Part shown: piece by piece, positions 1-64,000 of the stretch
How the letters are laid out: each line of letters begins with the position of its first letter
Numbering within the stretch: position 1 is the stretch's first letter
Assembly (NCBI GenBank): GCA_003483065.1
Contig: DMWY01000007.1
Span: 10,452-74,451 of the forward strand
Length of the DNA stretch: 64,000 nucleotides
Direction: 5' to 3'
Source: Candidatus Moraniibacteriota bacterium
Lineage (GTDB): Bacteria > Patescibacteriota > Minisyncoccia > Moranbacterales > UBA2206
Translations under genes and position numbers: made by a program
The notes under the pieces: generated by a model
The model's database searches: none
What the model saw: only the letters and a program-made list of their open reading frames with translations
What the model was told of the DNA's origin: nothing

Positions 1-460
1 TTAAGATATCATATTTCGTCGCCTCGGAAATGGCAATTATCCCGTCACTTCTTCGCACTGCCCAGCCGACCAAAAGATTGAGCTTTAATAAATCACCGGC
101 CCTGAAATGATCAGGGAAATATTTGAAAGCTAAATCATGAATCGTCACCACTGTTTTCATTTTCTTGTTGCGAAAGAGTGGAATGTTATGCATTGGCATC
201 CAAAGTACATCTGGTTTTTCCCAAAAAAGACTGAGACACAGACGAATTTGCGTCCAAAAAAATGGAAAAGGAATTTTCCAAATTTTATAATTAGAAAAAC
301 TTGCCGGAGTGAGCTCCGGATTAAAATTCTTCTTGTGATAAATTAGAAATTGACTTTTTGGATCAAGTTGCCCGAAATATTTCAGCATATTTAGAATATA
401 CACCCTAGTTCCATCAATTCGCGCCCAATCCAAATCTGCCGCCTGAATAGCAATTTTCAT
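1..460 (-). CDS. Glycosyltransferase family 4 (GT1/GT4 fold), N-terminal part; runs off the window start
   Basis: Minus-strand translation from ATG at 458-460 (RBS-like AAGGAAAGG upstream) gives MKIAIQAADL...GTRVYILNMLKYF..., the typical N-terminus of Glyco_trans_4/GT4 enzymes. One nt separates it from the upstream gene's stop, suggesting translational coupling. Confidence 0.55.
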   Translation of the reverse strand, partial: MKIAIQAADLDWARIDGTRVYILNMLKYFGQLDPKSQFLIYHKKNFNPELTPASFSNYKIWKIPFPFFWTQIRLCLSLFWEKPDVLWMPMHNIPLFRNKKMKTVVTIHDLAFKYFPDHFRAGDLLKLNLLVGWAVRRSDGIIAISEATKYDIL

Positions 461-461
461 A

Positions 462-1949
462 TTAACAAACCTTTCCTTTTTTAATATTTTTAACGAATTC
501 AGAAAATCCAACTTGCTTATCTTGATCATGCATGGCTTTTACCGCCACCGGAGTAGTTGCTGGAGATTTCCAGTTATAAATCGGTTTCAAATTTTTTCGC
601 ATAACATAGGCGGTTTTAACTAGAAAATTCGTATTGCCCTGTGGAGTATTCGCATAGATATAGTTACAAGGATCACCACTTTGGTTGAAGGTGCTTTTAA
701 CTTCAAATGATATTGGTAATCCTTTTTCTTTCATGAGCCGATAAGACTTTGCTGGATTTGGAAAATGATTGAAATTTTTATTAAGATGTTTAATATTCTC
801 ATTTTTTATATCCTTGAGCTGATTAGTCTCGATCATAACCACACGATTAAGTTTTTTGTCAAAAAAGCAAGCTCCGCCTTTTTGAGGCTTGATTGGATTT
901 TGAGCAACAATTTCCATGACCATTCCGTATCCTTTTTTTCCTAAATCAAGAGCCAGGGAAAGACTAGGAAGATCAATAGAGCAAGTTAAATATCCCAAAT
1001 CTTCAACGTTATATGAAAGTAAGTCATCGTGTTGTGCTAGAATTTTTTCGAATTCGGTATTGGAAATAAAAACTTTCTTACCCGTATTTTTAGGATTTAC
1101 ACGAAAAACAACGCTGTCATGAATTTTCTGCATAACCATTTGCCCATGGTTATGAAGCCGTTTATTTTTTTCGGTTGTACGATCGTAATATAGGCATCCG
1201 TCCTTAATATAAATACCATGAAAACTGCGCTGGATCATAAAATATACTTTTTTAGGATTGAGACCAAAAAAATCAAATCGCTTAAACTCTTCGATAATAT
1301 CTTCGGCTGTCTGTTCATTTAGAATCATCAAAATTGTCTGTTTAGCCAAAACTTTTCTTGGATTTTGCTTGTTTTTCTTAGCAAGTTTAATTACATCAAA
1401 AACCATTTGTAACATATGACGGTTTCCCAGAGAAATATTAGCCAAAGATCCTGGATTAACATGGGAAATTCTCAGCACTGTTTCACTATTAATTTCCTTG
1501 TTTATCTTTTTCTTTTCTTTAATTAATGAGACTCCAGAAACTCCTTTTTTTATAATTTCTTTAATAGCTTCCTGTCTCATATGATTAACAATTTCTTCTA
1601 TGGAAAACTGAGATGGACTTAGAAGGTATTTTGTACCAAGGCCCAAGCGAGTTGCTTCCCCTGCTGCGGCATGCTCCCAAAGAAATTTACCATCAAGAAT
1701 TGCTTTTTCTGCCTGAGTTGTACTGATTTTATCATCATCCAAAATTATAATTTTATCTTCTTTGAGGGGTACAAGATTATCAAAATTCTCATAAGCATTT
1801 ATTTCTAGCTCATGCTTTTTTATATCATCAATAGAGATGTTTTTTGTATTTTTGAAATATGAATCCAACATCCATTCAATATATCGTAAAATTGAAATGC
1901 TATATTCCTCAAATGAATCTAGATGAATTTTTGGTTTTTTATCATTCAT
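462..1949 (-). CDS. UDP-sugar pyrophosphorylase (UDPGP family, UTP-glucose-1-phosphate uridylyltransferase-like) protein
   Basis: 495 aa; AAGEATRLGLGTKYL resembles the GGxGTRLG nucleotide-binding loop of UDPGP/UAP enzymes; size fits that family; sits in a sugar-nucleotide context. Confidence 0.45.
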   Translation of the reverse strand: MNDKKPKIHLDSFEEYSISILRYIEWMLDSYFKNTKNISIDDIKKHELEINAYENFDNLVPLKEDKIIILDDDKISTTQAEKAILDGKFLWEHAAAGEATRLGLGTKYLLSPSQFSIEEIVNHMRQEAIKEIIKKGVSGVSLIKEKKKINKEINSETVLRISHVNPGSLANISLGNRHMLQMVFDVIKLAKKNKQNPRKVLAKQTILMILNEQTAEDIIEEFKRFDFFGLNPKKVYFMIQRSFHGIYIKDGCLYYDRTTEKNKRLHNHGQMVMQKIHDSVVFRVNPKNTGKKVFISNTEFEKILAQHDDLLSYNVEDLGYLTCSIDLPSLSLALDLGKKGYGMVMEIVAQNPIKPQKGGACFFDKKLNRVVMIETNQLKDIKNENIKHLNKNFNHFPNPAKSYRLMKEKGLPISFEVKSTFNQSGDPCNYIYANTPQGNTNFLVKTAYVMRKNLKPIYNWKSPATTPVAVKAMHDQDKQVGFSEFVKNIKKGKVC

Positions 1950-1969
1950 ACATGCGTTAAAATAAGTTA

Positions 1970-2767
1970 TTAAATTAATCTTTTTTTGGCTATTGCTTTT
2001 AGTTCTTCATTGAATTCCGAAATAGCTTTATCCATAATTGGATCGAATTTTTTGTAAATTTTTTTTTCTTTGACAATATTTCCCGCTTCTAGGAGAGTGT
2101 CGAATGTTCCGGCATCCAACCACGCACCAGAGAAAGTACTCACTTCCAACTCTCCTTTTTCCAGATAAAAATTATGCAGTGATGTTATTTCTTTTTCTCC
2201 TCTCTCGGATGGAATCACGTTCTTAGCTGCATCTGATACTCGATTGTCAAAAATATAAAGTCCTGGAATAGCATAATCACTTAACCATTCACTTGGTTTT
2301 TCTATAATTTTCACCGCCTTATTATTCTCATCAAATTTTACCACGCCATAACGCTCCGGATCAGGAACTTTTTTAGCAAAAATTTTTCCGCCAGACTTGA
2401 AATTCTTAATATCCTCAGAAAAATCATCTTCGAAAATATTGTCCCCTAAAATCATCGTCACATTGCCATTGTCAATGAAATCTTCGCCTAAAACAAAAGC
2501 CTCCGTCAAGCCTTTGGGCAATTTTTGCACCTTAAAATCAATGCGAATGTCATATTTTTCAAAAATTGAACCCAAAAGATTCAAATATTGCCCACTGTGT
2601 TCCGGCGCTACAATAATCAAAATGTCTTTTATACCAGCCTTAATGAGCGTATTAAGTGGATAAAAAATCATCTGCCTGTCATAGACCGGCAAAAGTTGCT
2701 TCGAAGTTGTCGCGGTGAGCGGAAAAAGCCTTGTCGCTGTTCCACCCGAGAGAATAATGCCTTTCAT
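1970..2767 (-). CDS. rmlA: Glucose-1-phosphate thymidylyltransferase RmlA
   Basis: MKGIILSGGTATRLFPLTATTSKQLLPVYDRQMIFYPL matches the RmlA N-terminal signature. The internal ATG at 2765-2767 is the likely start; the longer ORF to 2842 adds a non-conserved leader. Confidence 0.85.
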   Translation of the reverse strand: MKGIILSGGTATRLFPLTATTSKQLLPVYDRQMIFYPLNTLIKAGIKDILIIVAPEHSGQYLNLLGSIFEKYDIRIDFKVQKLPKGLTEAFVLGEDFIDNGNVTMILGDNIFEDDFSEDIKNFKSGGKIFAKKVPDPERYGVVKFDENNKAVKIIEKPSEWLSDYAIPGLYIFDNRVSDAAKNVIPSERGEKEITSLHNFYLEKGELEVSTFSGAWLDAGTFDTLLEAGNIVKEKKIYKKFDPIMDKAISEFNEELKAIAKKRLI

Positions 2768-2838
2768 AAATTTATTTTCATCTATAAAACAAATACTTTT
2801 AGGAAGCGGGGAGATGGAAATATCCATCTCCCCTAATT

Positions 2839-3057
2839 TCAATGTGCAAAAGAGGCCATAATCCCATCAAGATCTTTTTCAATTTCTTGCCACTCAGTCT
2901 GTGTTAAATTTATAAGCCACGGGTCATCCTGATAACGAATAAAAGGTATAATCCTTTTTTCTCGTTGTTCATGGATGTATTGAGGCGTTACATCTTCTGA
3001 TTTAACACCATCTTCTATGGCAATAAGGTCCTTGAATAGTTTTTTCAGATTCGACAT
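2839..3057 (-). CDS. Hypothetical small protein (72 aa)
   Basis: Intact ORF between glyA and rmlA on the same strand; no recognisable motif. Confidence 0.3.
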   Translation of the reverse strand: MSNLKKLFKDLIAIEDGVKSEDVTPQYIHEQREKRIIPFIRYQDDPWLINLTQTEWQEIEKDLDGIMASFAH

Positions 3058-3148
3058 GTGTTTCCTCCTTATATGTTTTTATTATTTTAGTTGATCTGAA
3101 CCTCCTAGAAATATTTGTTTTAAAGAGCAATACGTTAAACGACTTAAA

Positions 3149-4393
3149 TTATTTTAAATTCTTGTAAAGTGGAAACTTTCTGCAAAGCTTAATAACTTCA
3201 TTATGAATTTTCTTCAATTCTTTTTTATCATCCTTATTTTCAATCGCATCCTTTATCCATTTGGAAATAATTTTTATCTCTTTTTCTTTCATTCCACGAG
3301 TTGTGATGGCTGGCACGCCAATGCGAATCCCGCTTGGGTCCATCGGATTTCTTGTGTCGTTGGGAATCATATTTTTGTTAAGTGAAATTCCAATTTCGTC
3401 CAAGGCTTCTTGGGCCTCTTTTCCGCTGACGCCTTTTGAACCCCAAACATCCACTAGCACCATATGATTGTCTGTTCCACCAAAACAAATGTCAAATCCA
3501 TATTTTTTCAGCTCTTGTTCCAAAATTTTGGCATTTTTTATAGTTTGCACAGCATATTTTTTGAAAGCTGGTTTCAAAGCTTCACCAAATGCCACCGCTT
3601 TGGCCGCAATATTGTTTTCATGTGGTCCACCTTGAAAACCAGGAAAAGTGGCTTTGTCAATTGCCTTGGCGAATTTTTCTTTGCACATAATCATTCCACC
3701 ACGCGGACCACGCAAAGTTTTGTGAGTTGTGGTGGTGACGATGTCAAAATATGGCACGGGATTTGGAAGGGCCTTGCCTGCAATTAGCCCAGCAATATGA
3801 GCAATGTCAAACATCGTGATCGCCCCCACTTTTTTGGCAATAGCTTGAAATTTTTTATAATCCAATTGTCTTGTATAAGCTGAAAATCCTGCCAAAATCA
3901 TTTTCGGTTTTTCTTTGACTGCCATTTTTTCCAATTCTCTATAGTCTATTTTTCCAAATGCATCTGTTTTATATCGCACAAAATTATATATCTTCGCGCT
4001 AAGCGTCACAGGATGACCATGCGTCAAATGTCCGCCGTGCGCCAAATCCATCCCCAAAACCTTGTCTCCTGGCTTCAAAACTGCGCTATAGGCGATCATA
4101 TTAGCCGGTGCGCCGGAAAGTGGCTGAACATTCACATGCTCCGCGCCAAAAAGCTTTTTTGCTCGAGCAATTGCCAAGCTTTCCACCACATCAGTATATT
4201 CTTGCCCGCCATAATAACGATGCCCCGGATAACCTTCACTATATTTATTAGTAAAAACAGATCCCAGCGCTTCAAGCACCGCCTCTGAAACATAATTTTC
4301 ACTGGCAATCATTTCCATACCCTCTTGTTGACGCTTCAATTCGCCCATCGTTGCTCTATAAACTTCCTTGTCTTGGTTTTTGATATTTTTCAT
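3149..4393 (-). CDS. glyA: Serine hydroxymethyltransferase
   Basis: MIASENYVSEAVLEALGSVFTNKYSEGYPGHRYYGG...HLTHGHP are classic SHMT motifs; 414 aa. Confidence 0.95.
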   Translation of the reverse strand: MKNIKNQDKEVYRATMGELKRQQEGMEMIASENYVSEAVLEALGSVFTNKYSEGYPGHRYYGGQEYTDVVESLAIARAKKLFGAEHVNVQPLSGAPANMIAYSAVLKPGDKVLGMDLAHGGHLTHGHPVTLSAKIYNFVRYKTDAFGKIDYRELEKMAVKEKPKMILAGFSAYTRQLDYKKFQAIAKKVGAITMFDIAHIAGLIAGKALPNPVPYFDIVTTTTHKTLRGPRGGMIMCKEKFAKAIDKATFPGFQGGPHENNIAAKAVAFGEALKPAFKKYAVQTIKNAKILEQELKKYGFDICFGGTDNHMVLVDVWGSKGVSGKEAQEALDEIGISLNKNMIPNDTRNPMDPSGIRIGVPAITTRGMKEKEIKIISKWIKDAIENKDDKKELKKIHNEVIKLCRKFPLYKNLK

Positions 4394-4465
4394 ATGTTAT
4401 CAATGACCAATGATCAGAGATCAAAGATCAAAATATAATGAATTAATTTTCTTACTTTTTATTGT

Positions 4466-5461
4466 TCATTGTTCTTTGTTCATTGATTTCAAATATTCTT
4501 TCAACGCTTCCTTCCAACTTCTCATTGGATTTAATTTAGTATTAACTAAAACTGAATAAAACGGCCTTTTGGCTGGACGAGGAAATTCATTGCCGTCAAC
4601 TGGGATAATTTTAGTCTTTATCTTCGCCTGACGATATAATTCTACCGCGGCTTCGTACCATGTGCAAGGACCGCTATTCACAATGTGATATATCCCAAAA
4701 GGCTTCTTGGCGTCAAGTATTTCTTTGGTTTTTTTGGCTAAATCTGGCGCATAAGTGAAACAACTCGTTTCTTCGTCCACTGCCTTAACCCTGTTAAATA
4801 CGCCTTTGGCGTCCCCGCTTTGCGGGGATTTAACAGGGTGAACTTCTTTATTTTTCTTTCCCGCTTCGAGCATCACATCAAAAAAACTTCTTTTCGCTCC
4901 TTCTCCTATGGCTGGCTTACCAAATAACTTAGAAAGTCGAATAATGTAATAACTTTTAGTATTTTTTGCTACTTCTTTTTCCCCGATTAATTTCGACTTT
5001 CCATAATTACTTATTGGACTAGGTTTCGCATTTTCATCAAATCCAACCTCTGGCTGAAAGCCTTGATGAAGAGAACAAGAAGCACAGGAGTGGGAGCAAC
5101 CAGCAGGTTCAGGAATTTCAGGCTCACCATTAAAAACATAGTCTGTGGAATAATGCACCAGCACAGCTTTGTTTTTTTTGGCTGACGCCGCTAAATATCC
5201 GGGCGCCAAACCATTTATTTTCTTAGCTATTTCATATTCCTTTTTGGATTCTTCGCACTTATCCACCGCATTATATGCCGCCGCGTTGATGATAATATTA
5301 GGTTTGGTAAATCCAATTTTTTTGGAAACTTCCTTTTCTTTAGAAATATCAATATCCTCCTTATCCCAAGCAATTACCTTATAATCCTTGTCTTTTTTGA
5401 ATGTTTTGACCAATTCCTGCCCCAACATTCCCTTGCTTCCTATAATTAATATCTTTTGCAT
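4466..5461 (-). CDS. rmlD: dTDP-4-dehydrorhamnose reductase RmlD, with an unusual Cys-rich insertion
   Basis: MQKILIIGSKGMLGQELV (Rossmann GxxGxxG), STDYVF and YGKSKLIGE (catalytic YxxxK) fit RmlD. Start set at the internal ATG 5459-5461. About 25 extra residues carry four Cys (AGCSHSCASCSLHQG). Confidence 0.8.
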   Translation of the reverse strand: MQKILIIGSKGMLGQELVKTFKKDKDYKVIAWDKEDIDISKEKEVSKKIGFTKPNIIINAAAYNAVDKCEESKKEYEIAKKINGLAPGYLAASAKKNKAVLVHYSTDYVFNGEPEIPEPAGCSHSCASCSLHQGFQPEVGFDENAKPSPISNYGKSKLIGEKEVAKNTKSYYIIRLSKLFGKPAIGEGAKRSFFDVMLEAGKKNKEVHPVKSPQSGDAKGVFNRVKAVDEETSCFTYAPDLAKKTKEILDAKKPFGIYHIVNSGPCTWYEAAVELYRQAKIKTKIIPVDGNEFPRPAKRPFYSVLVNTKLNPMRSWKEALKEYLKSMNKEQ

Positions 5462-5621
5462 AAAAAATTTGATAATTATTAGATAATTTTGGCTTTTTTG
5501 AACCATTTATTTCACTATTGACATATTTTCCAAATCTGGTAGTATTATATATAGAAAAAGGCTTTCGGCCGTGGTTTATACACCACACTTAGCGGAGGGT
5601 CTTTTTTTATTTATCCGCATA

Positions 5622-6041
5622 TCATGGACCGTCTGTTGGAAAAACGGAAATTAAAAACTTTTGACTTTTCTTTTTCTCTTCTTTAATTTGCACACAAAAT
5701 AATTCATGTTCCGCTGTTATACCATAAAAACGATGCAATATTTCTGAGGATGTGTTTGGGTTTTCTTTTGATTTCGGCTCAAATCGTGAATTTCTAATTA
5801 ATTCTACAGCACAACTAAAATATTTCATACGCCTTACTCGATCACGCCAATTTTCTTTTTCAAACAAATGATGCCAAAACAAATCTATAAATACCTTATC
5901 CTTATTAAAATATGCTGATCGCAAATATGCACGACGTTTCGATTTTCTTTTTATCTGCGAGTAAAGTCCAAAAGCTTTTTGATGAACCTCACTAAAATCA
6001 GAACCTGAATATTTTTTAATTTTTGTTTTATATATTTTCAT
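5622..6041 (-). CDS. Hypothetical basic protein (~140 aa)
   Basis: ORF 5622..6077; the internal Met MKIYKTKIKK is the likelier start. Lys/Arg-rich; overlaps the 3' end of the upstream methyltransferase-like gene in another frame; no family recognised. Confidence 0.35.
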   Translation of the reverse strand: MKIYKTKIKKYSGSDFSEVHQKAFGLYSQIKRKSKRRAYLRSAYFNKDKVFIDLFWHHLFEKENWRDRVRRMKYFSCAVELIRNSRFEPKSKENPNTSSEILHRFYGITAEHELFCVQIKEEKKKSQKFLISVFPTDGP

Positions 6042-6918
6042 CCTTCTCGATAGCTTTATAAATATGAACCCTGTCAAACATATCCATCATACTTTCTTCT
6101 TCTGATAATCTCAGAAATCCTCCTTCATTACCTCCAAACATACTACTACGCACTAAAAATCCACTTTCCGGATCAAGAACTCGCGCGATTTCTTTTTCAC
6201 AATCCTCAATATATTTTTCTATTTCTTCATTTTTTTGCCTCTCGTTTTTTCCAGAAAAAACATATCCGTCCGTACCAATAGACATAACTCCAACTGAATG
6301 ATCGGGTAATCTTCTTAGAAATGTCAATGCATCTTCGGGGACAATAGCATAAGGAATTTCTTTCGGTATTTTAAATCCTTTTCTAAAAAACATCTTGTCT
6401 TCTTCACCATAACCCTCTATCATCGCATATTCGAGTCCTTCATGATTATGAGGTTCGACTGCAATATATCCCGATACTTCCAACATTTGAGCAATTTTTT
6501 TTCCTCCAATATTTCCACCAGCACCTAGATCTATGATTGGTTTATCCTTAAATAAATTTCTTATTTGATTGAATTTCTGTCCATGATTTTTCCTTAGGTC
6601 AATATTTAATGCTCGTTGCACTGCACCCGTAAAGGATGTTTCAAAATCTTTTCCTACTTTTCCTTCAATTGCTTTACCAATATTCTTGGTAGGTTTATTT
6701 CTAAAAATATCATTCATTTTTACAAGATCATCTATATTGAGACCAGGTACAATATCTTCAGGCGACACATATCTTTTCACCTTGTCTTTCATTTTAAGTG
6801 CCCCTTCTTGATCTGATACTATTTTTTGGGCTTTTTCACTTTCTGATAAATTATCAAATTCTTGTTGTATGAATTCTGCATTTTTCTTGTCCCGATTGAT
6901 AATATCTTCAAAACTCAT
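6028..6918 (-). CDS. Putative SAM-dependent methyltransferase-like protein
   Basis: IIDLGAGGNIGGKKIAQMLEVSGYIAVEP resembles Rossmann MTase motif I (hhDhGxGxG) followed by an acidic post-I residue; 296 aa with an N-terminal extension. Confidence 0.4.
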   Translation of the reverse strand: MSFEDIINRDKKNAEFIQQEFDNLSESEKAQKIVSDQEGALKMKDKVKRYVSPEDIVPGLNIDDLVKMNDIFRNKPTKNIGKAIEGKVGKDFETSFTGAVQRALNIDLRKNHGQKFNQIRNLFKDKPIIDLGAGGNIGGKKIAQMLEVSGYIAVEPHNHEGLEYAMIEGYGEEDKMFFRKGFKIPKEIPYAIVPEDALTFLRRLPDHSVGVMSIGTDGYVFSGKNERQKNEEIEKYIEDCEKEIARVLDPESGFLVRSSMFGGNEGGFLRLSEEESMMDMFDRVHIYKAIEKDENI

Positions 6919-7090
6919 ATATTTTATTTGGCTTAAAAAATTATCTATATTGACTTAATTCAACTAAATATTGCTAATTTCGCAAATATTATATACACTT
7001 AAATTATAGCTTGATTATAACAAAAAGAACCAAGAAACACAATCGAAATATTAGTATATTAGTAATTGATTAGTAATTAGTAAAGAACTC

Positions 7091-8155
7091 ATGAAAGAAC
7101 AAATCGAGAAAATTAGGCAGGAATATGAGGAAATTTCCACTGAGCTTAATAGCCCGGACATTTTTAGTGATGCCAAAAAAATGGGTGAGCTTGGCAAAAG
7201 ACAGGCTGAACTTTCAGAAACGATGGAGAATATAAACGAATTGGAAAGAATAGAAAAGTCGATGACAGAAAATGCCGTGATAATCAATTCTAATGAAGAA
7301 GATCCGGAAATGAAACAAATGGCTATGGAAGAAAATGTCACACTGAGCGCAAAAAAAGCCATCCTAGAAAAAGAATTAGAAAAAACTTTTCTCCCCAAAG
7401 ATCCCAATGATCATAAAAATGTTATCGTGGAAATTCGGGCTGGTGCCGGTGGAGATGAATCGGCTCTTTTTGCTGGAGATCTTTTTCAAATGTATGCTAA
7501 ATATGCGGAAAAAAATCGCTGGAGCACAGTACTTCTTAATTCTAATGTTATCGGAATTGGTGGATATAAGGAAGTTGTCTTTGAAATTAATGGTGCTGAT
7601 GTATATAGTAAAATGAAATATGAATCTGGTGTGCACCGCGTACAAAGAATCCCCGAAACGGAAAAAAATGGCCGAGTGCATACTTCCACCGCCACTGTGG
7701 CAGTTTTACCAGAAGCAGAAGAGGTGGACTTGAAGATAGAAGAAAAAGACATCAGAATTGACACTTTTTGCTCTTCTGGTCCCGGAGGACAGTCCGTCAA
7801 TACCACCAAATCAGCTGTGCGCATCACCCATATCCCAACTAATCTCATAGTTTCTTGCCAAGACGAAAAATCTCAAATTAAAAACAAAGAAAAGGCCATG
7901 AAAGTTTTGCGCTCTCGTCTTTTGCAATTGGAAGATGATCGAAAAGCCAAGGAATCAAGCGACGCGCGAAAATCTCAAATTGGCACGGGTGACCGCAGTG
8001 AAAAAATCCGCACTTACAATTTTCCACAAGACCGCATCACTGATCACCGCATAAAACAAAGCTGGAGTAATATTAAATCTATTTTGGAAGGAAATTTAGA
8101 TGAAATGATGGTTGTTCTGCAAGAGGAAGATGCAAAAAGAAAATTAGGGAAATAA
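7091..8155 (+). CDS. prfA: Peptide chain release factor 1
   Basis: GGQ motif ([23 protein letters not shown]) and the RF1 PxT-type domain; 354 aa. Confidence 0.95.
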
Positions 8156-8208
8156 AAAAAGCCGTTGTTTATATAATTTCTATAAACAACGGCTTTAATA
8201 TTTTTTCT
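8154..8208. terminator. Bidirectional intrinsic terminator between prfA and the convergent ORF
   Basis: A-tract, 13-bp stem gccgttgtttata/tataaacaacggc (8161-8193), then a T-tract. Confidence 0.6.
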
Positions 8209-8223
8209 TGGAACAATATCCAT

Positions 8224-8640
8224 TTAACCCAGAGCCTCTTTCCAGAAATTATTTTTCATTATAATTCCTTCCAGATCTTCCCTTAAGAACTCCAGATTCT
8301 CTTTTCCGAGGTTAACCACGACATCGAGCAAGGCATAAATGCTTTTTGCGGTTACGCCAGTGCAGACCAAATCCGCATAGTGCATGTAGCTATAATTTCG
8401 TACTTTTGCGTCTTCGCTTCTCGGTTTATTACCGATACTTCCATCAACTTTTAACCCCAAGTACCGGAATAATACAAATGAATTAGTTTCCTTTTCAGCC
8501 TGTTGAAGATCTTGAACCATTTCTTCGCCCACCTTATTCAACCAAAAATCCCTATTCACTACAATCATCAATGCCCCTCTTCTATTTGGATGAGATAAAA
8601 AATCGCCCGCCCTAAGATCACGATAGTCTTGATAATGCAT
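8224..8640 (-). CDS. Hypothetical protein (138 aa); possible HEPN-like R-x5-H motif
   Basis: Lies between prfA and prmC on the opposite strand. Contains RNYSYMH (R-x5-H spacing as in HEPN RNase motifs), but the fold cannot be confirmed from sequence alone. Confidence 0.4.
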   Translation of the reverse strand: MHYQDYRDLRAGDFLSHPNRRGALMIVVNRDFWLNKVGEEMVQDLQQAEKETNSFVLFRYLGLKVDGSIGNKPRSEDAKVRNYSYMHYADLVCTGVTAKSIYALLDVVVNLGKENLEFLREDLEGIIMKNNFWKEALG

Positions 8641-8744
8641 AGCTATTTCCTCCCTTTTTTATAGTAAGAACTGCTTATTATTATGCTTTCCTTGCCTCTT
8701 TTAGTTTATTATAGTAGCATTATAAGAATAATTTTGTCAAAACA

Positions 8745-9680
8745 ATGCCAGAAACAATAAAAAATTTACTTAGCCACTCAATTAATAAACTATTGAAAAT
8801 TAGCTCCACTCCGCAATTTGATGCGGAGCTTTTGCTTGGCTTTATTCTCAAAAAACCTCGAGAATATATCCTTATTCACCCGGAATATAAATTAACCAAA
8901 ACACAAGAAACAAGATACAATAAAATCTTGCAAAGACGACTCAATTATGAACCAATCGCCTATATTCTTGCTCAAAAAGAGTTCTATGGCCTTAATTTCA
9001 AGGTCACTAAAGACACTCTTATCCCCCGCCCGGAAACAGAATCGCTCGTCGAACTCGCTTTATGTAGCATGAAACCTGCCTCTTCGGCAGGCAGGCATGA
9101 AACATATAACAAAAAGAATACAACTATTGTCGATATTGGCACGGGAAGTGGAAATATAATTATATCTATTGCAAAGAACAATGAACAACAATCAAAGAGC
9201 AGTGATAAAATTAAATACTTCGGAATTGATATTTCCAAAAAAGCTTTGTCTATTGCCAAACACAACGCCAAAAAAAATAAAGTTGATGACAAAATAAAAT
9301 TTTTAAAAGGAAATTTATTAGAACCAGTTATTAAAAATATAAATTGTTACATGTTTCATGCTTCATGTTCCATGATCATCATTGCCAATCTCCCTTATCT
9401 TTCCAAAAAAATTTATTCTGCTTGCGCACCTAATGTAAAAAAATTTGAACCGCGCTCTGCTTTGCTTTCTGGAATCGACGGACTCGATCATTATGAAAAA
9501 TTATTCCAACAGATACTAAAGATACAAGACACAAGATACAAGATACAAACTATTCTCGAAATTAGTCCTGAACAAAAACAAAAAATTGCAAAATTAATCA
9601 AAAAATACTTTCCTAATGCTAATATTGAATTTCAAAAAGATTTAGCCCAAAAATGGCGCGTCGTTAAATTATTTATTTAG
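8745..9680 (+). CDS. prmC: Release factor glutamine N5-methyltransferase PrmC (HemK)
   Basis: IVDIGTGSGNI (motif I) and NLPYL (NPPY-type motif IV); the N-terminal HemK domain is downstream of prfA. Confidence 0.85.
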   Translation: MPETIKNLLSHSINKLLKISSTPQFDAELLLGFILKKPREYILIHPEYKLTKTQETRYNKILQRRLNYEPIAYILAQKEFYGLNFKVTKDTLIPRPETESLVELALCSMKPASSAGRHETYNKKNTTIVDIGTGSGNIIISIAKNNEQQSKSSDKIKYFGIDISKKALSIAKHNAKKNKVDDKIKFLKGNLLEPVIKNINCYMFHASCSMIIIANLPYLSKKIYSACAPNVKKFEPRSALLSGIDGLDHYEKLFQQILKIQDTRYKIQTILEISPEQKQKIAKLIKKYFPNANIEFQKDLAQKWRVVKLFI

Positions 9681-9695
9681 AATAAGCCCTTTTTC

Positions 9696-9774
9696 ATTCG
9701 CATGGGCGCGTTCGCCCGCCTCGACTCGCGGAGACCGCTTGTCGACGCGAGGCGGGTAGCGCGCTATTCGCATG
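9696..9774. repeat. GC-rich palindromic insert (61 nt) flanked by the 9-bp direct repeat ATTCGCATG
   Basis: ATTCGCATG at 9696-9704 and 9766-9774 brackets a near-perfect hairpin (gcgcg..cccgcctcg..tcgac..gcgg aga ccgc..gtcga..cgaggcggg..gcgcgc). It is strongly GC-rich in an AT-rich genome. Confidence 0.4.
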
Positions 9775-9786
9775 CTTATTTTCAAA

Positions 9787-9816
9787 GCAAAAAATCGCGA
9801 TTTCGCGATTTTTTGC
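9787..9816. terminator. Bidirectional intrinsic terminator (perfect 30-nt palindrome)
   Basis: gcaaaaaatcgcga tt tcgcgattttttgc: A-tract, stem, T-tract on both strands; downstream of prmC. Confidence 0.65.
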
Positions 9817-9863
9817 TTTATCAATAATACCTAAGGCATTAAAGAACAATTATTTGAGAAAGA

Positions 9864-9959
9864 CTATTTCTTTTTCTTTTTTGTTGCTTTCTTTTTTGCT
9901 ACTTTCTTTGTAGCTTTTTTCTTTGTAGCTTTTTTAGCTGCTTTCTTTTTTGCTGCCAT
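9864..9959 (-). CDS. Tiny Lys/Ala-rich basic protein (31 aa, MAAKKKAAKKATKKKATKKVAKKKATKKKKK)
   Basis: Minus-strand ORF with the strong SD-like AGGAAGGTGA 9 nt upstream of ATG (9957-9959) and stop TAG (9864-9866). Composition resembles histone-H1-like / AKKA-repeat nucleoid proteins. Below the ORF-track size cutoff. Confidence 0.35.
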   Translation of the reverse strand: MAAKKKAAKKATKKKATKKVAKKKATKKKKK

Positions 9960-10354
9960 GTTGATTTCACCTTCCTTTCTATTTTTATTTTTTTAACTTT
10001 AAAATAATTTACATTTTTATTTTCGACCTTTTGTTTTCAAGAAATTTATTTTTCCGAATGTTATCGGATGAAAATATTTTTCTTAACTTAATTATACAAC
10101 ATATATTTTTTTTTGCAATAGAAAAAAGTTATCCACAGGTGATTTTTTAAAAAAATTTTAAAATTTTTTTAAAAAATAAAATTTCAAATCACAAAAACCA
10201 AATAACAAGTAATTTTTTAAAAATTATAATTTTATAAATTCGAAACTTATTTTTTGATTTTTAAATTTTAGATATTTTAAATTTATTTGGAAGTTGCGAT
10301 TTGAACTTTGTAATTTATGCCTTTACTACGCCCTGAATAAGCCATTTTGTCTAG

Positions 10355-10383
10355 TTGACGCCCGAGGCAGATAAAGTTAAAAT
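10355..10383 (+). promoter_or_regulatory. Sigma70-like promoter TTGACG-N17-TAAAAT
   Basis: -35 at 10355-10360, -10 at 10378-10383, about 70 nt upstream of the 10456 gene. Confidence 0.45.
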
Positions 10384-10455
10384 TTAATAGAAGAACAGCT
10401 TCAACGAAAGCACGTTAAAAACAATAAATATTAAATAGAAAGGAAGGTGAAAATT

Positions 10456-11040
10456 ATGGATAACCAAGAACTAGATGAAAAAACCACAGAAGAAGAATCT
10501 ACTCAAAATAAGATGAAAGAATGGTTAGAAGATAATATGCGAATTATCGTAAGCATTCTTATCGTAATTTTGATTGCTGGAGGAATTTATTCTTATTCTA
10601 AGCGAACAGAATCTCCACAGGTAGATGAACCGACTGTAGCCGTAGATGAAGAAAATAATTCTACTACGAAACAAGAAACCGTCAATGATAGCACTGTTTC
10701 TCAAGAAAAAGAAACTTCTTCAGTTGCTACAAGCCAAGAAACAGAAAACTCTCTCATTGAAACAGCAGCCAAGGGCGACAGTCAAACAAAGCTTGCCCGA
10801 AGAGCTCTTGCTGATTTTCTTGAAAAAAATCCTGATTCAGCACTCACAGCCGAACACAAAATATACATTGAAGATTATTTGCGCAAAAATTCAGGTCACA
10901 AGGGAAGAGTTTCTGTAGGCACATCAATAGAATTCTCAAAAGATTTGATTAAGGATGCAATCTCAAAATCTAAAAATCTCAACGAAAACCAATTAAAAAA
11001 TCTACATAAATATGCCGTTCGAGTACCGTCGTTGTCATAA
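10456..11040 (+). CDS. Hypothetical single-pass membrane protein
   Basis: ATG at 10456 preceded by AGGAAGGTGA (the ORF track's GTG at 10447 is less likely). TM helix IIVSILIVILIAGGIYSY, a Ser/Thr/Glu-rich linker and a C-terminal helical domain. Confidence 0.55.
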   Translation: MDNQELDEKTTEEESTQNKMKEWLEDNMRIIVSILIVILIAGGIYSYSKRTESPQVDEPTVAVDEENNSTTKQETVNDSTVSQEKETSSVATSQETENSLIETAAKGDSQTKLARRALADFLEKNPDSALTAEHKIYIEDYLRKNSGHKGRVSVGTSIEFSKDLIKDAISKSKNLNENQLKNLHKYAVRVPSLS

Positions 11041-11157
11041 TAGATTTCCTTTATTCATAATCACTTTGTTCTTTTTTTAGGTAAGTATATTATTACTTTC
11101 TATATAATAAAAATCCTTCTCGCTTAGCGGGAAGGATTTTTGTTATATATGGAAAAT

Positions 11158-11613
11158 TCAGTATATTTTCACACTATCCCCTATCTTGAAATTATATTTG
11201 TCCGAAAGTCCGCTGTTTATTTCCAAAACTTTATCCGCTTCAATTTTAGGATTAATTGTTTCTAGTGAATCATGAGAAACATTTTTCGCAATATGGACTA
11301 TTTTTCCTTCGTTTATCCAAAGTATATCTAAATCAACTTGCATATCTTTCATCCAAAAAGAATATTCGCCCTTTTTCCCAAAATCAAAAAGCATTCCTTC
11401 TTTTTCTCTAATTTTCGCTCGACCGCCTAATCCCTGTATTTGCTTTTCGGGTTTTCTTGTTAGTTCTACAAAAAAATTATACCTACCAATCGCAACTATC
11501 TTATATTTACTAAAATAAATAATCCCGAATATTATCGATGCTGATAAAAATATCAATAAAATAATCGCTAATATTTTGCCGATACTTTTGGTTTTTAGAT
11601 TAATTTTTTGCAT
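11158..11613 (-). CDS. DUF192 domain protein
   Basis: N-terminal TM anchor, then EGMLFDF...FWMKDMQVDLDILWI, which matches conserved DUF192 (COG1430) blocks. Confidence 0.7.
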   Translation of the reverse strand: MQKINLKTKSIGKILAIILLIFLSASIIFGIIYFSKYKIVAIGRYNFFVELTRKPEKQIQGLGGRAKIREKEGMLFDFGKKGEYSFWMKDMQVDLDILWINEGKIVHIAKNVSHDSLETINPKIEADKVLEINSGLSDKYNFKIGDSVKIY

Positions 11614-12628
11614 TATCTAATTTAGAAATTTTTCTATTTATAATAAAAATTGAAGCTATCATAATCATTAACACTAAAAGCAAAGTAATTCCCTTGCCAA
11701 TTGCTCGAGTGTTGAGAGCAACGCAAGCGATAATACTTGTAATTATCCAATAGCCTAGGACTATTTTTCGCTGAGACCATCCTAATTCCATTAGCTTATA
11801 GTGTAAATGATTTCGATCAGGGATAAATATTGATTTTTTATTACGAATTCTTTCGCCAATCACCCAGAAAAAATCAATAATTGGAATAGCTAAGACCAGA
11901 AGAGAAGTTGCAATTTTTGTACCAGCAAAAACAGCTAAGACTCCCAGGGAAAAACCCATAAACATCGCCCCCGTTGTACCAGCAATTATTTTAGATGGAT
12001 AAAAATTAAACATCAAAAATCCCAGAATTGTTCCCATTAAAATTGCACACATAATAGCAATGGGTGGCTGATTTACCTCTGAGCGAAAACTCAGAAAAAA
12101 TATTGTAGTCACTGTTATAAAAGTAATGCCACCAGAAAGACCATCGATTCCATCAGCCCAATTAACGGCATTCATAAGTAAGACTAACCAAAAGATAACC
12201 AGGGTAACAGAAAAAACCACGCCCAAACTTGAATCTAATCTCAAAATTCCACCACTTAGCGGATTAGTCACATAATAGATTCTAACTCCCATAATAAAAA
12301 CAAAAACTGAAACAGCGATTTGTCCAAAAAGTTGAATTTTCCAGCGAATTTCTCCAAGATCATCCCAGAAATAAACTAAGAGAAGGATGATATTACTAAT
12401 CAAAAAACCATAAAGTTGAGGAGATATAAACAAATCTCTATTCACAAGAATCGAAAAATCAAAAATCACAATCATTACCAATCCACCCAATCTTGAGATA
12501 TTGCCCCTGTGAATATGGCGCAAACCAACTCTGCCTAACCATTTTATTTCTTTCGTAAAAAGGATAATTCCATAAATTGAAATTACCGTAAGTGTCAGTG
12601 AAATTAGAAACGGAATTAAGTATTTCAT
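11600..12628 (-). CDS. Glycosyltransferase family 4 phospho-sugar transferase (MraY/WecA family)
   Basis: Polytopic membrane protein with NAVNWADGIDGLSGG (the NAxNxxDGxDGL motif of MraY/WecA polyprenyl-phosphate sugar-1-P transferases). It is not in a mur context and sits beside a GT2, so WecA/TagO-like is more likely than MraY. Confidence 0.8.
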   Translation of the reverse strand: MKYLIPFLISLTLTVISIYGIILFTKEIKWLGRVGLRHIHRGNISRLGGLVMIVIFDFSILVNRDLFISPQLYGFLISNIILLLVYFWDDLGEIRWKIQLFGQIAVSVFVFIMGVRIYYVTNPLSGGILRLDSSLGVVFSVTLVIFWLVLLMNAVNWADGIDGLSGGITFITVTTIFFLSFRSEVNQPPIAIMCAILMGTILGFLMFNFYPSKIIAGTTGAMFMGFSLGVLAVFAGTKIATSLLVLAIPIIDFFWVIGERIRNKKSIFIPDRNHLHYKLMELGWSQRKIVLGYWIITSIIACVALNTRAIGKGITLLLVLMIMIASIFIINRKISKLDNAKN

Positions 12629-12632
12629 AGGA

Positions 12633-14324
12633 TTATTTTCTCATCTTTTCCGTCACCCAAAACTCTCCAAAATATTTTCCTAATAAAATTCTAGTTTGCG
12701 AATCAACAGCTGGCATTGAACCAAGAAACGGCGCAATAATTGGCACCAAAGCCCATTGAATCAACATATAAAAATTGCGCCATTTTGAATATTTTTTAGG
12801 GCGTGGCGGCATCAGGAGAAAACTTAGCGACATTGAAACAACCAATCCACACATGGCCAGTGTCATAAGATAACGAGTAATAAATGGCAAATTATGCGCC
12901 AAAACAGACTGATTGAAATCATCACCCCCAAAAATAAGTGGCAACCACCCGAGTATTGCTAGAATAAAACTAGCTGTCGCCCAAGAGTGATGACCTTCCA
13001 ACATTTCAAAAGCGACAGAAAATTTCTTCCAAAAAGAAACTTTTTTATTTGGCCCAATTGCCCGCATAATAACTGGGAAATTTTCAATGCCATAGGCCCA
13101 GCGCCTTTTTTGCTTATATTGATTTTTGATAGTTTTCCAATATGTTTCCGCCAAAACTGCATCCAGCGAAATAGGAAGATGAATCGGAATCACTTTATAA
13201 TCACCGTCGTAGTAAGTAAAACATTTCCAATAGATAATTGAATCCTCACTGATCATATTGATTGGCCAAAAATTAACTTTGTACAAAGTATCAAATGGCT
13301 CACTATGAGAAGAAAAAGTCACCATACCCTCTGTTCTAGTGCTTTGGAAAATATGCCAAAAACTGGAGCCGGTCACGATCACCCGCACAAAAGCATTAGT
13401 GTCCCACAAATTATTGTGGTACATTGGCAAAGGCTGATAGCTTCTTTGTAGCCTTTTAGGATCAATTATATATTTATAGGTTAAAGCGGCAAAATATTGC
13501 TTGTGAGCCACACTATCGCAATCAAAATTAGAAAAAATAACTTTTTTGAAATCGATTTTTCTTTCTTCTAAATATTTTGCCAAAAATTTAGCTGCGAAAG
13601 TAGCATTTGATCCTTTAGCTTTCATTTCATCATCCTTGACTATATGCGTTGTAACGATAAAATCTCTAAAAACTCCTTGAAATTTATTTTTTAGATAATT
13701 AACCTTTTCCAATCTTTGTTTTTCTGGTTCGCGCTCTTCTGTGGCTAAAAGGATGATAAATTGATGATTTGGAAAATTTGAATCAGCGATTGCTTGAATA
13801 GCTGGCTCAATCACTTCAGCTGGTTCACTAGCTGTCGGAAGCATCACTACATGCACAATTTCTCGCCAATCTAAAATTTGGTCTTTTATTTTTGAAATCT
13901 CTTTCACTTCTTCCAAATATTCTAGACATTTTTCTATCTCTTTTCTGAAAATATTTTTTTCTTGTCTGGCGAGGTGACCACTTTCCTCTAGGCTTTTTTG
14001 CATATTCAAAATTCGATCGGATATAATCTCTCCGTATTTTTGAGGATTCATTATATTTTGACATCTTTCCCACCAATCAATCTCCTTTCCTTCTTTTAGT
14101 TTTTTGTATCCCGCCACTGAATAATACGCAATAAAAATCGTTCGATAAATCCAATAGATATCAAAGACTATAATAAAAATAGCCACATAAACAGGCAAGA
14201 GAAAAGAAAAAACAAACATGCCAATAAGCGTTGTCCAAGTCAAAATTCCTGGAATAACTTCCAGTATTCGCTGAACACGACGCTTTTTAGGATCTGTAGT
14301 TTTTGGATCGGGAAAATTAAACAT
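12633..14324 (-). CDS. Processive family-2 glycosyltransferase, membrane-embedded (cellulose/chitin/PNAG-synthase-like)
   Basis: N- and C-terminal TM segments, D,D-type motifs (FDCDSVAHKQYF) and QKRRWAYG (the QxxRW motif of processive GT2 synthases). Confidence 0.75.
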   Translation of the reverse strand: MFNFPDPKTTDPKKRRVQRILEVIPGILTWTTLIGMFVFSFLLPVYVAIFIIVFDIYWIYRTIFIAYYSVAGYKKLKEGKEIDWWERCQNIMNPQKYGEIISDRILNMQKSLEESGHLARQEKNIFRKEIEKCLEYLEEVKEISKIKDQILDWREIVHVVMLPTASEPAEVIEPAIQAIADSNFPNHQFIILLATEEREPEKQRLEKVNYLKNKFQGVFRDFIVTTHIVKDDEMKAKGSNATFAAKFLAKYLEERKIDFKKVIFSNFDCDSVAHKQYFAALTYKYIIDPKRLQRSYQPLPMYHNNLWDTNAFVRVIVTGSSFWHIFQSTRTEGMVTFSSHSEPFDTLYKVNFWPINMISEDSIIYWKCFTYYDGDYKVIPIHLPISLDAVLAETYWKTIKNQYKQKRRWAYGIENFPVIMRAIGPNKKVSFWKKFSVAFEMLEGHHSWATASFILAILGWLPLIFGGDDFNQSVLAHNLPFITRYLMTLAMCGLVVSMSLSFLLMPPRPKKYSKWRNFYMLIQWALVPIIAPFLGSMPAVDSQTRILLGKYFGEFWVTEKMRK

Positions 14325-14406
14325 ATTAGAGTTTATAAAGTTAGAAAGTTTTAAAGCTAAAAAGTTGGACTTTATGAACTTTATTAACTTGCTACTTTTA
14401 ACTTTT

Positions 14407-14826
14407 TTAGTAGTTTATTAGTATAACACTAACCGAAGAAATTATCAAGTTTATTTGAATAATAACTGAAGCTAGAAGCAAGCTGTAGCTGGCGATTCTT
14501 TCTCTGTTTTTATAGAAGAAAAAAGCCAAGCTAAAATTTACTAAAAATAAAAATAGACCGATGGCTGGCGCTAAAAAAGATTGTTTCCAATTTCCGAGAT
14601 TATCCACTCCAAAATAGACATTGTAGTGCAAAATTATGTTCCTCTGGGTCTTATTGATAAAAATTGCCAGAATTATCCAATTAGTTAGATTAGCCAAAAA
14701 ATTAAAAATCAAAAGCCAAAGCACAATATGATTTTTGAAAAATTCTTGGTTGAAAAAAAGCTTGAATTTATAAATTAAGCTTTTTTTTGAGTTATTATTT
14801 ATTTTTACTTTATTGTAATTTTCCAT
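14407..14826 (-). CDS. Hypothetical small polytopic membrane protein
   Basis: 139 aa, four predicted TM helices, in the glycan-synthesis neighbourhood. Confidence 0.4.
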   Translation of the reverse strand: MENYNKVKINNNSKKSLIYKFKLFFNQEFFKNHIVLWLLIFNFLANLTNWIILAIFINKTQRNIILHYNVYFGVDNLGNWKQSFLAPAIGLFLFLVNFSLAFFFYKNRERIASYSLLLASVIIQINLIISSVSVILINY

Positions 14827-14872
14827 CTAAATATTTTGTATTTTTTATTTCATGCTTTATGATACATGCTTT

Positions 14873-15964
14873 TTATTCTTCTTTTGGTTTTTCAAGCGAT
14901 ATTGGTTCGATAATTTTTTCTCCTTCGGTGATGCGCGCCACATCTTTGTCAATTTTTCCCAATTCCTTGTAGGCGATATTATATTGGTTGACGGTTGTGC
15001 CCAAACCATTGCCCAATTTTTTCATATAATCTTCAAAAGCCACAATATGCCTGCCGAGCTTTTCCACATTGATTCGAATAGTCTTGGCGCTTTCTTCAAT
15101 TTGAAAAGCTCGCAGACCCTGAAGCACAGTTTGCAAATATGCGAGGAAAGAAGTTGGGGAAACTATGATCACTTTTTTGTCTTGAAAAGCATATTCGATG
15201 AGATCGCGAGTGTTTACTTGCACTGCACCAACCTTATTGATCAAAAGATCATAGTATATAGCTTCGGAAGGGATAAACATAAAAGCAAAATCCATTGTCC
15301 CCTCTGACGGTTTGATATATTTTGAGGTTTCATCAATCCTGTTTTTCAAATCTTGTTTGAAAACTTTTTCTAGCCTTTCTCTTTCTTCACTATCTTTGCA
15401 ATTTAGAATCTTTTCATAATTTTCTAAAGAAAATTTTGAATCGACTGGAATAACATTTTTTTTGACAAAAACTACTGCATCCACAATGGTACCGTCCTTG
15501 AAGGGATATTGCATTTGATAGGAATTCGGTGGCAACACATTTTTCAATGTTTCTTCTAGAAAATATTCACCGAGCACACCTCGTTGCTTTGGATTTTTCA
15601 AGATATCCTGCAGATTTTGTAATTGCGCGGAAAAGTTTATCACTTGCTTGTTCGTTTCCTCTAATTTCGTCAATTTTTCTGTTATTTCCGAGATAGACCG
15701 CACTGATTGGCTGGCAATTCCTTGAGCTGTTTTCATTGTTTGTCCCAATTGTTCTTGAGTGGCCCTATGAGTTTCAGAAAGTTTGGAATCCATCGTGCGT
15801 CTGAGTTCACGATTTTGTTCAGCCATCATAGACAATCGCTCCAAAATCGCCACCGACTTTTCCCCATCCCGATTCCCGTCGATTTTTTTCTTCATATCCA
15901 AAATCAGCCAGAGCAACCCAGCGCTTATCACGATTAAAAGTATAATTAAAATATTAAGCATCAA
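14873..15964 (-). CDS. rmuC: DNA recombination protein RmuC
   Basis: N-terminal TM and coiled coil, then conserved RmuC blocks (GVLGEYFLEETL..., IPVDSKFSLENY, VVSPTSFLAYLQTV). Confidence 0.85.
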   Translation of the reverse strand: MMLNILIILLIVISAGLLWLILDMKKKIDGNRDGEKSVAILERLSMMAEQNRELRRTMDSKLSETHRATQEQLGQTMKTAQGIASQSVRSISEITEKLTKLEETNKQVINFSAQLQNLQDILKNPKQRGVLGEYFLEETLKNVLPPNSYQMQYPFKDGTIVDAVVFVKKNVIPVDSKFSLENYEKILNCKDSEERERLEKVFKQDLKNRIDETSKYIKPSEGTMDFAFMFIPSEAIYYDLLINKVGAVQVNTRDLIEYAFQDKKVIIVSPTSFLAYLQTVLQGLRAFQIEESAKTIRINVEKLGRHIVAFEDYMKKLGNGLGTTVNQYNIAYKELGKIDKDVARITEGEKIIEPISLEKPKEE

Positions 15965-16016
15965 ATTAAATTATTCGTAGATTTGTATATTTGTATAGAT
16001 TAGTAATTCGTAGAGA

Positions 16017-16619
16017 CTATAACTTTCTCTGCGCGATAAATCTTTTTAGTCCGGAAATTTTATTGATCACCTCTTCGTGCGGACCTTCAAGAAATTCCAA
16101 AACAAATTTGTCCAGCATATTGAGGCGATATTTGAATTCGTCCATTGTCATCAAAACAAAATTAATTTCTTTGCCAATTTCCGCTTCCAGGCTACTCATG
16201 AGATTTTTGAGCCTAGCCTTGCTCACTGCGTCTCCCACAATTATCATATCCGCTTTACTCTTTGAATAATTGATAAACACTCCGCTTATCAAAGCTAATT
16301 TAACATTGCCAATTTTGGCTGTCTTGGAAAGACTCTGGCATTGCGGATAAACATTTGATTTAGCGATAAGATTTTTCAGTTCCGGATAAAAATTGAAATC
16401 TTGATTAAGCTGATAGAAAGTTTTTCCGGCCTTGGTTCGTTTTAGGATAAATTTTATATTCGCTAAGCTATTTAGCTCACTTTTACTTCTTCCAGCATTT
16501 AGCATATTTCTCGAAATAATATCCGAAAAACTAAAAACTGGTTCTGGGTTTTGCAGAAAAAAACGCAAAAGCCGTGCTCGCTCCTTGGAACCGAAAAGAA
16601 TTTCCAATATTTCTGACAT
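16017..16619 (-). CDS. Hypothetical protein with an N-terminal winged-helix-like segment
   Basis: MSEILEILFGSKERARLLRFFLQNPEP resembles a wHTH N-terminus; the remainder has no recognised family. Confidence 0.45.
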   Translation of the reverse strand: MSEILEILFGSKERARLLRFFLQNPEPVFSFSDIISRNMLNAGRSKSELNSLANIKFILKRTKAGKTFYQLNQDFNFYPELKNLIAKSNVYPQCQSLSKTAKIGNVKLALISGVFINYSKSKADMIIVGDAVSKARLKNLMSSLEAEIGKEINFVLMTMDEFKYRLNMLDKFVLEFLEGPHEEVINKISGLKRFIAQRKL

Positions 16620-16769
16620 AGGTTTTATTTAAATAGTTAAACAACTTACTAATATAAGTATAGTATTAGATAAAACAAAAGTAAACCCCACGTCAATTTC
16701 AAAAAATTAACACAGAAAAACAAAACCGGCCTCATTTTAAAGGACCGGTTTTTAAAGAATAAACCAAAA

Positions 16770-17168
16770 TTATTCCGTCGTTTTTCCGTCAAACTGCGCC
16801 TCATTGCTTTCTGCTTCAGCTTTAGTATGGCGAACGATGCCATCTTGATGATGTGCGGGAGAATAAATTGTATAAAGCTTTAATTCTTCTGTTTCGGAAA
16901 CATTAATCACATTATGCTGGGCTCCTGCCGGCACCACAATCGCTACGCCGTCCCCTACTGTATATTCATTGCCATCAATAAGCACCGTTCCTTCGCCTTT
17001 TTCAAAACGAAAAAATTGATCATTATCCGCATGAACTTCCATACCAATTTCTTCCTTCGGCGCCAAACTCATCAGCACCAATTGACTGTGCTTACCGGTA
17101 TAGAGAACTTTTCTAAAATTCTCATTCTCGAGAGTTTCCTTCTCAATGTTGGACATTATTCCTTTCAT
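16770..17168 (-). CDS. Cupin domain protein
   Basis: GMEVHADNDQFFRFEKGEGTVLIDG...AIVVPAGAQHNVIN shows the two cupin motifs with conserved His residues. Confidence 0.75.
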   Translation of the reverse strand: MKGIMSNIEKETLENENFRKVLYTGKHSQLVLMSLAPKEEIGMEVHADNDQFFRFEKGEGTVLIDGNEYTVGDGVAIVVPAGAQHNVINVSETEELKLYTIYSPAHHQDGIVRHTKAEAESNEAQFDGKTTE

Positions 17169-17229
17169 AAAAAATATTTTTAATGATTACGAAACTAATA
17201 CTGCTCAAAAATTTTTATATTTCAAAAAA

Positions 17230-17625
17230 TTACTTATTTAAATACGTAATTGTGAGTTGCAAAACTGTTGCAAATGATACCCAAAGAAGATACGGGATTT
17301 GGATATAAGCAACCCATTTTGAGTGCGGATAAATTGCCATCATCGCCCAAATGAGCGTTCCTAATACTAATAGAATATCCACCGCTGCTAAAAGATTATT
17401 TTTCAAACCGAATTGAATAGGAGTAAAAGAAAAGTTGAAAATCAAATTGAGAATAAACGGTAGTGCCACCAAAAGAGGGATTTGTTTTTTAAATGCCATC
17501 CAAAAAACTTTACCGAATGAAATAGCAATTAGCACATAGAGAAATGTCCAAACCGGACCAAAAACCCAAGCCGGCGGAGACCAAGTCGGTTTAATTAATT
17601 GTGAATACCAATTATAGTTTTGCAT
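17230..17625 (-). CDS. tspO: TspO/MBR family tryptophan-rich sensory protein
   Basis: PPAWVFGPVWTFLYVLIAISFG and five TM helices; 131 aa. Confidence 0.8.
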   Translation of the reverse strand: MQNYNWYSQLIKPTWSPPAWVFGPVWTFLYVLIAISFGKVFWMAFKKQIPLLVALPFILNLIFNFSFTPIQFGLKNNLLAAVDILLVLGTLIWAMMAIYPHSKWVAYIQIPYLLWVSFATVLQLTITYLNK

Positions 17626-17872
17626 ATTTTAAATTTTTAATTAATTCTAATTTTTGCACTCTTTTTAATTTCTTAATCCTCGCTTCTTCCTTGGAAGCCA
17701 AGGATCGACTTTTGAATTTCTTGGAATATACCAACTTTACCGGCCGACGCGAAGCAGTATATCTTGCTCCAAGTTTCGTTTTATTATGTTCCAAAATTCT
17801 CCGTTCCAAATCAGTGGTGATTCCAGTATAGAGAGTTTTGTCAGCGCATCTCAGGATATATAGATAATACAT
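17612..17872 (-). CDS. GIY-YIG nuclease family protein (UPF0213-type)
   Basis: MYYLYILRCADKTLYTGITTDLERRILEHN is the GIY-YIG core with R and E..N. Confidence 0.8.
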   Translation of the reverse strand: MYYLYILRCADKTLYTGITTDLERRILEHNKTKLGARYTASRRPVKLVYSKKFKSRSLASKEEARIKKLKRVQKLELIKNLKYAKL

Positions 17873-18128
17873 TTATTTTGAAATATTTCCTAATTTATAT
17901 TATACTTGAATTGAAAAGGCCTTCACGACGGAAGAGTGAAAAATTGGAACCCACCTAGATTTATAGGGAAAAATATTTTTTTCCGATACATTTTTCAAGG
18001 GATCCACACGCTCATGCCAGAATTGAGGGCTTTTTCATTTGTGCTTTGACTTTTCCATTATACCATATAAAAAAACACCAAAAAAAGAATCACGTTCATT
18101 TCGATTCTTTTTTGTTTGGCAAAAATTA

Positions 18129-18515
18129 TTACATTGCTGACATATCCGCCTGCATCAAAGCCAAAACATTTCCCTCAGGATCCTTGAAGCTAGCAAACCA
18201 GCCGACTCCGGATAAAGCCGTCTTCTTCATGGTTATCTCTCCACCGGCTTTTTCAATCTTGGAAATAGCCTCGTCGACATTAGAGACTCCAATTGTTACC
18301 GCTCCATTAGAAACATTATCTTTCCATTCTTTTTCACGCTTAGACATTCCCCCATCTATCCCCGGCTCGATATCCGGTCCGGTCATAATTAGCCAATAGT
18401 CCATGCCTTCGCCTTCCCATTTTTTAAATGTCCATCCGAAGACTTCGCTATAAAATTTAGAAGCGCGCGCCGGATCATCAGCATAAAGATCAAAATGTAT
18501 TATTCGATTGCTCAT
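18129..18515 (-). CDS. VOC family (glyoxalase/bleomycin-resistance fold) protein
   Basis: HFDLYADDPARASKFYSEVFGW...EGNVLALMQ; 128 aa. Confidence 0.8.
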   Translation of the reverse strand: MSNRIIHFDLYADDPARASKFYSEVFGWTFKKWEGEGMDYWLIMTGPDIEPGIDGGMSKREKEWKDNVSNGAVTIGVSNVDEAISKIEKAGGEITMKKTALSGVGWFASFKDPEGNVLALMQADMSAM

Positions 18516-18606
18516 ATGTTTTTTGTTAATAATTAGTATTGATATGTTTTTAATACCATTGAGGCATCAATATTATTACAAAATAACACGGAGCTTGATT
18601 GATTTT

Positions 18607-18771
18607 TTATTTAGCCAACATTGCTACTGCCTGACCGATAAAGTATGGACACAAGACAATTGCCAAAATTCCCTTCCCTAATGTCAGATTCAAAAACCCG
18701 ACTGTGAAAAGCCAACCCGCAAACCACGAAAATGCAGTGAAACCATGTTGCTCGACTTTTATTTTTTCCAT
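18607..18771 (-). CDS. Hypothetical small membrane protein (54 aa)
   Basis: ATG at 18769-18771; MEKIKVEQHGFTAFSWFAGWLFTVGFLNLTLGKGILAIVLCPYFIGQAVAMLAK has two hydrophobic helices. Below the ORF-track cutoff. Confidence 0.3.
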   Translation of the reverse strand: MEKIKVEQHGFTAFSWFAGWLFTVGFLNLTLGKGILAIVLCPYFIGQAVAMLAK

Positions 18772-18783
18772 ATGTTTTATTTA

Positions 18784-19368
18784 TTAATAATTAAATAATT
18801 TCTTTCTATATATTGATAATACTAAAAAGAAATTAGCCGCTAAAAGATACATTTGAAAAGCAGCATTTTCAATATTCCAAACAGGAATAGCAGGGATTAT
18901 GATTACAGCACTTATCAGTCCCGTTATAAAAATCAACCCAGTTTCAGTTTCCGGAAATTTCCACGCCTTTATTATTGTTGGAAAAGCAGCAAACCCATCA
19001 CCAAGAAGTGCTAGAATAATTGCTAAGCGTGGGGAATCGATAATAATCCAAAGAATAATCGCTAAAACAGAGCAAAGACCACATGCTAAATCAAAAAAAT
19101 TTAGTTTCCAATAACTTTTAGGATTAATAAAAGATACGCAAAATATAACCAAAGGAATAAATCCAGCAGTAAAAACGCGCATATTAGCCCAAAGATCACC
19201 TCCGCTTGATAACGCCGCACCTAAACTAATTAGTGGTGCAAGTGACCACATGAGCCATGAAACTCGATTGGGTTTTGTTTTGCCGGATAATGTATCACTA
19301 ATATAAGTGTAGGATCCTCCGACACTAATTAAAACGCTAATAATTACTAACCAATGAGTGAAATTCAT
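18784..19368 (-). CDS. Hypothetical polytopic membrane protein
   Basis: 194 aa, five to six TM helices, no motif recognised. Confidence 0.5.
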   Translation of the reverse strand: MNFTHWLVIISVLISVGGSYTYISDTLSGKTKPNRVSWLMWSLAPLISLGAALSSGGDLWANMRVFTAGFIPLVIFCVSFINPKSYWKLNFFDLACGLCSVLAIILWIIIDSPRLAIILALLGDGFAAFPTIIKAWKFPETETGLIFITGLISAVIIIPAIPVWNIENAAFQMYLLAANFFLVLSIYRKKLFNY

Positions 19369-19384
19369 AAATTAAAAATTTTAT

Positions 19385-20164
19385 TTAAAACAAAGTATTG
19401 GACTTTTTCTGCAAATTTTTCTCCACAACATCTACTGCTTTTCGATAGTTGCAAAAATCGCAATTCTTGTTTGGCTCTGGAATTTTTCCGTCCAAACATT
19501 TTTTGATTTCCAATAAAGTATTTTCCAACCAAGAATCATCGCCGGTATAGGGCAACAAATCAATATCGAATTCCAGTTTGGCGTCGAAAGCTTTTTTGTC
19601 AGTTCTTCCGTTGCAATAGACAAAATATCCAGTATTGGAAACATCCAAACCATTTTTTCGCAAGAGCCATTGGTATATTTCCATTTGTCGTTTATATCCA
19701 TCTTGCCAATCGGCATCCAATGATACTTTTGCATCTTTGCTTGTGGCCTTGTAGTCGACTACAATGATTTCTCCGTTCTCATCTTGCCACAAATCATCCA
19801 CGGCGCCCGTGATGATGAGATTAGTAGGTTTGTGATGAAACTGCACACCCTTGAAATTTTCTCGCCACTCATCCAGCATTTTGTGTTGAAATGGTACGGC
19901 TGAAAGTCCATAAGCTTTCATGAGTGGATGAGCAATCTTTTTGGCTCGATGAATGTCGAATTCTTTTTTCAAAAGTTTGTCTACTGCTGAATTTAAATTA
20001 AACGGAAATCCCGGTGGCTGGCCAATTCCCAGCCTTCGATCCAAATAGAAACATTTTGGACAATGCATAAAATTTTCAATTCTCGACCGAGACAACTTGA
20101 AAGCCTCCCCGCTTTTCGGATCATAGATATTTCTTGTTCTGTTGGCTTTATAATATTCGGACAT
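19385..20164 (-). CDS. PD-(D/E)XK nuclease family protein (Cas4/RecB-nuclease-like, Cys-containing)
   Basis: GAVDDLWQDENGEIIVVDYKAT gives motif II D and the E/DxK triad with the VDYK signature. Cys pairs sit at both ends (CPKC near the N-terminus, C..CDFC near the C-terminus), as in Cas4-type Fe-S nucleases. Confidence 0.6.
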   Translation of the reverse strand: MSEYYKANRTRNIYDPKSGEAFKLSRSRIENFMHCPKCFYLDRRLGIGQPPGFPFNLNSAVDKLLKKEFDIHRAKKIAHPLMKAYGLSAVPFQHKMLDEWRENFKGVQFHHKPTNLIITGAVDDLWQDENGEIIVVDYKATSKDAKVSLDADWQDGYKRQMEIYQWLLRKNGLDVSNTGYFVYCNGRTDKKAFDAKLEFDIDLLPYTGDDSWLENTLLEIKKCLDGKIPEPNKNCDFCNYRKAVDVVEKNLQKKSNTLF

Positions 20165-20265
20165 AAGAGTTGTTTTCTGTATAAGTAATTATATTATAAC
20201 CCCCATCCCTCAATAAATCAAAAACCGCCACGTAGGCGATTTTTAAGTTTTATAAGTTTTTTGGA

Positions 20266-20580
20266 TTATTCCAAATCTTTTTTAATCTTGTCGAAATCTT
20301 CTTTAGAAATTTCTCCTTTAGCGTAGCGTTCTTTGAGGATATTCAAAGCATTATTGGCTTTGATTTCATTTCCTTTGTGCTGTCCTCCACAACAACCACG
20401 ATGTCCATAATTTCCGCGAACTAAGGCATAAATTGCCCAAATAATCAGCCCCCAAAACACAATCATAACTATCCAACCAAATCCAAAACCCGAACCCATA
20501 TGCCCATAGTAATTCCACATAATATTTAAAAAATTAATTATTACAATAAATATTACGCTTAAATGCGGGAAATATTTCAA
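20266..20580 (-). CDS. SHOCT domain membrane protein
   Basis: TM helix, then [26 protein letters not shown], the SHOCT C-terminal consensus. Confidence 0.65.
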
Positions 20581-20588
20581 ATAGCTAG

Positions 20589-21155
20589 CTAGGCAATTTC
20601 TCGAAGCAGTTCTTTTCGGCCGGTATCTTTCTTAGCGCTATAGGGAATAATCAGATGCGGACCAATCTTTTCTTGAATGTATTCAAATTGTTTTTTGTAA
20701 AGCGAAGGTTTTATTTTGTCTACCTTATTGGCTAAAATAACCACATTTTTTTTGTTCTTTTCTAAAAGTTCCAGCATTTCCAAATCAATTTCCTTGGGAC
20801 CCACGCTGGCGTCGATAATGAGCACTACTTTTTTTTGCTTGTATGTTGATTCGAACAGATAACCCCGAATTATTTTCTTGAGTTCCACTTGATTTTCTTT
20901 GGAAGTTTTGGCATAACCATATCCTGGTAAATCCAACAAATAAAAAGTATTGTTAATCAAGAATAAATTTATCTGCTGTGTGCGTCCTGGATGCGCACTA
21001 GTTCTGGCTAGTTTTTTTTGTCTTACTAGTGAATTAATCACGCTCGATTTTCCCACATTTGAGCGACCGATAAAAGCCACCTGCGGAAAAGTATTTTCCA
21101 AAGCTCTATCTGGCCCGATAATTCCTTTGACAAATTGAATTGATGTTATTTCCAT
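20589..21155 (-). CDS. engB: Ribosome biogenesis GTPase YsxC/EngB
   Basis: [17 protein letters not shown] (G1), DLPGYGYA (G3), NKVDK (G4). Confidence 0.9.
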
Positions 21156-21157
21156 AC

Positions 21158-21415
21158 TTATTTTTTATTATTTTTATTCTCCCACCGTTTTTTCACAAAT
21201 GACAAGGAAAGTGTAGAAAGAAGATAACCACCGGTTGGAACGCAAGCTTTTAGAAATGGTATACTTTCATTTATTATAATAAGCCAAAACAGAGCGATGA
21301 CATATGTCATACTTGCAACAGAAATTCGCCTCGTCCAACTGGTTTCCCACGCCTTATCATTCTCCACCTTTTTATTACGATCCTTTATTATTTCAATTTC
21401 TTTTTCAATATTCAT
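21158..21415 (-). CDS. Hypothetical small membrane protein
   Basis: 85 aa, two TM helices, directly upstream of engB on the same strand. Confidence 0.4.
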   Translation of the reverse strand: MNIEKEIEIIKDRNKKVENDKAWETSWTRRISVASMTYVIALFWLIIINESIPFLKACVPTGGYLLSTLSLSFVKKRWENKNNKK

Positions 21416-21498
21416 TTAATTTTTTAAATTATACTCTATATTTCAATTCTACTTTAAATACACACTAAGGTCAAAAACTAAAAACTCCGAGATTTTCA

Positions 21499-23319
21499 TT
21501 AAGAAATTATATTTTCTAATTTTTCTTTTCCCATAATGTGCAACTGCGATATAGCTCGGGTGAGCGCAACATAGAGAAGATCTCTATTGATTCTCTTCTT
21601 TTCTTCAATCAGTTCTTTTTGCACATTTTCATAAGAAATGAATGTGTTTTTCTCAATGCCTACAATAATAACAACATCAAACTCAACTCCCTGTGCTTCA
21701 TTCATTGTCATAATATGTATTTTTTCATTCTTAACGAAAGATTCTTTAAATTCTGACAAATATTCATTTTCCTTAGCCAAAATTCCAACACTGCTAAAAC
21801 TATCCTCTCCGATAATTTTTTTGATCTTTTCTATTTCTTGATCTTTCGTCTCTAGGATATATTCGCCAACTCCTATTCCCTCCTTGAGTTGCTCTGGTAT
21901 TTCAATATCATACCCAAGCTTTTTGATAAAAGACAAAATGTTTTTTGTATTTCGATAGACTTTTTCCAGCACAACTTTGCGATCTTGCTCCATTTTCTCC
22001 CCTATCTCTTCCCACTGGCGAATTGTTCCAAGCTTAACTTGCTGTGCCATATCTCCCACATAAACAATCGATTTACTTTTCTCACTAATGCAAGATTTTA
22101 TAAGTTTTAATTGTTCCGGTAGATAATTTTGAAACTCATCTACCACCGCCAAAGAATATTCCAATTGCAAAATTTCTCTCTTATTCTTTATTTTTCCATT
22201 ATTTTGTTGGACTCTATAATTTTTTGTCACGTTTAATTTTCCATTATTTCTAAGAAATATTTGAAGAAGTATGGCCAAATCGATTCTATCATAAGCCCTC
22301 TCTTTTTTTTGTCTTTGAAATAATATTTTTTGTTGTTCGTTAAATATCTTATTGTATATTTTTTCTAATATAGAAAAAGTATCCCCCTTGAAATATATAT
22401 TTTTTCCTAAATCTCTCAAGGCTTTTAATTTTTGAAATTCATATAAATCTTTTTCGTATTCCGTGTCGCCATATCTATCTATAAATTTACCGTCAATGTT
22501 TAATATTTCAAAAGCCCACTGCGAAAATGTAGTTATTAGAACATCATTAATGCCAAGTTCGGGCAAAAGATGCGAGAAATATTCTCGAGTTCCATTATCT
22601 TGAACAAACACAATGATTGATTTACTTGTATAAATATCCGATAAATCTGGCGATTGCGCAAGATAGGCCACTCGATGCAAAGCTAGGGTTGTTTTTCCAC
22701 TTCCAGCCGGGCCAGAGATAAGAAATGGTCCAATATGATACGCTCTGATAACTTGGTCTTGGGCTTTTTCCATTTGAGCAACAATTTCCGGAAGGATAAA
22801 GCCAGATTTTTGTGTAGAAAAATATTCTTCATACACTAATTCCCTTGAGGTATCAACTGATTCTGAAGATAAAAATTTAATTTTTTTATCCACAATCATA
22901 TATTGATCTTTTCTGAGAAGCTTGATAGTTTTAATTCCCCCATCAGGAAGCTTATATTGCACATCGCCCGGTTTTTCAAAGCGCATTACTGAAGCGGGAG
23001 CAATCCAAGAATAAATTGATTCTTGATCAAAACCAAACTTAGCGAAATAGACGCTGGTTTCTTTTTCGTCGATATCAAATATCACATCACATCGCACAAA
23101 ATATGGAGAGCCTTCTAAGTGCTTCAGTTCGTCAACTCTTTTTTGGTTATAACTAATTATCCCTCGTTCTACCATTTTTTCTCCATAAGAAAGACCATTA
23201 AATTTTTCTTCACTTATTTTCAGCGTTTTTTTGGTTTCGCTTAAGCCTTTTTTGATGCTAATGCAAACACTCGCCAAATGAGCCCTGGCTTGGGACAAGA
23301 TTTTTTCTTTGTTGATCAT
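21499..23319 (-). CDS. UvrD/HelD-like superfamily-1 DNA helicase
   Basis: Walker A GPAGSGKTT; VVDEFQN (motif II variant); VGDMAQQ (motif III); MTMNEAQGVEFD and LYVALTRA (motifs V/VI); roughly 200-aa HelD-like N-terminal domain. Confidence 0.75.
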   Translation of the reverse strand: MINKEKILSQARAHLASVCISIKKGLSETKKTLKISEEKFNGLSYGEKMVERGIISYNQKRVDELKHLEGSPYFVRCDVIFDIDEKETSVYFAKFGFDQESIYSWIAPASVMRFEKPGDVQYKLPDGGIKTIKLLRKDQYMIVDKKIKFLSSESVDTSRELVYEEYFSTQKSGFILPEIVAQMEKAQDQVIRAYHIGPFLISGPAGSGKTTLALHRVAYLAQSPDLSDIYTSKSIIVFVQDNGTREYFSHLLPELGINDVLITTFSQWAFEILNIDGKFIDRYGDTEYEKDLYEFQKLKALRDLGKNIYFKGDTFSILEKIYNKIFNEQQKILFQRQKKERAYDRIDLAILLQIFLRNNGKLNVTKNYRVQQNNGKIKNKREILQLEYSLAVVDEFQNYLPEQLKLIKSCISEKSKSIVYVGDMAQQVKLGTIRQWEEIGEKMEQDRKVVLEKVYRNTKNILSFIKKLGYDIEIPEQLKEGIGVGEYILETKDQEIEKIKKIIGEDSFSSVGILAKENEYLSEFKESFVKNEKIHIMTMNEAQGVEFDVVIIVGIEKNTFISYENVQKELIEEKKRINRDLLYVALTRAISQLHIMGKEKLENIIS

Positions 23320-23485
23320 AATATTAAAAAAACGACTTATATTATAAACTGGGAAATTTGCATTTTAGATACAATTCGTCCCTGCTTATGTTATTAAGTC
23401 GATTTCTGAAAAAGAAGTATTTTTGAAGTCGTAAAGTATTGTAATATTCCTATAATAACACATTAAAATATTTTGTCAAATTTTC

Positions 23486-23521
23486 AAAACTCCGAGATTT
23501 TCATCTCGGAGTTTTTCTTCT
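23486..23521. terminator. Intrinsic terminator hairpin (aaactccgagat tttc atctcggagttt) with a T-tract
   Basis: 12-bp stem followed by a T-tract, lying between the helicase start and murF end. Its left half is duplicated at 21481-21499 (see findings). Confidence 0.6.
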
Positions 23522-23695
23522 TTAATCGGATTGCCTCCCCCGAATAAATCCGAATATTCAAACTTGCCAAATTTCTTGCCCCATACCAATTCTTAGCCAG
23601 AACCTATTATAATTTTAGACTAAGCCGTAGGCGATTCCGTGGCAAAAATTATACACTAAACAAAATATACTTCGGAATTGGTGCGGAGTTCTAAT

Positions 23696-25054
23696 TTAAA
23701 TTTTCTTCCACGGGATACTTTTCCAGGCCGAACTTTGCCGGCAAAGAAGCTCGTCTGATTTTTGTGGCTCGGCCATTATTTCTTCTACCACTTTTTCCAT
23801 TCGCATTCCTTGTGAACCTTTTATCAAAATCAAATCTCCCGACTGAATTATTTCGCGTAATTTTTTCCCAGCGCCCATCGGATCAGAAAAAACAAAAAGT
23901 CTTTCTGGACTGATATTTCTTTTTTTGAGTTCTTCTACGGCAAACTGCATTCTTTCCCCGACTGCAAAGAAAATTCCATCTTTAATTTCCAAAAATTTCT
24001 TGGCCACATCCTTGTGTCCTAACTCCACTTCTTCGCCAAGCTCTAGCATATCCCCCATCACGGCGATTTTTCTAGACGAGTTAATATCTTTCAAAACATC
24101 CAGCGCAGAAATAGCAGAAATAGGAGAAGAATTATACGTATCATCAATTATCGAAGTATTTTTGATGCCGGAAATCAAATTCATTCGGCCAGTCGGCATA
24201 GAAAAATTTTCAAGCGCTCCCGCAATTTCCACTAAATTAAGCTTAAACGCCAAGCCGATAGCAATTGCACTTAACGCCGCATAAATACTATGCTTAGCTA
24301 AAATATTGTTGAGTCGAACTGGAATGCTTGTGCCTTTGTAGTTGAGTTTGAAAGAAAGACCTTTTATTTCTTTGGCGTCACCAAATTGCGCAAAAGAATA
24401 ATTATATAAAACGTCAGTCGCTTGAATTTCTGCCTCCTGCGAAAAACCAAAAGTTAAAAAATTTATATCATCTCTCTTGTTTTGACTGGCTAATTTTTTG
24501 AGCTTTGGATTATCTAAATTTATCGCTGCAAAGCCCTTAGGTGCTAAATTATCCACCAGTGTCCATTTTTCACTAGCAATCTTGTCAATAGTTTTGAAAT
24601 ATTCCAAATGACTGCCGGAAATTTCTGTGATGACTGACGCTTCGCACGGGATAAAACTAGTTAGATATCCAATGTCTCCCGGCCGATCAGCCCCCATTTC
24701 TAAAATCAAAATTTCCGGATACCTCAGAGGCAATATGAAAAAAGCTAGCCACCTAAAAGATACTCCTAGCCATTTCCAAAATGATCTCTCCCCGCTTTCA
24801 GCGCCGATTATCGTGAGTGGCAAACCAATTTCATTGTTATAATTTTTCTCTGTTTTTCTCACGCGAAAATGATTAGAGAGCACTGCATAAATTGCTTCCT
24901 TTGAAGAAGTTTTGCCCACTGACCCGGTAATGCCAATGATCCGCGGTTTATATTTTTTTAGCATCAAAATCGCCATGACACGCAAGGTTTTTTCCAGCAG
25001 TATTATTTTTTTAGATTTATGGTTTTGACTATTCATCTTTTTTTTCTTTATCAT
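23696..25054 (-). CDS. murF: UDP-N-acetylmuramoyl-tripeptide--D-alanyl-D-alanine ligase MurF (short N-terminus)
   Basis: IIGITGSVGKTSSKEAI (Mur ligase P-loop), central and C-terminal Mur ligase domains; end of the dcw cluster. Confidence 0.85.
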   Translation of the reverse strand: MIKKKKMNSQNHKSKKIILLEKTLRVMAILMLKKYKPRIIGITGSVGKTSSKEAIYAVLSNHFRVRKTEKNYNNEIGLPLTIIGAESGERSFWKWLGVSFRWLAFFILPLRYPEILILEMGADRPGDIGYLTSFIPCEASVITEISGSHLEYFKTIDKIASEKWTLVDNLAPKGFAAINLDNPKLKKLASQNKRDDINFLTFGFSQEAEIQATDVLYNYSFAQFGDAKEIKGLSFKLNYKGTSIPVRLNNILAKHSIYAALSAIAIGLAFKLNLVEIAGALENFSMPTGRMNLISGIKNTSIIDDTYNSSPISAISALDVLKDINSSRKIAVMGDMLELGEEVELGHKDVAKKFLEIKDGIFFAVGERMQFAVEELKKRNISPERLFVFSDPMGAGKKLREIIQSGDLILIKGSQGMRMEKVVEEIMAEPQKSDELLCRQSSAWKSIPWKKI

Positions 25055-26906
25055 TCTCTTTTTCCTCTTGTTCTTTTTTATCTCTTATATTATCGATAAA
25101 ATATTCATTTAGTGTGTGTGTTTGGCGAAAAGCATTCAGGTCGGCATCAGTAAATTCTTCTGTCGGTTTGATATTCTTATAATCCAACAAAAATTTCATC
25201 AATTCTCCAAAAGTCGGCGCCGCACTAGATTCTGCCCATTCCACCGTTTTTGGATCATCCATTCGAACGATAATGGTGAATTGTGGATTATCAATTGGAG
25301 CAAATCCGGCAAATGACCCAATATTCTTTCCGTCTTCATAGCCTTTTTTTTCTGTGCTGGCTACTTGGGCGGTACCGGTTTTTCCTCCCACCTTATATCC
25401 CGGAACTCCAGCTCTTTTTCCATGCCCATTAATCACCACACTTTCTAGCATTTGCGAAACTTGATTGGCAGTTGATTGAGAAATAACTTTTCTAATTTCT
25501 TGAGGTGCAATTTCTTCTACTCTTCCATCACTATGAATTATTTTGTCTACAATTTGAGGCTTCATCAGAGTTCCGCCGTTGGCAATAGCGTTATAAGCAT
25601 TGGCTAGTTGAATTGGCGTCACCGTTATCCCTTGTCCAAAAGATATCGTGAAAAAATTTATATCCGCTTTCTTGTTTTTTAAGTTAGCGATATTACCAGC
25701 GCTTTCTCCTGGAAGTTCAATACCGGTTGTTTCTCCAAAACCGAATCTTTTTATATAATCCGCAAAATTAGCATTTCCTAAAAGTTTTTCCGCGTGTATC
25801 ACGCCAGTATTTAGTGAATTTTCCAAAACTTGTGTCATCGTTTGTTTGCCATAAGCTTTCAAATCGGAATTTCTCATAGTATATCCCGCTTCTTTCACCG
25901 CACCAGTATCGATGTATGACGTCTGCGGAGAAATTTTTCCATCGTCAATTGCTGAAGCTAATGTGAAAGTTTTGAAAACGCTACCTGATTCATATGCATC
26001 ACTCACTGCGATATTTCTAAAATTTTCCAGCTCGGCATCTTTATAATTATTCGGATCAAAAGAAGGATAGCTGGCAAGGGCAAGAATTTTTCCCGTCGGC
26101 GGATCCATGACTATTATCGTGCCCCTATCGGCTTGGAATTTTTGCACTGCGCTTTTGAGAATTTTTTCTGTTTGATACTGAATAATACGATCGATCGTGA
26201 GAACCAAATCATCTCCGTTTTGTGCATGCGTTAATTCTTTTTTGCCAGTTGGAATCCAACGCCCAGAGTTGTCCTTATTTTGGAAAAGTTTTCCTTCTTG
26301 ACCGATAAGCTCTTTGTCAAAATAATTTTCAATGCCATAGCGTCCACCAAAGGTTTCCCCTCTCCAACCCACAAAACCTAAAACTTGCGCAGACAATTCC
26401 CCTCCGGGATAATAACGGAAACTTTCGTCTGATAAATGCACTCCTTCCAGTTTTAAATTATTTAAATTTACTATTTCTTCATCACTCAAACGATGTTTCA
26501 AAACTTCATACATGTCATCTGCTTTCCCAAGCTTTTCTCGAAGTTCTGTTTCATCTAGTCCTAATGTTCGGGATAAAACTTCCGCTACATTTTTTGGATC
26601 ATCCATTTCTCGCGGAACAGCAAAAGCCAGTTTAGTACTCTTATTCACCGCGACAGGATAGTCCCCATCCTTATCTCTCAAAAATATTTCTCCGCGTTCT
26701 GGAATCAAATTGGAAAAAATAGAATGCTGTCCCTGGGCTAACGCCGTATAATAATCACGAGAAAGTATTTGTAAATTATAGAGCCGAAAAATTATCGAGA
26801 AAGCAAAAATAGAAATCAGTAAAAATAATATATAGATTCTCGAATCGGAATATTTTTTTATTTTACATTTTCCACTTCTCGAATCTTTAGAAACTATATT
26901 TGCCAT
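25029..26906 (-). CDS. ftsI: Peptidoglycan D,D-transpeptidase FtsI / PBP2
   Basis: SxxK (SGSVFKTF), an SxN-like motif and KTGTA (VGGKTGTAQ); N-terminal TM and PBP dimerisation domain. Confidence 0.9.
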   Translation of the reverse strand: MANIVSKDSRSGKCKIKKYSDSRIYILFLLISIFAFSIIFRLYNLQILSRDYYTALAQGQHSIFSNLIPERGEIFLRDKDGDYPVAVNKSTKLAFAVPREMDDPKNVAEVLSRTLGLDETELREKLGKADDMYEVLKHRLSDEEIVNLNNLKLEGVHLSDESFRYYPGGELSAQVLGFVGWRGETFGGRYGIENYFDKELIGQEGKLFQNKDNSGRWIPTGKKELTHAQNGDDLVLTIDRIIQYQTEKILKSAVQKFQADRGTIIVMDPPTGKILALASYPSFDPNNYKDAELENFRNIAVSDAYESGSVFKTFTLASAIDDGKISPQTSYIDTGAVKEAGYTMRNSDLKAYGKQTMTQVLENSLNTGVIHAEKLLGNANFADYIKRFGFGETTGIELPGESAGNIANLKNKKADINFFTISFGQGITVTPIQLANAYNAIANGGTLMKPQIVDKIIHSDGRVEEIAPQEIRKVISQSTANQVSQMLESVVINGHGKRAGVPGYKVGGKTGTAQVASTEKKGYEDGKNIGSFAGFAPIDNPQFTIIVRMDDPKTVEWAESSAAPTFGELMKFLLDYKNIKPTEEFTDADLNAFRQTHTLNEYFIDNIRDKKEQEEKENDKEKKDE

Positions 26907-26910
26907 AATA

Positions 26911-27327
26911 TTATTTCATTGCTACCGGACCCTTGAGACTTACGAAAGTCGAACCTTTAGAACTGACTAGATTCAAATCTTCGGCCGCTTTTTCGATATT
27001 TTGCATTGATTTCAATTCTACTTCCTGAATTTTGTTTTTTTCATTGTCGGCTTTGAGTTTTTTGATCTGATTTTCAATGTCTCTAATTTCATAACCCTTG
27101 GTCGCCAAGTCATTAACTTGGTAGAGATAAAAGGAACCAAACATGAACACCATAAAAACCAAAAGTACCATCACTGATTTCGGACTAAATGTCACACTGC
27201 CTCGGCAATTTTGGGAAACAGCTCGTTTTGCCATCGCATTTTCTCGCATGCTAAAAACCGAGCAATTCAATGATGCGCCTCCTATTCTCTTGCGAGCATT
27301 TCTATTGATGGTTAAAACTCTCGACAT
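26911..27327 (-). CDS. ftsL: Cell division protein FtsL-like
   Basis: Single TM (VMVLLVFMVFMFGSFYLY) then a coiled coil, positioned between rsmH and ftsI. Start is uncertain; internal Mets at 27249 and 27234 are possible. Confidence 0.55.
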   Translation of the reverse strand: MSRVLTINRNARKRIGGASLNCSVFSMRENAMAKRAVSQNCRGSVTFSPKSVMVLLVFMVFMFGSFYLYQVNDLATKGYEIRDIENQIKKLKADNEKNKIQEVELKSMQNIEKAAEDLNLVSSKGSTFVSLKGPVAMK

Positions 27328-27374
27328 TAAATTTCAGTCCCCCTGAAAATTAATATTTAATTGTTTATTTGTTT

Positions 27375-28289
27375 TTACGATTTTTCACACACTCGAAGTT
27401 TGGCGCTTCTTGATTTTGGATTATCGCTAACTTCCAAATCAGTTGGCGCGATTGGCTTTCTCGTGATGATTGCAACCTTCGGTTTCTTTCCACAAGCACA
27501 CTGCGGAAAGTCCGGTGGGCAAATGCATCCCCTAGCATTTTCCCGAAATATATTCTTAACTATTCTATCTTCTAATGAATGAAACGAAATTATCGCAAGC
27601 CTCCCTCCTAAATTCAATCTTTCAATTGCTTGCGGGATAAACTTTTCCAAATTCGCAAGTTCCTGATTAACTTCAATTCGCAGAGCCTGAAAAGTTTTGG
27701 TGGCCAAATTCATTTTGGTGTGTCTGAATCTTTCCGGAATGGCTTTTTGCACAATCCCCGCCAATTCCTTGGTCGTTTCTATTTTCTTCTCTTTTCTATA
27801 TTCAATAATTCTCTTAGTAATAATTTTCCAAAATTTTTCTTCGCCATAATCTCTGATTATTCTTTCCAATTCTCTTTGTTCATATTCATTGACTATTTCT
27901 TTCGCTGAAACTTCTTGACTTTCAGAAAGTCGCATGTCCAATTGTTCATCTTCCTGAAAACTCATTCCTTTGCCGACAAGTTGATCGCTCGACCAACCTA
28001 GATCAGCTAAAATTGCATCAACTTTTTCTATTTTCAAATCCTCTAAAATATTTTCTAAATTCTCAAAATTATCATTAACCAAAACTGCTCTCTCATTATT
28101 TTTCAAATCTGATTCTTTAATTGCTTTTTCATCCGCGTCAATCCCGATTAATTTTCCTTTTTCAATTATTTTCAAAATTTCTTTCGAATGACCGCCACCG
28201 CCAAAGGTAGCATCAACCACGACAGAATCATTTTTTAAATTCAAGCTTTCAATTGTCTCTTTTAGTAAAACTGATTTATGAATACTCAT
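27375..28289 (-). CDS. rsmH: 16S rRNA (cytosine1402-N4)-methyltransferase RsmH (MraW)
   Basis: HKSVLLKETIESL...VVDATFGGGGHS. Confidence 0.9.
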   Translation of the reverse strand: MSIHKSVLLKETIESLNLKNDSVVVDATFGGGGHSKEILKIIEKGKLIGIDADEKAIKESDLKNNERAVLVNDNFENLENILEDLKIEKVDAILADLGWSSDQLVGKGMSFQEDEQLDMRLSESQEVSAKEIVNEYEQRELERIIRDYGEEKFWKIITKRIIEYRKEKKIETTKELAGIVQKAIPERFRHTKMNLATKTFQALRIEVNQELANLEKFIPQAIERLNLGGRLAIISFHSLEDRIVKNIFRENARGCICPPDFPQCACGKKPKVAIITRKPIAPTDLEVSDNPKSRSAKLRVCEKS

Positions 28290-28400
28290 CTGAAAAATTT
28301 TAAAGTCTAAATTTTAAATTTAAAATGAAATCTAAATGATTAAATTTTTAATTTGTCATTTAGTAACTTAAAATTGATTTATAATTTATAATTTAGCCTT

Positions 28401-28835
28401 CTAGTAAACTCCCAACTTTCCTAATTGTTCTGCCACTTCATCAGTGTTTTTTTCTGCGTTATTTTTATATTCTTCCCATTTCTTTTCATCCCAAATTTCC
28501 AGTCGGTTATACACTCCCGCGATGATGACATTTTTGTCGAGATCAGCATAACTTTTCAAAAAATCTGGAATCAAAATCCTTCCTTGTTTATCAATTTCAC
28601 AATCCACAGCTCCTGCTAGCATTGATCTGACAAAACTTCGCGTGGATGATTCTCCAATTGGTAGTGTTCCGAGTTTTTCAGCCAGCTCTTGCCAAACTTT
28701 CATTGGGTAGATAATGAGACATTTATCCAAGCCTTTCGTCACAACTATTTTATTTTTCAAATCATTGCGAAATTTGCTTGGAACCGCCAATCTTTTCTTC
28801 GGATCAATAGAATGTTGGTATTCTCCAATAAACAA
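28401..28835 (-). CDS. mraZ: Transcriptional regulator MraZ
   Basis: MFIGEYQHSIDPKKRLAVPSKFR and the duplicated MraZ/AbrB-like domain; apparent TTG start codon. Confidence 0.9.
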   Translation of the reverse strand: MFIGEYQHSIDPKKRLAVPSKFRNDLKNKIVVTKGLDKCLIIYPMKVWQELAEKLGTLPIGESSTRSFVRSMLAGAVDCEIDKQGRILIPDFLKSYADLDKNVIIAGVYNRLEIWDEKKWEEYKNNAEKNTDEVAEQLGKLGVY

Positions 28836-28843
28836 AATTAGTT

Positions 28844-28913
28844 TATAAAGTTTATAAAGTTAGCAAGCTTATAAAGTATCGCCTAATAACTTTATAACCT
28901 TAAAAACTTTATA
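28844..28913. promoter_or_regulatory. Array of five TATAAAG heptamers (three direct, two inverted) upstream of mraZ; candidate MraZ operator or dcw promoter
   Basis: TATAAAG at 28844, 28853 and 28870; the complement CTTTATA at 28890 and 28907; spacings of 9 and 17 nt; begins 9 nt upstream of the mraZ start. Confidence 0.4.
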
Positions 28914-29080
28914 ACTTTCTAACTTAATAATTCCCCACTATTCCACACTTTTATATACTGCAAATCTATTTTACCCCACCACGCTTCATTGGTCAACACT
29001 TTTTTTCCATCTTTAAAACAATAAAAAAACGCCCATTTTAGGCGCTTTCTGAAAAAGTTATGCACAGGCTGTCCCCAATA

Positions 29081-30064
29081 TCATTCTAGAAATTTCAAAA
29101 AGTATTCTTTTGGCTTCATTTCTTCTTTGATGACCATCTTCCAATCTAAATTTATTTCAGAAACTCGCGCAATCTTTCCGTCATGATGGCACAATGGATC
29201 AACCACTCGCGATTTGCAAAAAACATGTTCCTCGAAATCATTTGGATCGTTTTTAAATTCAATTTTATTATTCATTCGATTAAATAATTTTTGAAGTTTG
29301 CTATCTTCTTTTAAGTGCACATAAATTTTCGAAAGAACTGCGTCATCAGTTGTATACAAATCCTCCAAAGTAATATATTTTTTAAAAATAGCATGCTTGA
29401 TATATTCCCCCACTGATTTAAATGTCATTACCGATATCATCGCTCTGTAATATTTTTCATTTATTATTCTGAAATATTTAGCATATTTTTGCGCACTCTC
29501 AAAATCAGAAAATATCCACTGTTTATTTTCAACTTTTAAATTATTCAAAAAATATTGGACGTCATTTTTATCTGCAATTCTAAAAATAAATCCGTCTCGG
29601 AGAGAATAATCAATGCGATCTGAACAAATATCAGGTAGATTATTTTCCTTAAGCGGAAAATTTCTATCATTCAGAATATATTCCAAATCAAAATTATATT
29701 TTTTCAAAATCTTTGGCAAACTAGAATTTCTCACATAACTTTCAAGCGAATTATCTTGATGATCTTGCTTCTCTGATGAACCGTTTGAAAAATAGAAATC
29801 CCCAGCATGAGAAAAAACCGAATGTGAAACATCATGAATGAGTCCCGCGATTTGCTCATCAATTGGCGCGCCATATTTTTTGAGCAAAAGATAGTCCCCC
29901 ACTGAATGCTCAAAACGGCTATGCGCCGTTCCAGGAAAACAAACCTCGAAATAACCCATCTGATCAATGCCCTTTAATCTTTGCATTTCCGGACTATTTA
30001 TAATTTCCAAAACCACCGGCTCAGTTATTTCAAATTCTCCATAAATTCTGTCTATATATTTCAT
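29081..30064 (-). CDS. HD domain phosphohydrolase
   Basis: HSRFEHSVGDYLL...GLIHDVSHSVFSH carries the H..HD...D metal-binding motif. Confidence 0.75.
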   Translation of the reverse strand: MKYIDRIYGEFEITEPVVLEIINSPEMQRLKGIDQMGYFEVCFPGTAHSRFEHSVGDYLLLKKYGAPIDEQIAGLIHDVSHSVFSHAGDFYFSNGSSEKQDHQDNSLESYVRNSSLPKILKKYNFDLEYILNDRNFPLKENNLPDICSDRIDYSLRDGFIFRIADKNDVQYFLNNLKVENKQWIFSDFESAQKYAKYFRIINEKYYRAMISVMTFKSVGEYIKHAIFKKYITLEDLYTTDDAVLSKIYVHLKEDSKLQKLFNRMNNKIEFKNDPNDFEEHVFCKSRVVDPLCHHDGKIARVSEINLDWKMVIKEEMKPKEYFLKFLE

Positions 30065-30075
30065 AAAATAAAAAA

Positions 30076-30426
30076 TTATTTCTTCTTCATGGATTGCGTG
30101 CCACGGCGAACCATTTCCTCGGCGTAGGCATCGTAGCCTTTTTCTTTGATCATATCAATTGAAGCTTGGCGGTCGGAGCCAAAAAGAAAGCCAAAAAGTT
30201 TAGAAAAAATATTGTTGAATTTTTTGCATTCCGACGCACTTGCATAAACAGTGCAATCCGCGCAACTGACTTTGCCATTTTCTATGCAACATTTTCGAAC
30301 CGTGCACCAACTAGCCTTTTCGTTTTTCTGACACCCCAGACATTTTCCCTTTTTATATTTCCCACACTCCCCGCAATAGAGCCCGCAATAAGCAATTAAA
30401 TTTTTATCGACATTTTTTTGTTCCAT
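30076..30426 (-). CDS. DUF3795 family Cys-rich protein
   Basis: CGLYCGECGKYKKGKCLGCQ...WCTVRKCC...CADC shows the DUF3795 cysteine pattern. The internal Met at 30424-30426 is the likely start. Confidence 0.6.
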   Translation of the reverse strand: MEQKNVDKNLIAYCGLYCGECGKYKKGKCLGCQKNEKASWCTVRKCCIENGKVSCADCTVYASASECKKFNNIFSKLFGFLFGSDRQASIDMIKEKGYDAYAEEMVRRGTQSMKKK

Positions 30427-30525
30427 AGTTTTTATTAAACTTTTAAAATATTTTCCATAAATAGTTGTATTATTGTTAGGTATAGTAAATATTGACATTT
30501 TGTCAAGTGTTGCTATACTCAAATT

Positions 30526-30620
30526 AGCAACGAGATAGTCGGGACAAATTCCAGTGGAAAAGTTTCAAGCAATTGAAACTACCGATATATCTGACCTCGG
30601 CGGAGAGCCGGGGTTTTATG
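30526..30620 (+). ncRNA. Candidate small RNA (~95 nt) between a plus-strand promoter and an intrinsic terminator
   Basis: TTGACA (30492-30497), 16 nt, TATACT (30514-30519); then a 7-bp stem cctcggc/gccgggg (30595-30613) followed by TTTTATGTTTTT; no ORF between them. Class unknown. Confidence 0.25.
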
Positions 30621-31161
30621 TTTTTATAACCAATAATCCTTTTTTCTCCAATTTGGCATAATATTTAAATATTCTATCAATATTCTTTTTATCAAAATAA
30701 GATCGAGTGAGCCCAGCTACCATATCAGCCAATCTCACGCCAGCGCATTGTTCATCATTAACAGATCTAAGCTTTTTGGTTGTTATATTTTTTTCTCTTA
30801 AAATTTTCTTTATTTTTCTTTCATACCATTTTGGTTTTTTTCCATCTATAAAAATATTTTTGATATTCTTTTCTACTATCATATGCGTCAGACATTCTTC
30901 AAGTTTAATTTGTGGATTAACAGGATTTTTCACAACTGCCACTTTTGCTGAAAAATCAAGCTTCAGGGTTTCTTTTATAAATCCCTCTTTAATTTTCCAA
31001 GGAGTATTTTTCCAATGGAATTTATCAAGCCTTAAATTACTTTCAATTTCTTGTATCTTTTTTTCTACATTTTTATAATTTCTAACTTCTATATAAACCA
31101 AAGCGAATGTTGAATTATCTACTATCTTGTGAATACCTGATTCATCGATAAAAATCATCAT
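30616..31161 (-). CDS. DUF3800 domain protein
   Basis: Starts MMIFIDESG, with DEQCAGVRLADMVAG further in, as in DUF3800. Confidence 0.65.
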   Translation of the reverse strand: MMIFIDESGIHKIVDNSTFALVYIEVRNYKNVEKKIQEIESNLRLDKFHWKNTPWKIKEGFIKETLKLDFSAKVAVVKNPVNPQIKLEECLTHMIVEKNIKNIFIDGKKPKWYERKIKKILREKNITTKKLRSVNDEQCAGVRLADMVAGLTRSYFDKKNIDRIFKYYAKLEKKGLLVIKT

Positions 31162-31353
31162 AAAAATATTTTTTTATATTACGATGATATTATATCACTC
31201 TATGAAATTTTTGCAAGCCTTGAGCTGTGGATAATTTTTATCAAACAGGTATTTAAATACCTATCCACCCCTACATTTTACGCCCAAATAAAATAATTGG
31301 CAAAAAACAGGGGCTCTCTCGTTAAAAACGATAAGCCCCTAAAAAATAAAGTG

Positions 31354-31623
31354 TTATGATTTATTGAAAAAAATAAATATTTTTTCCAGTATAGTTACTT
31401 TGGTATAAACATACCTTACAACGATATCGCATACCTCCTCAGAAAAATTACGTTTAGCTATATCCTTGCGTAATTTTTCAGAATTAACCGGAGGATTATC
31501 AATCATATACTCAATTTTTTCCACATTTTGAAGTAAAAATGGTATGAGTTCTGGATTGATATTTATTTTTTTAAATTGCCTCACTAGATAATCACGATAT
31601 CTAGCTTTCTTTTTCGCTTTCAT
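31354..31623 (-). CDS. Hypothetical protein (89 aa)
   Basis: Intact ORF with its own downstream hairpin terminator (31295-31345 on the minus strand); no family recognised. Confidence 0.35.
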   Translation of the reverse strand: MKAKKKARYRDYLVRQFKKININPELIPFLLQNVEKIEYMIDNPPVNSEKLRKDIAKRNFSEEVCDIVVRYVYTKVTILEKIFIFFNKS

Positions 31624-31707
31624 TTATCCTTCCTCCTATAAAAAAGGGTTTAGATTTAAAAAAAACGAAATCCAAAGAACAAAAAAATTGTATATTAAAA
31701 AATAAAA

Positions 31708-33498
31708 TTATTTTGCTTTTCTGCCAGCTTTGATGCGATCATTTTCAGTTAGAAATTGTTTTCGAAGACGCACGGAGACTGGAGTAACTTCGAGGTATTC
31801 ATCTTCGGTCATAACTTCTAAACCTTTTTCGATGTCCAGTACCATCGGAGGAACAAGTTGAATGGCTTCATCGGCGCCAGAGGAACGCATATTACTCATT
31901 TGTTTGCCTTTGGTTGGATTAACTGACATATCAGTTCCCTTTGAAGAATTTCCAATTACCATTCCTTCATAAACTTCCATTCCCGGACCAACATAGAGCG
32001 TGCCACGTTCTTGCAAATTTGCCAAAGAAAATCCCAAAACTTTTCCAGTCGCCATAGAAATCATCGAACCAACCTCCCGTTTCTTTATCTCTCCGGCATA
32101 GGGTTGAAAACCAATCACGCGAGAAGAAAAAATTCCTTCGCCTTTGGTGTCCACCACAAACTGCCCGCGAAATCCCAAGATTCCTCGAGTCGGTGCTAAA
32201 AACAAAATTCTTGTTTGACTGCCATGCATTTGCATATCATTCATAATCCCCTTTCTCTTGCCGAGTCTTTCAATTACAGTGCCGGAAAGTTCGCTTGGCA
32301 CATCAATGGTCACTTCTTCAAATGGTTCTGATTTCACACCATCAACATCTTTTATGATAACTTGCGGTTGAGAAACTTGAATTTCATATCCTTCGCGTCG
32401 CATATTTTCCAAAAGGATTGCCACATGAAGTTCTCCGCGACCAAAAACTGTATAAAACTCAGCGGATGAAAAATCAATTTTGAGTCCCACGTTTACTTCC
32501 AATTCTTTTTCCAATCTTTCTCGAATCTGTTTGTTAGTCACAAATTTTCCTTCGCGTCCGGCAAATGGAGAATCGTTGACCATAAAACGCAAAGAAATTG
32601 TCGGTTCATCAATGGAAATTGCCGGCAAAGCTTCTTGAGTTTCATTTTCACAAATAGTTTCTCCGATATCAATCTTTGGAAATCCTGCTACCATTGCGAT
32701 GTCACCAGCATAAGCTTCTTGAACTTCCTCCTTGGCGACGCCTTTGAAAGTGTAAAGCTTGGTGATACGAGATTTTTCAATTGTGCCATCCATTTTTTTC
32801 AAGAGATATTCCTTGCCCATCTTGATTGTGCCTTCATGAATTCTTCCTACTGCTAGTCGTCCCAAAAAATTATCGTATCCCAAATTGAAAGGTTGCATCC
32901 GAAGCTCAGCAGATTTGTCAGCTTTGGCCGGTTGAACTTTTTCTAAAATCACATCCAAAAGCGGTTCCAAGTTTTTTGATTCATCATCCAAATGTGCCTT
33001 AGCAATTCCTTCTCGGCCAATCGCATAAATTGTTTCAAAATCCAATTGTTCGTCAGTCGCTCCAAGATCCATAAAAAGTTCATAGACTTGTTCTTGCGCC
33101 AAATCAGGATTAGCTGCTGGTTTATCAATTTTGTTTAGCACTACAATTGGCTTTAGCCCTAGCTCCAAAGATTTCTTGAGCACAAAGCGAGTTTGTGGCA
33201 TCGGACCCTCTTGCGCATCCACCACTAAAACAACACTGTCGATTGAGCGAAGCACTCGTTCCACTTCCGAGCCGAAATCAGCATGCCCTGGAGTGTCCAC
33301 GATGTTTATTTTCGTATCCTTATATATAACCGAAGTGTTTTTGGCGTAAATGGTAATTCCGCGTTCTTGTTCTAGCGCGTTATTATCCATCGACACATTT
33401 TCATCGCTCACCATTCCGGTTTGGCGCATAATTGCATCAGTTAGAGTTGTTTTGCCATGGTCAACGTGCGCGATAATGGCGATGTTTCTGATTTGCAT
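31708..33498 (-). CDS. typA: Translational GTPase TypA/BipA
   Basis: NIAIIAHVDHGKTTLTDAI, DTPGHADF, NKIDK; 596 aa with the BipA C-terminal domain. Confidence 0.9.
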   Translation of the reverse strand: MQIRNIAIIAHVDHGKTTLTDAIMRQTGMVSDENVSMDNNALEQERGITIYAKNTSVIYKDTKINIVDTPGHADFGSEVERVLRSIDSVVLVVDAQEGPMPQTRFVLKKSLELGLKPIVVLNKIDKPAANPDLAQEQVYELFMDLGATDEQLDFETIYAIGREGIAKAHLDDESKNLEPLLDVILEKVQPAKADKSAELRMQPFNLGYDNFLGRLAVGRIHEGTIKMGKEYLLKKMDGTIEKSRITKLYTFKGVAKEEVQEAYAGDIAMVAGFPKIDIGETICENETQEALPAISIDEPTISLRFMVNDSPFAGREGKFVTNKQIRERLEKELEVNVGLKIDFSSAEFYTVFGRGELHVAILLENMRREGYEIQVSQPQVIIKDVDGVKSEPFEEVTIDVPSELSGTVIERLGKRKGIMNDMQMHGSQTRILFLAPTRGILGFRGQFVVDTKGEGIFSSRVIGFQPYAGEIKKREVGSMISMATGKVLGFSLANLQERGTLYVGPGMEVYEGMVIGNSSKGTDMSVNPTKGKQMSNMRSSGADEAIQLVPPMVLDIEKGLEVMTEDEYLEVTPVSVRLRKQFLTENDRIKAGRKAK

Positions 33499-33774
33499 AG
33501 GTTAGTTTTATGAGATTAATTAAGAGAGTTTCTCTACAAATTACAAATTAAGTACAAATATACAAATGTACAAATAAAATCAAAAATATAAATTTCATTC
33601 GTAAATTAGTATATTTGTATAAGATTCGTAATTCGTAGAAATTAAAAAACGCTGATTTAACAGCGAAAAGTCAATCGCAACTAATTCGTATATTAGCACT
33701 AAACGATTATTCTGTCAAAATGAATAAAGAAATCACGCGTTGGCTAGCGACTTCTTGTATGGTAAAGTGAAACT

Positions 33775-34329
33775 ATGCACGAAGAAGACAAAAATCTAAT
33801 CCAAGCTTTTTTTGCGGGTGATGACGAAGCCTACGAAAAACTTTTGAAAAAATACTTGAAATCCATTTATAATTTCTTGCGCACTTTCACAGCCGATTCG
33901 GACGTGCTAGATGATCTGACGCAAGAAACATTCATCAAGGCTTGGAAAAATTTGAAAAGTTTTGACACGGAGAAAAATTTCAAAACTTGGCTTTTTGCTA
34001 TTGCCAAAAATACTGTTTATGATTTTTTCAAAAAGAAAAAGACTATCCCATTCTCTAGCTTTCTCAATGAAGAGGGTGACAATGTTTTGGAAAACATCAA
34101 AACGGAAGATATTTTGCCTTTAGAAGTCTTGGAAAAAGCCGAGCGAGAAAAAGTTTTTGAAACAAAATTAGCCCAATTGCCGACTGATTATCATGCGCTT
34201 TTGATGTTGCGCTACAAGGAAGATTTTTCCCTACAAGAAATATCAGAAATTCTTGCTATTCCCTATAACACTATAAAAAGTCGCCATTTGCGAGCATTAA
34301 CTATCCTTAAAAAAATTCTAACTCAATAA
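33775..34329 (+). CDS. ECF-type RNA polymerase sigma factor (sigma-70 family)
   Basis: Region 2 (LTQETFIKAWKNLKSF, TWLFAIAKNTVYDF) and region 4 HTH (LQEISEILAIPYNTIKSRHLRAL). Confidence 0.85.
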   Translation: MHEEDKNLIQAFFAGDDEAYEKLLKKYLKSIYNFLRTFTADSDVLDDLTQETFIKAWKNLKSFDTEKNFKTWLFAIAKNTVYDFFKKKKTIPFSSFLNEEGDNVLENIKTEDILPLEVLEKAEREKVFETKLAQLPTDYHALLMLRYKEDFSLQEISEILAIPYNTIKSRHLRALTILKKILTQ

Positions 34330-34367
34330 TTTTGCACCTTTTCTAACTCTTAAATCGTATAGAAACT

Positions 34368-34784
34368 ATGAGCAAAAAACTTGTCGGTTTATTCAAAAAC
34401 GTCTCCGAAATTAACCCCAGCGAAAAACTTGCGGGTTTGATTTTAGCAAGAATTGAAAAAATGCAAAAAAGAATATTTTGGACAAAAATTACAACTTCGA
34501 CATTTGGAGCTTTTGCGAGCGCTTCAGCCACTGTTTATCTTTTTATTATCTTCAAAGAATCCCTTCTCTTTTCAGAATTTTGGAGTATTGTTTCTTTGAT
34601 TTTTTCCGATGCCACTATCGTTGCTGTTCACTACCAAGAATTTCTATTCTCCCTTCTGGAAACCCTGCCAGCAATGACTTTTGCGATAATGTTGATTCCG
34701 ATTTTCACCTTACTGATGTCAATATATTTCATTTTTGAAATTTATAATAATCAATCTAATAAATCATATAAATATTATTTATAA
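34368..34784 (+). CDS. Putative membrane anti-sigma factor
   Basis: Immediately downstream of the ECF sigma gene; short cytoplasmic N-terminus, then three TM helices. Confidence 0.45.
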   Translation: MSKKLVGLFKNVSEINPSEKLAGLILARIEKMQKRIFWTKITTSTFGAFASASATVYLFIIFKESLLFSEFWSIVSLIFSDATIVAVHYQEFLFSLLETLPAMTFAIMLIPIFTLLMSIYFIFEIYNNQSNKSYKYYL

Positions 34785-34788
34785 AAAT

Positions 34789-35304
34789 ATGGACAGTCAA
34801 AAAATTGATATTAAGAGATCTAACGCACTAAAAATAACCCTGCTTATTGTCGGAGAAATTCTACTTTTGTTTTTGGTTTTTTCTTCAGGCATAGCAGTTG
34901 GCCTTAAGAAGGCTCATTTTTCAAATAAGTTTGCCGATAATTATGAACGCAATTTTATAGGACAACATCCCGATATGCGAAACGAAAAAAAACCAGGATT
35001 TTTCGGCAAAATGCCTCCTGAGTTTATGCGCGAAACTGAAGGTCGGGATTTTCGCAATGCTCACGGTATTGCCGGTGCCATACTTTCTATTTCCGACAGC
35101 ACTATAATCGTACTTGATCACGATAACAAAGAAAACACTATCCTAATAACAGATAAGACACTTATTAAGTCTCGTCGCGATGATTTGAGCCGAAGTGATT
35201 TGAAAACAGGCGATGAAATTGTAGTGATGGGTAGTCCAGCTGAGAATGGCACAGTAAGTGCTAGTCTTATTCGAGTTTTTAATCCTAATGACATAATGGA
35301 ATAA
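34789..35304 (+). CDS. Hypothetical membrane-anchored protein
   Basis: ATG at 34789 (MDSQKIDIK...), one TM helix, then a soluble domain; between the anti-sigma-like gene and the efflux adaptor. Confidence 0.5.
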   Translation: MDSQKIDIKRSNALKITLLIVGEILLLFLVFSSGIAVGLKKAHFSNKFADNYERNFIGQHPDMRNEKKPGFFGKMPPEFMRETEGRDFRNAHGIAGAILSISDSTIIVLDHDNKENTILITDKTLIKSRRDDLSRSDLKTGDEIVVMGSPAENGTVSASLIRVFNPNDIME

Positions 35305-35309
35305 ACAAT

Positions 35310-36482
35310 ATGAAATTTATTACTACTAAGAAAAAAATAATTGGGGTTGTTGGGATTATCATAATAACTGGGGGAAGCTATTATTGGTATAGTGCGTCAA
35401 AAACTAAAACCGCAGGAGTTCAATACAAAACTGCTGTGGTCGAAAAAGGAATGCTATCTGTTTTTGTTTCTGGTTCTGGAAATATTATTGTCGATGACAG
35501 TGCTAATATCGATCCGACTATTACCGGCACAGTCACCAATCTTTCTGTGGCTGTCGGAGATAAGGTGGAAAAAGGACAATTTCTTTTTAGCATAGAAAAT
35601 GAAGATTTAAGCGTAAATGCAAAAAAAGCCCATGTTTCATATTTACAATCATTAGCTTCGCTAGAAACAGCCAAAGCTAACAAAAAAGAAGCTAAAGAAA
35701 CTTTTGAAGATGCTGATTCGGATGATGATGAATATATTGCAAAAAAGAAATTAGAAGCAGCGGAAATTTCTGTTGCTGTTTCTGAAGAAAATATCAAATC
35801 AGCTTTGGAAAATTATCAAATTGAGAAAAATAATTATACCAAAAGAAACGTGCTTGCTTCAATTTCTGGTACAGTCAATGCTATAAACGTCAAAAATGGT
35901 GATGATCTTAGTCGGCTTTCTTCCAGTAGTAATTCTCAGGCACCAATTGTGTTGGGAGATTTAGCTACGCTCAAAGCTCAAGTGCAAGTTAATGAAGTAG
36001 ATATTTCCAATGTGAGCATTGGACAAAAAGCCACCATGACTTTCAATGGCATTGAGGGATTATCTCTCACTGGAAAAGTAGAAAAAATGGATTCGCTTGG
36101 AACATTGACTTCTGGCGTTGTCACCTACAATGTCACAATTGGTTTTGATTCGTTGGACGAAAGAATCAAACCAGCCATGAGCGTTTCCGCCTCTATAATA
36201 ACTGACGCCAAGCAAGATGTGCTCATAGTGCCAAACGGCGCTATCAAAACCCAAAATGGCCGTTCCTACGTGCAATTTTTGACTAACGGAACTCCAGAGC
36301 AAATTTCCGTAGAAATTGGTTTGTCGAATAATACTGACACGCAAATAATGAGCGGGGTTAAGGAAGGAGACAAAGTAATTACTCAAACTATAAAATCAGG
36401 TGCTGCTTCAACAACATCCGGATCTGGTGGAAGCAGTCTACGCGTCCCAGGACTTGGTGGTGGAGGTTTTCATGGAGACTAA
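35310..36482 (+). CDS. Efflux transporter periplasmic adaptor subunit (HlyD/MacA family)
   Basis: N-terminal TM, biotinyl/lipoyl-like half-motifs, coiled coil, beta-barrel; Gly-rich C-terminus. Confidence 0.8.
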   Translation: MKFITTKKKIIGVVGIIIITGGSYYWYSASKTKTAGVQYKTAVVEKGMLSVFVSGSGNIIVDDSANIDPTITGTVTNLSVAVGDKVEKGQFLFSIENEDLSVNAKKAHVSYLQSLASLETAKANKKEAKETFEDADSDDDEYIAKKKLEAAEISVAVSEENIKSALENYQIEKNNYTKRNVLASISGTVNAINVKNGDDLSRLSSSSNSQAPIVLGDLATLKAQVQVNEVDISNVSIGQKATMTFNGIEGLSLTGKVEKMDSLGTLTSGVVTYNVTIGFDSLDERIKPAMSVSASIITDAKQDVLIVPNGAIKTQNGRSYVQFLTNGTPEQISVEIGLSNNTDTQIMSGVKEGDKVITQTIKSGAASTTSGSGGSSLRVPGLGGGGFHGD

Positions 36483-36580
36483 AATTAAACACTAAAACAA
36501 CGAATGCTGACACTAAAATTAACGAATAAACAAACCCAGTTTTACTTCGTGTAAATATTAGTTCAATTCGTGTATTTCAA

Positions 36581-37291
36581 ATGATTGAATGTAAAAATCT
36601 TACAAAAATATACGGTAGTGGTGACACGAAAACCTATGCGCTAAGAGATGTTTCCTTTAGCATTAAAAAAGGTGAGTTTGTTTCTATTATCGGCCCATCT
36701 GGTTCTGGAAAATCAACTTTAATGCATATTCTTGGCGCACTAGACACCCCTACTAATGGAGAATATTCTCTAGATGGACATGAGGTTTCTGCATTAGAAG
36801 ATGATGAACTTTCTGATTTGCGAAGAAATAAAATTGGTTTCATCTTTCAATCTTTCAATCTTCTGCCAAGAACAACGGTTCTGCGAAATGTTATGTTGCC
36901 ACTCCTCTATTCTGACCTCTCTAGCACTGAAAGAGAAAAACGCGCCCGTGAATGTTTGAAATATGCCGGCATGGAAGAAAAATTATTTCAAAATCTTTCC
37001 AACCAACTTTCTGGCGGACAAATGCAACGAGTGGCTATTGCGAGAGCACTAATCAATAATCCTTCCATTATTTTAGCCGATGAACCAACTGGGAATTTAG
37101 ACACTAAAACTAGCCACCTAGTTATGGACGCTTTGCAAGAACTCAATCAAAAAGGCCACACGATAATTCTCATCACTCACGAAATGGATGTAGCTGATTA
37201 CGCTAATAGAATAATTCACATTCGCGACGGTATGGTTGAAAAAGATGTTGTCAATAATCCCCATGATAGAAGTATTAATTTTACTTTTTAA
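36581..37291 (+). CDS. ABC transporter ATP-binding protein (MacB/LolD-type)
   Basis: Walker [10 protein letters not shown], signature [15 protein letters not shown], Walker [12 protein letters not shown]. Confidence 0.9.
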
Positions 37292-37302
37292 GATAAATAA
37301 AT

Positions 37303-38523
37303 ATGAAATTCGCTGATTTATTCAAAGAAACAATTTGGTCACTTGCTGGAAACAAAGTGCGTTCCGGTCTCACAATGCTCGGCATTATCATTGGCATTGC
37401 CTCTGTAATTGCACTGGTAGCCATTGGGCAAGGCGCACAAAATTCCATCTCTAAAAATATTGAGGCTATTGGTTCAAACTTAATTTTAGTTAATCCGGGA
37501 GCACAAAGAGTGGGTGGCGTGAGTCAAGGAGGAGGCAGTGCGCAATCGCTCACCGTGGAAGATGCCAATGCGATCAAAAGTGAAATTGAAAACATCCAGG
37601 CTGTCGCTCCTGCTATTCAAAAGCGTAGCCAAGTGACGGCCAAGGGCAACAACACGAACACCCAAATTCTCGGCACAACCGCCGATTATTTGACTGTCCG
37701 TAATGTGACAATAGATTCCGGATCATTTTTTAGCGATCAACAAATGAAAACTTCCGCCAAAGTGGCTGTCATTGGAACAACAGTGCGCGATGATCTTTTT
37801 GGAACAGACGCCAACCCAATCGGACAAACTATTAGAATCAACAAGATGGATTTTCAAGTAATTGGAATGACCATCACCAAAGGCGGTAGTGGTTTTGGCA
37901 ACCAAGATGATATCATCTATATACCCTTAAACACTGCCCAGCATTATATATCTGGCAATGCAAATTTAAGTAATATTAGCATCGCTGCTACTGATCAAAA
38001 TTCTATGACTGATGTTCAACAACAAATTACCGATTTGCTTTTAGCGCGCCATAAAATTTCTGATTCTTCCAGTGCCGATTTCACTATTATGAATCAAAAT
38101 GACATCATCGCGACAGCCACTAACATCACTGGCACTTTCACAATTTTGCTTTCTTCTATTGCTGGAATTTCTCTGTTGGTTGGTGGCATCGGCATCATGA
38201 ATATGATGCTCACTACTGTCACCGAAAGAACACGTGAAATTGGTTTGCGAAAAGCTATCGGCATTAGAAAAATTTATATCAATTTGCAATTTTTGTCTGA
38301 GGCGATCGTGCTCACTTTTCTTGGTGGAGCTATCGGAATTTTTTTAGGTTGGCTAGCTTCATTAGCTGTCACTCATTTTATCAGCGCACTCACAACTAGT
38401 ATTTCTTTGTCTTCAATTTTCCTGGCTTTTGGAGTGAGCGCCGGAGTAGGAATTATTTTCGGCTTCTATCCAGCCCGTCGCGCTGCCAACCTTAGCCCAA
38501 TTGAAGCGCTAAGATATGAATAA
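37303..38523 (+). CDS. ABC transporter permease (MacB/FtsX family)
   Basis: MacB-type N-terminal TM, periplasmic domain and C-terminal FtsX TM bundle. Confidence 0.85.
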   Translation: MKFADLFKETIWSLAGNKVRSGLTMLGIIIGIASVIALVAIGQGAQNSISKNIEAIGSNLILVNPGAQRVGGVSQGGGSAQSLTVEDANAIKSEIENIQAVAPAIQKRSQVTAKGNNTNTQILGTTADYLTVRNVTIDSGSFFSDQQMKTSAKVAVIGTTVRDDLFGTDANPIGQTIRINKMDFQVIGMTITKGGSGFGNQDDIIYIPLNTAQHYISGNANLSNISIAATDQNSMTDVQQQITDLLLARHKISDSSSADFTIMNQNDIIATATNITGTFTILLSSIAGISLLVGGIGIMNMMLTTVTERTREIGLRKAIGIRKIYINLQFLSEAIVLTFLGGAIGIFLGWLASLAVTHFISALTTSISLSSIFLAFGVSAGVGIIFGFYPARRAANLSPIEALRYE

Positions 38524-38548
38524 AGATGGTATCTATTAATATTTAAAT

Positions 38549-39019
38549 CTACCCCGGACCAGAATCTTCTTGTGTCTCAAATTTTGATCTTCTGCCAAGG
38601 AAAAAAGATTTCTCAACTTTCATCCAAAAGATAAGTATCATACTAAACCAAACAGCGGAAAGAAAAATTCGCAGATCTGGAAAGATAAAGAAAAATATCC
38701 AGCCTAAAAAGGCTAGTGTTGTACAAGTTGGATGAACGCATTTTCCATAAACTCCCAGTTGAATCATCCTTCTCATTTCCGAAGCAGAATAGAGTCTAAA
38801 TTTTTTCCTTTCCCAAATGGCGCTAGGAATATAATAAACCAGAAAAATAAAAAGAAAGATGGTTAAAATAATAGCTAGAAAAGAGATATTGATATTTTTT
38901 TTGTAAAGCAAAATTCCGGCTGGAACAAAAATAAAAGCTAAGGCAACTCCGAAAATTGCGATAATCCACATATAAACGTGGGAGATAAATCTTTTTGTCT
39001 TTCCCTTTTTAGTATACAT
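38549..39019 (-). CDS. Isoprenylcysteine carboxyl methyltransferase (ICMT/PEMT) family membrane protein
   Basis: Start at internal ATG 39017-39019. LGVYGKCVHPTCTTLAFLGWIFF resembles the ICMT motif (GxYxxxRHPxYxG). Confidence 0.45.
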   Translation of the reverse strand: MYTKKGKTKRFISHVYMWIIAIFGVALAFIFVPAGILLYKKNINISFLAIILTIFLFIFLVYYIPSAIWERKKFRLYSASEMRRMIQLGVYGKCVHPTCTTLAFLGWIFFFIFPDLRIFLSAVWFSMILIFWMKVEKSFFLGRRSKFETQEDSGPG

Positions 39020-39173
39020 ATATTTCCAATAAAAATGTACTACTATTACAAAAAAACAAGCCTTATTCTTTCGGAAAGAATTATCCACAGTTTTTTGATT
39101 TGCACATATGTTGATATAATTGTATAATTTAAATGTAATACAAATATAAAAATAAATATCCACTCAAAATTTA

Positions 39174-39929
39174 GTGGAAATAATTAAAATGGAAGAAAAA
39201 GACGAAAAAACAAATGAAAAAGTTCAGGCTCTTCGTGAAATGATTTATAGCGCCGAAAAAACTTTGCAAGGCGCCAAATCAATGCTACTCCAACTTGAAG
39301 GAAAAAAGAAAGTTGGTCGCAGAAAAAAAATTAGCGACGAAGATGCCGAGGGTGGCAGAGTAATCGAAGGCACTTTTGACGGGCAAATTATGATCGGCAC
39401 TGACGGCAAACAATATCCGGTTCCAGCCAACTATGCTTCAAAATCAAAACTTGTCGAAGGAGATATGTTGAAACTCACCATTACTCCAGACGGGTCTTTC
39501 ATATATAAACAAATCGGTCCAACAGACAGAAAAAGAGTTATCGGAGTGGCCAATCTTGATGCGGATGGCGACTATTTTGTGGCAGCTGAAGGCAAAGCCT
39601 ATAAAATTCTTTTGGCTTCTATCACCTATTTCAAAGTCGAACCAGGAGATGAGGTTACTTTAGTGCTACCAAAAAATATTGACTCCGATTGGGGTTCCAT
39701 TGAGAATGTTTTGCAAAAAACTGCCAGCAAGAAAAAAGAGGAGTCAAATTTTTCACAAAAAAGTATTTATGAAGTCTTGAAGGAAGAAAATAAATTCGAG
39801 GAAAAAGCAGATGATGTTGAAAAAAATGACGCCCCAACAAACACTAGCGCTTCCCTAATCGATGAATGGGCGCCAGATCTTGAAGAACTAAAAAAAGAAT
39901 TAAATAATAATTTGAATTCAAACTCTTGA
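39174..39929 (+). CDS. Hypothetical protein (251 aa)
   Basis: N-terminal coiled coil, central beta-rich region, acidic C-terminus. A perfect DnaA-box-like TTATCCACA lies upstream at 39081-39089. Confidence 0.45.
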   Translation: MEIIKMEEKDEKTNEKVQALREMIYSAEKTLQGAKSMLLQLEGKKKVGRRKKISDEDAEGGRVIEGTFDGQIMIGTDGKQYPVPANYASKSKLVEGDMLKLTITPDGSFIYKQIGPTDRKRVIGVANLDADGDYFVAAEGKAYKILLASITYFKVEPGDEVTLVLPKNIDSDWGSIENVLQKTASKKKEESNFSQKSIYEVLKEENKFEEKADDVEKNDAPTNTSASLIDEWAPDLEELKKELNNNLNSNS

Positions 39930-40594
39930 TTTTTATGAAAACAAATATACAAGCTATGCCAAAAAAAGATTTTTGGCTCGGAATGCTATGTGGCCTTATA
40001 ATTGGTCTTCTTTTTATGCCAGTGCTGGCTGTAGCCAAACCTGACCTCTACATTCGACTGAAAATGGCCATTCTCCCCTTCTTTCTCATTGGCACACCTC
40101 TTGGTTTGGCTATCGCTCACATAATCGGCAAAAAAATTCCTGTCATTTGGCAAATTGCAAAATTTGGTGTCACTGGAGTTTTAAATGTTTTGGTTGATTT
40201 TGGAGTTCTCACAATTCTAACAATATACCTTAAAAAATATTTTGCCATTAGTTCCACCGATATTTTCTTGGGTTTTGGCGTTCTAATCGTCACTACTTAT
40301 TCTCTCTATAAAGCCATCTCATTTACCATTGCCAATATCAATAGTTATTTTTGGAATAAATATTGGACTTTTGATGAAAACAAACAAAAAAAATCAGAAT
40401 TTGGCCAATTCTTTGTGGTGAGCATTGTTGGCTTTATCATAAACGTAGCTGTAGCTTCTTTCGTTTTCAACTATATTCATCCTTTCGCTGGAATGGGCTC
40501 AGATCAATGGGGGCTAATTGGTGCGGCTGCCGGATCAATTATTGGGCTCGTTTGGAACTTTTTAGGCTATAAATTCTTGGTTTTTAAGAAATAG
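39926..40594 (+). CDS. GtrA-family membrane protein
   Basis: KFGVTGVLNVLVDFGVLTIL and FGQFFVVSIVGFIINVAVASFVF resemble GtrA-like four-TM proteins. Confidence 0.5.
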   Translation: MIFMKTNIQAMPKKDFWLGMLCGLIIGLLFMPVLAVAKPDLYIRLKMAILPFFLIGTPLGLAIAHIIGKKIPVIWQIAKFGVTGVLNVLVDFGVLTILTIYLKKYFAISSTDIFLGFGVLIVTTYSLYKAISFTIANINSYFWNKYWTFDENKQKKSEFGQFFVVSIVGFIINVAVASFVFNYIHPFAGMGSDQWGLIGAAAGSIIGLVWNFLGYKFLVFKK

Positions 40595-40612
40595 TTCTCT
40601 TTTCATACTAAT

Positions 40613-40643
40613 CAAAAAAAATCGGTGCTCAACCGATTTTTTC
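40613..40643. terminator. Intrinsic terminator (atcggt gctca accgat with flanking A and T runs)
   Basis: aaaaaaaatcggtgctcaaccgatttttt. Confidence 0.55.
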
Positions 40644-40648
40644 GTTTA

Positions 40649-40766
40649 TTGCCAGTAGCATTTCGGAGTGCTATAATATTTCATAGGGGTGCCATTTGGC
40701 GCTCCAAATTTATTAAATTCCGCGTGAGTCCGCGTTCATTCCGCGTGAGTCCGCGACGAATGTATT
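40649..40766 (+). promoter_or_regulatory. dnaX promoter (TTGCCA-N17-TATAAT) and leader with two 17-nt GC-rich direct repeats
   Basis: -35 at 40649-40654, -10 at 40672-40677; TTCCGCGTGAGTCCGCG at 40718-40734 and again at 40739-40755 (21-nt period); dnaX ATG at 40767. Confidence 0.45.
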
Positions 40767-42404
40767 ATGTCTGAAACACTTTATCGAAAATATCGACCGA
40801 AAAATTTTTCCGAAATTATCGGGCAAGCGCATATCGTGCGCACGCTTTCTAATTCGATAACAAATAGTCGCATTGGTCATGCTTATCTTTTCACCGGTCC
40901 ACGCGGGACTGGCAAAACTTCTATCGCAAGAATTTTAGCCAAAACAATTAATTGCGAAGATTTGAAAGACGCCATTACTTGCGAAAAATGTCCGTCCTGC
41001 AAAATTATCACTGAAAAAAAATCCTTAGACATAATTGAAATTGACGCTGCTTCCAACACTGGCGTGGACAACATCCGAGAACTTCGTGAAACTGTAGCGC
41101 TCTCCAATGCCTCATTGAAATTCAAAGTCTATATCATCGACGAAGTTCATATGCTTTCCACCGGCGCTTTCAACGCACTTTTGAAAACCCTCGAAGAACC
41201 ACCAGCTCACGTAGTTTTCATTCTGGCTACCACGGAAATTCACAAAGTTCCTCAGACTATCATTTCTCGTTGCCAAAGATTTGATTTTACTCGCTTGCCA
41301 ATTGGAAATATTATCGAAAAATTAACACTGATTACCAAGACAGAAAAAGTCAAAATTGAGAAAGAAGCACTTGAGATGATTGCCATTTCCGCCGAAGGAG
41401 GCATGAGAGACGCCGAATCACTTCTTGGACAAATTATTTCATTGGAAGACAAAAATATTACCGTCAAAGAAGTAGAAGAAATTCTAGGCACCGCTGACAA
41501 AAAAACCGCTGAAGAAATGGCTGAGATGATTGTGAAAAAAAATTCCTCAGGCGCGATTGCAAAAATCAATGAGCTTTTGGAAAATGGTTATGATTTGGAA
41601 ATTTTCAACAAATCCCTAGTTAACTATCTTCGCCAGATGATGATTGTGAAGATTGATCCGAGTCTCAAGAAATATTTTTCCGCCGAAATGACTACTGAGC
41701 GTTTGGAAAAAATGGTGAAACTTTGCGAAACGGCCGAACTACCCCAAATCATTTCTGCTATAAATTTATTCATGGAAGCCCAAAGCAAAATTTCAAGTTT
41801 CATCCTCCCCCAACTTCCCCTAGAAATTGCCGTCATCAAAGCCACTCATAAATTTCCAGTAGAAAAAGTTGAATATGAAATTGAAAAACCAGAAATCCCC
41901 CTTCCCCCTTCGGGGGAAGGTGCCCGAAGGGCGGATGAGGGGGAAACTAATTCAGACAGTAAAAACATAATTACTAAAACAAAAATAATAAAAGAAGAAA
42001 TTCAACCAGTAATAGTGGAAGAAAAATTTGTGGATAATGGCCAAGATTTGGACATGGAAAAAGTGCGTGCTAATTGGAAAAAACTACTTATTGATATCCG
42101 CCCCTTCAACCATTCCCTCTCTGCCTTGCTATGCAATTGCCAGCCAACCCAGGCAAAAAAGAACATTCTTACCCTCGCCACACCCTATGACTTTTATCGA
42201 GAAAGATTAAACGACGCCAACAATAAATTGACAGTTGAGCAAGTGTTTAGTAAGATATTAAAATCGACTATTCGGATTGAAATTGTGATCGACAAGAACC
42301 TAATCCCAAAAACCCAAGAAGAACAACCACCCAAAAAATCCGAACAAAACTCCCTCCTCACTGATGCATTGGAAATTATGGGCGGGAAAGTCGTGGAAGA
42401 GTAG
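40767..42404 (+). CDS. dnaX: DNA polymerase III subunit gamma/tau
   Basis: YRPKNFSEIIGQAHIVRTL, GPRGTGKTS, Zn module CEKCPSCK, and the SRC motif within IISRCQRF. Confidence 0.9.
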   Translation: MSETLYRKYRPKNFSEIIGQAHIVRTLSNSITNSRIGHAYLFTGPRGTGKTSIARILAKTINCEDLKDAITCEKCPSCKIITEKKSLDIIEIDAASNTGVDNIRELRETVALSNASLKFKVYIIDEVHMLSTGAFNALLKTLEEPPAHVVFILATTEIHKVPQTIISRCQRFDFTRLPIGNIIEKLTLITKTEKVKIEKEALEMIAISAEGGMRDAESLLGQIISLEDKNITVKEVEEILGTADKKTAEEMAEMIVKKNSSGAIAKINELLENGYDLEIFNKSLVNYLRQMMIVKIDPSLKKYFSAEMTTERLEKMVKLCETAELPQIISAINLFMEAQSKISSFILPQLPLEIAVIKATHKFPVEKVEYEIEKPEIPLPPSGEGARRADEGETNSDSKNIITKTKIIKEEIQPVIVEEKFVDNGQDLDMEKVRANWKKLLIDIRPFNHSLSALLCNCQPTQAKKNILTLATPYDFYRERLNDANNKLTVEQVFSKILKSTIRIEIVIDKNLIPKTQEEQPPKKSEQNSLLTDALEIMGGKVVEE

Positions 42405-42454
42405 CCTCATCGGCTACTTTCACCGAAAAAGCGAAAATAACAAAAATAAAAACC

Positions 42455-42751
42455 ATGTTTTATACTTATGTATTAAGAGGTATAAAAAATAAAAGATTAT
42501 ATGCTGGAATAACGAATGATTTACGACGCCGTTTCAAAGAGCATAATGAAAAAAGGGGTGGTGCATATACAAGAATAAACGCGCCATTTGATTTAATATT
42601 TTATGAAGCATACATTTACAGAGAAGATGCTGAGAAAGCAGAGTTGTTTTTTAAAAGCGGATATGGCAGAGAAGTATTACGGGATAAATTGAAACATTAT
42701 TTTATGTTAAACCCTCATCGGCAATCCGCCGAAGAGGCGGGTGGGGAGTAG
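42455..42751 (+). CDS. GIY-YIG nuclease family protein (second copy of the UPF0213-type)
   Basis: MFYTYVLRGIKNKRLYAGITNDLRRRFKEHN; the 3' end overlaps the first 10 nt of the tRNA-Gln. Confidence 0.75.
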   Translation: MFYTYVLRGIKNKRLYAGITNDLRRRFKEHNEKRGGAYTRINAPFDLIFYEAYIYREDAEKAELFFKSGYGREVLRDKLKHYFMLNPHRQSAEEAGGE

Positions 42752-42813
42752 CCAAGTGGTAAGGCAGGGGCCTTTGAAGCCCCCACGCGAAGGTTCGAAT
42801 CCTTCCTCCCCAA
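42742..42813 (+). tRNA. tRNA-Gln (anticodon UUG)
   Basis: Folded by hand: acceptor TGGGGAG/CTCCCCA (7 bp), D-arm GCC..GGC, anticodon stem GGGGC/GCCCC with loop CUUUGAA, T-arm GAAGG TTCGAAT CCTTC, discriminator A, no encoded CCA. Confidence 0.85.
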
Positions 42814-42848
42814 CTTTGTGCAAAATTTAAGCGAAAAATTGCTTACTT

Positions 42849-42880
42849 AAAAAATAGCTTTTATTAGCTATTTTTTGTTT
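42849..42880. terminator. Weak intrinsic terminator after the tRNA
   Basis: aaaaaatagct tttatt agctatttttt. Confidence 0.35.
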
Positions 42881-42965
42881 TTAGTTAGTCCCCTTTTGCC
42901 TAAAAAACTTGAATAAAACTTTGCTTAGTGATATTATAGCATTATATAAAATCACTTAATTCCAT

Positions 42966-43997
42966 ATGAAAAAAAATACAAAAAATACAAAAAATAACAA
43001 TGATTCTGGTGAAATAATTATCTACGCAGGCGCCGATGGTGAAACCAAGATTGAAGTGCAGATGAAAGATGAAACTGTTTGGCTTTCACAAAAGCAGATG
43101 GCTGAGCTTTTTGATTGCAGCGTGGATAATGTAAGTTTGCACATGAAAAATATCTTTAGAGATGGCGAATTAAACGAAAATTCAGTTACCGAGGAATACT
43201 CGACAACTGCTTCTGACGGCAAAGATTATCTTGTCAAACACTATAATTTGGACGCAATAATTTCTATTGGATATAGAATAAACTCATTGCGTGGCACGCA
43301 ATTTCGCATTTGGGCTACGCAAAAATTACGGGAATATATTGTGAAAGGTTTTGTGATGGATGATGAGCGCCTAAAGGAAAGTGGCGGAGGGAAATATTGG
43401 CATGAACTTCTTGATCGCATTCGCGATATTCGCAGTAGTGAAAAAGTCCTGTATCGTCAGGTGCTTGATTTGTACGCCACAAGCCTCGATTACAATCCTA
43501 GAGCGTTAGAATCTATAAAATTTTTCAAAATCGTGCAAAATAAACTTCATTATGCCGCACATGGACACACAGCTGCCGAGGTCATAGTTAAGAGAGCTAA
43601 TGCTGGTAAGCCTTTTATGGGGTTGTTGAGTTTTTCAGATGGCGGTGTAAGTAAAAAAGATATTGTTATTGCAAAGAATTACCTTGATGAAAAAGAGTTA
43701 AAAGTGTTGAATAATATCGTTTCCGCCTTTTTTGATTTGGCTGAAGTTAGGGCAATGGATCACGAGCCGACTTATATGAAGGATTGGATTGTCCGTCTCG
43801 ATAAATTGATTAGTGTTTTTGATAAAAAAGTTCTTACAGAAGCCGGCTCGGTGAGTCATGTTGAGGCGATTAAAAAAGCAGAAAACGAATACAGAAAATT
43901 TCAGGCTAAAACTCTCTCTCCAGTCGAAAAAGCGTATTTGGAAAATATTAAATTATTGGAGAAAAAGGTTAAGGGGAAAATAAAAGATAAGAATTGA
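42966..43997 (+). CDS. RhuM family virulence/DNA-binding protein
   Basis: IIYAGADGETKIEVQMKDETVWLSQKQMAELF...SIGYRINSLRGTQFRIWATQKLREYIVKGFVMDDERLK...HYAAHGHTAAEVI matches the RhuM family along its length. Confidence 0.8.
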   Translation: MKKNTKNTKNNNDSGEIIIYAGADGETKIEVQMKDETVWLSQKQMAELFDCSVDNVSLHMKNIFRDGELNENSVTEEYSTTASDGKDYLVKHYNLDAIISIGYRINSLRGTQFRIWATQKLREYIVKGFVMDDERLKESGGGKYWHELLDRIRDIRSSEKVLYRQVLDLYATSLDYNPRALESIKFFKIVQNKLHYAAHGHTAAEVIVKRANAGKPFMGLLSFSDGGVSKKDIVIAKNYLDEKELKVLNNIVSAFFDLAEVRAMDHEPTYMKDWIVRLDKLISVFDKKVLTEAGSVSHVEAIKKAENEYRKFQAKTLSPVEKAYLENIKLLEKKVKGKIKDKN

Positions 43998-44082
43998 TAA
44001 TTTATTTTAAAAAAAGAAAACTTCAATTTTACCTTTAGTGACTTTTCTGCTAAGATTAAGCCATAAAATAAGAAATTTTCAG

Positions 44083-44676
44083 ATGATTTATCAACACCAA
44101 TATTTCCAATTAAACACCGAGAGCAGGAAAGTTTTTGACGAAAACGGCAAAGAGCTTGTTTTGACGGGCAATTCATATCGCATGCTCGTTTTTTTGTGTG
44201 AAAATAAACATGCAACTTTGACCGAGATTGGAGATTATCTGGATCATGCCAAGGAATATACGGAAAATCATCTAAGGCAATATCGCTATAAGATAGAAAC
44301 TATAATTGGAAGAAATGTTATTGAATATAAAAATGGGATGTATTCCATTGTTGGTGATCTCCAAGAATCGTCTGAATTAGCCAAAGTTGAGCGTAATACG
44401 GATTTATTACGGTCGGAGAGTGTAGAATTAGGACAAGATAATCAAAAAACATTCAAAAAAATGAAATTTAGTAAAAAGACTTGGATTGGCATTGTTGTTG
44501 TTTTATTAATAGTAGTCGGCGGTTATTGGCTAGTCAAAAATCCACCCGTCAAAAAATCCAGCGCGGGTATCTGCCACTCCAAAGGTACGGACTACTACGA
44601 AAAAACCAAAGATTTCACCGCCTATCTCTTGCTCAACGCCTGCCTGCAAAGTGGAGGTAGATTACCTAAAAAATAA
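44083..44676 (+). CDS. CadC/OmpR-type winged-helix transcriptional regulator with a TM anchor and small extracytoplasmic Cys-containing domain
   Basis: RKVFDENGKELVLTGNSYRMLVFLCENKHATLTEIGDYL resembles a trans_reg_C winged helix; TM helix WIGIVVVLLIVVGGYWLV; C-terminal ~50 aa carry two Cys. Start set at the internal Met (ORF begins 44038). Confidence 0.5.
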   Translation: MIYQHQYFQLNTESRKVFDENGKELVLTGNSYRMLVFLCENKHATLTEIGDYLDHAKEYTENHLRQYRYKIETIIGRNVIEYKNGMYSIVGDLQESSELAKVERNTDLLRSESVELGQDNQKTFKKMKFSKKTWIGIVVVLLIVVGGYWLVKNPPVKKSSAGICHSKGTDYYEKTKDFTAYLLLNACLQSGGRLPKK

Positions 44677-44700
44677 ATCTTATTATTTAATTTTAAAATT

Positions 44701-45366
44701 ATGACTGATGAAAAAAACAGAGATGATGTTAATCTCGATTCAATATTTGAAGGTGATATTGTAGAAACTGAAAAAGAAATTCAGCAAAGAAAAAAAGGGG
44801 GAAAGATAGAAATATTAAAAGAGCTAGGCATTAAGACACTTAAATTTATTGGTGGCTTTGTTGTGGTTATTTTTATTGGATACATTCTTTTTTCAGATTC
44901 AAGCAATAACAAAGATATTCAAAATACTCCGAGTGAAACAGAAATAAAAGAAATTGCCCTAAAAAAAGAACTGTCTGGAAAATATAATGCAGTTATTTTT
45001 GATGATAATAAATATCTTTTTTCCAAAGACTTACAGGAAAACATTGATAAGAATTTTTTTATTGAAGGTTGGGTGCATGATATATATAAACAAGATGAAA
45101 AGTATTTTATTAAATTAAATGGATATGGCTATCATGGAATATTTGAAATTAGCAAAGGACACATTGAATATTTAGGGAGTGGAGAAAATGAAAAAGGATG
45201 GAAAGATAATTTTTTTGTAATAATAAAGTTAGCCAATGCCTCAAAGCCATTGTTTGAAAAAAATGCCAGCATTGAAAAGGATAGTGAAGACTTACTTGTG
45301 TATGATGAGTATTCTGATGATTTTTTGCTAGAAGGTGAAATATTAGCTATACAAAAGATTGATTAA
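44701..45366 (+). CDS. Hypothetical single-pass membrane protein
   Basis: 221 aa; TM at about residues 45-65, then a soluble domain rich in aromatic and Lys residues. Confidence 0.45.
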   Translation: MTDEKNRDDVNLDSIFEGDIVETEKEIQQRKKGGKIEILKELGIKTLKFIGGFVVVIFIGYILFSDSSNNKDIQNTPSETEIKEIALKKELSGKYNAVIFDDNKYLFSKDLQENIDKNFFIEGWVHDIYKQDEKYFIKLNGYGYHGIFEISKGHIEYLGSGENEKGWKDNFFVIIKLANASKPLFEKNASIEKDSEDLLVYDEYSDDFLLEGEILAIQKID

Positions 45367-45386
45367 TTTTAAAAAATATTAATAAA

Positions 45387-46109
45387 ATGAAAAAATGCCT
45401 ATTTTGTTCAGAAGAAATTCAAGATATCGCTAAAAAATGTAGATATTGCGGAGAATGGTTTAAGGAAAATGCCATCAATAATACAAGCGAAGAAGCTACG
45501 CAGGATAAAAAATCTAGAAAAGCACCCGCCAAGAAATTTAGTTTTGGAAAAACTTTTTTATATTCCACTATAATCTTGGTAGCTATTTTATTGCTTGTTT
45601 TATTTAGTTTTGCAGATATGCTTGAAGATAATATTTCAGAAATATTCGCTGTAATTTTTGGAGGCTTAGTCATTGTCGTCCCAATTGGATTAATAATAAC
45701 TTTTTTTATTAAATGGCTTAAGGAAGGCTCGGAAGAAAATAATCATCAAAATAATTCTGATACAGCAGATACGGCTGTGGTGAAAAAACAATGGAGTAAT
45801 TTTATTAAACTCTTTTGGTTATTCTTTTTCATTAAACTTATTTCTAAAGGAGCAGAAACAGTTCAGGATCAAGATATGGCAATGATTATGTTTATTCTCC
45901 AATTTCCAGCAATCTTGGGAATGGTTATACTGATGGGATATTATTCATATAAATTTTCTGGAAAAAAATCATATTGGTTATTTGGACTACTTGGCTTACT
46001 CTGGCTTGCGATAATTGGAATATTTCTTGGGTTTTTTCAAGTTCAAAGATTGAAGAATATAAAGCTGGGAATGGATGATAAATGCAAAAGTTTTAAATTA
46101 AGTAAATAG
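45387..46109 (+). CDS. Zinc-ribbon-containing polytopic membrane protein
   Basis: N-terminal CLFC...CRYC zinc ribbon followed by about five TM helices. Confidence 0.5.
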   Translation: MKKCLFCSEEIQDIAKKCRYCGEWFKENAINNTSEEATQDKKSRKAPAKKFSFGKTFLYSTIILVAILLLVLFSFADMLEDNISEIFAVIFGGLVIVVPIGLIITFFIKWLKEGSEENNHQNNSDTADTAVVKKQWSNFIKLFWLFFFIKLISKGAETVQDQDMAMIMFILQFPAILGMVILMGYYSYKFSGKKSYWLFGLLGLLWLAIIGIFLGFFQVQRLKNIKLGMDDKCKSFKLSK

Positions 46110-46138
46110 AGACGTTAGCGAAAAAATATAATAAGCAT

Positions 46139-46399
46139 ATGAAAAATATTTTCGATATAATAAAAGGTTTCCTTGTTTCATTGCCAATAGGGATATCCGT
46201 TGGTGCAGTGTTTATTTTTGGTATTTATATTTTTTCCAAAATCGTTGGGTGGATATTTAACTTAAATTTTTTTGAAGGAATTTCAAAACTTCTAAATGAT
46301 TTACTCATCGTTGCAATATCCAATAAAGAAACTGTTCTGATTTGTTTTGCTATAATTATCACTTATCTTATGGTCTCCTATAGCCCAACAAAAAAATAA
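46139..46399 (+). CDS. Hypothetical small membrane protein
   Basis: 86 aa, two to three TM helices. Confidence 0.4.
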   Translation: MKNIFDIIKGFLVSLPIGISVGAVFIFGIYIFSKIVGWIFNLNFFEGISKLLNDLLIVAISNKETVLICFAIIITYLMVSYSPTKK

Positions 46400-46650
46400 A
46401 TGGATATAAAATCAAGAATATGGATAGAAATAAAGAATTGCTATTGAAGAGAAAAGGGGTCAAGCACCTTTTAGAGATTTAAGAAATAATTTTTTATTCA
46501 GTAATATGTTCAGCCCGCTTGCCTTGCAATGTATCTATAATTTAAGTTGAGAAATTACAAACATATTAATTATTTTATAAAACCACAACTTATTCTTTGC
46601 AACAAGGCATTGCGGGCAGGCAACATTTTTTTTAGTAGTATAATTAAATT

Positions 46651-46932
46651 ATGTTTGAAAAAATGAGATATAATTTTTGGCCGTTGATAAAAACCCGCTT
46701 GATTTTTTGGTGGTGGGTCTTGAAGTATCGTGGCAAGAAAAATATTCCGCCAGAAGTTGTTTTTGAAGCGATGACGAAAACTATGGAAAGCTTGAAGGAA
46801 AACTTGCAGATGGCACGCATCTGCGCGACAAATTCAGATAATGTTGATAAGAAAGAAATAGAAGAAATATATGACGCGATAAATCGCACGGATGATTTGG
46901 AAAAAAAAATAAACAGAATTCAAAAGAATTAA
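46651..46932 (+). CDS. Hypothetical protein (93 aa)
   Basis: An ORF 46644..46889 on the opposite strand overlaps it. The plus frame is preferred because of the ATG context and the tight junction with the downstream plus-strand gene. Weak call. Confidence 0.3.
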   Translation: MFEKMRYNFWPLIKTRLIFWWWVLKYRGKKNIPPEVVFEAMTKTMESLKENLQMARICATNSDNVDKKEIEEIYDAINRTDDLEKKINRIQKN

Positions 46933-46943
46933 CGCCAGCTTTT

Positions 46944-47522
46944 ATGCATTACAAAAATAAAATTTTTGCGGAAAAAGAAATTCGCGGGGAGCATTTTTTG
47001 GATTGTCAGTTTTCTGGATGCGCCTTTCCGAAAATCAATCTAAAATTCACCGCTTTTAATAATTGCGTCTTTACGGCTTGTGATCTTTCTTCCATCGATT
47101 GTGAAAGCACTGGCTTTGCCAATTGTTCATTTCCTGAAAGCAAACTAAGCAACCTAAATTTCTTAGCGGTGAAATTCAGCGATTGTGATTTTTCTGGTGC
47201 TATGATGCAAAATTGTGTTTTTGAGAAACGCCCAGGGAAGAATGATTTGTCAGCCAAAAAATTCTCTCTTGCCTCTTGCAAATTCGAAGAAACTGATTTG
47301 TCGGGCAGTATATTTTTTCTTTGTGATTTAACTGGCGTTAGCTTTAGAAACTCCAAACTAGAAAAAGCCGGCTTTGAAAAATGCATCCTGAGGAAAGCCA
47401 ATTTCACTGGCGCGACAATTACCGGCGCACATTTTACCGACTGCACAATTGAAAAAACTATTCTAGATTTTCAAGGCTTCATTCACTTTGGCAATTCGCA
47501 TGGCTTTGAGTTGAATAGCTAA
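46944..47522 (+). CDS. Pentapeptide repeat protein
   Basis: Tandem A(D/N)LxF-type pentapeptides (CDLSSIDCESTGFANCSFPESKLSNLNFLAVKFSDCDFSGA...). Confidence 0.8.
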   Translation: MHYKNKIFAEKEIRGEHFLDCQFSGCAFPKINLKFTAFNNCVFTACDLSSIDCESTGFANCSFPESKLSNLNFLAVKFSDCDFSGAMMQNCVFEKRPGKNDLSAKKFSLASCKFEETDLSGSIFFLCDLTGVSFRNSKLEKAGFEKCILRKANFTGATITGAHFTDCTIEKTILDFQGFIHFGNSHGFELNS

Positions 47523-47553
47523 GAAAAAAAATCATCCACCAAAGATGATTTTT

Positions 47554-49853
47554 TTAATTTATAGGATTAAAATCAAAAATCCCCTCTTCAAAATCTTGAT
47601 TTATCCCTTTTTCCCAACGAACAAACATTGGGTCATTGTAGTTCGGAAGTTCCGGACCAAGGGGAAAATCTTTATTCACATAAAAAAGTATTGAATGTTT
47701 TTCCGGTTCGATTTGTTGGCGCACTTCCGAAGCTTTGTATTTTTTTGATTTATCTTCGGAAATTTTTTTGCCAGAAGCTATTTTATAATACTTAATTTCT
47801 CCGGAAACATTTCCCGTAATCATAGACTTTGAAGAAACAATTTTTTCATACGAACCAAAATTTTCCTTGGGCAAATTAGGTAATTCTTTATTCAAGAAAT
47901 TTCGCCAGATAGGAGCGGCCACAAAAATCCCATCCGAACCATATTTCATAGGGGTGTTGTCATTATTACCAACCCAAACTCCAACAGAAATATTAGGCGT
48001 ATATCCAACCGTCCAAGCATCGCGAAATTCTTGAGTTGTCCCGGTTTTTGCCGCCACCGCATAATCCTTAAACGCCAAAGGGGTGTTACTGCCAAAAACA
48101 GCCGATCTAGCAGAATTGTCCGAAAGAATAGAATTTATTTTTCTAGCGACTTCCTTCTCCAAAACATTCTTACTTTCATTGGAATATTCTTTTTTAATAT
48201 TCCCTTTCTGATCAGTAATTTTTTGAATAACTTTGAGTTGGTTTTTTTCTCCGTCATTGGCAAAAACTGAAAAAGCCGAAGTCATTTCAAGCAACTTCAC
48301 TTCTCCACCACCCAAAACAAGCGAGAGTCCAAAGCGACTCCTATTTTCCAATGTGGAAATCCCCAAACTCTCAGCCAAATCTATCGTTTCATTTATTCCG
48401 GCTAGATACAGAGTTTTGACTGCGGGAATATTAAGCGACGATGACAAGGCCTGACGCATAGAAACAAGTCCGCTAAAATTTCCATTATAATTATTTGGTA
48501 TATAATTTTTGCCCGACCCATCTGGACCAAAATTTGTCGGCGCATCCCAAATTAATGTTTCCGGTTGATAACCTTTTTCAAAAGCCTTGGCATAAGCAAA
48601 CGGCTTAAATGACGACCCTGGTTGGCGAGGACTGGTCGCGATATTCACTTGCCCGTCAATTAAAGAATCAAAATAATCTTTGCTTCCCACCATCGCGAGG
48701 AGCTCCCCTGTTTTAGGAGAAATTGCAACTAATGAAGCGTTGTTTGCCCCATATTTCTTGTTGTTTTCCACGCCTTGACGCACTGATTCCTCAGCTCTTC
48801 TTTGCATATCATAATCAAGCGTAGTATAAATTTTCAAACCTTCCGTTTCCAAATCTAAATTTCCATATTCTTTTTCTAAAAATTCCTTAACATAAAAAAC
48901 AAAATGAGGCGCTTGGATATTTTTCTTAGGGGGTATAATTTTTTTCAAAGTATCAATCCCCAACGCTTCTTTAATCATTTTTTCGTCAGCCAACCCAAGA
49001 GTCACTAATTGTCTAAGAATATTTTTTTGCTGAGAAATTAAGGCTGTCTGATTGTTTCCATAAGGAGAATAGAAGGTTGTTGCTTTGGGAAGCGATGCCA
49101 GAAGAGCTGCTTCATCCAAAGCCAAATCAATCGCCCGCTTTCCAAAAAAAGTTTGTGCGGCGGATTCAATGCCATAAGCATTCGAACCATACGGAATTTG
49201 ATTCAGATAGAAGTCCAGGATCTCGTCTTTACTGAATTTTCGCTCCAGCTTTATGGCGATAATCGATTCTAGAATTTTTCTTTTTAGATTTTTATCCCGA
49301 TCCAAAAAAACATTCCTGGCTAATTGTTGGGTAATTGTTGGGTAATTGTTGATCCACCCTGTTGAAATTGTTTGTTTTTTATGTTAACTTCCAATGCCCG
49401 CAAAATTGAAGGGATATCAATTCCTATATGATCGTAGAAAGAAGCATCTTCTGAAACAATTGTTGCAACACGAATGGCATCAGGAATTTGATCGTGTGGC
49501 AAATTTTTCTTATTTTTTTCACCATAAATTTCATAAAGGATATGTTCTCCTGTTCGGTCATAAATAATTGTTGTGCCCTTTGAAACTCTATTTGGCAGTT
49601 CCTTGGCTTTTGGAGTAGCAAAGAAATAGATATAGATAAAAGAAAATAAAAAGATAAGAATTGTAAATAAAAAAATATATAAAAAAAACCTAGAAATCAT
49701 TCCCCTCTTTGATTGAGAAACGCCTTCTTTTTTGGAAAATTTTTCAAGAAAAAAACTAACCTTTTTTGAAAGTTTCTTTATTTCTTTAGTAAGAAAAGCC
49801 TTGTTTTTTGAATTTTTTTTCTTTTTCTCTTCCATTTGCTTAAATCTTAGCAT
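47554..49853 (-). pseudogene. Class A penicillin-binding protein (PBP1A-type transglycosylase/transpeptidase) split by an 11-bp tandem duplication
   Basis: ORF 49320..49853 ends ...EDASFYDHIGIDIPSILRALEVNIKNKQFQQGGSTITQQLPNN* (GT51 motifs 1 and 2). ORF 47554..49305 continues with GT51 motifs (KILESIIAIKLERKFSKDEILDFYLNQIPYG) and a transpeptidase domain (SSFKPF, KTGT). Deleting one 11-nt unit of taattgttggg (49321-49351, 2.8 copies) restores ...TITQQLARNVFLDRDKNLKRKIL..., the expected GT51 sequence. Confidence 0.75.
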
Positions 49854-49874
49854 AAAAAAACATTATATCCAACT

Positions 49875-49903
49875 AAAAACCCCGCCGTTTGGCGGGGTTT
49901 TAA
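49875..49903. terminator. Bidirectional intrinsic terminator (ccccgcc gttt ggcgggg)
   Basis: aaaaaccccgccgtttggcggggtttt, lying between rplL and the PBP gene. Confidence 0.65.
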
Positions 49904-49927
49904 TTTTTCGAATAAATTCGAAATGGC

Positions 49928-50338
49928 TTATTTTAGAGTTACAGTTGCACCAGCAGTTTCTAGTTTCTTTTTCATATCTTCTGCTTCGGCTTTTGTTACT
50001 TTTTCTTTGATAACCTTTGGAGCAGCGTCTACCAAATCCTTGGCATCCTTAAGTCCAAGGCCAGTTATTTCACGAACAGCCTTAATTACGTTTATTTTTG
50101 AAGCTCCTGAAGCGGTCACTTCAACATCAAATTCACTCTTTTCTTCAGCCGCAGCAGCTTCTCCGGCAGCAGCTGGAGCAGCTCCCATCATCATTGGAGC
50201 AGCAGCTGATACGCCAAATTTTTCTTCTAAAACCTTCACGAGCTCTGAAAGATCTAAAACACTCATTTTTTCAATTTCGCTAACAAGTGTCTTAAATTTT
50301 TCTGGAACAACTACTTCTTCTTTTTTTTCTTCTGTCAT
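49928..50338 (-). CDS. rplL: 50S ribosomal protein L7/L12
   Basis: N-terminal dimerisation/hinge region with an Ala-rich linker; C-terminal domain [24 protein letters not shown]. Confidence 0.95.
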
Positions 50339-50360
50339 ATTTTTTAGTTAACTAATTAAT

Positions 50361-50876
50361 TTACTTATTCTCACTTACTGCTTTCAAAACTTGCACTAAA
50401 CCTCGCAAATTTCCAGCTAGGACATTTACAAATCCTGAAACAGGAGCGTTCAATGTTCCAACTAGTTTCGCCAAAAGTTCGTCCTTGCTTGGCAATTTGG
50501 AAAGTGCCATTACTTCTTCTGTAGAAAGAATTTTTTTACCCAAAATTCCTCCAGCAATTTTCAAATTTTCATTGACCTTAGCCATCTTGGCGATGATCTT
50601 AGCAGCTTCCACTTCGTCCCCTTGCGAAACAGCGATGGCAATTTGTCCTTCCATTTTTTTCAAATCCATTTCGATTCCAGCGTCCTTAAGCGCGATAGAA
50701 ATCAAAGTTTTTTTGAGCACTTTGAAATCAATACCTTTCTCACGGAGCTCGTTTCGAAGCACTGTCATATCCTTAACAGCCAGTCCTTTGAAATCAGAAA
50801 AAACCACCGCTTTTGAATCTTTTAGTTTCTGTGCGAGAGATTTCACTAATTCTTCTTTTTGTAATCTTGTTTGCAT
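50361..50876 (-). CDS. rplJ: 50S ribosomal protein L10
   Basis: MQTRLQKEELVKSLAQKLKDSKAVVFSDFKGLAVKDMTVLR; conserved upstream of rplL. Confidence 0.95.
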   Translation of the reverse strand: MQTRLQKEELVKSLAQKLKDSKAVVFSDFKGLAVKDMTVLRNELREKGIDFKVLKKTLISIALKDAGIEMDLKKMEGQIAIAVSQGDEVEAAKIIAKMAKVNENLKIAGGILGKKILSTEEVMALSKLPSKDELLAKLVGTLNAPVSGFVNVLAGNLRGLVQVLKAVSENK

Positions 50877-51036
50877 AAATTTACATTAAAAAACGACTAC
50901 TTTCCGCAGTCGACCAAAATAAAAATAAACTATTTTTATTTCCTACATAGGACTTACGTGAATGCCTATGGTCTGCGGAAAATTATATCTATAAACTTAC
51001 AATTATTCTACTTTTTCAGCCATAGGCTGATCCGCC
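50877..51036 (-). promoter_or_regulatory. Structured 5' leader of rplJ-rplL (candidate L10 leader autoregulatory element)
   Basis: 160-nt untranslated gap. Shows long-range pairing CCGCAG(TCG)ACC / GGTCTGCGG enclosing the palindromic CCTACATAGG / CCTATGG hairpins, and upstream hairpins CCGCC TAA GGCGG and CAGCC TAT GGCTG. Confidence 0.35.
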
Positions 51037-51441
51037 TTAGGCGGAAACTTCCTCTTTTTTCACCTCTTCAGCCTTCACCTCTTCTGGTTTGACTTCTTCT
51101 GCTTTAGGTTCTTCAGCTTTAACTTCTTCTGGCTTAGCTTCAGTTGCTGGAACTTCTGCGACTTCTGCAACTTTCACTTCTGGCAACTTAACTGTTCTTT
51201 TCTTGTCCGTTATAACTTTTTTTCTCACCAATAGATTATGCACCGTATCAGAAAGCTGAGCACCCTTAGAAATCCATTCCTTGATTCTCTTCTCTTTCAG
51301 TACAGCTTGCTTTGAATGCGGATCATAAGCACCCAAAATCTCAACATGACGCCCTCCGGGGGCAACTGTTTTATCTTGCAAAACTATCTTATATTGAGCT
51401 TTATTCGTTTTTCCAACTCTGGCTAATCGTATAGTTAACAT
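51037..51441 (-). CDS. rpsP: 30S ribosomal protein S16 with a Lys/Glu/Pro-rich C-terminal extension
   Basis: MLTIRLARVGKTNKAQYKIVLQD...GAYDP; the internal ATG 51439-51441 is the likely start. About 50 extra C-terminal residues of PEEVKAEE repeats. Confidence 0.85.
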   Translation of the reverse strand: MLTIRLARVGKTNKAQYKIVLQDKTVAPGGRHVEILGAYDPHSKQAVLKEKRIKEWISKGAQLSDTVHNLLVRKKVITDKKRTVKLPEVKVAEVAEVPATEAKPEEVKAEEPKAEEVKPEEVKAEEVKKEEVSA

Positions 51442-51535
51442 AATAATAAAATAAGCATAAACCAAGTTATACTCAGGTCAAATCAATTACTTATATAGGA
51501 TATAGGAATTATTCCTAGTTGTCAATAACCCTTAA

Positions 51536-53929
51536 CTATTTAGCTATGATCTTCCCCCCTTGCCCGATTTGATCCAACTTAACTGAGAGAAGTTTTGAGA
51601 TGCCTTCTTCGCCCATGGTGACGCCATACAGAAGCGATGCCTGACGCATAGTTTCGCGATTGTGAGTAATTGTGACAAATTGAGTTCTGTCGGAAAGCTC
51701 TTGCAAAATTCGACTAAAACGACGCGAATTAGCTTCATCTAAGGCTGCCTCAACTTCGTCTAGAATTGCAAAAGGTGGCGGATTATGAGAAATTATCGCA
51801 AATAAAAGCGCTAAGGATGTGAGTGATCTTTCACCACCAGAAAGCATTGAGAGATTGGCAATTCTCTTGCCAGGAGGGCAAGCTGAAATATCAATTCCGA
51901 TTTCGCTTCTTTCTTCCTGAATGTTCTCTTCTTCTTTTGCCTCCTCTTTTTCATTCTTATTTTCAGTCTCTCCTTCTACTAAATCCTCTTTGGCTTTTCG
52001 TCTAGAAGTTTGAATTTTGAGCTTAGTTAAATGAGCAGTTCCTCCACCGAAAATTATTCTGAAATATTTTGAAAATTCTTTGTTTATTTCCTCATAGGTA
52101 GTCGCAAATTTCACTTCAATTTTTTGATCCATCTCCTTTATCACTTCTCGAAGAGACACAATCGCGTCTTCTAAATCTTTTGATTCACCTTCCAGAAATT
52201 CAAAACGTTTTTGGGTTTCATTATATTCATCAATAACCATCGGGTCAATTCCTCCGATTTGTTCCATTTTTATTTTTAATTTATATATTTCATTTTCTAG
52301 AGCTTCTCGATTTATTTCTCCTTCGACAGGAACTAATTCCTCCACTTCTTTTCTCAGCTCAATTTTTATCTGATTTTTCAAATCTTCTTCGCGCACTTCC
52401 ACTCTCGCTAGAGCAATTTTAGAATCATTAAATTTATCCTTGAGTTTATTCAGTTCGTCTTGTTTCGTTCTTAATTTTCCTTCGATTTCAAAAAATTTCC
52501 TGCGTTTTTCGCGATCCAACAGAATTTCCTGTTGCATTTCCTTTTCAGCCAGCAACAATTCTTCTTGCGCCTTTTTGATATCCTCTCTAATCTTAATTAT
52601 TCTTTCTTGCAGTTCAATTAACACTAAAGATTTTTCTGCATAGTCCTGTTTTTTCTGTGTCGTTCTGTTTTCTTCTGTGTTTTTTTGTGTCTTTAATTCT
52701 GTGTCGTTCTGTGCCTTTTTCCCTTTTTCAATTTCTATTTTCAAATCATATAGTCGCTGGGCGATAACTCTGGCAAATTCTTTTATATCTTGTAAATCCT
52801 CCATTTTTTCGGCGTTCTCAATTTTTTCAATCAGTTTTTCCTGTTCCTTTTTTATTTCTTCCAGTTTTTCTTTTATATACGCCCTGTCAACTAATTGCTC
52901 TTTGGGCAAACTAATTTCTGTTTCTCTGATCATTTCAACATTTTTTTGCTTTTCTTTTTCAATCTCAATTCGTCCTTCGGTTATGATAAGTTCTCTTTCT
53001 AATTGATTCAGTTTATTTCTTTGTTCTCTTTGTTTATTTTCCAACTCAAGATGTTTTGCTTCATTTATTTCATTTTTTTCCTCCTTCGACTCATTGCCAA
53101 TTTCATCCGTAAGTTTGTCTACTTCTCGTTGCATATTGATGAGAATTCTGCCAGATTCTTCTTTTTCTTCGTTTAATCTATTTCTTTCGCGCTGAAAATT
53201 ATGCCACAAATAGGAAAACAATCTGGTTTGTTTATTTGAGAGTTCTATCGATACTCCCTCGCTTTCTGCTGCCTTATCCGCCTGTCTTTTTAGCATTCGC
53301 AAGTGCGGTTTTATCTCTTCCATCAGTTCATTAGCTCTTTGTAAATTTTGACGCGTAGAATCAAGCTTACGCAAAGATCTTTCTTTTTTGATTTGATATT
53401 GTTTCACGCCAGCCGCATCTTCGATGACTGATCTTCGCTCAAATGGCGTAGCGTTGAGTACTGAGTCGGCCATACCTTGATTAACTACAGCATAACTTTC
53501 TTTGCCCACTCCCGCTTTAGCTAGTATATCCACAATATCTTGCAAGCGAACTCGTGAACCATTGATCAAATATTCGCTTTCTCCAGAACGAAAAATTTTT
53601 CTTGTCACTGAAACTTCTTCAAATTCCAGTGGAATTCTCTTGTCACTATTATCCAAATATAGCGTGACATAAGCACTGCCAAGTCTAGCTTTTTTTCCAC
53701 TTCCTGCAAAAATAATATCTTCAGATTTTTTTCCGCGTAAATTTTTCATTGACTGCTCCCCCATCACCCAGCGAAGAGCATCAGCGATATTTGATTTACC
53801 CGAACCATTTGGACCAACAATCGCCGTAATACCTTGATTTGTTCCATTTTTGGAGTCAATTAAAAAGTCGAGGGTAGTTTTCGACGCAAAGGATTTAAAA
53901 CCTGAAATTTCGAGTTTTTTTAGATACAC
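51536..53929 (-). CDS. smc: SMC-family chromosome segregation ATPase (short, apparently hinge-less)
   Basis: N-terminal Walker A GPNGSGKSNI; C-terminal signature and Walker B LSGGERSLTSLALLFAI...FAILDEVEAALD; about 600 aa of continuous coiled coil with no Gly-rich hinge; rnc-smc synteny. Confidence 0.75.
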   Translation of the reverse strand: MYLKKLEISGFKSFASKTTLDFLIDSKNGTNQGITAIVGPNGSGKSNIADALRWVMGEQSMKNLRGKKSEDIIFAGSGKKARLGSAYVTLYLDNSDKRIPLEFEEVSVTRKIFRSGESEYLINGSRVRLQDIVDILAKAGVGKESYAVVNQGMADSVLNATPFERRSVIEDAAGVKQYQIKKERSLRKLDSTRQNLQRANELMEEIKPHLRMLKRQADKAAESEGVSIELSNKQTRLFSYLWHNFQRERNRLNEEKEESGRILINMQREVDKLTDEIGNESKEEKNEINEAKHLELENKQREQRNKLNQLERELIITEGRIEIEKEKQKNVEMIRETEISLPKEQLVDRAYIKEKLEEIKKEQEKLIEKIENAEKMEDLQDIKEFARVIAQRLYDLKIEIEKGKKAQNDTELKTQKNTEENRTTQKKQDYAEKSLVLIELQERIIKIREDIKKAQEELLLAEKEMQQEILLDREKRRKFFEIEGKLRTKQDELNKLKDKFNDSKIALARVEVREEDLKNQIKIELRKEVEELVPVEGEINREALENEIYKLKIKMEQIGGIDPMVIDEYNETQKRFEFLEGESKDLEDAIVSLREVIKEMDQKIEVKFATTYEEINKEFSKYFRIIFGGGTAHLTKLKIQTSRRKAKEDLVEGETENKNEKEEAKEEENIQEERSEIGIDISACPPGKRIANLSMLSGGERSLTSLALLFAIISHNPPPFAILDEVEAALDEANSRRFSRILQELSDRTQFVTITHNRETMRQASLLYGVTMGEEGISKLLSVKLDQIGQGGKIIAK

Positions 53930-53945
53930 TGTTTTTTTTATTTTT

Positions 53946-54635
53946 TTACCAGCCTTTTACTTCAAGGCCTTTTTCGGCGGCGTTTCTTTGGGCTTCTTGT
54001 TTGGATTGTCCTTCGCCTTTGGCAATCATTTCATCAGCCAAATATACTCCGACTACAAATTTTTTGTCGTGATCTGGACCGGATTCGGAGATTACGCGAT
54101 ATGACGGAGTGACACCTGCCTTATCCTGTGATTCTTCTTGAAAACGAGATTTCGGATCCATATATAATTTGTTCTCAATGATATTTGGCAATTCGCACAC
54201 TACATTTTTCATGATAAATTCTTGGCATGCGCTGTAGCCTTTTTCTTTTTGATCCAAATAAATTGCGCCCGTAATTGCTTCAAAAGCATTGGCCAGAAGA
54301 TATTGGCGCGCGCGTCCAGTGTCTTTAGTTTCTCCGCGACTCATTAGGAGATATTCTTCGATGCCTAATCTTTTGGAAATCCTTGCCAGCATTTCTCCAT
54401 TAACCAAGGCTGCTCGCCAGTTAGTGAGCTCCCCTTCTTGATTGGAATAATTTTTATATAAATATTCTGTCACAACAATTTCCAAAACCGCGTCTCCCAA
54501 AAATTCCAAACGCTCGTTATGTTCCAATTTATGACCTCGATGCTCATTAAGATACGATCGATGTGTCATCGCTTGTTTCAAAAGATCAATATCATTAAAT
54601 TTAACACCAATTTTTTTGGCTAATTCTTCAATCAT
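53946..54635 (-). CDS. rnc: Ribonuclease III
   Basis: ERLEFLGDAVLEIVVTEYLY (RNase III signature) and a C-terminal dsRBD; start set at the internal Met (ORF extends to 54677). Confidence 0.9.
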   Translation of the reverse strand: MIEELAKKIGVKFNDIDLLKQAMTHRSYLNEHRGHKLEHNERLEFLGDAVLEIVVTEYLYKNYSNQEGELTNWRAALVNGEMLARISKRLGIEEYLLMSRGETKDTGRARQYLLANAFEAITGAIYLDQKEKGYSACQEFIMKNVVCELPNIIENKLYMDPKSRFQEESQDKAGVTPSYRVISESGPDHDKKFVVGVYLADEMIAKGEGQSKQEAQRNAAEKGLEVKGW

Positions 54636-54779
54636 CTGTTTATAATAATCAAGATACAAGAGGCAATTATCAAACAAAATTCAAATTCCGACAATCAATA
54701 ATCAAAAAAATATAATTTTAGAAATTGATTATTGAAATTTATTTGTATCTTGTTTCTTGGTTATTGATTATTAAAATAC

Positions 54780-55274
54780 TTATTTATTATTCTCGCTTAT
54801 TTTTTCTTCTTTTTTATTGGTTATTTTTTTCTTCGTACTGTCATCTTTCAAGGGTTCACCGAGTTCGCGGTATATTGTACCAAGCACACCATTGACAAAC
54901 CGTCCGGAAGATTCTCCGCCAAAAGATTTAGCCAGTTCAATAGATTCATTAATCGCTACTTTTGGTGGCACTTCTTCATAACTGCCAAATAGAAGTTCGT
55001 AAATTCCCAAACGCAAAATATTGCGATCAACTATCGTCACTTGATCAAGTGGCCATTCCGGAGCGCATTTTTCAATCAGTGGGTCAATTTTGTCCACATT
55101 CTTTATTATATTTTCCACCAAAGAATGCAAAAAATCAGTTTCGTCCATACCAGGGCCGAACTCTTTGATATTTTTTGAAATTATCTCCTCTATTTTGGAA
55201 TTGTCTTTTTTGTTGAAATCCCACTCATAGAGACATTGCATCGCAATTGATCTCGAAAGATGACGATTAGCCAT
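54780..55274 (-). CDS. nusB: Transcription antitermination factor NusB
   Basis: [17 protein letters not shown]...; all-helical, 164 aa. Confidence 0.9.
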
Positions 55275-55276
55275 TT

Positions 55277-55477
55277 TTATTTTTTCTTTTTATTAACCTT
55301 TTTCATTGTGTTTATCACTTCCTTGCCTTTGTAATATCCACATTTTGGACAAGCGATATGTCCTTCTATTTTGGCTTTGCAGTTAGGACAAGCAATCAAA
55401 TCCTTTGATTTAAGCTTGTAGTGAACTCTAGCTCTGTCTCTTCGGGCTTTTGTGTGACGTTGTCTTGCTACTGGCAT
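55277..55477 (-). CDS. rpmF: 50S ribosomal protein L32
   Basis: [22 protein letters not shown]...CPNC...[12 protein letters not shown]: the L32 N-terminus and Zn-ribbon. Confidence 0.85.
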
Positions 55478-55521
55478 AGATTTATAATTTAACTTAATTA
55501 CTAATATATATAACTTATCAT

Positions 55522-56385
55522 TTAATTAGCCATTTGGCAAGAAAAGAGATTTTTGCAAATATATTCAATGTCGCCTTTTTCATCTGTTCGCAAAATATTT
55601 ATTTTTTTGGCTCTGAGACGCTCCAAAAGTTCTCCTGCCGGATGACCATAACTGTTGTTTTTGCCGACAGAAATAATCGCATCAAATGGACTAACTTTAC
55701 TCAAAAACTCTTGACTGGTGGCATTTTTTGAACCATGATGGGAAACTTTCAGTACTTTTGAGATTAAGTCAAATTTATCGATCAATAAAGCGCTTTCTTT
55801 TTCTAGCGGAAAATCCCCAGTAAAAAGAAAAGAATTTTGGCCATATATTAGTTTTGCCACGATACTATCAGAATTTGTATCTTTTGGTCCGCCAGCTGGC
55901 GGATCCAAAATCAAACCAGGATAGATAATTTCTAGATTAGCATCTTTGATTTTTATATTCATCCCCTCTTTGCCTTTCAATCTTTCGATATTTTTATTTT
56001 CAATTATTTCTAAATAATTTTTATAAACTTGAGAATCACTCTCGGCGCTATTATCAATCACTTTGCCAATCTTATAATTTTTCATCACATCAATGAGTCC
56101 ACCAATATGATCTTGATCTGGATGAGTCGCGATAACTATCTCAATTTTTCTGTCCCAAAATGGAATATATTTTCCCAATTTTTCCATTTCCTTTTGTCCG
56201 CTCGGCCCACCGTCAATCAAAATCTGATTTTGCCCTTGTGAAATCATGATGGCATCGCCCTGTCCAACATTGAAAAAAATAATCTTGAGTTTTTGATTTT
56301 GAGAATGCCAAATAACACCAGCTAAAATTAAGCTGATTATTAGTAGAAATATTAGGGAAAAATAAATGTGTTTTTTGTGAAACAT
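55522..56385 (-). CDS. MBL-fold metallo-hydrolase (ComEC C-terminal-domain-like, stand-alone)
   Basis: N-terminal TM; IATHPDQDHIGG (HxHxDH-type motif) and later His/Asp ligands; the type of domain normally fused to the ComEC C-terminus. Confidence 0.7.
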   Translation of the reverse strand: MFHKKHIYFSLIFLLIISLILAGVIWHSQNQKLKIIFFNVGQGDAIMISQGQNQILIDGGPSGQKEMEKLGKYIPFWDRKIEIVIATHPDQDHIGGLIDVMKNYKIGKVIDNSAESDSQVYKNYLEIIENKNIERLKGKEGMNIKIKDANLEIIYPGLILDPPAGGPKDTNSDSIVAKLIYGQNSFLFTGDFPLEKESALLIDKFDLISKVLKVSHHGSKNATSQEFLSKVSPFDAIISVGKNNSYGHPAGELLERLRAKKINILRTDEKGDIEYICKNLFSCQMAN

Positions 56386-56510
56386 TCTTTTTTCTCAAAA
56401 AATAAATTACTCCTGCTAAAATTATATATTACAAAAGCACTTTTCACCACTGAGAATAAATGAAAAGAGACTGACTGTCATTTTGACCAGTCAGTCTCTT
56501 TTGTCGAACG

Positions 56511-57860
56511 TTATCGATTTAGGAGGTTCCAAATCTCCCCAAATTTGAGAAGATATACACGAGTTTCCTCGGGTAATGCTCCTCCTGAATTTATTGATTT
56601 GGCGGCCCGCGGAGAACCACAGTTGTAAGCAGCTGCCAAGTATTTCCCCATATCTTCGGGGGAATTCCTTAACTTCTCCCGATATTTTGGGCTAAGATAG
56701 GCAAGATCACTATCAAAAAGAAGGAGCGACGCTTTTGCTCCATTGAAGTGATTTTCCATCCCCTCAATAAAATCAGGAGTCAAACGAGCTTCCTGATAGA
56801 TCCCCTTTAAGTTCCTATAGGTTTTGGGGATAAATTGAAAAAGTCCTCTTGCTTTCGATTTGGAAATTGAATAGCGATAAGCAAGATTCCCATTAGCCCC
56901 AACGATCGTTAGAACTTCATTCGTCAGACTTTCTGAAGATTCCCCTCGTAGAAATCTTGCGGGATCAATATGCTCGATAATGCTTAAGCATAAGGACACC
57001 TCCGTTGGGACAACCTCAGAAACATTCTCACCTGAAAAAGCGTGTGACCTAACCCCAAGAGAGGCCAGTTCATTCTTCGCAGCTAGAATTTTATCCTGAA
57101 GATATTCTAGGCCGCGTTGACGGATTGCTGGGATATCTAACTCTTTGGTGTAAGGAGTATAAACAACCTCCTTATACTTTCCATCAAATTGAACAACCCG
57201 ACGAAGACCAAGGACTATAAATCCCTCCGGGTGAGTCACTTCAAATTCAGTGTTCACTCCGTTAGGATTTCCCCTATCTATTCCAAATCCTTTGACTAGG
57301 CCCTTACCCTTAGCGGGAATACGAATGAGTTTGATAATACGCTCATTCACATTTTCCACTGCCAGGAGAACATTGTAGTCTTTTAAGTATGGAACTGTCC
57401 AGGTCTGTTTGCATTTACCCTTTACTGTAACGATCTTAAATTTCCCCTTTCTCTTTTTTATTGGTACTTTTTTTTGAACCTTACAGTCTTTAAATTTGTA
57501 AAGTTCCTTTCGCCCAAGAGTAAAGCCAGCCTCATTTCCCTCCAGGAGTAACCGGGCTTTGTCAATATCAGCCAAAATGTCAAAATCAACATTTAGCTGA
57601 CCCCTGCACGGCAAACTCGCGACAGAATCAAGGCCACATACCCTTTCTACTTTCACTTCTTTTTTTTCTTTGGATATTTCGCCTCCTGAGAAAATCCAAT
57701 TAAAGTTTTGTATGAAAATAAACATACTCAAAACAAGAATGACCCAATGTTCCCAGTGGGCCCTCCTGATAATCGGCCATGAAAATTTCCACAATTTATT
57801 AAGGATCGACACTAATATTGCCAGTTTCTTGTTTTCCATAATCCCCCCCCTTTTTATCAT
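56511..57860 (-). CDS. Putative lytic transglycosylase (SLT-domain-like) protein
   Basis: N-terminal TM; the C-terminal half has ES...ANGNLAYRYSISKSKARGLFQFIPKTY, matching the SLT catalytic motif (E-S...GLMQ.mp.T). Confidence 0.5.
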   Translation of the reverse strand: MIKRGGIMENKKLAILVSILNKLWKFSWPIIRRAHWEHWVILVLSMFIFIQNFNWIFSGGEISKEKKEVKVERVCGLDSVASLPCRGQLNVDFDILADIDKARLLLEGNEAGFTLGRKELYKFKDCKVQKKVPIKKRKGKFKIVTVKGKCKQTWTVPYLKDYNVLLAVENVNERIIKLIRIPAKGKGLVKGFGIDRGNPNGVNTEFEVTHPEGFIVLGLRRVVQFDGKYKEVVYTPYTKELDIPAIRQRGLEYLQDKILAAKNELASLGVRSHAFSGENVSEVVPTEVSLCLSIIEHIDPARFLRGESSESLTNEVLTIVGANGNLAYRYSISKSKARGLFQFIPKTYRNLKGIYQEARLTPDFIEGMENHFNGAKASLLLFDSDLAYLSPKYREKLRNSPEDMGKYLAAAYNCGSPRAAKSINSGGALPEETRVYLLKFGEIWNLLNR

Positions 57861-57968
57861 TCAGATTGATTGTTTGGTTTTTGCATGAAATATGAAAATA
57901 GATAGGCCTACTATTTAAGCACGTATTATCCTTTTTGTCAAATATTTTTACCTCTTCCAAAATATGCA

Positions 57969-59432
57969 TTAATTTTTAATTTTCTTTTTTAAAATTACAA
58001 CAATTCCTACTAAAATTATATACCAAATCACCACTCCCCACCACGCAATTTTCATTTCAATTGAAGCATATTTCAAACTAGCCAGATAATTTATAGTGAC
58101 TGTTTCATATTTCAAAGGTAGATAAGTCAGCCAAGAAAAAATGATTGCGATTGGTTCGAAAACAAAACTAAACATAATTGCCACAAAACCCAAAAGCATT
58201 GTGAGTGGGATAATAGGCAAAATTAGGATATTCGCCAAAAGTGAAATAAGCGAAAGTGTTCCAAAATTGAACATAATAATTGGCAAAACAAAAATCTGCG
58301 CGGAAAGTGAAAGGAAAAGAATTTCTGCAACTGAAGAGACGAGGCAGTGCCTCGTCTCTACAAGATGCAAAAAATAATTTTCGAAAAATGGATAGAGATA
58401 AACTATGCCGATTGTCGCTAGAAAAGAAAGTTGAAAGCCGATGTCCCAGCGAAGAAGGAGCGGATTAGCCAAGAGCATAACGCAAGCAGAAAACAAGATA
58501 GCATTCTGAGTATTCCCTAATCGACCATTTTTCATGGCCCAAATGAGAAGCACGCCCATCAGCCCCGCCCGCACAGCCGAAGCACTAAGTCCCGTGAGAA
58601 TCACAAAAAGAATTATCCCAGTCACTGCAAACCAAAAAGCTTGCCGTCGCCACAGTCCCAAAAATATTCCCAGAAGCATCAAATATTCAGCAATAATTGT
58701 CACATTATATCCAGACACCGCCACAACGTGCGTCATCCCCGTGCGTGAAAAATTATCTTTCACCTCTTTTGACAATTGGTTGCTTCCACCCAAAAGAAGA
58801 CCCGAGAGAAGTCCGGACTCTGGTGCGGGAATTAATTGATTTATCTTTTCATTGAAGTTATTTTTAATTGATATCAAAACTGCCAGAAATCTGTTGCCAT
58901 TATTTTTTTCTAACTTTTCTATTTTCGGATTTTTGCATTCATAAAAAATCCCGTCTTTCGCCAAATACATTTGATAGTCAAAGTTTTCATCAAAATTTTT
59001 CGGCCTTTCAAGAACGCAATTTATTTTTAGCCTATCGCCATAATTGTATTTTTCATAAATACTAGCGTTAAGCAAAAATTTTTCCCTCTTGTTGTCAGCC
59101 GAAACAAGAATAAGTTGCTGAATTTTTTCTTTCATCACTGGCTCTTTGGAAATCATAACTATGCCCGAAAAATTCTGCTTGTCTGCATTCAGATTTTTTA
59201 TTTTTTCCAATCTCAAATTTGCGAGCCAAAAACCACAAACAAAAAATCCCAAAGCAAAACCAAAAAGAACGACTTTTTTATTTTCCCAAAATACTGCCAC
59301 AATAGAAAGCGTGAAAACAAAAGAAAAATAAAATAAACTAGCACTTAATATCTGCGGATAATAAAAAGAAGCAATTGCTATGCCTCCGATAAAAGATAAG
59401 GAAAAAATGAAAAATATACGGTATTTGGTCAT
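57969..59432 (-). CDS. comEC: DNA internalisation competence protein ComEC/Rec2 (channel domain only)
   Basis: DUF4131-like N-terminus and the multi-TM competence domain; lacks the C-terminal MBL domain. Confidence 0.8.
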   Translation of the reverse strand: MTKYRIFFIFSLSFIGGIAIASFYYPQILSASLFYFSFVFTLSIVAVFWENKKVVLFGFALGFFVCGFWLANLRLEKIKNLNADKQNFSGIVMISKEPVMKEKIQQLILVSADNKREKFLLNASIYEKYNYGDRLKINCVLERPKNFDENFDYQMYLAKDGIFYECKNPKIEKLEKNNGNRFLAVLISIKNNFNEKINQLIPAPESGLLSGLLLGGSNQLSKEVKDNFSRTGMTHVVAVSGYNVTIIAEYLMLLGIFLGLWRRQAFWFAVTGIILFVILTGLSASAVRAGLMGVLLIWAMKNGRLGNTQNAILFSACVMLLANPLLLRWDIGFQLSFLATIGIVYLYPFFENYFLHLVETRHCLVSSVAEILFLSLSAQIFVLPIIMFNFGTLSLISLLANILILPIIPLTMLLGFVAIMFSFVFEPIAIIFSWLTYLPLKYETVTINYLASLKYASIEMKIAWWGVVIWYIILVGIVVILKKKIKN

Positions 59433-59480
59433 GCTTGACTTTAAGTATTTTTTATGTTAGGATATTCGGTTCATTAGCAA

Positions 59481-59890
59481 TTAAGCTATTGAATAAAAAA
59501 GGAGGTGCGTTATGAACTTTCATAGCGGTTTTGCCTAATTTTAGATGGGATAGTTCTCCCACTATTCCATTAAATCAAAAAATGACAAAAAATAAAACAA
59601 ACCCGCCTACGTCTAGTTGAGTAGGAACGACAAACTGTCATCTTTGTAGTATTCCCCTTGGAGCAAGAAGGTGCTTATGACAGTTTTAGCGAGGCGGTTG
59701 TATGAATGGGCAAATCATACAATAGGGAGTTCGCCGTGAGGATATCCTTCTTTACGCAGTATCCTCTTTACGGTTTACAAGCTTAGTAATAATATTTTGG
59801 GAAAGATAGAAAGTTATCTTATCTTACTACTAAGACAGTGGAATCTACCCCGAGTGCATATTGACTCCCAAAGCAATATGCACTTTTTTT
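59481..59890 (+). ncRNA. Candidate structured RNA (~400 nt) with an 8-codon leader ORF and a strong intrinsic terminator; class unknown
   Basis: Promoter-like TTGACT-N17-TAGGAT (59446-59474). RBS AAGGAGGTG followed by ATG AAC TTT CAT AGC GGT TTT GCC TAA (59512-59538, MNFHSGFA). Several hairpins: 10-bp aaactgtcat/atgacagttt, ttgtatga/tcatacaa, gaggata/tatcctc and gggatagt/actattcc. Terminator gtgcatattg..caatatgcac plus a T7 run (59854-59890). No plus-strand gene follows. Confidence 0.3.
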
Positions 59891-59904
59891 ATTGTAAAAT
59901 TTTT

Positions 59905-60123
59905 TCAAATTATTTCCACCAGTTTTTTTCGCGTAGATTTGCCACCGATAATCGACACTAGACTTTTTGGCACATCAAAATGTTCTGCCAAAATTTCAAT
60001 CAGCATTTTGTTGGCCTCGCCATCAACTGGTGGTGCAGTTATTTTAACTTTATATTCCCCCTCTGAAATTTTAACTACCTCATTTTTGGAAGAACGAGGA
60101 ATGACTTTAACATAAATTCTCAT
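59905..60123 (-). CDS. DUF167 (YggU) family protein
   Basis: MRIYVKVIPRSSKNEVV...KVKITAPPVDGEANKMLIEILAEHFDVPKSLVSIIGGKSTRKKLVEI matches the YggU/DUF167 consensus. Confidence 0.8.
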   Translation of the reverse strand: MRIYVKVIPRSSKNEVVKISEGEYKVKITAPPVDGEANKMLIEILAEHFDVPKSLVSIIGGKSTRKKLVEII

Positions 60124-60175
60124 AAAAATTAGTTTTTATTTTACTACCGTATACTAGAATACGGTAGTATTTAAA

Positions 60176-61048
60176 CTAGGCTGTATTGATTCTTTGCTTG
60201 ATTGAGTTGAAAATTCTAGAAATTATATTAACCACAAAGAGAAGCATTAAAAATGCATTGGCATAAATAAAAATATTTCGCACAATCAAATTTTTCATAT
60301 CCGTTCCAAGTTGAAGTGCATGGAGAATCACAAAAATCCACAAAACTAAATTGAAAAAATGGATGAGTCGCCAGACACGAAAATTGATAAATTTTCGAAG
60401 ATATGAGCTGACTATTAATATCAACATCAAATAGAGAGAGATGATTCCCATTGCAAGATAAATTGGTTCTACGCCAACTTTAGTTGCGCTCTCTGAAAGA
60501 GGAAAAAATGGCACGAAAATATTAGCCAAATTAAAGGCGAGAAATTTGTCAAAAAGCAAACTCACTCCATGAAGCAAAGCAAACAGCAGAGCTTGCACTG
60601 AAATCCAACCGTGAATGTCCAAAGAATAAATGGGTGAAATTATTTTTCGAAGTAGTGGGTTTCGAATAGCAATTCCAAAAAATATCGAAAGATACAAAAG
60701 AAAAAATCCAATTAGCGCGCTGGCACGCGTGAGATACCACCCCCAAGGAACTTCGATTTCTGCTAAATTTGCGCTGTAGACCTCTGCGATTGATGGTGAA
60801 GCACTGTCTAGCGGGTCATTTCCAGTCATAACTTCTGCTCCATCTATTATCCCGTCCTTATCAGTGTCGGGATTTTTTGGCTCAGTAGTATAAATTTGTT
60901 TTTCCCCTTCATCGGTGAGCCCGTCCAGGTCGCTGTCCGTAATAACATCGTTTCCGTAGTCAACTTTTTTTTCTTCTGCTTTCGAAAAATTAAAATTAAA
61001 TATGAAAAAAAATAAAATTATTGCTAATATAAATATTTGTTTTTTCAT
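60176..61048 (-). CDS. Ferric-reductase-like transmembrane (heme-binding) protein with N-terminal secreted Ca-binding-type Asp repeats
   Basis: Signal peptide; DSDLDGLTDEGE and DTDKDGIIDG repeats; six TM helices with paired His (ALLHGVS, ILHALQLG), as in FRD/YedZ-like heme b domains. Confidence 0.5.
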   Translation of the reverse strand: MKKQIFILAIILFFFIFNFNFSKAEEKKVDYGNDVITDSDLDGLTDEGEKQIYTTEPKNPDTDKDGIIDGAEVMTGNDPLDSASPSIAEVYSANLAEIEVPWGWYLTRASALIGFFLLYLSIFFGIAIRNPLLRKIISPIYSLDIHGWISVQALLFALLHGVSLLFDKFLAFNLANIFVPFFPLSESATKVGVEPIYLAMGIISLYLMLILIVSSYLRKFINFRVWRLIHFFNLVLWIFVILHALQLGTDMKNLIVRNIFIYANAFLMLLFVVNIISRIFNSIKQRINTA

Positions 61049-61159
61049 TTTTTATAGTTTACTAAAGTACGAATCTAGCTAAATTACCTGCCTCGCCGGC
61101 AGGCGGGCGAATAAAGATAATAAGGATTAGTAATTTCGTTTAATTCGTATTTTCGTAAA

Positions 61160-62080
61160 TCAAATTATTTGTTTCATTTTTTCTGATAAATATACATTCC
61201 CTCGATAGTCCAAAAAAATTGCTGGGATTTTTTTCTGATTAGCATATTCCATTCCTCTTTTTTGCCCCATGAGATATAGCACCTTAGCTAAAACATCGGC
61301 TCTTTCGCAAATTTCAGCTTTCACCGTCACTGATTTCAAATCAAAAGAAAAATCATATGGACGCAAAGGATTAATTAAGTGATGATATTTTTCGCCACTA
61401 GTTTCCCATTTTTTTCTGGTTATACCCGAAGTCGCCACAGCTGAATTTTCTAAATTTAGAATAATCTTATCCTGCGAAATCCCTTCGACCTCTATCCCCC
61501 AACTTTCTTTACTTTCATTTTTCCCTTTGGCAAAAATGTCTCCGCCAGAATCAACCAAGAAATTTTGCCAGCCGGAGTTTTCGAGATACTGCGAAATCAA
61601 ATCAGTGATATAACCCTTGGCGATTCCGGAAAAATCCATTCTTTGTCCAAAAAAAACTTGGTCGTCTTTTATTTTCAAGTCATCCGTTAATTTATTTTTT
61701 GGAAAAATTTTGTCTTTTTCAATTTCCTTTTGGGAAAAAGTGTTAATCCTAAAATCTTTTTCATAGCCTACATTTTCCAAGATTTCCAGTATCCGCGGGT
61801 CGAAATAACCTCCACTTTCCTTGTAGTATTCCAATGATTTTTGTGCTAAAAACAGGATGTCTTCCGAGGCAGTTTTGAAAATTCCAAGATTTTCATTTAA
61901 TTTTGAAAGTTCACTTTTTTCAATAAACCGACTGAAAATTTTTTCTTTGTCTTGATATATTTTTTTTATCTCTTCCAGAATATCCTTAGCATCTTCAATA
62001 TTTTTTTCCTTATCAATAACCAAAAATATTTTTATCTCCGTGCCAAGCGCCCTAAATTCCTGCGAAAAAATTGAATTCAT
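61160..62080 (-). CDS. apbE: FAD:protein FMN transferase (ApbE family)
   Basis: FRALGTEIKIFLV (ApbE xxMGT motif region), DSGGD, and C-terminal ApbE blocks. Confidence 0.8.
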   Translation of the reverse strand: MNSIFSQEFRALGTEIKIFLVIDKEKNIEDAKDILEEIKKIYQDKEKIFSRFIEKSELSKLNENLGIFKTASEDILFLAQKSLEYYKESGGYFDPRILEILENVGYEKDFRINTFSQKEIEKDKIFPKNKLTDDLKIKDDQVFFGQRMDFSGIAKGYITDLISQYLENSGWQNFLVDSGGDIFAKGKNESKESWGIEVEGISQDKIILNLENSAVATSGITRKKWETSGEKYHHLINPLRPYDFSFDLKSVTVKAEICERADVLAKVLYLMGQKRGMEYANQKKIPAIFLDYRGNVYLSEKMKQII

Positions 62081-62419
62081 TTATTCGAATTTATCCACTA
62101 TGCCGTTTTTGTTATTGTCTTCTACGATATAAATTTCTGAAATTGCCGGATGAGGATCAGTTTCATCCAAAATCCCATCACCGTCACTATCCTTATGGAT
62201 TGTAGTTTTTGTCGTGGTTTCAACTTTAGTGGAAACTGAAGGCTGAGTAATAATAGTTTTTGTTGTAGTTTGTGGTTTGTAATCCTCATCATCTTCTTCG
62301 TCTCCTTCCTCATTCCTTTCCTCAGTTTCATTATCGTCATCCGCTTTGACAAAATAAAAATTTGTCGCAAAAAGCACAGGGATCAGGAGTATAAAAATAA
62401 ATTTCAAAAATTTTTTCAT
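62081..62419 (-). CDS. Hypothetical secreted acidic protein with DxDGDG Ca-binding-like motif
   Basis: Signal peptide, acidic stretch, Thr-rich segment, DSDGDGILDETDP. Confidence 0.45.
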   Translation of the reverse strand: MKKFLKFIFILLIPVLFATNFYFVKADDDNETEERNEEGDEEDDEDYKPQTTTKTIITQPSVSTKVETTTKTTIHKDSDGDGILDETDPHPAISEIYIVEDNNKNGIVDKFE

Positions 62420-62427
62420 AATATTTT

Positions 62428-62748
62428 TTATGATGTTTTGGTTTTTGTAGTAGTCTTTTTGGCTGGCGATGGAGTGCTAGTCGTCGTAGTTTTGGCCGTC
62501 ACATTATCCACTTGCTTTGTTTGTTTGGGAGAATTGTTTTGACTATTTAGCTTTGTCTCTCTATCCTGAAAAATTGCATTTTGTGTTTCTAAAATTTTTG
62601 GATCAATTGAGCCAGTGCTCAAAAGCGCTTCTTTTTGTGCTAGCAATCTATCATTGTCCTTGTTTTTAATTATCAAAAAACCAATGACGAGCAAAAGCGC
62701 ATTGATGATAAAAACTAATATGCCGGTTGATTTACTTTTCTCTACCAT
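62428..62748 (-). CDS. Hypothetical membrane-anchored Thr/Lys-rich protein
   Basis: N-terminal TM, coiled segment, C-terminal TTTTSTPSPAKKTTTKTKTS low-complexity tail. Confidence 0.45.
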   Translation of the reverse strand: MVEKSKSTGILVFIINALLLVIGFLIIKNKDNDRLLAQKEALLSTGSIDPKILETQNAIFQDRETKLNSQNNSPKQTKQVDNVTAKTTTTSTPSPAKKTTTKTKTS

Positions 62749-62776
62749 AGATTAATTATATAACAATTTATAAAAA

Positions 62777-63493
62777 TTATCTAATACCCATTTGAGTAAA
62801 GTTTTTCTCAATTTTTTCTTTGATTTTTTCCAAGTCAATCGTTTTATTCTTTGTTTTCTTTTTCAAATTTTGATCCAAAATTTTAGTTTCCTCATATTTT
62901 TGAAGCCAATAAACACGCGCGCCCTTGATCCATTTGGCAATTTCCAAAAAATCTTTCTGAGTATGAATCCCCGGAACGACTGTGGTGCGAAATTCATAGG
63001 GAATCCTACTGTTCATTATCAAATCAACACTTAATTTCACTCGATCCAGTACAGACGCAAAATTTTGCGTCTCTGCAATACCGACGGTTTTTAGATAATT
63101 CTTTGGCTGATTTTTGATATCCATTGCAATATAATCCACTAATTTCAAATCAATAATTTTCTTGAGCACATCCGACCGACTACCATTAGTATCGAGTTTT
63201 ATCAAAAATCCCAACCTCTTAACCTTTTTTATAAATTCAATAATATCCAGTTGAATGGTTGGTTCTCCTCCCGTAATACACACGCCTTGTAGTTTATCTT
63301 TCCTTTTTTTCAAAAATTCAAAAAATTCTTTTTCTGAATTATTTTGCGAAGAAGCAAAATTTGTCGTACCTACGACTAATTCTGGATTATGGCAAAAAGG
63401 ACAACGAAAAGAACAGCCACTAGTAAAAACCGTCGTGGCTAATTTGCCCGGATAATCAATAAGTGTCAATTTTTGAAAGCCACCGATGACCAT
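62777..63493 (-). CDS. nrdG: Anaerobic ribonucleoside-triphosphate reductase activating protein (radical SAM, NrdG-like)
   Basis: MVIGGFQKLTLIDYPGKLATTVFTSGCSFRCPFCHNPELV (CxxxCxxC) and CITGGEPT; start set at the internal ATG 63491-63493 (ORF extends to 63610). Confidence 0.8.
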   Translation of the reverse strand: MVIGGFQKLTLIDYPGKLATTVFTSGCSFRCPFCHNPELVVGTTNFASSQNNSEKEFFEFLKKRKDKLQGVCITGGEPTIQLDIIEFIKKVKRLGFLIKLDTNGSRSDVLKKIIDLKLVDYIAMDIKNQPKNYLKTVGIAETQNFASVLDRVKLSVDLIMNSRIPYEFRTTVVPGIHTQKDFLEIAKWIKGARVYWLQKYEETKILDQNLKKKTKNKTIDLEKIKEKIEKNFTQMGIR

Positions 63494-63548
63494 AGTTTTA
63501 AATAGGGCAATCCCGAGTACTCGGGATTGCCCCACTATCTTTTTTTGA

Positions 63549-63803
63549 TTAACAGCAGGTTGCTGGTTTGTACTCTTTTCTATCCTTATATTCCTCAGCT
63601 TTGCCGGCATTCCATTGCGACACAGGACGGATATAGCCTACTATACGAGAATAGACTTCCGTTTCTTGAAAATTTCGCAGTACTGAATCAGCTTCATGAC
63701 ATTTTCGGCATTTGAAAAATTCTCCGCTATTTGTTTCATATTTTGCAACTTCATCATTGTTTTCCAATTCTTTTTTGCAATCATGACATATTTGTTTTTT
63801 CAT
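63549..63803 (-). CDS. Stand-alone NrdD C-terminal module: zinc ribbon plus glycyl-radical loop (84 aa)
   Basis: CHDC...CRKC zinc ribbon, then EVYSRIVGYIRPVSQWNAGKAEEYKDRKE, the class III RNR glycyl radical motif. About 80 percent nucleotide identity to the nrdD 3' end just upstream (63846-63930). Confidence 0.6.
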   Translation of the reverse strand: MKKQICHDCKKELENNDEVAKYETNSGEFFKCRKCHEADSVLRNFQETEVYSRIVGYIRPVSQWNAGKAEEYKDRKEYKPATCC

Positions 63804-63843
63804 ATTTTTTTTGTTTTAATAATTAATTTTATTTAAATTTATT

Positions 63844-64000
63844 TTATTTCTTTACTACTACAAACTCCTTGCGATCTTTATACTCTTCACTTTTACCAGC
63901 GTTCCATTGTTCCACTGGTCGGATATAGCCCACGATTCGAGAATAGACTTCACATTTTTGTTCAATTACGCATTTTGGACAAGTCTTGTGTTCCCCTTCA
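63844..64000 (-). CDS. nrdD: Anaerobic ribonucleoside-triphosphate reductase NrdD, C-terminal end; runs off the window end
   Basis: Minus-strand translation gives ...EGEHKTCPKCVIEQKCEVYSRIVGYIRPVEQWNAGKSEEYKDRKEFVVVKK*, the NrdD C-terminal Zn ribbon and glycyl radical loop; stop at 63844-63846. Confidence 0.7.
   Translation of the reverse strand, partial: EGEHKTCPKCVIEQKCEVYSRIVGYIRPVEQWNAGKSEEYKDRKEFVVVKK

Follow-up and report, generated by a model that had tools for sequence, protein, structure and literature searches.

The window analysed here, a 64-kb (64,000-nucleotide) stretch of DNA, is AT-rich, and is identical to contig LBSI01000002.1 of the MAG GCA_000991855.1. It includes prmC, whose closest homologues are labelled Candidatus Moranbacteria or Moraniibacteriota, and a 79-nt composite feature in the 3' UTR of this gene. 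The syntenic loci of relatives, among them L003 and L005 to L007, were retrieved via prmC homologues. The features relevant to this study are given below by window coordinates.

8745–9680, plus strand: prmC (release-factor glutamine methyltransferase), with the composite element in its 3' UTR
9075–9095, plus strand: 21-nt GC-rich mini-hairpin CCTGCCTCTTCGGCAGGCAGG, in frame in prmC and encoding PASSAGR
9687–9774, plus strand: block missing in L003, L005 and L006, made up of an outer unit of about 46 nt (CCCTTTTTC followed by ATTCGCATG-hairpin-ATTCGCATG) and the core of 42 nt (left border approximate)
9696–9704, plus strand: left ATTCGCATG of the outer host repeat unit, kept in the core-less L007 and at unrelated loci
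9705–9714, plus strand: left half of the outer mini-hairpin, namely G, the stem GCGCG (9706–9710) and the loop bases TTCG
9715–9756, no strand assigned: mobile core CCCGCCTCGACTCGCGGAGACCGCTTGTCGACGCGAGGCGGG, a 42-nt GC-rich imperfect palindrome missing from the orthologous L007 site
9757–9765, plus strand: right half of the outer mini-hairpin, namely the loop bases TAG, the stem CGCGC and then T
9766–9774, plus strand: right ATTCGCATG of the outer host repeat unit
9787–9816, no strand assigned: bidirectional intrinsic terminator (A-tract, perfect GC-containing stem, T-tract), outside the mobile element
9864–9959, minus strand: 31-codon Lys/Ala-rich ORF convergent with prmC, annotated as a gene solely in L004
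61087–61107, plus strand: second 21-nt mini-hairpin, CCTGCCTCGCCGGCAGGCGGG, at TA^CGAA (here and below, the caret marks the position of the element)

The 9-bp direct repeat ATTCGCATG is present at 9696–9704 and 9766–9774, as had been predicted, and a further copy occurs in the window at 47494. The 61 nt between the first two copies (9705–9765) form a long hairpin in which the proposed stems gcgcg/cgcgc, tcgac/gtcga and gcgg/ccgc are real. The fold is strong, with that of 9685–9830, which includes the adjacent terminator, reaching -69.5 kcal/mol (z = -7.1), and none of 200 shuffles was as stable. The segment had also been described as the most GC-rich of the window, and positions 9704–9763 do indeed top all of its 60-mers, at 76.7% GC against a mean of 35.4%.

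The 42-nt core starts 35 nt after the prmC stop codon and is the only copy in the 64-kb window. It is not an intrinsic terminator, being followed by TAGCGCGCTATTCGCATG with no T-run. Termination can be ascribed to the separate palindrome at 9787–9816, which is perfect, as predicted, is common to prmC (plus strand) and the small Lys-rich ORF (minus strand), is conserved in all five relatives examined, and is identical in L003 and L005 to L007. Relatives that have no element retain this same terminator, which agrees with the earlier view that the element is dispensable for termination. The DNA of the Lys/Ala-rich ORF at 9864–9959 is likewise conserved across all relatives. A comparison of the element with Rfam 15 gave no match at the gathering threshold or at E<=10, the only hits being terminator-like chance matches on the neighbouring palindrome 9787–9816. 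Beyond providing a stable stem in the prmC 3' UTR, the window copy of the 42-mer is probably functionally inert.

A five-way alignment of the locus revealed three states: none, outer unit only, and outer unit with core. In L003, L005 and L006 the prmC stop codon runs nearly straight into the terminator, and in L007 (GCA_030654225.1) there are about 46 nt more, which read ...CCCTTTTTC ATTCGCATG GGCGCGTTCG TAGTGCGCT ATTCGCATG. The L007 junction is GGCGCGTTCG|TAGTGCGCT, so that both copies of ATTCGCATG and the outer GCGCG stem are kept and 42 nt are missing. In the window, the core lies directly after G9714, at TTCG^TAG in the loop of the outer hairpin. Since L007 has both copies of ATTCGCATG and no core, the direct repeat predates the core and cannot be the target-site duplication (TSD) that it was first taken for. 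The 61-nt borders had also been drawn one layer too far out, as the mobile unit is the inner 42 nt. The prmC gene itself looks mosaic among relatives, with a C-terminus that is common to the window and L007 only.

The outer unit opens with ATTCGCATG and a 5-bp stem, followed by the 7-nt loop TTCGTAG, the complement of the stem, T and ATTCGCAT(G). It is found without a core at L007, L029, L018/L050 and L046, and with one at L013 and L018, and this occurrence in both forms at unrelated loci indicates that the 9-bp repeat belongs to the host unit and that no duplication is involved. At L046 the unit has a different stem, fully compensated (ACCGA/TCGGT), and at L014 and L024 there are stem-less arrays of the 8-mer ATTCG(C/T)A(T/G), with no hairpin. 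The original prediction, that a 61-nt miniature inverted-repeat element (MITE, 9705–9765) duplicated a single ATTCGCATG as a 9-bp TSD, drew on the exact 9-bp direct repeat immediately flanking the palindrome, and duplications of 9 bp are made by transposases of the IS1, IS4 and IS903 types. It is nevertheless highly improbable in view of the L007 site, where both repeats and the outer stem exist with no 42-nt core, of the 8-mer arrays that have no hairpin at all, and of the lack of duplication at other sites of the 42-mer. In addition, the ATTCGCAT...ATTCGCAT arrangement recurs at unrelated loci, whereas a true TSD would vary from copy to copy. The 79-nt feature is, very probably, a composite of two nested small repeats in the prmC 3' UTR, upstream of the real terminator: the outer unit, a separate dispersed repeat of about 36–46 nt that forms the older layer, and within it a member of a mobile 42-nt family.

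Comparisons of filled and empty sites define the inner unit closely. Between the window and L007 the flanks are 95% identical over 293 aligned positions, and the sole gap is the 42-mer CCCGCCTCGACTCGCGGAGACCGCTTGTCGACGCGAGGCGGG. Two genomes, RIFOXYA12_FULL_35_19 (L017) and CG23_combo_35_22 (L035), form a reciprocal pair: L017 carries the core in one AT-rich repeat where L035 is empty, and at a second locus L035 carries it and L017 is empty, the flanks being 95–97% identical and the gap exactly 42 nt. In smpB, the filled L013 and the empty L074 have near-identical flanks and differ by 42 nt between codons R and L. Within a single locus, L022, an intact tRNA-Arg(GCG) adjoins a partial duplicate, the anticodon loop of which contains the core (GGACCG^CAACC), and at L072 a 45-nt variant occupies the same loop position in another partial tRNA copy. 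No duplicated bases, such as the TSD of a MITE, were found in four filled/empty pairs, the junctions of filled sites show no duplication and at most one ambiguous base, and target duplication is absent at other 42-mer sites too. At the level of sequence, these comparisons show that the 42-mer behaves as a separate unit whose gain or loss is exact and leaves target bases neither duplicated nor deleted. For an individual difference, sequence alone would not distinguish insertion from precise excision. What stands of the proposed likeness to a MITE is thus a small, multi-copy, palindromic mobile element, and what falls are its borders and its target-site duplication. Several core-less sites were found when empty sites were sought, as the original prediction had proposed, L007 being one example.

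The further copies that had been proposed as a check were found in abundance. In Moranbacteria MAGs and metagenomes, 61 distinct sites carry the 42-mer or a variant of 41–45 nt, a count obtained with nhmmer and a relaxed pattern in which half of the core is fixed. In a species-representative genome set, exact matches to the core 22-mer number 31 and lie in 10 MAGs, most of them labelled Moranbacteria or Patescibacteria and three merely 'bacterium', with up to 9 exact copies per MAG, and contigs of JGI metagenomes add another 37 matches. No copy of the core was found in the viral contigs, phage records and plasmid records searched, and these give no sign of carriage by phages or plasmids. As far as searched, the family is confined to Moranbacteria-type genomes of the candidate phyla radiation (CPR). 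An independent Logan assembly, SRR6487541 (contig L002), shares the left flank and extends 30 nt into the core, stopping exactly at core position 30. This is taken to be a repeat-induced break of the de Bruijn graph at k=31, a value that is assumed here for Logan. Palindromes can stem from sequencing libraries, and a contig that ends within the element might raise the question of a chimeric palindrome or some other assembly or sequencing artefact. The same 42-mer, in one and the same orientation-specific form, has, however, been recovered at 61 sites from NCBI MAGs of several studies, JGI metagenomes, and ENA and Logan assemblies, with dozens of independent assemblies carrying it, it forms coherent reading frames in genes, and a contig break is to be expected at a genuine repeat, so that the chance of an artefact is close to negligible.

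The family comprises 25 different sequences, with lengths of 41, 42, 44 or 45 nt, and nested forms in addition. The core ends, CCCGCCTCG and CGAGGCGGG, form perfect terminal inverted repeats that do not vary among the aligned variants, in which core positions 1–15 are identical, the 3'-terminal bases nearly so, and variation is confined to the apical part. Three stems can be drawn within the core, CCCGCC/GGCGGG, TCGAC/GTCGA and GCGG/CCGC. The basal stems are invariant, and the apical GCGG/CCGC stem shows GC->AU double changes (5 cells), as many as which were seen in none of 500 shuffles. An alternative MFE structure, with a 9-bp basal stem, TCG/CGA and GAG/CUU, has no covariation support, unlike the three-stem fold.

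The sites have one clear preference. TTCG^TA, on either strand, is found at 26 of 59 scorable sites, and since this hexamer makes up about 1e-3 (0.1%) of positions, the excess is considerable (P ~1e-62). TTCG precedes the element at 44% of sites, leaving more than half without it. Both orientations relative to TTCG^TA were seen, at 15 and 6 sites, respectively, of the first set. AT-rich host repeats of two kinds contain the TTCG^TA sites: the outer unit, and a palindrome of about 110 nt built of TACGAAA/TTTCGTA motifs, of which the examined loci contain at least 9 empty and about 8 filled copies. No common flanking sequence was found at the remaining sites. The location in the outer-hairpin loop and in two tRNA anticodon loops had prompted the hypothesis of a general targeting of hairpin loops. 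This was rejected, as 18 of 58 reconstructed empty sites fall in loops against 14 expected, a difference that is not significant. Overall, the sites span 3' UTRs, promoter-proximal regions and pseudo-tRNA fragments, as well as the interior of at least 12 different housekeeping genes. The 42-mer thus nests into other repeats, and it also receives nested insertions itself, as shown by a hairpin of about 25 nt within the core in uvrA of L059 and by one in L026.

About 19 of the 61 sites, all independent, fall within long ORFs, the names of which were assigned from conserved sequence motifs. They include uvrA (three positions), uvrB, uvrC-like (two positions), smpB and tatD (two positions), together with recG-like, PNPase-like and argS-like genes, rfbB, msrB, and several that remain unnamed. 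The core comprises 14 codons and is free of stops in all six frames, which allows it to survive in essential genes as a translated 14-aa loop. In two UvrA orthologues that are 65% identical, each insert of 14–15 residues appears as a clean gap in the other protein. At 13 of the 19 genic sites the core is read in a single frame and orientation, giving PASTRGDRLSTRGG, with the consensus PASTRGD(R/D)(L/S)STRGG (P = 7.6e-7 if all six frames were used equally). Insertion at the DNA level is blind to reading frame, so this bias must come from selection on the peptide, and it follows that the insert is kept in the mRNA and translated. The frame bias therefore implies an insert that is translated and filtered by selection. 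A 43-aa concatenate made for the peptide PASTRGDRLSTRGG found nothing in the protein database at E<=10.

SmpB offers a view that is free of DNA-pattern bias. With an insert-bearing query, 12 of the best 120 homologues carry an insert of 14–15 residues at KKR^LIK, ranging from intact PASTRGDRLSMRGG to decayed PASPTSLGKSTSQGG and PVRNVSQAKRSDTGG, and no insert is present in the closest relatives of the filled query, at 97% identity. This pattern indicates that inserts arise or vanish repeatedly at favoured sites and then drift, as selfish DNA would. At rfbB and other orthologous filled sites, 41–42 of the 42 core positions are kept and the flanks are 71–86% identical (flank identities below about 0.7 represent AT-rich background under that scoring and were left unused). 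Such conservation of the core beyond that of its flanks could reflect constraint or selection, or gene conversion, rather than purely selfish spread. In the half of the core that is free of search constraint, the conservation excess is moderate (P = 0.003–0.06 per pair).

Could the hairpin then be maintained by selection because it serves the host, whether by stabilising the mRNA 3' end, by binding a protein or as a signal for processing? Its position in a 3' UTR just before the terminator would suit such a role, as would the compensatory changes that conserve the hairpin, the near-identity of cores at orthologous sites with diverged flanks, and the persistence of a GC-rich state in a genome of 35% GC. 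A beneficial structure would hardly differ in presence between near-identical genomes at several loci and in both directions, however, nor be missing here from relatives whose terminator is unchanged. The locations share no theme and include both orientations, the frame bias points to a product that is translated and not processed out, old SmpB inserts drift in sequence, and there is no Rfam match. A host-beneficial role is accordingly very unlikely, and the 42-mer is best read as selfish DNA.

A different possibility is that the element spreads mainly by homologous recombination or gene conversion through its flanks, and not by dedicated transposition. The same site can be filled in distant lineages and empty in close relatives (smpB, and also rfbB and uvrA), the core is more conserved than its flanks, and the mosaic appearance of prmC among relatives would fit as well. 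Exchange of this kind leaves unexplained how each of 61 unrelated sites gained its first copy, and the sharp 42-nt borders, the TTCG^TA preference and the nesting all need site-directed insertion; moreover, 42 nt is around the minimum length for RecA-dependent exchange. As the main mode of spread, recombination is thus quite unlikely. Recombination of filled alleles would probably contribute to the patchiness at shared sites, but could not seed new ones.

The literature searched on CPR, Patescibacteria and Moranbacteria yielded no description of the element, and elements of this kind do not appear to have been described in this phylum so far. Among small selfish palindromic repeats, the 42-mer stands as a new family and, in a number of ways, as a new variant, for which several known systems offer comparisons. 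The Rickettsia palindromic elements (RPE), reportedly introduced by Ogata et al. in 2000 as 'Selfish DNA in protein-coding genes of Rickettsia', are also short palindromes of a reduced, AT-rich genome, lying both between genes and in frame in housekeeping genes, where they are translated as extra surface peptides with a strong bias to one frame, and they too have no known transposase. Unlike the 42-mer, RPE are about 100–150 bp long, comprise RPE-1 to RPE-8, are found in Rickettsia only and are not GC-rich islands, whereas the 42-mer is distinguished by its 42-nt length, CPR hosts, TTCG^TA target and precise polymorphism between near-identical genomes. The resemblance would be a functional analogy and not homology, the two probably having no similarity in sequence.

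Yeast mitochondrial GC clusters and the related 'byp' elements of Magnusiomyces (for a general review, see PMC8811140) form another group. They are similarly short GC-rich palindromic hairpins, have invaded a strongly AT-rich genome, nest in one another and can occur in coding sequence. GC clusters differ in being organellar and in having, usually, short duplicated target bases (TAG or AG), whereas the 42-mer is bacterial and has none. Byps are skipped by the ribosome, while the frame bias of the 42-mer indicates ordinary translation. Functionally, the 42-mer resembles RPE and yeast mitochondrial GC clusters most closely, and in form it is REP-like.

REP and REPIN elements, which are palindromes tagged with GTAG or CGTC and are associated with RAYT (Y1 HUH) transposases (PMC3733652), share with the 42-mer a GC-rich imperfect palindrome (20–40 nt in their case), dependence on a hairpin, the lack of a TSD and occurrence in composite repeat clusters. 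Size class, the often extragenic location and nesting in repeats would accord with a REP/REPIN-type element domesticated with a RAYT transposase. The 42-mer has, however, no conserved GTAG/CGTC head, GTAG being seen only where the target supplies TAG. Its copy number is low, with about ten exact copies per genome and not hundreds, intragenic copies are frequent (about a third of sites), and no Y1/RAYT-like ORF was seen in the examined loci, although this was a weak test. This origin is consequently unlikely.

PATEs, which derive from IS200/IS605, also have no usual terminal inverted repeats and no TSD, excise seamlessly and use a short specific insertion sequence. They differ in having two distinct subterminal hairpins, a length of at least 100 nt and a fixed orientation, as opposed to the single quasi-symmetric hairpin of the 42-mer, which occurs in both orientations. 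The 42-mer is also smaller than any MITE known to us. Classical bacterial MITEs such as Correia/NEMIS, RUP and MITEAba12 (reviewed in PMC10969869) are likewise non-autonomous and multi-copy, have inverted-repeat ends, and can add peptides or UTR structures. They have TSDs and an identifiable parent IS with the same ends, neither of which was seen for the 42-mer in the loci examined.

With regard to mechanism, the 42-mer would be a non-autonomous element that depends on an enzyme acting in trans, the gene for which lies elsewhere in the genome. The preferred route, though held at clearly less than even confidence, is a single-strand 'peel-and-paste' reaction that recognises the hairpin, of the HUH/Y1 type known from IS200/IS605 and REP/RAYT. 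This class is favoured because seamless resealing with no duplication is characteristic of single-strand transposition. To our knowledge, it is the only well-characterised prokaryotic route that combines a lack of duplication, a seamless donor, dependence on a hairpin and not on long terminal repeats, and insertion beside a short preferred tetranucleotide, and 42 bp of duplex DNA is not long enough for excision as a double-stranded circle. IS200/IS605-type elements normally insert 3' of one specific tetra- or pentanucleotide, with their orientation fixed relative to the target. Against an enzyme of the HUH/Y1 type, both orientations occur at TTCG^TA and many sites have no TTCG. In a weak test, tblastn of IS200 and IS608 TnpA on about 600 kb of Moranbacteria loci, which represent partial genomes, gave only spurious hits, the sole TnpA hit lying antisense to an ftsA-like gene. 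Among the same partial genomes, no examined locus has two cores flanking a transposase-like ORF. At L034 two copies lie 850 nt apart, but a composite transposon was rejected, as one is in rfbB and the other just upstream of rfbC, which makes them two separate insertions.

It might be speculated, more tentatively, that the family represents an undescribed, ultra-small GC hairpin transposon (42 nt, with a 21-nt mini form), specific to CPR bacteria, homing to TTCG^TA within other repeats and standing outside the known transposase families; this is a doubtful but possible reading. Seamless insertion and excision might then be carried out by, for example, a host structure-specific nuclease and ligase or an unrecognised HUH-like enzyme. 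If true, the essential genes uvrABC, smpB, recG, argS and others would have been colonised by a transposon in the form of a translated 14-residue peptide, and the element would be a bacterial counterpart of the mitochondrial GC clusters. We know of no mobilising activity identified over decades for either RPE or yeast mitochondrial GC clusters.

Genomes of CPR/Patescibacteria are generally portrayed as streamlined, with little mobile DNA, and the locus described here reveals lineage-wide tiny GC hairpins that lie in frame in core repair and translation genes. Strain-level variation within Moranbacteria populations can be followed with such hairpins as a sequence marker. The family accounts for odd protein inserts of 7, 14 or 15 residues rich in Pro, Ala, Ser, Arg and Gly, for some contig breaks, and for local peaks of GC content that might be taken for RNA genes. 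It also raises the question of what moves a 42-nt hairpin seamlessly, for which the filled/empty pairs and the TTCG^TA target allow oligonucleotide tests.

Smaller hairpins accompany the family. The 21-nt mini-hairpin within prmC (9075–9095) seems to be a related element of smaller size: its site is empty in L003 (atgaaa|catgaaa), and L006 has, at the same prmC site, a different 21-nt variant that is closer in the opposite orientation. Upstream of prfA, L003 carries a 44-nt core variant at TTCG^TA where the window has none. The second mini-hairpin of the window, at 61087–61107, lies at TA^CGAA, which is the reverse complement of TTCG^TA.

Copies of the 42-nt core, the GC-rich mobile hairpin found in the 3′ UTR of prmC, also occur within partial duplicates of tRNA-Arg(GCG) in two loci from other genomes or metagenomes, one carrying the 3′ half of the tRNA (L022, 340–560) and the other the 5′ half (L072, ~10500–10600). 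The core, 42 nt in the former and 45 nt in the latter, lies at the identical anticodon-loop position in both, and in L022 an intact tRNA-Arg adjoins the core-bearing partial duplicate. Such partial duplicates might be the mark of an integrated element whose attachment site is the tRNA. The core has itself received insertions, as a GC hairpin of ~25 nt (CGCCCGCTTCGCCAAATCGAGGCGAG or its complement) is found inside its apical part in two further loci, L059 (~2780–2880), where the nested element is located within uvrA, and L026 (~5512–5580). In a uvrC-like ORF of another such locus (L046, ~10250–10400), an array of ATGCGAAT/TACGAAT 8-mers accompanies the 42-nt core and the entire composite is apparently translated in frame; therefore, AT-rich host repeats can also occupy gene interiors. 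TTCGTA motifs cluster at only one place in the window (33598–33637, attcgtaaatt...gattcgtaattcgtag), which could be an array of unoccupied target sites for the 42-nt element.

Smaller hairpins and repeats are present in the window, both within prmC and elsewhere:

9075–9095, 21-nt GC hairpin, in frame within prmC and encoding PASSAGR
9519–9546, tandem 14-nt repeat, AAGATACAAGA(C/T)AC, in prmC
61087–61107, 21-nt mini-hairpin, CCTGCCTCGCCGGCAGGCGGG, at TA^CGAA and adjoining TACGAA/TTCGTA motifs

The first of these has an apparent 9-bp repeat, GCATGAAAC, on both sides, which is just an older tandem, CATGAAACATGAAAC, cut in two by the insertion. The empty site is present in L003, a syntenic prmC locus of a relative. 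A different variant of this hairpin occurs in L006, the prmC locus of another relative, and the resemblance is greater in the opposite orientation. An identical copy of the 17-nt hairpin of the element at 61087–61107 occurs in L061, and L025 carries a near-identical variant; both loci come from other genomes or metagenomes.

The tetramer CATG is rarer than expected in the window (108 observed, ~209 expected), yet four copies fall in a 25-nt stretch inside prmC (9350–9374, CATGTTTCATGCTTCATGTTCCATG, encoding ..CYMFHASCSM..). Because similar CATG-rich segments coding for Cys, Met, Phe and His (e.g., KNCFMFHVSCFM) sit at variable positions in the prmC genes of relatives, their distribution suggests one more small coding repeat. 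The tandem repeat at 9519–9546 falls in a stretch of prmC whose length varies among homologues. At the end of the gene (9640–9680), the last five codons differ as a block, the window and L007 (GCA_030654225.1) having ..RVVKLFI and L003, L005 and L006 ..RVAIFEI, while over the rest of prmC the protein alignment gives an identity of only 69% between L007 and the window. Judged from sequence comparison, the prmC 3′ end and the outer repeat unit, the small AT-rich host repeat around the core, look recombinationally mosaic.

Two other structured features were noted in the window:

30527–30596, + strand, DUF3800-II RNA motif (RF02961), full-length match, 75 bits (gathering score, 43)
41898–41945, GC-rich double hairpin, CCTTCCCCC-TTCG-GGGGGAAGG followed by GCCC-GAA-GGGC

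No significant Rfam match was found for the double hairpin, which may be another hairpin inserted in frame but belonging to a different sequence family. As read from the sequence, it lies inside an apparent ORF, encoding ...PLPPSGEGARRADEGE....

Follow-up and report, generated by a model that had tools for sequence, protein, structure and literature searches.

The REP/BIME/REPIN–RAYT systems of Proteobacteria combine short repeats with an enzyme, RAYT, which is a Y1 HUH transposase; the gene of the enzyme lies between repeats, which frequently abut the ends of open reading frames (ORFs) (PMC3733652). These repeats are intergenic, present in many copies and located inside transcription units; they often form inverted doublets with a short spacer, carry a GTAG tag at one end and lie in inverted orientation on the two sides of the associated enzyme gene (PMC3733652). 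These traits, with a less clear likeness in the case of the tag, recur in the arrays of ATTNGTA heptamers analysed here, for which 49 inverted pairs, often flush with ORF ends, were collected.

Further parallels are offered by MITEs and insertion sequences (Correia, RUP, Nezha), in which, as here, gene-less and gene-bearing copies have terminal inverted repeats in common, small gene-less derivatives far outnumber the gene-bearing copies, close relatives differ by presence or absence of a copy, and insertion occurs in operons, with co-transcription. Free-standing homing-endonuclease genes (phage intergenic HEGs; the PD-(D/E)XK enzyme I-Ssp6803I) resemble the present case in that a small nuclease ORF lies between tightly linked housekeeping genes; here this is seen at S14|S8 in locus L222 and at fabD|fabG in Sphingomonas, and presence is patchy among relatives. 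At the level of DNA recognition, omega (pSM19035), MetJ and ParG are small multimeric ribbon-helix-helix proteins that cooperatively read rows of 7–8-bp boxes, direct or inverted, and rows of this kind are also found here. Patescibacteria have very small genomes, and to our knowledge few mobile elements have been described in them.

The window, meaning the whole 64,000-nt stretch analysed, has a G+C content of 35%. An array consists of four to five ATTNGTA heptamers at offsets 0, 8, 16, 26/27 and 33/34, so that the start-to-start spacing of five units is 8, 8, 10/11 and 7; the end that finishes ...ATTNGTAG is referred to as the outer end. The copies in the window are as follows.

7042–7082, plus strand: solo array at prfA, with a degenerate first unit ATCGAAA (7042–7048) followed by four ATTAGTA units starting at 7050, 7058, 7069 and 7076
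15973–16016, plus strand: solo five-unit array at rmuC, with units starting at 15973, 15981, 15989, 15999 and 16006, then GAGA
33533–33575, minus strand: left arm of the typA pair, five ATTTGTA units on the minus strand, overlooked in the preliminary description
33576–33596, no strand: spacer (loop), the sequence between the two arms of the typA pair
33597–33639, plus strand: right arm of the typA pair, with units starting at 33597, 33605, 33613, 33624 and 33631, then GA
61049–61159, no strand: probable decayed pair, assigned with low confidence, with units and a central hairpin; four-unit match of 17/24

Inspection of the sequence confirms the three sites of the preliminary description, as well as the gene context that it named (prfA, rmuC, typA/ECF-type sigma); its count has to be raised by a fourth perfect array, 33535–33575 on the minus strand. 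Perfect four-unit arrays thus number four in the window (24/24 each), and the next best score of the four-unit core is at most 18/24. Over five units, three copies reach 30/30 specified bases (15973–16012 and 33597–33637 on the plus strand, 33535–33575 on the minus strand), and the prfA copy (7042–7082, plus strand) reaches 27/30 because its first unit is degenerate. The preliminary description had proposed a comparison with chance frequency, which the arrays withstand: twenty first-order Markov simulations of the window give a mean of 0.05 matches that score at least 19/24, and not one that reaches 21/24. The single heptamer ATTNGTA occurs 61 times, against 42.9 ± 6.6 in shuffles, an excess due entirely to the array clusters.

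The outer end of the 7042 array stops 8 nt short of the prfA ATG (7091). The 15973 array fills the 52-nt gap from the stop codon of ORF 16017–16619 (minus strand) to the start of rmuC; its outer (GTAG) end is flush with that stop codon (16017–16019, 4 nt beyond the array) and its inner end lies 11 nt from the rmuC ATG (15961, minus strand). ORF 16017–16619 is a real gene, with a homolog in locus L032 (E = 1.6e-20), and the identity of RmuC is given by its Pfam match. The pair 33533–33639 is placed between the divergent typA and ECF-type sigma genes, with the outer end of the left arm facing typA, 35–36 nt from its ATG (33498), and that of the right arm (33597–33639) facing the sigma gene, ~135 nt from its ATG (33775); the copies at 33535 and 33597 make up an inverted repeat of 48 nt, whose arms have 79% complementarity and are separated by 11 nt. 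At the decayed locus, TACTAAA/TACGAAT units (61060–61074) adjoin the start of gene 60176–61048 (minus strand), a G+C-rich hairpin occupies the middle of 61049–61159, and ATTAGTA, ATTCGTA and TTTCGTA at 61126–61157 end 2 nt from the stop of gene 61160–62080 (minus strand).

The distribution of the motif extends far beyond this genome. A search pattern of four core units with 21 specified bases matched at least 120 stretches in a collection of species-representative genomes, compared with a chance expectation, by our own base-composition estimate, of at most a few tens of matches even at 35% G+C throughout. Among the matches listed, ~78 titles bear the label of a Patescibacteria lineage (Moran-, Falkow-, Yanofsky-, Saccharibacteria and others) and ~28 as Bacteroidota, the remainder carrying doubtful or unclassified labels; all taxon labels are those of the depositors. 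At least 120 stretches of other genomes, the majority bearing Patescibacteria or Bacteroidota labels, thus share the core, and the suggested restriction to one lineage does not hold. Of the readings proposed in the preliminary description, the small dispersed repeat was the right one. The exact matches analysed number 166, including the four of the window; the locus set is biased towards perfect matches to the search pattern, and genes in the fetched loci were delimited with a simple longest-ORF caller. One contig labelled ‘uncultured Gammaproteobacteria’ (L024) contains, at 3028–3492, several ATTNGTA pairs and a LAGLIDADG endonuclease ORF; we suspect that the taxon labels of L024 and of similar co-assembled MAGs are unreliable.

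Conservation also reaches bases outside the pattern, namely the GTA of the last unit (~83%) and a G at +1 (54%); the GTAG end tag belongs to the heptad and is not a separate unpaired tag. Beyond the last unit and this G, the aligned matches have no conserved sequence in either flank. The N position prefers C > T > A >> G, and the fifth unit is confined to some lineages, that of the window included. N tends to be uniform within an array, with four identical N in 52 of 126 arrays compared with 17 expected, a figure to which differences between genomes may contribute. Viral contigs gave one match in 2.9 million and no relative of the nuclease described below, and a phage origin was rejected on these grounds. 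Rfam at gathering thresholds finds a DUF3800-II motif and a tRNA in the window and nothing on the arrays; below threshold, the typA pair receives microRNA-like chance matches only. The literature search found no paper on the exact array sequences and nothing relevant on promoters or repeats of Patescibacteria.

As regards position, 154 of the 166 matches lie outside predicted genes. The two ends of an array differ: when a start codon lies within 400 nt, it is at most 20 nt away in 43 of 97 cases at the outer GTAG end and in 8 of 74 at the other end, and when the neighbour is on the opposite strand, its stop codon lies 2–5 nt from the outer end in 29 of 54 cases. Orientation is nearly random; of the solo arrays located between co-directional genes, 28 have the direction of their neighbours and 21 the opposite one, and 54 of the 121 arrays that have a called gene on each side face a 3′ end. 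The proteins encoded downstream are unrelated housekeeping products of diverse Pfam families (64 proteins, 61 clusters).

These data bear on the idea, raised in the preliminary description, of a promoter or UP-element; such an element might be read by an alternative sigma factor. Many arrays do end 5–10 nt ahead of a start codon, and one (L052) directly follows a terminator-like hairpin; TACGAATA equals the streptococcal ComX cin-box, and TAnATTTG would fit the Bacteroidetes −7 box when N = T. However, the arrays are oriented almost at random to genes and often face a 3′ end, they lack a conserved −35- or −10-like flank, they occur inside ribosomal-protein operons and, as pairs, about equally in divergent and convergent gaps, and they are nearly absent from viral contigs. 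N is variable, so that neither the cin-box nor the −7 box consensus holds in general. Conventional promoters exist besides, such as the TTGACA-17-TAATAT (33718–33690) located separately upstream of the typA pair. Orientation, variable N and unconserved flanks led to the rejection of every promoter type considered (sigma-70, Bacteroidetes −33/−7, ECF −10 CGT and ComX cin-box), and we regard a promoter function as very improbable. An intrinsic terminator was likewise discarded, the arms being A+T-rich without a T-run and the only terminator-like site (33665–33650) lying outside the pair. The possibility of a regulator binding site survives in part: a protein-recognition array is plausible, but the operator of a regulon is not, because the adjoining genes are unrelated and arrays are lost or swapped at orthologous sites. 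Taken together, orientation, pairing, flush ORF ends and unrelated neighbours rule out a promoter, a 5′-UTR signal or a regulon operator as the general explanation.

Pairing is strictly ordered. Among 209 arrays, all 49 pairs are head-to-head, with the outer ends outward and spacers of −2 to 117 nt, and none is tail-to-tail; pairs are found in co-directional, divergent and convergent gaps, and about half of all arrays are solo. The paired arms could act at the RNA level, as an intercistronic or UTR hairpin for mRNA processing, stability or translational coupling, solo arms being remnants. The typA pair is probably transcribed, as a sigma-70-like promoter lies upstream of it; its folding energy as RNA is −42.8 kcal/mol (z = −9.8) for the typA sense and −27.3 kcal/mol for the other, and that of the S3|L16 element of L086 is −40.1 kcal/mol; the base of the stem abuts the upstream stop and downstream start codons, and different lineages hold different repeat families with the same palindromic layout at S3|L16. 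Against this, complementarity between the two arms is not maintained at N, with 96 of 196 positions identical, compared with 76 expected; co-directional pairs show 5 sense wobble pairs against 10 antisense, along with 38 other mismatches, and N displays neither a compensatory nor a wobble pattern. The arms are thus conserved as sequence and not as stem. Moreover, pairs also occupy divergent gaps, short operon gaps accept either orientation, so that the RNA sequence differs from case to case, and the solo half of the arrays has no meaningful fold (0 kcal/mol at 15965–16020, minus strand; −5.4 kcal/mol at 7040–7095, no better than shuffles). A role primarily in RNA appears improbable.

Comparison of orthologous junctions, also proposed in the preliminary description, gives a mixed picture, with arrays kept in some relatives and lost or swapped in others. 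Upstream of prfA, the window and L210 (90% PrfA identity) carry an identical A-type array although the upstream flank of L210 has diverged; L208 (96%) has in its place a C-type array with a shorter gap, of 3 nt, and L209 (97%) and L211 (84%) have none. At the epimerase|SHMT junction, L208 contains a 92-nt ATTNGTA pair, L209 a 3-nt spacer and the window a different five-unit repeat family, of TTGATC type. This TTGATC/TGATC array (4394–4465) is flush with the SHMT start codon. At typA, a pair is also present in L124 (98% TypA identity); its left arm, the counterpart of 33533–33575, departs from that of the window at all five N and in the gap, and the spacer differs too, while the surrounding 90 nt are ~99% identical to the window; the spacer 33576–33596 and the innermost unit of the 33597–33639 arm are replaced by AAAAA. 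The sequences compared suggest that the arm was replaced or underwent gene conversion. In other orthologous loci, typA is preceded by a solo arm at 8 nt from its ATG (L126), by a degenerate pair (L125) or by no array (L127). The S3|L16 junction holds an ATTNGTA pair in L086 and L135, a decayed one in L131 and none in L128, and palindromic arrays of other short units in other lineages. Whole elements with shared loops are repeated within one genome in L086 and L024; in L086, three ~105-nt copies with a common loop separate ribosomal-protein genes, within L22|S3|L16 and ahead of S8. A test of 48 pairs for target-site duplication found no excess of 2–8-nt direct repeats at offsets 0–4, and no transposition intermediate came to light.

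Such turnover is to be weighed against the possibility of a host cis-element, in which arrays would bind a host protein, marking or insulating gene boundaries or tuning expression, and would be kept by selection and not by mobility; the binder could possibly be a domesticated GxxExxY protein (see below) or a ribbon-helix-helix-type repressor reading 7–8-bp tandem boxes, a spacing that presumably matches the omega, MetJ and ParG operators. The perfect conservation of 24–30 positions with N and gap positions free, the precise placement of the outer end against start and stop codons, and the prfA array shared with L210 across a diverged flank all argue for this explanation; scores in the window are either perfect or background, the decayed locus apart, which also fits purifying selection for a host function. 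Yet close relatives have no array, or another repeat family, at the same gene; the neighbouring genes have no common function; convergent gaps and ribosomal-protein operons contain pairs; single genomes (L086, L024) carry several copies of whole elements with a common loop; and an arm appears to have been replaced between genomes at 98% TypA identity. A host cis-element is therefore considered unlikely as the main explanation. A host function, such as boundary marking or stop–start hairpins for translational coupling, could coexist with a selfish one.

The interior of the longest pairs provides the link to an enzyme. Adjacent head-to-head pairs with a spacer above 300 nt exist in L114, L107 and L084 only, and each encloses an ORF of ~125 aa that matches TIGR04256 ‘GxxExxY protein’ and Pfam PF13366 (PDDEXK_3); one of these loci is labelled Chryseobacterium, and its ORF is frameshifted. 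As an independent test, protein similarity served as the sole criterion for choosing three GxxExxY proteins, whose loci were then fetched. In L228, the gene lies between two 24/24 arms; in L222, 24/24 arms surround GxxExxY and a 79-aa ORF between the S14 and S8 ribosomal-protein genes, with gene-less short pairs at L5|S14 and S8|L6; in L212, the flanking arms are degenerate. A partial GxxExxY match flanked by degenerate arms was also found in L113 and, this locus excepted, a family profile search detected no other GxxExxY gene in the window or in the remaining fetched loci. Arms hence bracket a GxxExxY gene in five of five long-loop cases that are clear, including two loci reached solely through the protein, and the geometry is that of gene-less pairs, with inner ends facing the gene and outer ends flush with the host stop or start. 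The locus set contains no long-loop pair enclosing any other gene, and no Y1 transposase gene was seen between arms at the bracketed loci. The link is based on five loci with clear arms, two with degenerate arms and four suggestive loci from distant relatives; the Sphingomonas locus described below shows no arrays. Each GxxExxY protein looked up has a single genomic context, a finding equally compatible with a resident or domesticated gene and with an active transposon.

More distant relatives are bounded by other repeats. Four TAATCC-type units lie on each side of the Persicobacter gene; the Treponema gene is flanked by CGGATTCG units, as an inverted CACGGATTCG; the Gemmatirosa gene is enclosed by (GCGGATnnn)x3, loop, (ATCCGCnnn)x3; in Fusobacteria the flanking 21-nt repeats are direct and not inverted; and the Sphingomonas gene is so tightly placed between fabD and fabG that on one side no space is left for arrays. 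A search of plasmids for ATTNGTA-flanked GxxExxY genes gave five distant relatives only. In a CPR ribosomal-protein operon, the S3|L16 junction of L134 carries arrays of ATTCGGAT/ATCCGAAT units. These units, together with CGGATTCG of Treponema and GCGGAT of Gemmatirosa, look like variants of one core ATYCG (L237, L238), a resemblance that hints at possible co-evolving specificities.

As for the protein itself, the D, E and K of the PD-(D/E)XK motif (D...ExK) are invariant in 48 of 48 aligned GxxExxY sequences, and an AlphaFold2 model (mean pLDDT 92.6) has its best fold matches in Cas4 and lambda-exonuclease-type nucleases. Judged from alignment and model, it looks like an intact nuclease. No solved structure related to it by sequence was found, the Pfam entry for PF13366 gives its function as unknown, and so did a 2012 survey of the PD-(D/E)XK superfamily, which noted multiple transfers of the family between divisions. 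The literature search on ‘GxxExxY’ found no paper linking it to repeats.

We consider, with moderate confidence, that the arrays are arms of intergenic inverted-repeat elements whose full-length copies enclose a GxxExxY nuclease gene; the family seems to be previously undescribed and common in Patescibacteria and Bacteroidota. A full-length element would comprise an arm (TACNAAT), the ~125-aa GxxExxY/PDDEXK_3 gene and an arm (ATTNGTA), with the outer GTAG ends flush against host stop and start codons. Most copies would have lost the nuclease gene, leaving head-to-head pairs of 63–180 bp, such as 33533–33639, or solo arms, such as 7042–7082 and 15973–16016 in the window. The simplest account of the window is that it holds gene-less derivatives only, namely one pair, two solo arms and one decayed pair. 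The row of heptads may serve as a recognition platform for a multimer of the nuclease, presumably multimeric because the four boxes are set at 7–8 and 10–11 bp, and the nuclease, acting in trans, may drive arm copying, gene conversion, gain and loss. The elements would lie within transcription units, where paired arms could fold into a ~30-bp A+U-rich hairpin bringing the upstream stop and the downstream start together; we infer that any effect on host gene expression is secondary. The inner side would be variable, and the outer end flush with host ORFs, because the inner side is the decaying interior of the element. Reading the arrays as element arms explains their indifference to the direction of transcription, their unrelated neighbours, their presence inside conserved operons, their rapid gain, loss and swapping, and their occurrence in two phyla.

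Despite the likenesses listed at the outset, the array system is not a member of the REP/RAYT family, because its arms are not stem-loops and its enzyme belongs to a different superfamily. A REP is a 20–40-bp G+C-rich stem-loop, whereas the arm is made of direct heptads without self-complementarity; RAYT is a Y1 transposase, whereas the enzyme here is PD-(D/E)XK GxxExxY (TIGR04256/PF13366); and the hosts are Patescibacteria and Bacteroidota, with one repeat sequence conserved across phyla. MITEs differ in that no target-site duplication was found here (48 pairs), that the encoded protein is no recognised transposase, that the terminal repeats are arrays of sub-repeats with a very variable spacer between arms, and that arms persist and turn over individually. 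Homing-endonuclease genes, for their part, are not bounded by inverted repeat arrays and do not leave hundreds of gene-less repeats at unrelated sites. The omega, MetJ and ParG operators are confined to a few specific promoters of one regulon or plasmid, have unrelated box sequences and are read by ribbon-helix-helix proteins, none of which is implicated here.

By analogy, and tentatively, since we hold this wider claim to be somewhat less than an even chance, ATTNGTA arrays and GxxExxY might constitute a new class comparable to REPIN/RAYT, in which a PD-(D/E)XK nuclease would recognise the heptad rows and which would be active or domesticated across Patescibacteria, Bacteroidota and, with other units, more phyla. 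If so, a function would be provided for PF13366/TIGR04256, a widespread family of small nucleases of unknown function, and the fast-evolving palindromic spacers in the compact operons of candidate-phyla bacteria would be explained. The elements would also be a major source of small-scale genome variation in Patescibacteria and a second, mechanistically different example of the REP/RAYT layout, where repeats surround the gene of the enzyme that presumably maintains them. In practice, the arrays should not be annotated as promoters and may serve as strain-level markers in metagenomes.

Other features were noted in the window and its relatives. Inverted arrays of a second family, in which AAAGTT units face AACTTT units, occupy 14325–14406 and 28836–28935, filling the gap upstream of gene 12633–14324 and lying upstream of mraZ, ~5 nt from each ATG; the family is also present at S3|L16 in L136 and beside an ATTTGTA arm in L046, and its units resemble the Mollicutes MraZ box, AAAGTG. 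An A+T-rich dispersed repeat of ~75 nt (taaattttaaatttaaaat...ttaatttgtcatttagtaa...) is found between mraW and mraZ (~28300–28375); in the relative L208 the taaattttaaatttaaaat...ttaatttgtcatttagtaa repeat sits between prfA and tsaE instead (10712–10792).

Next to the typA pair, 33642–33718 (minus strand) contains a strong sigma-70-like TTGACA-17-TAATAT with a TG extension, followed ~20 nt on by a terminator-like hairpin and T6; this promoter–hairpin unit, upstream of the pair, is ~99% conserved in L124 and could be a tiny transcript or a leader attenuator. Read by eye, 33740–33777 contains TTGGCT-17-TAAAGT and then 6 nt to the ATG of the ECF-type sigma gene, whose mRNA appears leaderless. 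The DUF3800-II RNA motif (RF02961, 75 bits) at 30527–30596 (plus strand) adjoins a DUF3800 gene at 30616–31161 (minus strand). A possible origin region is the 766-nt A+T-rich gap at 9681–10446, which contains a DnaA-box-like TTATCCACA (~10129) and tandem repeats of 12/15 nt (9858–9993); a second TGTGGATAA is found near 31225. Finally, attccgcgtgagtccgcg is present in two direct copies at ~40711–40760, upstream of a dnaX-like gene at 40767.

Follow-up and report, generated by a model that had tools for sequence, protein, structure and literature searches.

The dnaX leader and its hexamer array

The window analysed here, a stretch of 64,000 nt from a Moraniibacteriota contig, contains dnaX preceded by a short leader in which a GC-rich hexamer is repeated in phase. 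The features of the locus, together with a second candidate array inside smc, are given below.

40616..40648, + strand: intrinsic terminator of the upstream GtrA-like gene, an 11-bp stem followed by a T run
40649..40677, + strand: dnaX promoter, with the -35 element TTGCCA at 40649-40654, a 17-nt spacer and the extended -10 element TGcTATAAT at 40669-40677
40686..40705, + strand: 5'-terminal hairpin of 8 bp, GGGGUGCC-AUUU-GGCGCUCC, where the transcript is predicted to begin
40706..40718, + strand: A/U-rich box AAATTTATTAAAT (consensus of relatives GAATTTAT), the left junction of the array
40719..40755, + strand: array of four TCCGCG hexamers, at 40719-40724, 40729-40734, 40740-40745 and 40750-40755
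40756..40766, + strand: right junction of the array, ACGAATGTATT, up to the start codon and the same in 3/3 array-bearing lineages
40767..42404, + strand: dnaX, DNA polymerase III gamma/tau, 545 aa, with its ATG at 40767
52649..52718, - strand: probable second, decayed array, with units TTCTGTGT at a period of 10-12, in frame inside smc

The ORF upstream of dnaX (39926..40594) is called as GtrA (PF04138) at orthologous loci, and its terminator separates it from the dnaX transcription unit. The preliminary description of this DNA had placed a promoter, TTGCCA-N17-TATAAT, ahead of a transcribed leader, and this assignment holds: the two hexamers match the consensus at 11 of 12 positions, a TG lies upstream of the -10 element, and both hexamers are kept in 11/11 distinct relatives, though the 4-fold sites of dnaX differ by 0.2-0.5. 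Transcription is predicted to start near 40683-40686. The 8-bp hairpin at 40686-40705 was absent from the preliminary description. It is found in every leader allele, independent of the repeat, and across 7 distinct sequences 98% of its cells are paired (slid controls, 41-57%). One-sided changes (GC/GU, UG/UA) occur at four pairs and two-sided changes at none, and the loop varies in length and sequence among relatives. The A/U-rich box that follows is likewise conserved across all leader alleles. No Shine-Dalgarno motif is present in 40756..40766 before the dnaX ATG. We rejected the reading of the array as an N-terminal extension of DnaX, since the upstream dnaX frame has TGA stops through the array, which is therefore part of the UTR.

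The two GC-rich 17-nt repeats with a 21-nt period that had been reported in the leader are indeed there, at 40718-40734 and 40739-40755. The sequence TTCCGCGTGAGTCCGCG occurs exactly twice in the window, with no further copy even when 3 mismatches are allowed, and its chance expectation from shuffles is 0.03 matches. The repeat extends to 18 nt (ATTCCGCGTGAGTCCGCG, 40717-40734 and 40738-40755, period 21), and every 17-mer contains TCCGCG twice, so that the true repeat unit is the hexamer. The four hexamers start at 40719, 40729, 40740 and 40750, a spacing of 10/11/10, and are separated by TGAG, TTCAT and TGAG (4/5/4); all but one of the four units are followed by T, and each is preceded by T or A. 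TRF returns a 10-nt period, and 200 block shuffles of the window yielded no array of three or more phased TCYGYG units. The array lies at about +34 to +70 of the promoter, ends 11 nt before the start codon, and is GC-rich against the AT-rich background of a genome with 36% GC. No reverse (inverted) arm was found upstream of 40719, and no PF13366-like (GxxExxY) ORF occurs anywhere in the 64-kb window. The window copy is thus a solo forward arm, like about 30 of the 51 Patescibacteria arrays among the matches listed.

The strict phased-hexamer scan of the window did not pick up the repeat in smc, which encodes ..AQNDTELKTQKNTEENRTTQKKQDYAEKS.., a peptide similar to the decayed AtpA inserts described below. 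By this resemblance only, it is probably a second, decayed array of the same kind.

Distribution and constraint among dnaX relatives

Three lineages have the dnaX-leader array, namely that of the window, L005 and L092-95, and each of them is placed among array-free relatives. The same leader with its array was also recovered by our genome scan from Moranbacteria RIFOXYA12_FULL_35_19 (L260), and the related MAG GCA_030654225 carries both the dnaX array (L005) and a second array in atpA (L204). The nearest relatives, with 95% DnaX identity, have no array; their leader is AT-rich and has the same promoter and 5' hairpin. L001, L003, L004, L086-L091, L096 and L098 have AT-rich sequence in place of the array. 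An alignment of dnaX upstream regions, as the preliminary description had proposed, thus brings out a conserved promoter and 5' hairpin and a patchy repeat. A DnaX search of metagenome contigs returned only relatives of 32-55% identity, dominated by the generic YIIDEVHM pattern.

Among the three array-bearing lineages the 4-fold sites of dnaX differ by 0.42-0.49. Between the window and L092, at 0.49, the array and its flanks differ by 5 changes, all of which fall in the 13 spacer positions, with 0/24 in the hexamers and 0/26 in the flanks. Across the dnaX-leader arrays, changes are found at 0-1 of 24 hexamer positions versus 5/13 spacer positions; as only three lineages carry the dnaX copy, this test of selection rests on 7-8 substitutions. 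Both leader alleles, with the array or AT-rich, are far more conserved than synonymous sites, and the whole leader is therefore under selection. The AT-rich allele of the relatives also contains a duplication with a 21-nt period (GAATTTAT ... GAATTTAT), so slippage does occur in the dnaX leader.

A dispersed family of phased hexamers

A pattern scan of 185,579 species genomes (596 Gb) with TCCGCG-N4-TCYGCG-N4-6-TCYGCG-N4-TCYGCG matched at least 120 loci, a scan that presupposed the 4/4-6/4 architecture and whose listed matches give no copy numbers. The chance expectation in 596 Gb is about 0.1 for uniform base composition and higher for GC-rich genomes; at least 40 of the listed loci are Patescibacteria with an AT-rich context. 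A logo of the 51 Patescibacteria arrays among the matches listed gives the unit D-TCYGCG-T and spacers of 4, 5-6 and 4 nt. The core hexamer is the same across very deep Patescibacteria lineages, and the spacers are unrelated and without consensus across the 51 arrays. The array of the window has this unit, this number of units and these spacers, and belongs to the family. The family's four units, (A/G/T)TCYGCG(T), are spaced by 10, 11-12 and 10 nt, which places them all on the same side of the DNA helix. The layout can be described as a 'dimer of dimers'.

A Saccharibacteria contig (L296) contains two 82-nt elements that are identical at 79 of 82 positions, spacers included, and have unrelated flanks; they are copy-paste duplicates. 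Each consists of 4+4 inverted hexamers with its boundaries at the outermost hexamers, and the flanks of the two copies contain no direct repeat that would represent a target-site duplication. Cyanobacterial and Bacteroidota matches, which are intergenic and have CTCYGCG units, may represent a related but separate family. A scan of viral contigs with three hexamers gave 102 matches, mostly on GC-rich phage contigs; we treated the viral-contig matches as chance (the median locus GC, viral and genome matches pooled, was 0.63). An all-vs-all blastp of the ORFs flanking the arrays recovered only host genes as recurring neighbours, and no shared neighbour gene or transposase. RAYT-like ORFs occur near arrays in L254 and L284, directly beside the array in L254 alone and bracketed by arrays in neither, and we rejected RAYT as a general mobiliser. 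We found no paper describing the array family or its link to GxxExxY, and the family appears to be undescribed in the literature that we searched.

In-frame arrays within essential genes

About 38 of the 51 listed Patescibacteria arrays lie in ORFs of at least 150 aa and are free of stop codons. The host genes, recognised from sequence motifs, include atpA, infB, lepA, uvrB, ppsA, leuS, cysS, valS/ileS, mnmA, fba, recG, thrS, an RNase J gene and mfd, and the in-frame arrays encode PR(E/K/Q)SA or NA(D/E)..RG peptides. AtpA provides both empty and filled sites: of 120 homologs with identities of 81% or more, at least 63 read SEMLEF-PNGIY-GVALNLE, and about 45 carry 9-26 extra residues at precisely this position, e.g. 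TPRTNADGTQNHAESIF. Many of these inserts have decayed (TNAD to TNTE). The arrays enter otherwise length-conserved proteins as insertions of 30-80 nt, not via point mutation, and the in-frame pieces of Patescibacteria occupy surface-loop positions of essential genes.

Association with GxxExxY nuclease genes

In L255, lepA contains an insert that amounts to a complete GxxExxY protein, scoring 127.6 bits against TIGR04256 and 124.5 bits against PF13366, with reverse hexamers to the left of its gene and forward hexamers to the right. The same bracket geometry occurs in L296 (Saccharibacteria), L202 (Thermoflexales) and L287 (Omnitrophota). Inverted arrays bracket GxxExxY (PF13366, PD-(D/E)XK) genes in four phyla. 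At three further loci (L320, L265 and L291) GxxExxY ORFs adjoin arrays without the clean bracket geometry. When GxxExxY genes were sampled independently of the arrays, 6/9 had inverted flanks of short units, and these units are specific to the lineage (TCTGCG, CTCTGTG, TCCGTG, GTGCTAATC), which looks like co-evolution of the protein and its site. The genes were found at fabD-X-fabG, radA-X and ftsH-X-exo as well as inside lepA.

GxxExxY/PDDEXK_3 is a large protein family of "function unknown" that is present in many phyla, and we know of no transposition mechanism for this nuclease family. The proteins share an invariant D..ExK triad, and their predicted structure is a confident PD-(D/E)XK fold (pLDDT 92.8). 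No significant match emerged when solved structures were searched by sequence, and Foldseek against the PDB found only generic PD-(D/E)XK folds (TM <= 0.53), among them I-Bth0305I (3r3p), a PD-(D/E)XK homing enzyme.

Interpretation of the dnaX repeat and alternative explanations

Our results suggest, with a probability that we put at about 0.6, that the dnaX repeat is a solo, orphan arm belonging to a selfish repeat that is dispersed and associated with genes for GxxExxY nucleases. The family exists in three forms: inverted arms, [CGCRGA]n ... [TCYGCG]n, around a small gene for a GxxExxY PD-(D/E)XK nuclease (PF13366/TIGR04256); a compact MITE/REPIN-like element of about 82 nt, with two inverted arms, a short loop and no gene; and solo arms such as the copy of the window. 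The Patescibacteria pieces lie in intergenic DNA or in frame within essential genes, and mobility driven by the nuclease could account for their dispersal. At dnaX the arm sits in the 5' UTR, with the 5' hairpin and the A/U box before it and the start codon after it, where it would be transcribed together with dnaX; only some Moranbacteria lineages have it. The hexamers are probably kept because a protein recognises them, most likely the GxxExxY nuclease. In the alternative order, the arrays could have been there first, as targets for insertion of the nuclease gene. A local regulatory role at dnaX is possible, and the array may alter dnaX expression via a roadblock, mRNA structure or mRNA stability; such an effect cannot be essential.

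A broader proposal, which we hold tentatively and at slightly less than even odds, is that GxxExxY (PF13366) proteins are the nucleases of an undescribed and very widespread class of selfish elements, whose ends are inverted, helically phased arrays of 6-9-nt units co-evolving with the protein. Derivatives without a gene, namely 82-nt doublets and 37-nt solo arms, would in Patescibacteria have settled in frame in essential genes (atpA, infB, lepA, uvrB, aaRS) and in leaders like that of dnaX, with the hexamers then kept by selection.

The strongest competitor, which we nevertheless regard as unlikely, is that the phased hexamers are sites for a conserved protein of the chromosome, be it a nucleoid organiser, a segregation protein or a global regulator, and are selected by the host and not mobile. 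GxxExxY genes would merely insert beside these sites or exploit them, and at dnaX the bound protein would act as a roadblock or operator downstream of the promoter. The helical phasing and the 'dimer of dimers' layout would fit such a protein, as would the retention of the hexamers, with spacers in near-neutral drift, despite the mutational pressure towards AT in a genome of 36% GC, the identical core hexamer of deep lineages that have unrelated spacers, and the lack of a common neighbour gene. However, presence or absence between near-identical relatives at dnaX and atpA would be odd for a needed site, and the insertions into length-conserved proteins, the near-identical 82-nt copies in unrelated flanks, the decay of many AtpA inserts and the change of the units along with the GxxExxY subfamily all speak against a host-wide binding array.

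Less probable still is an element specific to dnaX, either an operator in which a repressor or activator would bind the 21-nt direct repeats, or an attenuator or hairpin in the RNA that governs translation of dnaX, as the preliminary description had favoured. The array does sit between a strong conserved promoter and a start codon that lacks a Shine-Dalgarno motif, and its hexamers and junctions are kept among the three carriers. As for an operator, the layout of phased repeats with constrained recognition bases and free spacers is that of a protein-binding array, and to this extent the suggestion of a repeat operator stands. Its dedication to dnaX is not supported: an operator would be expected at orthologous promoters and at promoters only, whereas the closest relatives lack the array yet share the promoter and 5' hairpin, and the identical architecture is found within atpA, infB, lepA and other genes. 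These observations also speak against a dedicated small RNA. As for an RNA element, the array of the window folds well (-17.4 kcal/mol, z = -3.2), but the z values of -0.9 in L005 and -1.5 in L092 are not significant. The covariation test that had been suggested gave, for the array hairpin, 7 substitutions, none of them compensatory and one breaking a predicted pair. We rejected the RNA hairpin as the selected feature, both for this loss of stability and because mRNAs with the array in reverse orientation often contain CGCAGA, a sequence that would break the CGCG:CGCG pairing. The array is not followed by a terminator ahead of the dnaX ATG, and no Rfam family matches the leader; the missing terminator counts against a separate small RNA gene as well.

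Two further readings can be set aside. A diverged SRP RNA or other small RNA gene is effectively refuted: it has in its favour the synteny with Bacillus, where the SRP RNA gene (scr/ffs) lies directly upstream of dnaX, and the presence of a promoter, but nothing else, since the Rfam scan of 40560-40830 at E<=10 found no family, SRP included, and only terminator look-alikes at about 40614-40649, no SRP RNA was detected at the gathering score, either in the window or across the 96 kb of 9 related loci, known sRNAs being rejected along with SRP, the leader contains no GNRA-tetraloop/symmetric-loop arrangement of SRP domain IV (in agreement with the preliminary description), and close relatives have swapped the segment for unrelated AT-rich sequence. 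A meaningless local 21-nt tandem duplication or chance repeat, for which the similar duplication in the AT-rich allele might speak, is refuted by the occurrence of the same hexamer architecture at dozens of unrelated loci and in several phyla, by its retention in three lineages as divergent as those above, and by its absence from the shuffles.

Implications

At the dnaX locus, a tempting but wrong annotation as an SRP-like RNA or a dedicated dnaX riboregulator is removed. The GxxExxY/PDDEXK_3 family gains a first functional context, that of bracketed selfish elements, and the arrays offer testable substrates for this uncharacterised nuclease. Genomes of the Candidate Phyla Radiation are known for their small size; in-frame repeats are tolerated there in core enzymes such as ATP synthase alpha, IF2 and LepA, much as Rickettsia tolerates its palindromic elements. 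Gene calling and the phylogenomic alignment of CPR marker proteins need to allow for these in-frame insertions, which are at the same time convenient markers for strain-level population genetics.

Comparison with known repeats and mobile elements

A first functional parallel is with the Rickettsia palindromic elements (RPEs), reportedly described by Ogata et al. in 2000. RPEs are units of 100-150 nt whose sequence is conserved along the whole length. Like them, the arrays are short selfish repeats of a reduced genome, with no known transposase and palindromic in the paired form, that lie in intergenic DNA or in frame in conserved genes, adding a peptide where the protein tolerates it, and are present or absent between relatives. 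Unlike RPEs (mentioned in PMC1458961 and PMC10969869), they conserve only phased units of 6-7 nt with free spacers, occur also as single arms, are associated with a PD-(D/E)XK gene, and span Patescibacteria and other phyla, not Rickettsia. No sequence similarity to RPEs is expected; we liken the family to them by description and, the host phylum being different, do not claim it as a member.

MITEs, REP/REPIN elements and RAYT transposases (PMC3116915, PMC3733652, PMC10969869) offer a second comparison. The inverted doublets of about 80 nt are non-autonomous and, with their singlet derivatives, dispersed in many copies; near-identical copies have different flanks, and the family is tied to a single protein-coding 'master' gene that has these repeats at its sides. 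In L296 the paired form, unlike the solo copy of the window, is small, with terminal inverted repeats, multiple copies and no transposase gene; the L296 copies lack the target-site duplication of a MITE. The 51-array logo has neither the GTAG nor the CGTC tag of REP/REPIN elements, and no RAYT gene is bracketed. The linked gene encodes a GxxExxY PD-(D/E)XK nuclease, not an HUH/Y1 or DDE transposase, the arm consists of phased hexamers instead of one hairpin, and insertion inside ORFs is common.

I-Ssp6803I is a PD-(D/E)XK homing enzyme, and the GxxExxY genes share with homing endonuclease genes a small nuclease gene in or between conserved genes, a patchy distribution and the recurrent occupation of sites (atpA, lepA). 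In contrast to classical homing genes, they have repeated flanking arrays, no carrier intron or intein was recognised, and the lepA ORF is read through as host protein; the nuclease activity is a predicted one. The PARCEL repeats (PMC2996958) were considered and rejected as different, being 25-residue repeats in proteins of unassigned function.

As four short direct repeats on one helical face beside a promoter, the dnaX array also resembles phased-repeat operators, which include the OmpR/PhoB-type boxes (10-11 nt), LytTR sites (21 nt) and MraZ boxes (10 nt). Its sequence is unrelated to any of these boxes, and the arrays, unlike such operators, have no linked regulator, are not kept at orthologous promoters and lie mostly inside genes.

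Architecture of the dnaX leader repeat

The window has a GC content of ~36% and belongs to a genome of the Patescibacteria (CPR); proteins annotated as Candidatus Moranbacteria or Parcubacteria match its DnaX at 77-95% identity. Its gene order (a hypothetical gene and a GtrA-like gene, then terminator, promoter and leader, then dnaX followed by a small GIY-YIG gene and a tRNA) recurs in most of the retrieved relatives. The features of the leader are as follows.

40616-40642, terminator of the gene upstream of dnaX, directly preceding the dnaX promoter
40649-40677, dnaX promoter, TTGCCA-17-TGcTATAAT
40686-40705, 8-bp hairpin (GGGGUGCC-loop-GGCGCUCC) at the predicted transcript start
40686-40718, 5′ end of the dnaX mRNA, comprising this hairpin and an A/U box (GAAUUUAU)
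40719, 40729, 40740 and 40750, starts of four TCCGCG hexamers (spacing 10/11/10)

The two 17-nt repeats and the promoter of the preliminary description are both confirmed. TTCCGCGTGAGTCCGCG lies exactly at 40718-40734 and 40739-40755 and has no further match in the window with up to three mismatches (0.03 matches expected from shuffles), and the promoter scores 11/12 and is kept in all 11 orthologous loci compared. Exact repetition extends over 18 nt at a period of 21 nt, but each 17-mer is itself internally repeated, and the underlying unit is the hexamer TCCGCG; TRF likewise gives a 10-nt period. Phased arrays of this kind occurred in 0 of 200 shuffles of the window. A chance origin is excluded for practical purposes. 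Extension of the dnaX frame upstream meets TGA stops in the array, which is therefore untranslated leader.

Variation of the leader among relatives

The 11 distinct orthologous loci (DnaX 72-95% identical) all retain the promoter, the 5′ hairpin and the A/U box (GAATTTAT), and the segment 3′ of the A/U box varies by lineage.

Leader types at dnaX
Hexamer array: window, L005, L092-95 (also L260, Moranbacteria RIFOXYA12_FULL_35_19)
38-nt AT-rich segment: L001, L002, L004, L086, L087
Short AT-rich leader: L003, L096, L098
Long AT-rich leader: L088-91

On the DnaX tree each of the three array-bearing lineages is nearest to lineages that lack the array (the window to L086 and L092 to L088, each pair at 95% identity), so the array is dispensable for dnaX, where it has undergone repeated gain, loss or exchange. 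Alignment of the upstream regions, as the preliminary description had proposed, thus finds the promoter and 5′ hairpin kept but the repeats patchy, with AT-rich segments in relatives of 95% identity.

Where it is carried, the array is old and constrained. The 4-fold degenerate sites of dnaX differ by 0.42 between the window and L005 and by 0.49 between the window and L092; across the array and its junctions the window and L092 differ by five changes, all within the 13 spacer positions, with none in 24 hexamer positions and none in 26 junction positions. In L005 there are two more spacer changes, and one hexamer has a C replaced by T. The predicted RNA hairpin of the window's array (-17.4 kcal/mol, z -3.2) has counterparts in L005 (z -0.9) and L092 (z -1.5) that are not distinguished from shuffles, and conservation falls on the hexamers and not on the RNA fold. 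The AT-rich allele of L001, L004, L086 and L087 changes hardly at all between lineages with 4-fold-site differences of 0.20-0.35 and so likewise seems to be under selection. Since both alleles are much more conserved than synonymous sites, the leader matters, and the array itself is optional. In the 40 nt before the dnaX ATG, the AT-rich allele has a 21-nt-period duplication of its own, GAATTTATCAAAATTTATTTA / GAATTTATATAATT.

The 5′ hairpin and A/U box, of which the preliminary description did not list the hairpin, occur in every Moranbacteria relative whatever the downstream segment. In the hairpin, 98% of cells are paired (seven distinct sequences) versus 41-57% for slid controls, the stem changes are one-sided only (GC/GU, UG/UA) and the loop is variable. 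Hairpin and box match no Rfam family; possible roles are stabilisation of the mRNA by a 5′ stem-loop or, as a leader element, support of initiation without a Shine-Dalgarno sequence.

A dispersed array family

A set of 185,579 species, each represented by a single genome (596 Gb), was scanned with TCCGCG-N4-TCYGCG-N4-6-TCYGCG-N4-TCYGCG, for which we estimate roughly 0.1 chance matches under uniform base composition. At least 120 loci match, some of them in GC-rich genomes where chance is plausible; among the matches listed, the GC content of the locus is below 52% for about 85 arrays. At least some 40 of the loci listed are from Patescibacteria (Saccharibacteria, Liptonbacteria, Vogelbacteria, Giovannonibacteria, Jorgensenbacteria, Wolfebacteria, Doudnabacteria, Magasanikbacteria, Staskawiczbacteria, Paceibacterota and Moranbacteria). 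Fifty-one arrays among the matches listed give a unit of (not C)-TCYGCG-T. Their spacers show no consensus; the 4-nt length of the outer ones was set by the search pattern itself, and the middle one, for which the pattern also admitted 4 nt, measures 5 or 6 nt in every array.

Among the matches listed, 17 arrays have an inverted partner arm directly upstream, about 30 are solo arms, as at dnaX, and in 4 the partner arm lies 70-700 nt off and encloses cargo. Duplicate copies occur in L296, a Saccharibacteria locus, where two 82-nt elements 242 nt apart are identical at 79 of 82 positions, spacers included. Each consists of four reverse hexamers, the loop AGAATCT and four forward hexamers, with boundaries at the outermost hexamers, unrelated flanks on both sides and no visible target duplication. 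No transposase-like gene shared by the array neighbourhoods was found; two arrays have RAYT-like ORFs nearby but do not bracket them.

Arrays of comparable make-up were seen in other phyla. A Saprospiraceae MAG (L256, 2088-2180, intergenic) has a pure tandem 10-mer, TCCGCGTGAA / TCTGCGTGAA, in at least nine copies, its unit and spacer identical to the first half of the dnaX repeat of the window. Cyanobacteria have intergenic four-unit CTCYGCG arrays with the 10/11-12/10 spacing of the Patescibacteria arrays, usually followed by TTAAAAAA or a comparable A/T-rich run; that of Nostoc sp. FACHB-152 (L276 5373-5409) lies between cas4 and cas1. Similar arrays occur in Balneolaceae, Algoriphagus, Crocinitomicaceae and, as an inverted pair of ATCTGCG units, in a Citrobacter MAG (L278). 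Further loci with such arrays are L232, L246, L267, L286, L295, L305, L310 and L315.

Arrays in frame within genes

Most Patescibacteria copies are intragenic and in frame: among the matches listed, at least about 38 lie within uninterrupted ORFs of 150-1600 aa. Host genes, recognised by sequence motif, include atpA, infB, lepA, uvrB, ppsA/PPDK, leuS, cysS, valS/ileS, mnmA, fba, recG, thrS, an RNase J gene and mfd. The encoded peptides are heptad-like, since 21 nt equal seven codons: ..PR(E/K/Q)SA.. if the array is read one way, ..NA(D/E)..RG.. if it is read the other way. In one frame the dnaX array of the window would read IPRESAFIPRESA, a typical member of the family.

AtpA displays insertion directly, with empty and filled sites; one atpA array (L204) comes from the same MAG as the dnaX array of L005. 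The 502-aa form SEMLEF-PNGIY-GVALNLE, present in at least 63 of 120 homologs of at least 81% identity, is taken as ancestral, and about 45 of the 120 have 9-26 residues exactly at the SEMLEF/PNGIY point (for example TPRTNADGTQNHAESIF, TTRTNADSTQTNAEKSVY, LPRQSEAKAGSNGIY and IPSLGHPMSNDRNDRKTSDVSNSVF), several of them visibly decayed (TNAD to TNTE). In Moranbacteria-like genomes this one-loop site (proteins P0121-P0240) is an insertion hot spot, with at least four insert types in both orientations at one codon position. The variety may reflect one palindromic insertion losing different halves, or repeated site-specific insertion.

The window has a second candidate.

52649-52718, minus strand, in-frame tandem array within the smc ORF (51536..53929), built of TTCTGTGT-type units with a period of 10-12 and encoding AQNDTELKTQKNTEENRTTQKKQDYAEKS

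From its sequence it is likely a decayed copy of the TCYGCG family; a decayed AtpA insert for comparison is VSTQNNTEKKQNDTEDKQNDTEVVY.

Association with GxxExxY nuclease genes

Two Saccharibacteria (L255, L296) have a pair of arms in lepA with a distance of about 400 nt, and in-frame read-through of the segment between them gives a full-length GxxExxY protein (TIGR04256, 127.6 bits; PF13366 PDDEXK_3, 124.5 bits). A profile search of all retrieved loci (phmmer, then two rounds of hmmbuild and hmmsearch) found GxxExxY ORFs adjoining arrays in five more, L202 (Thermoflexales), L287 (Omnitrophota), L265 and L320 (Bacteroidota) and L291, and none in the 64-kb window. The layout 5′-[CGCGGA-N4]n, ORF, [TCCGCG-N4]n-3′ is clear in L202, L255, L287 and L296.

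Because these loci had been selected by their arrays, GxxExxY genes were also sampled independently (n = 9; seven from plasmids, two from CPR metagenomes). All nine are small ORFs. Annotation or gene calls exist for seven of the loci and place the ORF between unrelated same-strand genes (fabD-X-fabG, radA-X, ade-X, ftsH-X-exonuclease). At least six of the nine have inverted short-unit repeats at their ends. The flanking unit differs by lineage.

Units flanking independently sampled GxxExxY genes
L328, CPR: TCTGC(G), 4+4 units
L324, Gemmatirosa: TCCGCG
L326 and L327, Bacteroides and Bernardetia: CTCTGTG
L321, Treponema: CGAATCCGTG
L338 (L338-L347), Amesbacteria, between ftsH and a 5′-3′ exonuclease gene: GATTAGCAC twice upstream, GTGCTAATC twice downstream

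The distinct Amesbacteria unit suggests a separate repeat unit for every nuclease subfamily, and the co-variation of unit and protein is as expected if the protein recognises the unit. An invariant D...E-x-K triad characterises the family, whose confidently predicted (pLDDT 92.8) minimal PD-(D/E)XK fold resembles only generic members (Cas4 SSO0001, lambda exonuclease, I-Bth0305I; TM at most 0.53). The literature search gave a single comment on PF13366, "function unknown, multiple transfers" (PMC3424549).

Interpretation

By its architecture the dnaX repeat belongs to the TCYGCG array family, as a solo arm in a 5′ UTR, and is thus a member of an apparently undescribed family of selfish repeats. 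Our literature search found no description of the family; remarks in database entries or further papers are possible. Closest in behaviour are the Rickettsia palindromic elements, which are in-frame selfish repeats, and MITE/REPIN systems, with their doublets, singlets and one protein-coding master copy. Unlike either, an arm of the TCYGCG family is a phased-hexamer array with free spacers, without a GTAG tag or target-site duplication, and the associated gene encodes a nuclease of predicted PD-(D/E)XK fold and not a transposase, and can itself sit in frame within a host gene.

The GxxExxY protein, a predicted nuclease, probably binds or cuts the arrays and so drives their spread, and the dnaX hexamers would then be retained for interaction with it, or for a host protein, and not for RNA structure. 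The main rival, that the arrays are host protein-binding sites with which nuclease genes merely associate, would also accommodate the constraint on the dnaX hexamers; we regard it as unlikely. Still less probable, though possible, is the dnaX-specific operator or attenuator of the preliminary description: the repeat is operator-like, but the array is dispensable and one member of a dispersed family. An SRP RNA, which that description had rightly set aside, or the diverged small RNA that it had allowed is excluded for practical purposes, as cmscan of the leader gave no family at E ≤ 10, only weak matches to the upstream terminator, and no SRP RNA was found in the window or in 96 kb of related loci.

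Other features of the window

Three further features were seen.

42455..42751, small GIY-YIG (URI-domain) ORF, 98 aa, directly after dnaX, its 3′ end overlapped by a tRNA gene at 42742-42813
49853..49320 (177 aa) and 49305..47554 (583 aa), minus strand, split PBP1A-type ORFs
30527-30596, DUF3800-II RNA motif, a full-length Rfam match (75.4 bits, gathering score 43.2)

The dnaX, GIY-YIG and tRNA arrangement is kept in most relatives. At 49317-49351, three copies of an 11-nt unit, ACAATTACCCA (minus strand), stand in place of two imperfect copies that would encode GGSTITQQLARN. With the additional copy the reading frame is shifted, and the PBP1A-type transglycosylase/transpeptidase, a single gene of about 757 aa in the relatives L001 and L003, is split. 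Possible explanations are a pseudogene, a switch prone to slippage or an error in the assembly.

Follow-up and report, generated by a model that had tools for sequence, protein, structure and literature searches.

On the minus strand of the window analysed here (the whole stretch of 64,000 nucleotides, 35% GC), a gene for a class A penicillin-binding protein (PBP) follows rpsP, rplJ and rplL and is broken within its glycosyltransferase (GT51) domain by an 11-bp tandem array. The host is an uncultivated groundwater bacterium of Candidatus Moranbacteria (Patescibacteria/CPR). The features on which the analysis rests are listed below; the hairpin between rplL and the PBP gene, found by a consensus scan, resembles a terminator or attenuator placed after the rplJL genes.

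49928..50338: rplL, the upstream neighbour of the PBP gene.
49876..49901, no strand assigned: GC-rich palindromic hairpin AAAACCCCGCC-GTTT-GGCGGGGTTTT, between rplL and the PBP gene.
47554..49853, minus strand: the whole disrupted class A PBP (PBP1A-family) gene, 762 aa once one 11-nt unit is removed.
49320..49853, minus strand: ORF of the N-terminal fragment, 177 aa (171 aa if begun at the second ATG).
49321..49351, minus strand (read 49351..49321): perfect 11-bp tandem array, (ACAATTACCCA) x2.8.
47554..49305, minus strand: C-terminal fragment ORF, 583 aa, with TTG as the first possible start.
25029..26906: a class B PBP gene elsewhere in the window.

The N-terminal fragment ORF comprises a cytoplasmic tail, a single transmembrane (TM) anchor, GT51 motif 1 (E135-D-x-x-F-x-x-H-x-G) and motif 2 (GGSTITQQ), followed by LPNN and a TAG stop. 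The C-terminal fragment ORF comprises GT51 motifs 3–5 (RKILE with E192, and KDEILDFYLN), a linker and a transpeptidase domain with the motifs S410-S-F-K, S469-L-N and K599-T-G; this ORF encodes neither a signal peptide nor a TM segment, and no start codon lies 5' of its TTG. Between positions 49380 and 49300 the minus strand runs through CAA TTT CAA CAG, the GGSTITQQ codons (GGT GGA TCA ACA ATT ACC CAA CAA), TTA CCC AAC AAT and TAG before continuing as CCAGGAATGTTTTTTTGGATCGG, so that the N-terminal ORF ends in GGSTITQQLPNN and a stop at 49322..49320. Tandem Repeats Finder delimits the array slightly more widely (49317..49351, period 11, 3.2 copies, 95% matches). The extra copy corresponds to one unit, for example 49332..49342, and either of the two could be the new one; with one unit removed, a single 762-aa ORF reads through as ...GGSTITQQLARNVFLDRDKNLKRKILESIIAIKLE... 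Reading frame follows copy number, with one and four copies in frame and zero, two and three copies out of frame. Among the repeats of the window, only the 11-bp array restores a conserved catalytic domain when one unit is taken out, and a chance repeat at GT51 motif 2 is ruled out.

The repaired product is a PBP1A-family class A PBP. It matches PF00912 (Transgly, the GT51 domain) over residues 105–279 (E=4.7e-57) and PF00905 (Transpeptidase) over residues 370–650, with the SxxK, SxN and KTG motifs present as SSFK, SLN and KTG starting at residues 410, 469 and 599. The GT51 motifs start at residues 135 (EDASFYDHIG), 166 (GGSTITQQ), 188 (RKILE, 188–192) and 205 (KDEILDFYLN), and a hydrophobic stretch at about residues 52–78 (ISRFFLYIFLFTILIFLFSFIYIYFFA), judged by eye, is the membrane anchor. 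The score against TIGR02074, the PBP1A family model, is 512.3 bits and passes the cutoff of 508.75. Positions 4–75 of the Pfam Transgly profile fall in the N fragment and positions 81–177 in the C fragment, and the match becomes continuous (4–177/178) upon repair. The repaired junction peptide, GGSTITQQLARNVFLDRDKN, is the same in all nine of the closest intact orthologous loci (L003–L007 and L084–L087), and the junction aligns without a gap to the solved PBP1a structures 4oon and 3udf. A preliminary description of this DNA had joined ORFs 49320..49853 and 47554..49305 into one class A PBP, had placed 2.8 copies of a tandem repeat at 49321–49351 between them and had attributed the break to a clean +11 duplication in the GT51 motif 2–3 region, which the analysis places inside motif 2; the 762-aa product with its continuous Transgly match, the perfect array on the minus strand, and the agreement of the repaired junction with intact orthologues and PBP1a structures bear out all three points. 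As encoded, the TAG leaves 177 aa and 583 aa in place of the one unbroken reading frame for both domains that characterizes PBP1A, and relative to intact orthologues the ORF is disrupted, as in a pseudogene.

Translation of the locus as written would stop four codons past GGSTITQQ. The break would separate E135, together with the TM anchor, from the second catalytic glutamate (E192) and the whole transpeptidase domain, and the 583-aa ORF, even if translated from its TTG, would remain in the cytoplasm because it carries no membrane anchor or signal peptide. With the two catalytic glutamates parted and the C fragment unanchored, the locus as written is predicted from its sequence to make no periplasmic synthase, and the enzyme would be null.

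The comparison with close relatives suggested in the preliminary description was made across 163 loci (80 from species-representative genomes, 80 from JGI metagenomes, and L001–L003), and it places the duplication in the window species only. The single-copy motif is intact, as an uninterrupted G-x-S-T-I-T-Q-Q, in 157 of the 163 loci, the closest relative included, and the duplication is confined to L001 and L002, which are the window species' own contigs. The closest intact relative, L003 (92.8% nucleotide identity; protein P0124, 756 aa), reads TCAACAATTACCCAACAATTAGC, the ancestral state with 1.8 copies, and already holds the 9-bp direct repeat CAACAATTA twice at 11-bp spacing. This direct repeat is also present in L007/L086 and in the distant L056 and L127, and synonymous changes break it in L004, L005, L006, L084, L085 and L087. 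AT-rich codons for S-T-I-T-Q-Q-L would give the ancestral 9-bp direct repeat, and one round of slipped-strand mispairing between its two copies would add 11 nt and change the frame by +2. Slipped-strand mispairing between short direct repeats is a classic mechanism of frameshift pseudogenes, and we infer that the +11 arose by this textbook route.

Apart from this lesion the gene is not decayed. When the repaired gene was aligned by codon with seven intact relatives, over 746 shared codons, dN/dS between the window and L003 came to 0.098 (dN 0.029, dS 0.29), against a background of 0.07–0.13. With branch changes polarized by six outgroups, the window branch carries 40 synonymous and 26 nonsynonymous site changes and the L003 branch 43 and 20 (Fisher p=0.46). 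Outside the array the gene contains no extra stops, frameshifts or indels, and neither the relaxed selection nor the secondary lesions by which pseudogenes are recognized are seen; five replacements on the window branch at positions invariant in other lineages hint at relaxation, but weakly and without statistical significance. Since dN/dS equals the background and secondary lesions are absent, the lesion is young and postdates the ~7% split from L003 by far. Should the gene count as a pseudogene, it would be one of very recent origin.

The same disrupted allele recurs in public data. The 171-aa fragment is found on 17 public contigs from at least eight samples, produced by several assembly pipelines, and the 583-aa fragment on 13 public contigs. 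The former include Logan per-run assemblies (SRR6488248, SRR3309375 and SRR29904083) and ENA assemblies (ERZ28564033, ERZ27254812, ERZ27254734 and ERZ909587, the last corresponding to SRR1658471, a groundwater metagenome), and a one-residue variant of the N fragment (P0125) occurs in ERZ28563657. Four GenBank MAGs hold an identical N fragment of 171 or 177 aa (KKQ14439.1, KKQ17332.1, HAT73824.1 and HBY11033.1), and the 583-aa ORF, 100% identical to protein P0005, is deposited as KKQ14440.1, KKQ17333.1, HAT73823.1 and HBY11034.1. NCBI names P0005 'Glycosyl transferase family 51', from Candidatus Moranbacteria bacterium GW2011_GWF2_36_839 and GWF1_36_78; the protein is also found in two 'MAG TPA' assemblies, and a search for literature on the run and MAG identifiers found nothing. 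Contig DNA, read for eight contigs (L001, L002 and L164–L169), shows the same array in 8/8, with L001, L167 and L168 matching the window sequence exactly and L169 differing by one internal SNP. Many of the samples probably come from one aquifer system, and their populations are hence not fully independent. As the sole allele assembled in every public sample that holds the strain, the disrupted form is dominant or fixed there.

Other contigs place the duplication in mosaic surroundings. L002, in which the duplication is present, is 98.0% identical to the window overall, but its 62 mismatches are unevenly spread, 59 of them falling in the final ~480 bp: its first 2.6 kb are 99.9% identical, and the ~480-bp tail is ~12% divergent through mostly synonymous differences (46 synonymous, 13 nonsynonymous). 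L166 has the same divergent tail with a breakpoint ~110 bp further downstream, plus an 11-SNP patch in rplL, and L165 rises from ~80% identity across rpsP and rplJ to 99.8% once rplL begins. Every mosaic contig has window sequence around the duplication; over 1.3 kb this segment is 100% identical across L002, L166 and L165, with flanks that diverge by 12–20%. Among the fetched relatives no donor of the divergent tail was found, the best being 91.7% identical in nucleotides (L003) and 97% in amino acids (P0124). A lesion persisting through 2% divergence, as the 98.0% identity of L002 might suggest, was considered and rejected, given that the mismatches are clustered in the tail and the contig is mosaic. 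Genuine recombination between haplotypes could account for the mosaic contigs, as could the joining of strains into chimeras by the assembler. Given several such haplotypes, the allele could be older than the dN/dS test resolves, or it could be spreading, and neither is obviously to be expected of a purely neutral fresh mutation. That the null allele is favoured, or used as a reversible state, rather than being neutral debris is nonetheless a proposal to which we attach little credence. If the mosaic contigs are true recombinants, homologous recombination has moved the OFF allele into several CPR strain backgrounds, which would suggest selection for class A PBP shut-off in situ, for instance as a wall change in an episymbiotic or bloom phase, and slippage would then offer a way back from the OFF state.

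These observations make it likely that the locus is a recent and genuine slipped-strand frameshift null allele of a PBP1A-family synthase, dominant in one natural Moranbacteria population. Of the options set out in the preliminary description, a real inactivating mutation is the one favoured. The alternative that survives best is population heterogeneity, in which an appreciable share of the strain keeps an intact single-copy allele and assemblers report the majority path. It would fit the strong microdiversity at the locus (the shared tail of L002 and L166, the rplL patch of L166 and the switch in L165) and the tendency of contigs to end there, but the intact strain allele appears in none of the assemblies across at least eight samples, either full-length or as a fragment. 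Moreover, the array spans 31–35 bp, with a self-overlap of only 20 bp, and we infer that it is unambiguous at the k-mers given by the contig names (k127 and k141), so that both alleles, if abundant, would have assembled cleanly. We therefore regard coexistence as unlikely, while granting it more weight than any other competing explanation. An exact look-up of the 0-, 1-, 3- and 4-copy products of the window strain, with both starts, in ~15 billion public proteins returned none. A search with a 211-aa junction peptide gave a best match of 64% identity, in a search that returned only proteins shorter than ~370 aa and missed the known orthologues P0124 and P0001. Exact DNA scans for the junction with a variable gap (1–3 copies) in metagenome and genome collections gave no match, the species evidently not being in those collections.

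A reversible ON/OFF contingency switch, also raised in the preliminary description, would require that the array slips often, that the population toggles its class A PBP and that selection maintains this capacity. The copy-number series does alternate reading frames, 20 bp of perfect self-homology are available for back-slippage, and the gene is otherwise pristine, with the low dN/dS given above, as expected if it is periodically used. Phase variation through the copy number of tandem repeats is also on record, with promoter repeats in M. tuberculosis changing at 10^-2–10^-3 per chromosome (PMC12817950). Against a switch stand the small size of the array, only 2.8 units, and its position inside an invariant catalytic motif, where the repeat is a by-product of codon choice. 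The repeat is also broken by the synonymous differences in six relatives named above, and among the nearest lineages it is intact only in L003, L007 and L086, rather than being kept in relatives as phase variation would lead one to expect. Every relative has the ancestral count and is ON, all of the 17 or more strain contigs share the same OFF copy number of 2.8, and neither a copy-number polymorphism nor an ON allele of the strain is found in public assemblies. The proposal of a switch thus gains no positive support and appears improbable; reversion by back-slippage is physically possible, but there is no sign that the site evolved as a switch.

An assembly or sequencing artefact, with a true sequence that is single-copy, might be suspected from the metagenome-derived source and from the ease with which small-k de Bruijn graphs are confused by tandem repeats. 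The identical duplication is, however, present in GenBank MAGs of two projects, in ENA scaffolds, in k141 and k127 contigs and in Logan assemblies, all from different runs; 11-nt duplications are not known to arise from short-read errors; and the 30 other ORFs scanned in the window show no sign of being split. Because the same allele appears across projects, runs, assemblers and differing haplotypes, including those with SNPs or mosaic structure among the 17 contigs from at least eight samples, an artefact is not credible, and the assembly error that the preliminary description had left open is very unlikely, to the point of being effectively excluded. Also very unlikely is a gene that works as written, whether because ribosomes undergo programmed -1 frameshifting over the repeat or because the two fragments associate. 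In its favour, an AGGA lies 8 nt 5' of the TTG that opens the downstream ORF and might allow translation of the C fragment, and the downstream frame encodes TITQQLARN again in full. Frameshifting is rejected, however, because no slippery heptamer of the form X XXY YYZ occurs from the duplication to the TAG stop. A split enzyme that functions is rejected because the C fragment has no export signal or TM segment and because the break parts two catalytic glutamates within one compact domain, and the organization is absent from all relatives examined.

How such a null allele could become dominant is suggested by what is known of wall synthesis elsewhere. Peptidoglycan can be polymerized without class A PBPs by SEDS–class B PBP pairs (the RodA/FtsW polymerases), and several bacteria manage without class A PBPs, as B. 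subtilis does when it lacks all of them. Tolerance of the null allele would rest on SEDS–class B PBP synthesis, with compensation assumed. Besides the class B PBP gene, the window holds genes for RsmH, a Mur ligase and a GT4 (MraY/WecA-type) protein. The preliminary description had proposed a check for another class A PBP or a SEDS transglycosylase; run within the 64-kb window, which is part of the genome, it found no second GT51 or SEDS gene among the 30 other ORFs that reach 150 aa.

The event itself is an ordinary loss-of-function mutation of a well-known kind, with no new mechanism. Its value is partly practical: annotation should record the 171/177-aa and 583-aa GenBank entries as two halves of a single frameshifted PBP1A gene, and the locus provides a clean and well-replicated case of a frameshift that is real, not artefactual, in a CPR genome assembled from metagenomes. 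It also indicates that a Moranbacteria population survives in its environment with a class A PBP gene disrupted, which fits the view that SEDS–class B PBP machines suffice. Interest would rise only with read-level ON/OFF mixtures or with evidence that the null allele is spreading by recombination.

Set beside known systems, the repaired product shares with the PBP1A family, represented by P. aeruginosa PBP1a (4oon) and A. baumannii PBP1a (3udf), the TM anchor, GT51 motifs 1–4 (by pattern) and the SxxK/SxN/KTG motifs; the ORF as encoded, in contrast, breaks inside GT51 motif 2, which on the evidence of its reading frame would make a functional member impossible as written. Systems in which class A PBPs are dispensable alongside SEDS–class B PBP synthesis provide the rationale for a dominant null allele, and the window shares with them a class B PBP gene but shows, over its 64 kb, no SEDS gene or second class A PBP. 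As in the simple-sequence-repeat contingency loci of Neisseria and Haemophilus and the promoter repeats of M. tuberculosis (PMC12817950), frame or expression follows copy number and reversion by slippage is mechanistically possible; the array here differs in its 2.8 units, in showing no copy-number polymorphism, in being unconserved among relatives and in lying within a catalytic motif rather than in a 5' leader or promoter. The locus resembles slipped-strand duplications between short direct repeats in that an ancestral 9-bp repeat at 11-bp spacing is followed by a mutant with exactly one period more. Nothing sets this example apart from others of its kind except its target, an invariant catalytic motif of a CPR cell-wall synthase.

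Three public contigs that carry the 11-bp duplication in the class A penicillin-binding protein (PBP) gene, L002, L166 and L165, proved to be mosaic when their DNA was compared with the window. L002 (2629-3117) and L166 have one and the same 3' tail, which differs from the window by about 12%; the breakpoints are not the same in the two contigs, but the final base is. L166 departs from the window in two regions (1245-1347 and 2632-3006), namely a patch with 11 SNPs in rplL and the 3' tail, while L165 is about 80% identical to the window upstream of rplL (L165 1-1900) and 99.8% identical from rplL on. Either homologous recombination between Moranbacteria strains that occur together or chimeric assembly lies behind these mosaics. 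Inside the divergent tail, L002 position 2738 falls in codon 200 of the 583-aa downstream PBP fragment and reads AGG (Arg); the same codon is Gly in the window and, by eye, in the fetched close orthologues P0001-P0004, P0124 and P0126. The site lies in the conserved ISPKTGELLAMVGS stretch, immediately before the transpeptidase core, and the Arg of L002 is a non-conservative replacement at a conserved position in an already frameshifted haplotype.

Between rplL and the PBP gene lies a GC-rich palindrome that looks like a bidirectional terminator. It precedes the PBP start codon by only 22 nt, and expression of the PBP gene may therefore rely on transcription that reads through from the rplJL operon. 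Other wall-synthesis genes of the window include a partial dcw-type cluster at 23696-28289 (-), followed by a UvrD-like helicase in place of mraY/ftsW.

Features of the window
49876-49901, palindrome, perfect 11-bp stem, flanked by A4 and T4
27375..28289 (-), rsmH, dcw-type cluster
25029..26906 (-), class B PBP/FtsI-like gene, dcw-type cluster
23696..25054 (-), Mur ligase, dcw-type cluster
11600..12628, GT4 (MraY/WecA-type) gene, apart from the cluster, adjoining a GT2 gene
about 51037-51441 (-), ribosomal protein S16 gene
42742-42814, tRNA-Gln
42966..43997, RhuM-family 'virulence protein' ORF directly after the tRNA (Pfam E=8.7e-106)
30527-30596 (+), DUF3800-II RNA motif (Rfam, full length, 75.4 bits; gathering threshold 43.2)

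Towards its 3' end the S16 gene contains AACTTCTTCTGCTTT x5.7 (51046-51131; 15-bp period, 71% matches), which implies a repetitive C-terminal extension in the predicted protein; S16 is 156 aa long in the divergent copy on L165 versus 134 aa. A perfect 9-bp tandem repeat, AAAAAATAC x2.9, occupies 42971-42996 in the 5' end of the RhuM-family ORF, and the tRNA-Gln/RhuM region (42742-43997) may mark one boundary of an integrated element. The DUF3800-II match lies just upstream of the ORF 30616..31161 (-).

The class A PBP is also in two pieces in two other Moranbacteria MAGs, in each case a GT51 ORF (310 or 320 aa) and a transpeptidase ORF overlapping it.

Split class A PBPs in other Moranbacteria
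L170, 3001-5557, GCA_053613725.1, 1.27-Mb contig
L171, 3001-5047, ERZ25039515 contig_26151

An A6 run adjoins the split junction in L171. Both splits may stem from indel errors in long reads, or they may be genuine disruptions that arose independently; in both the protein is broken at the GT/TP linker, whereas the window's PBP is broken at motif 2.
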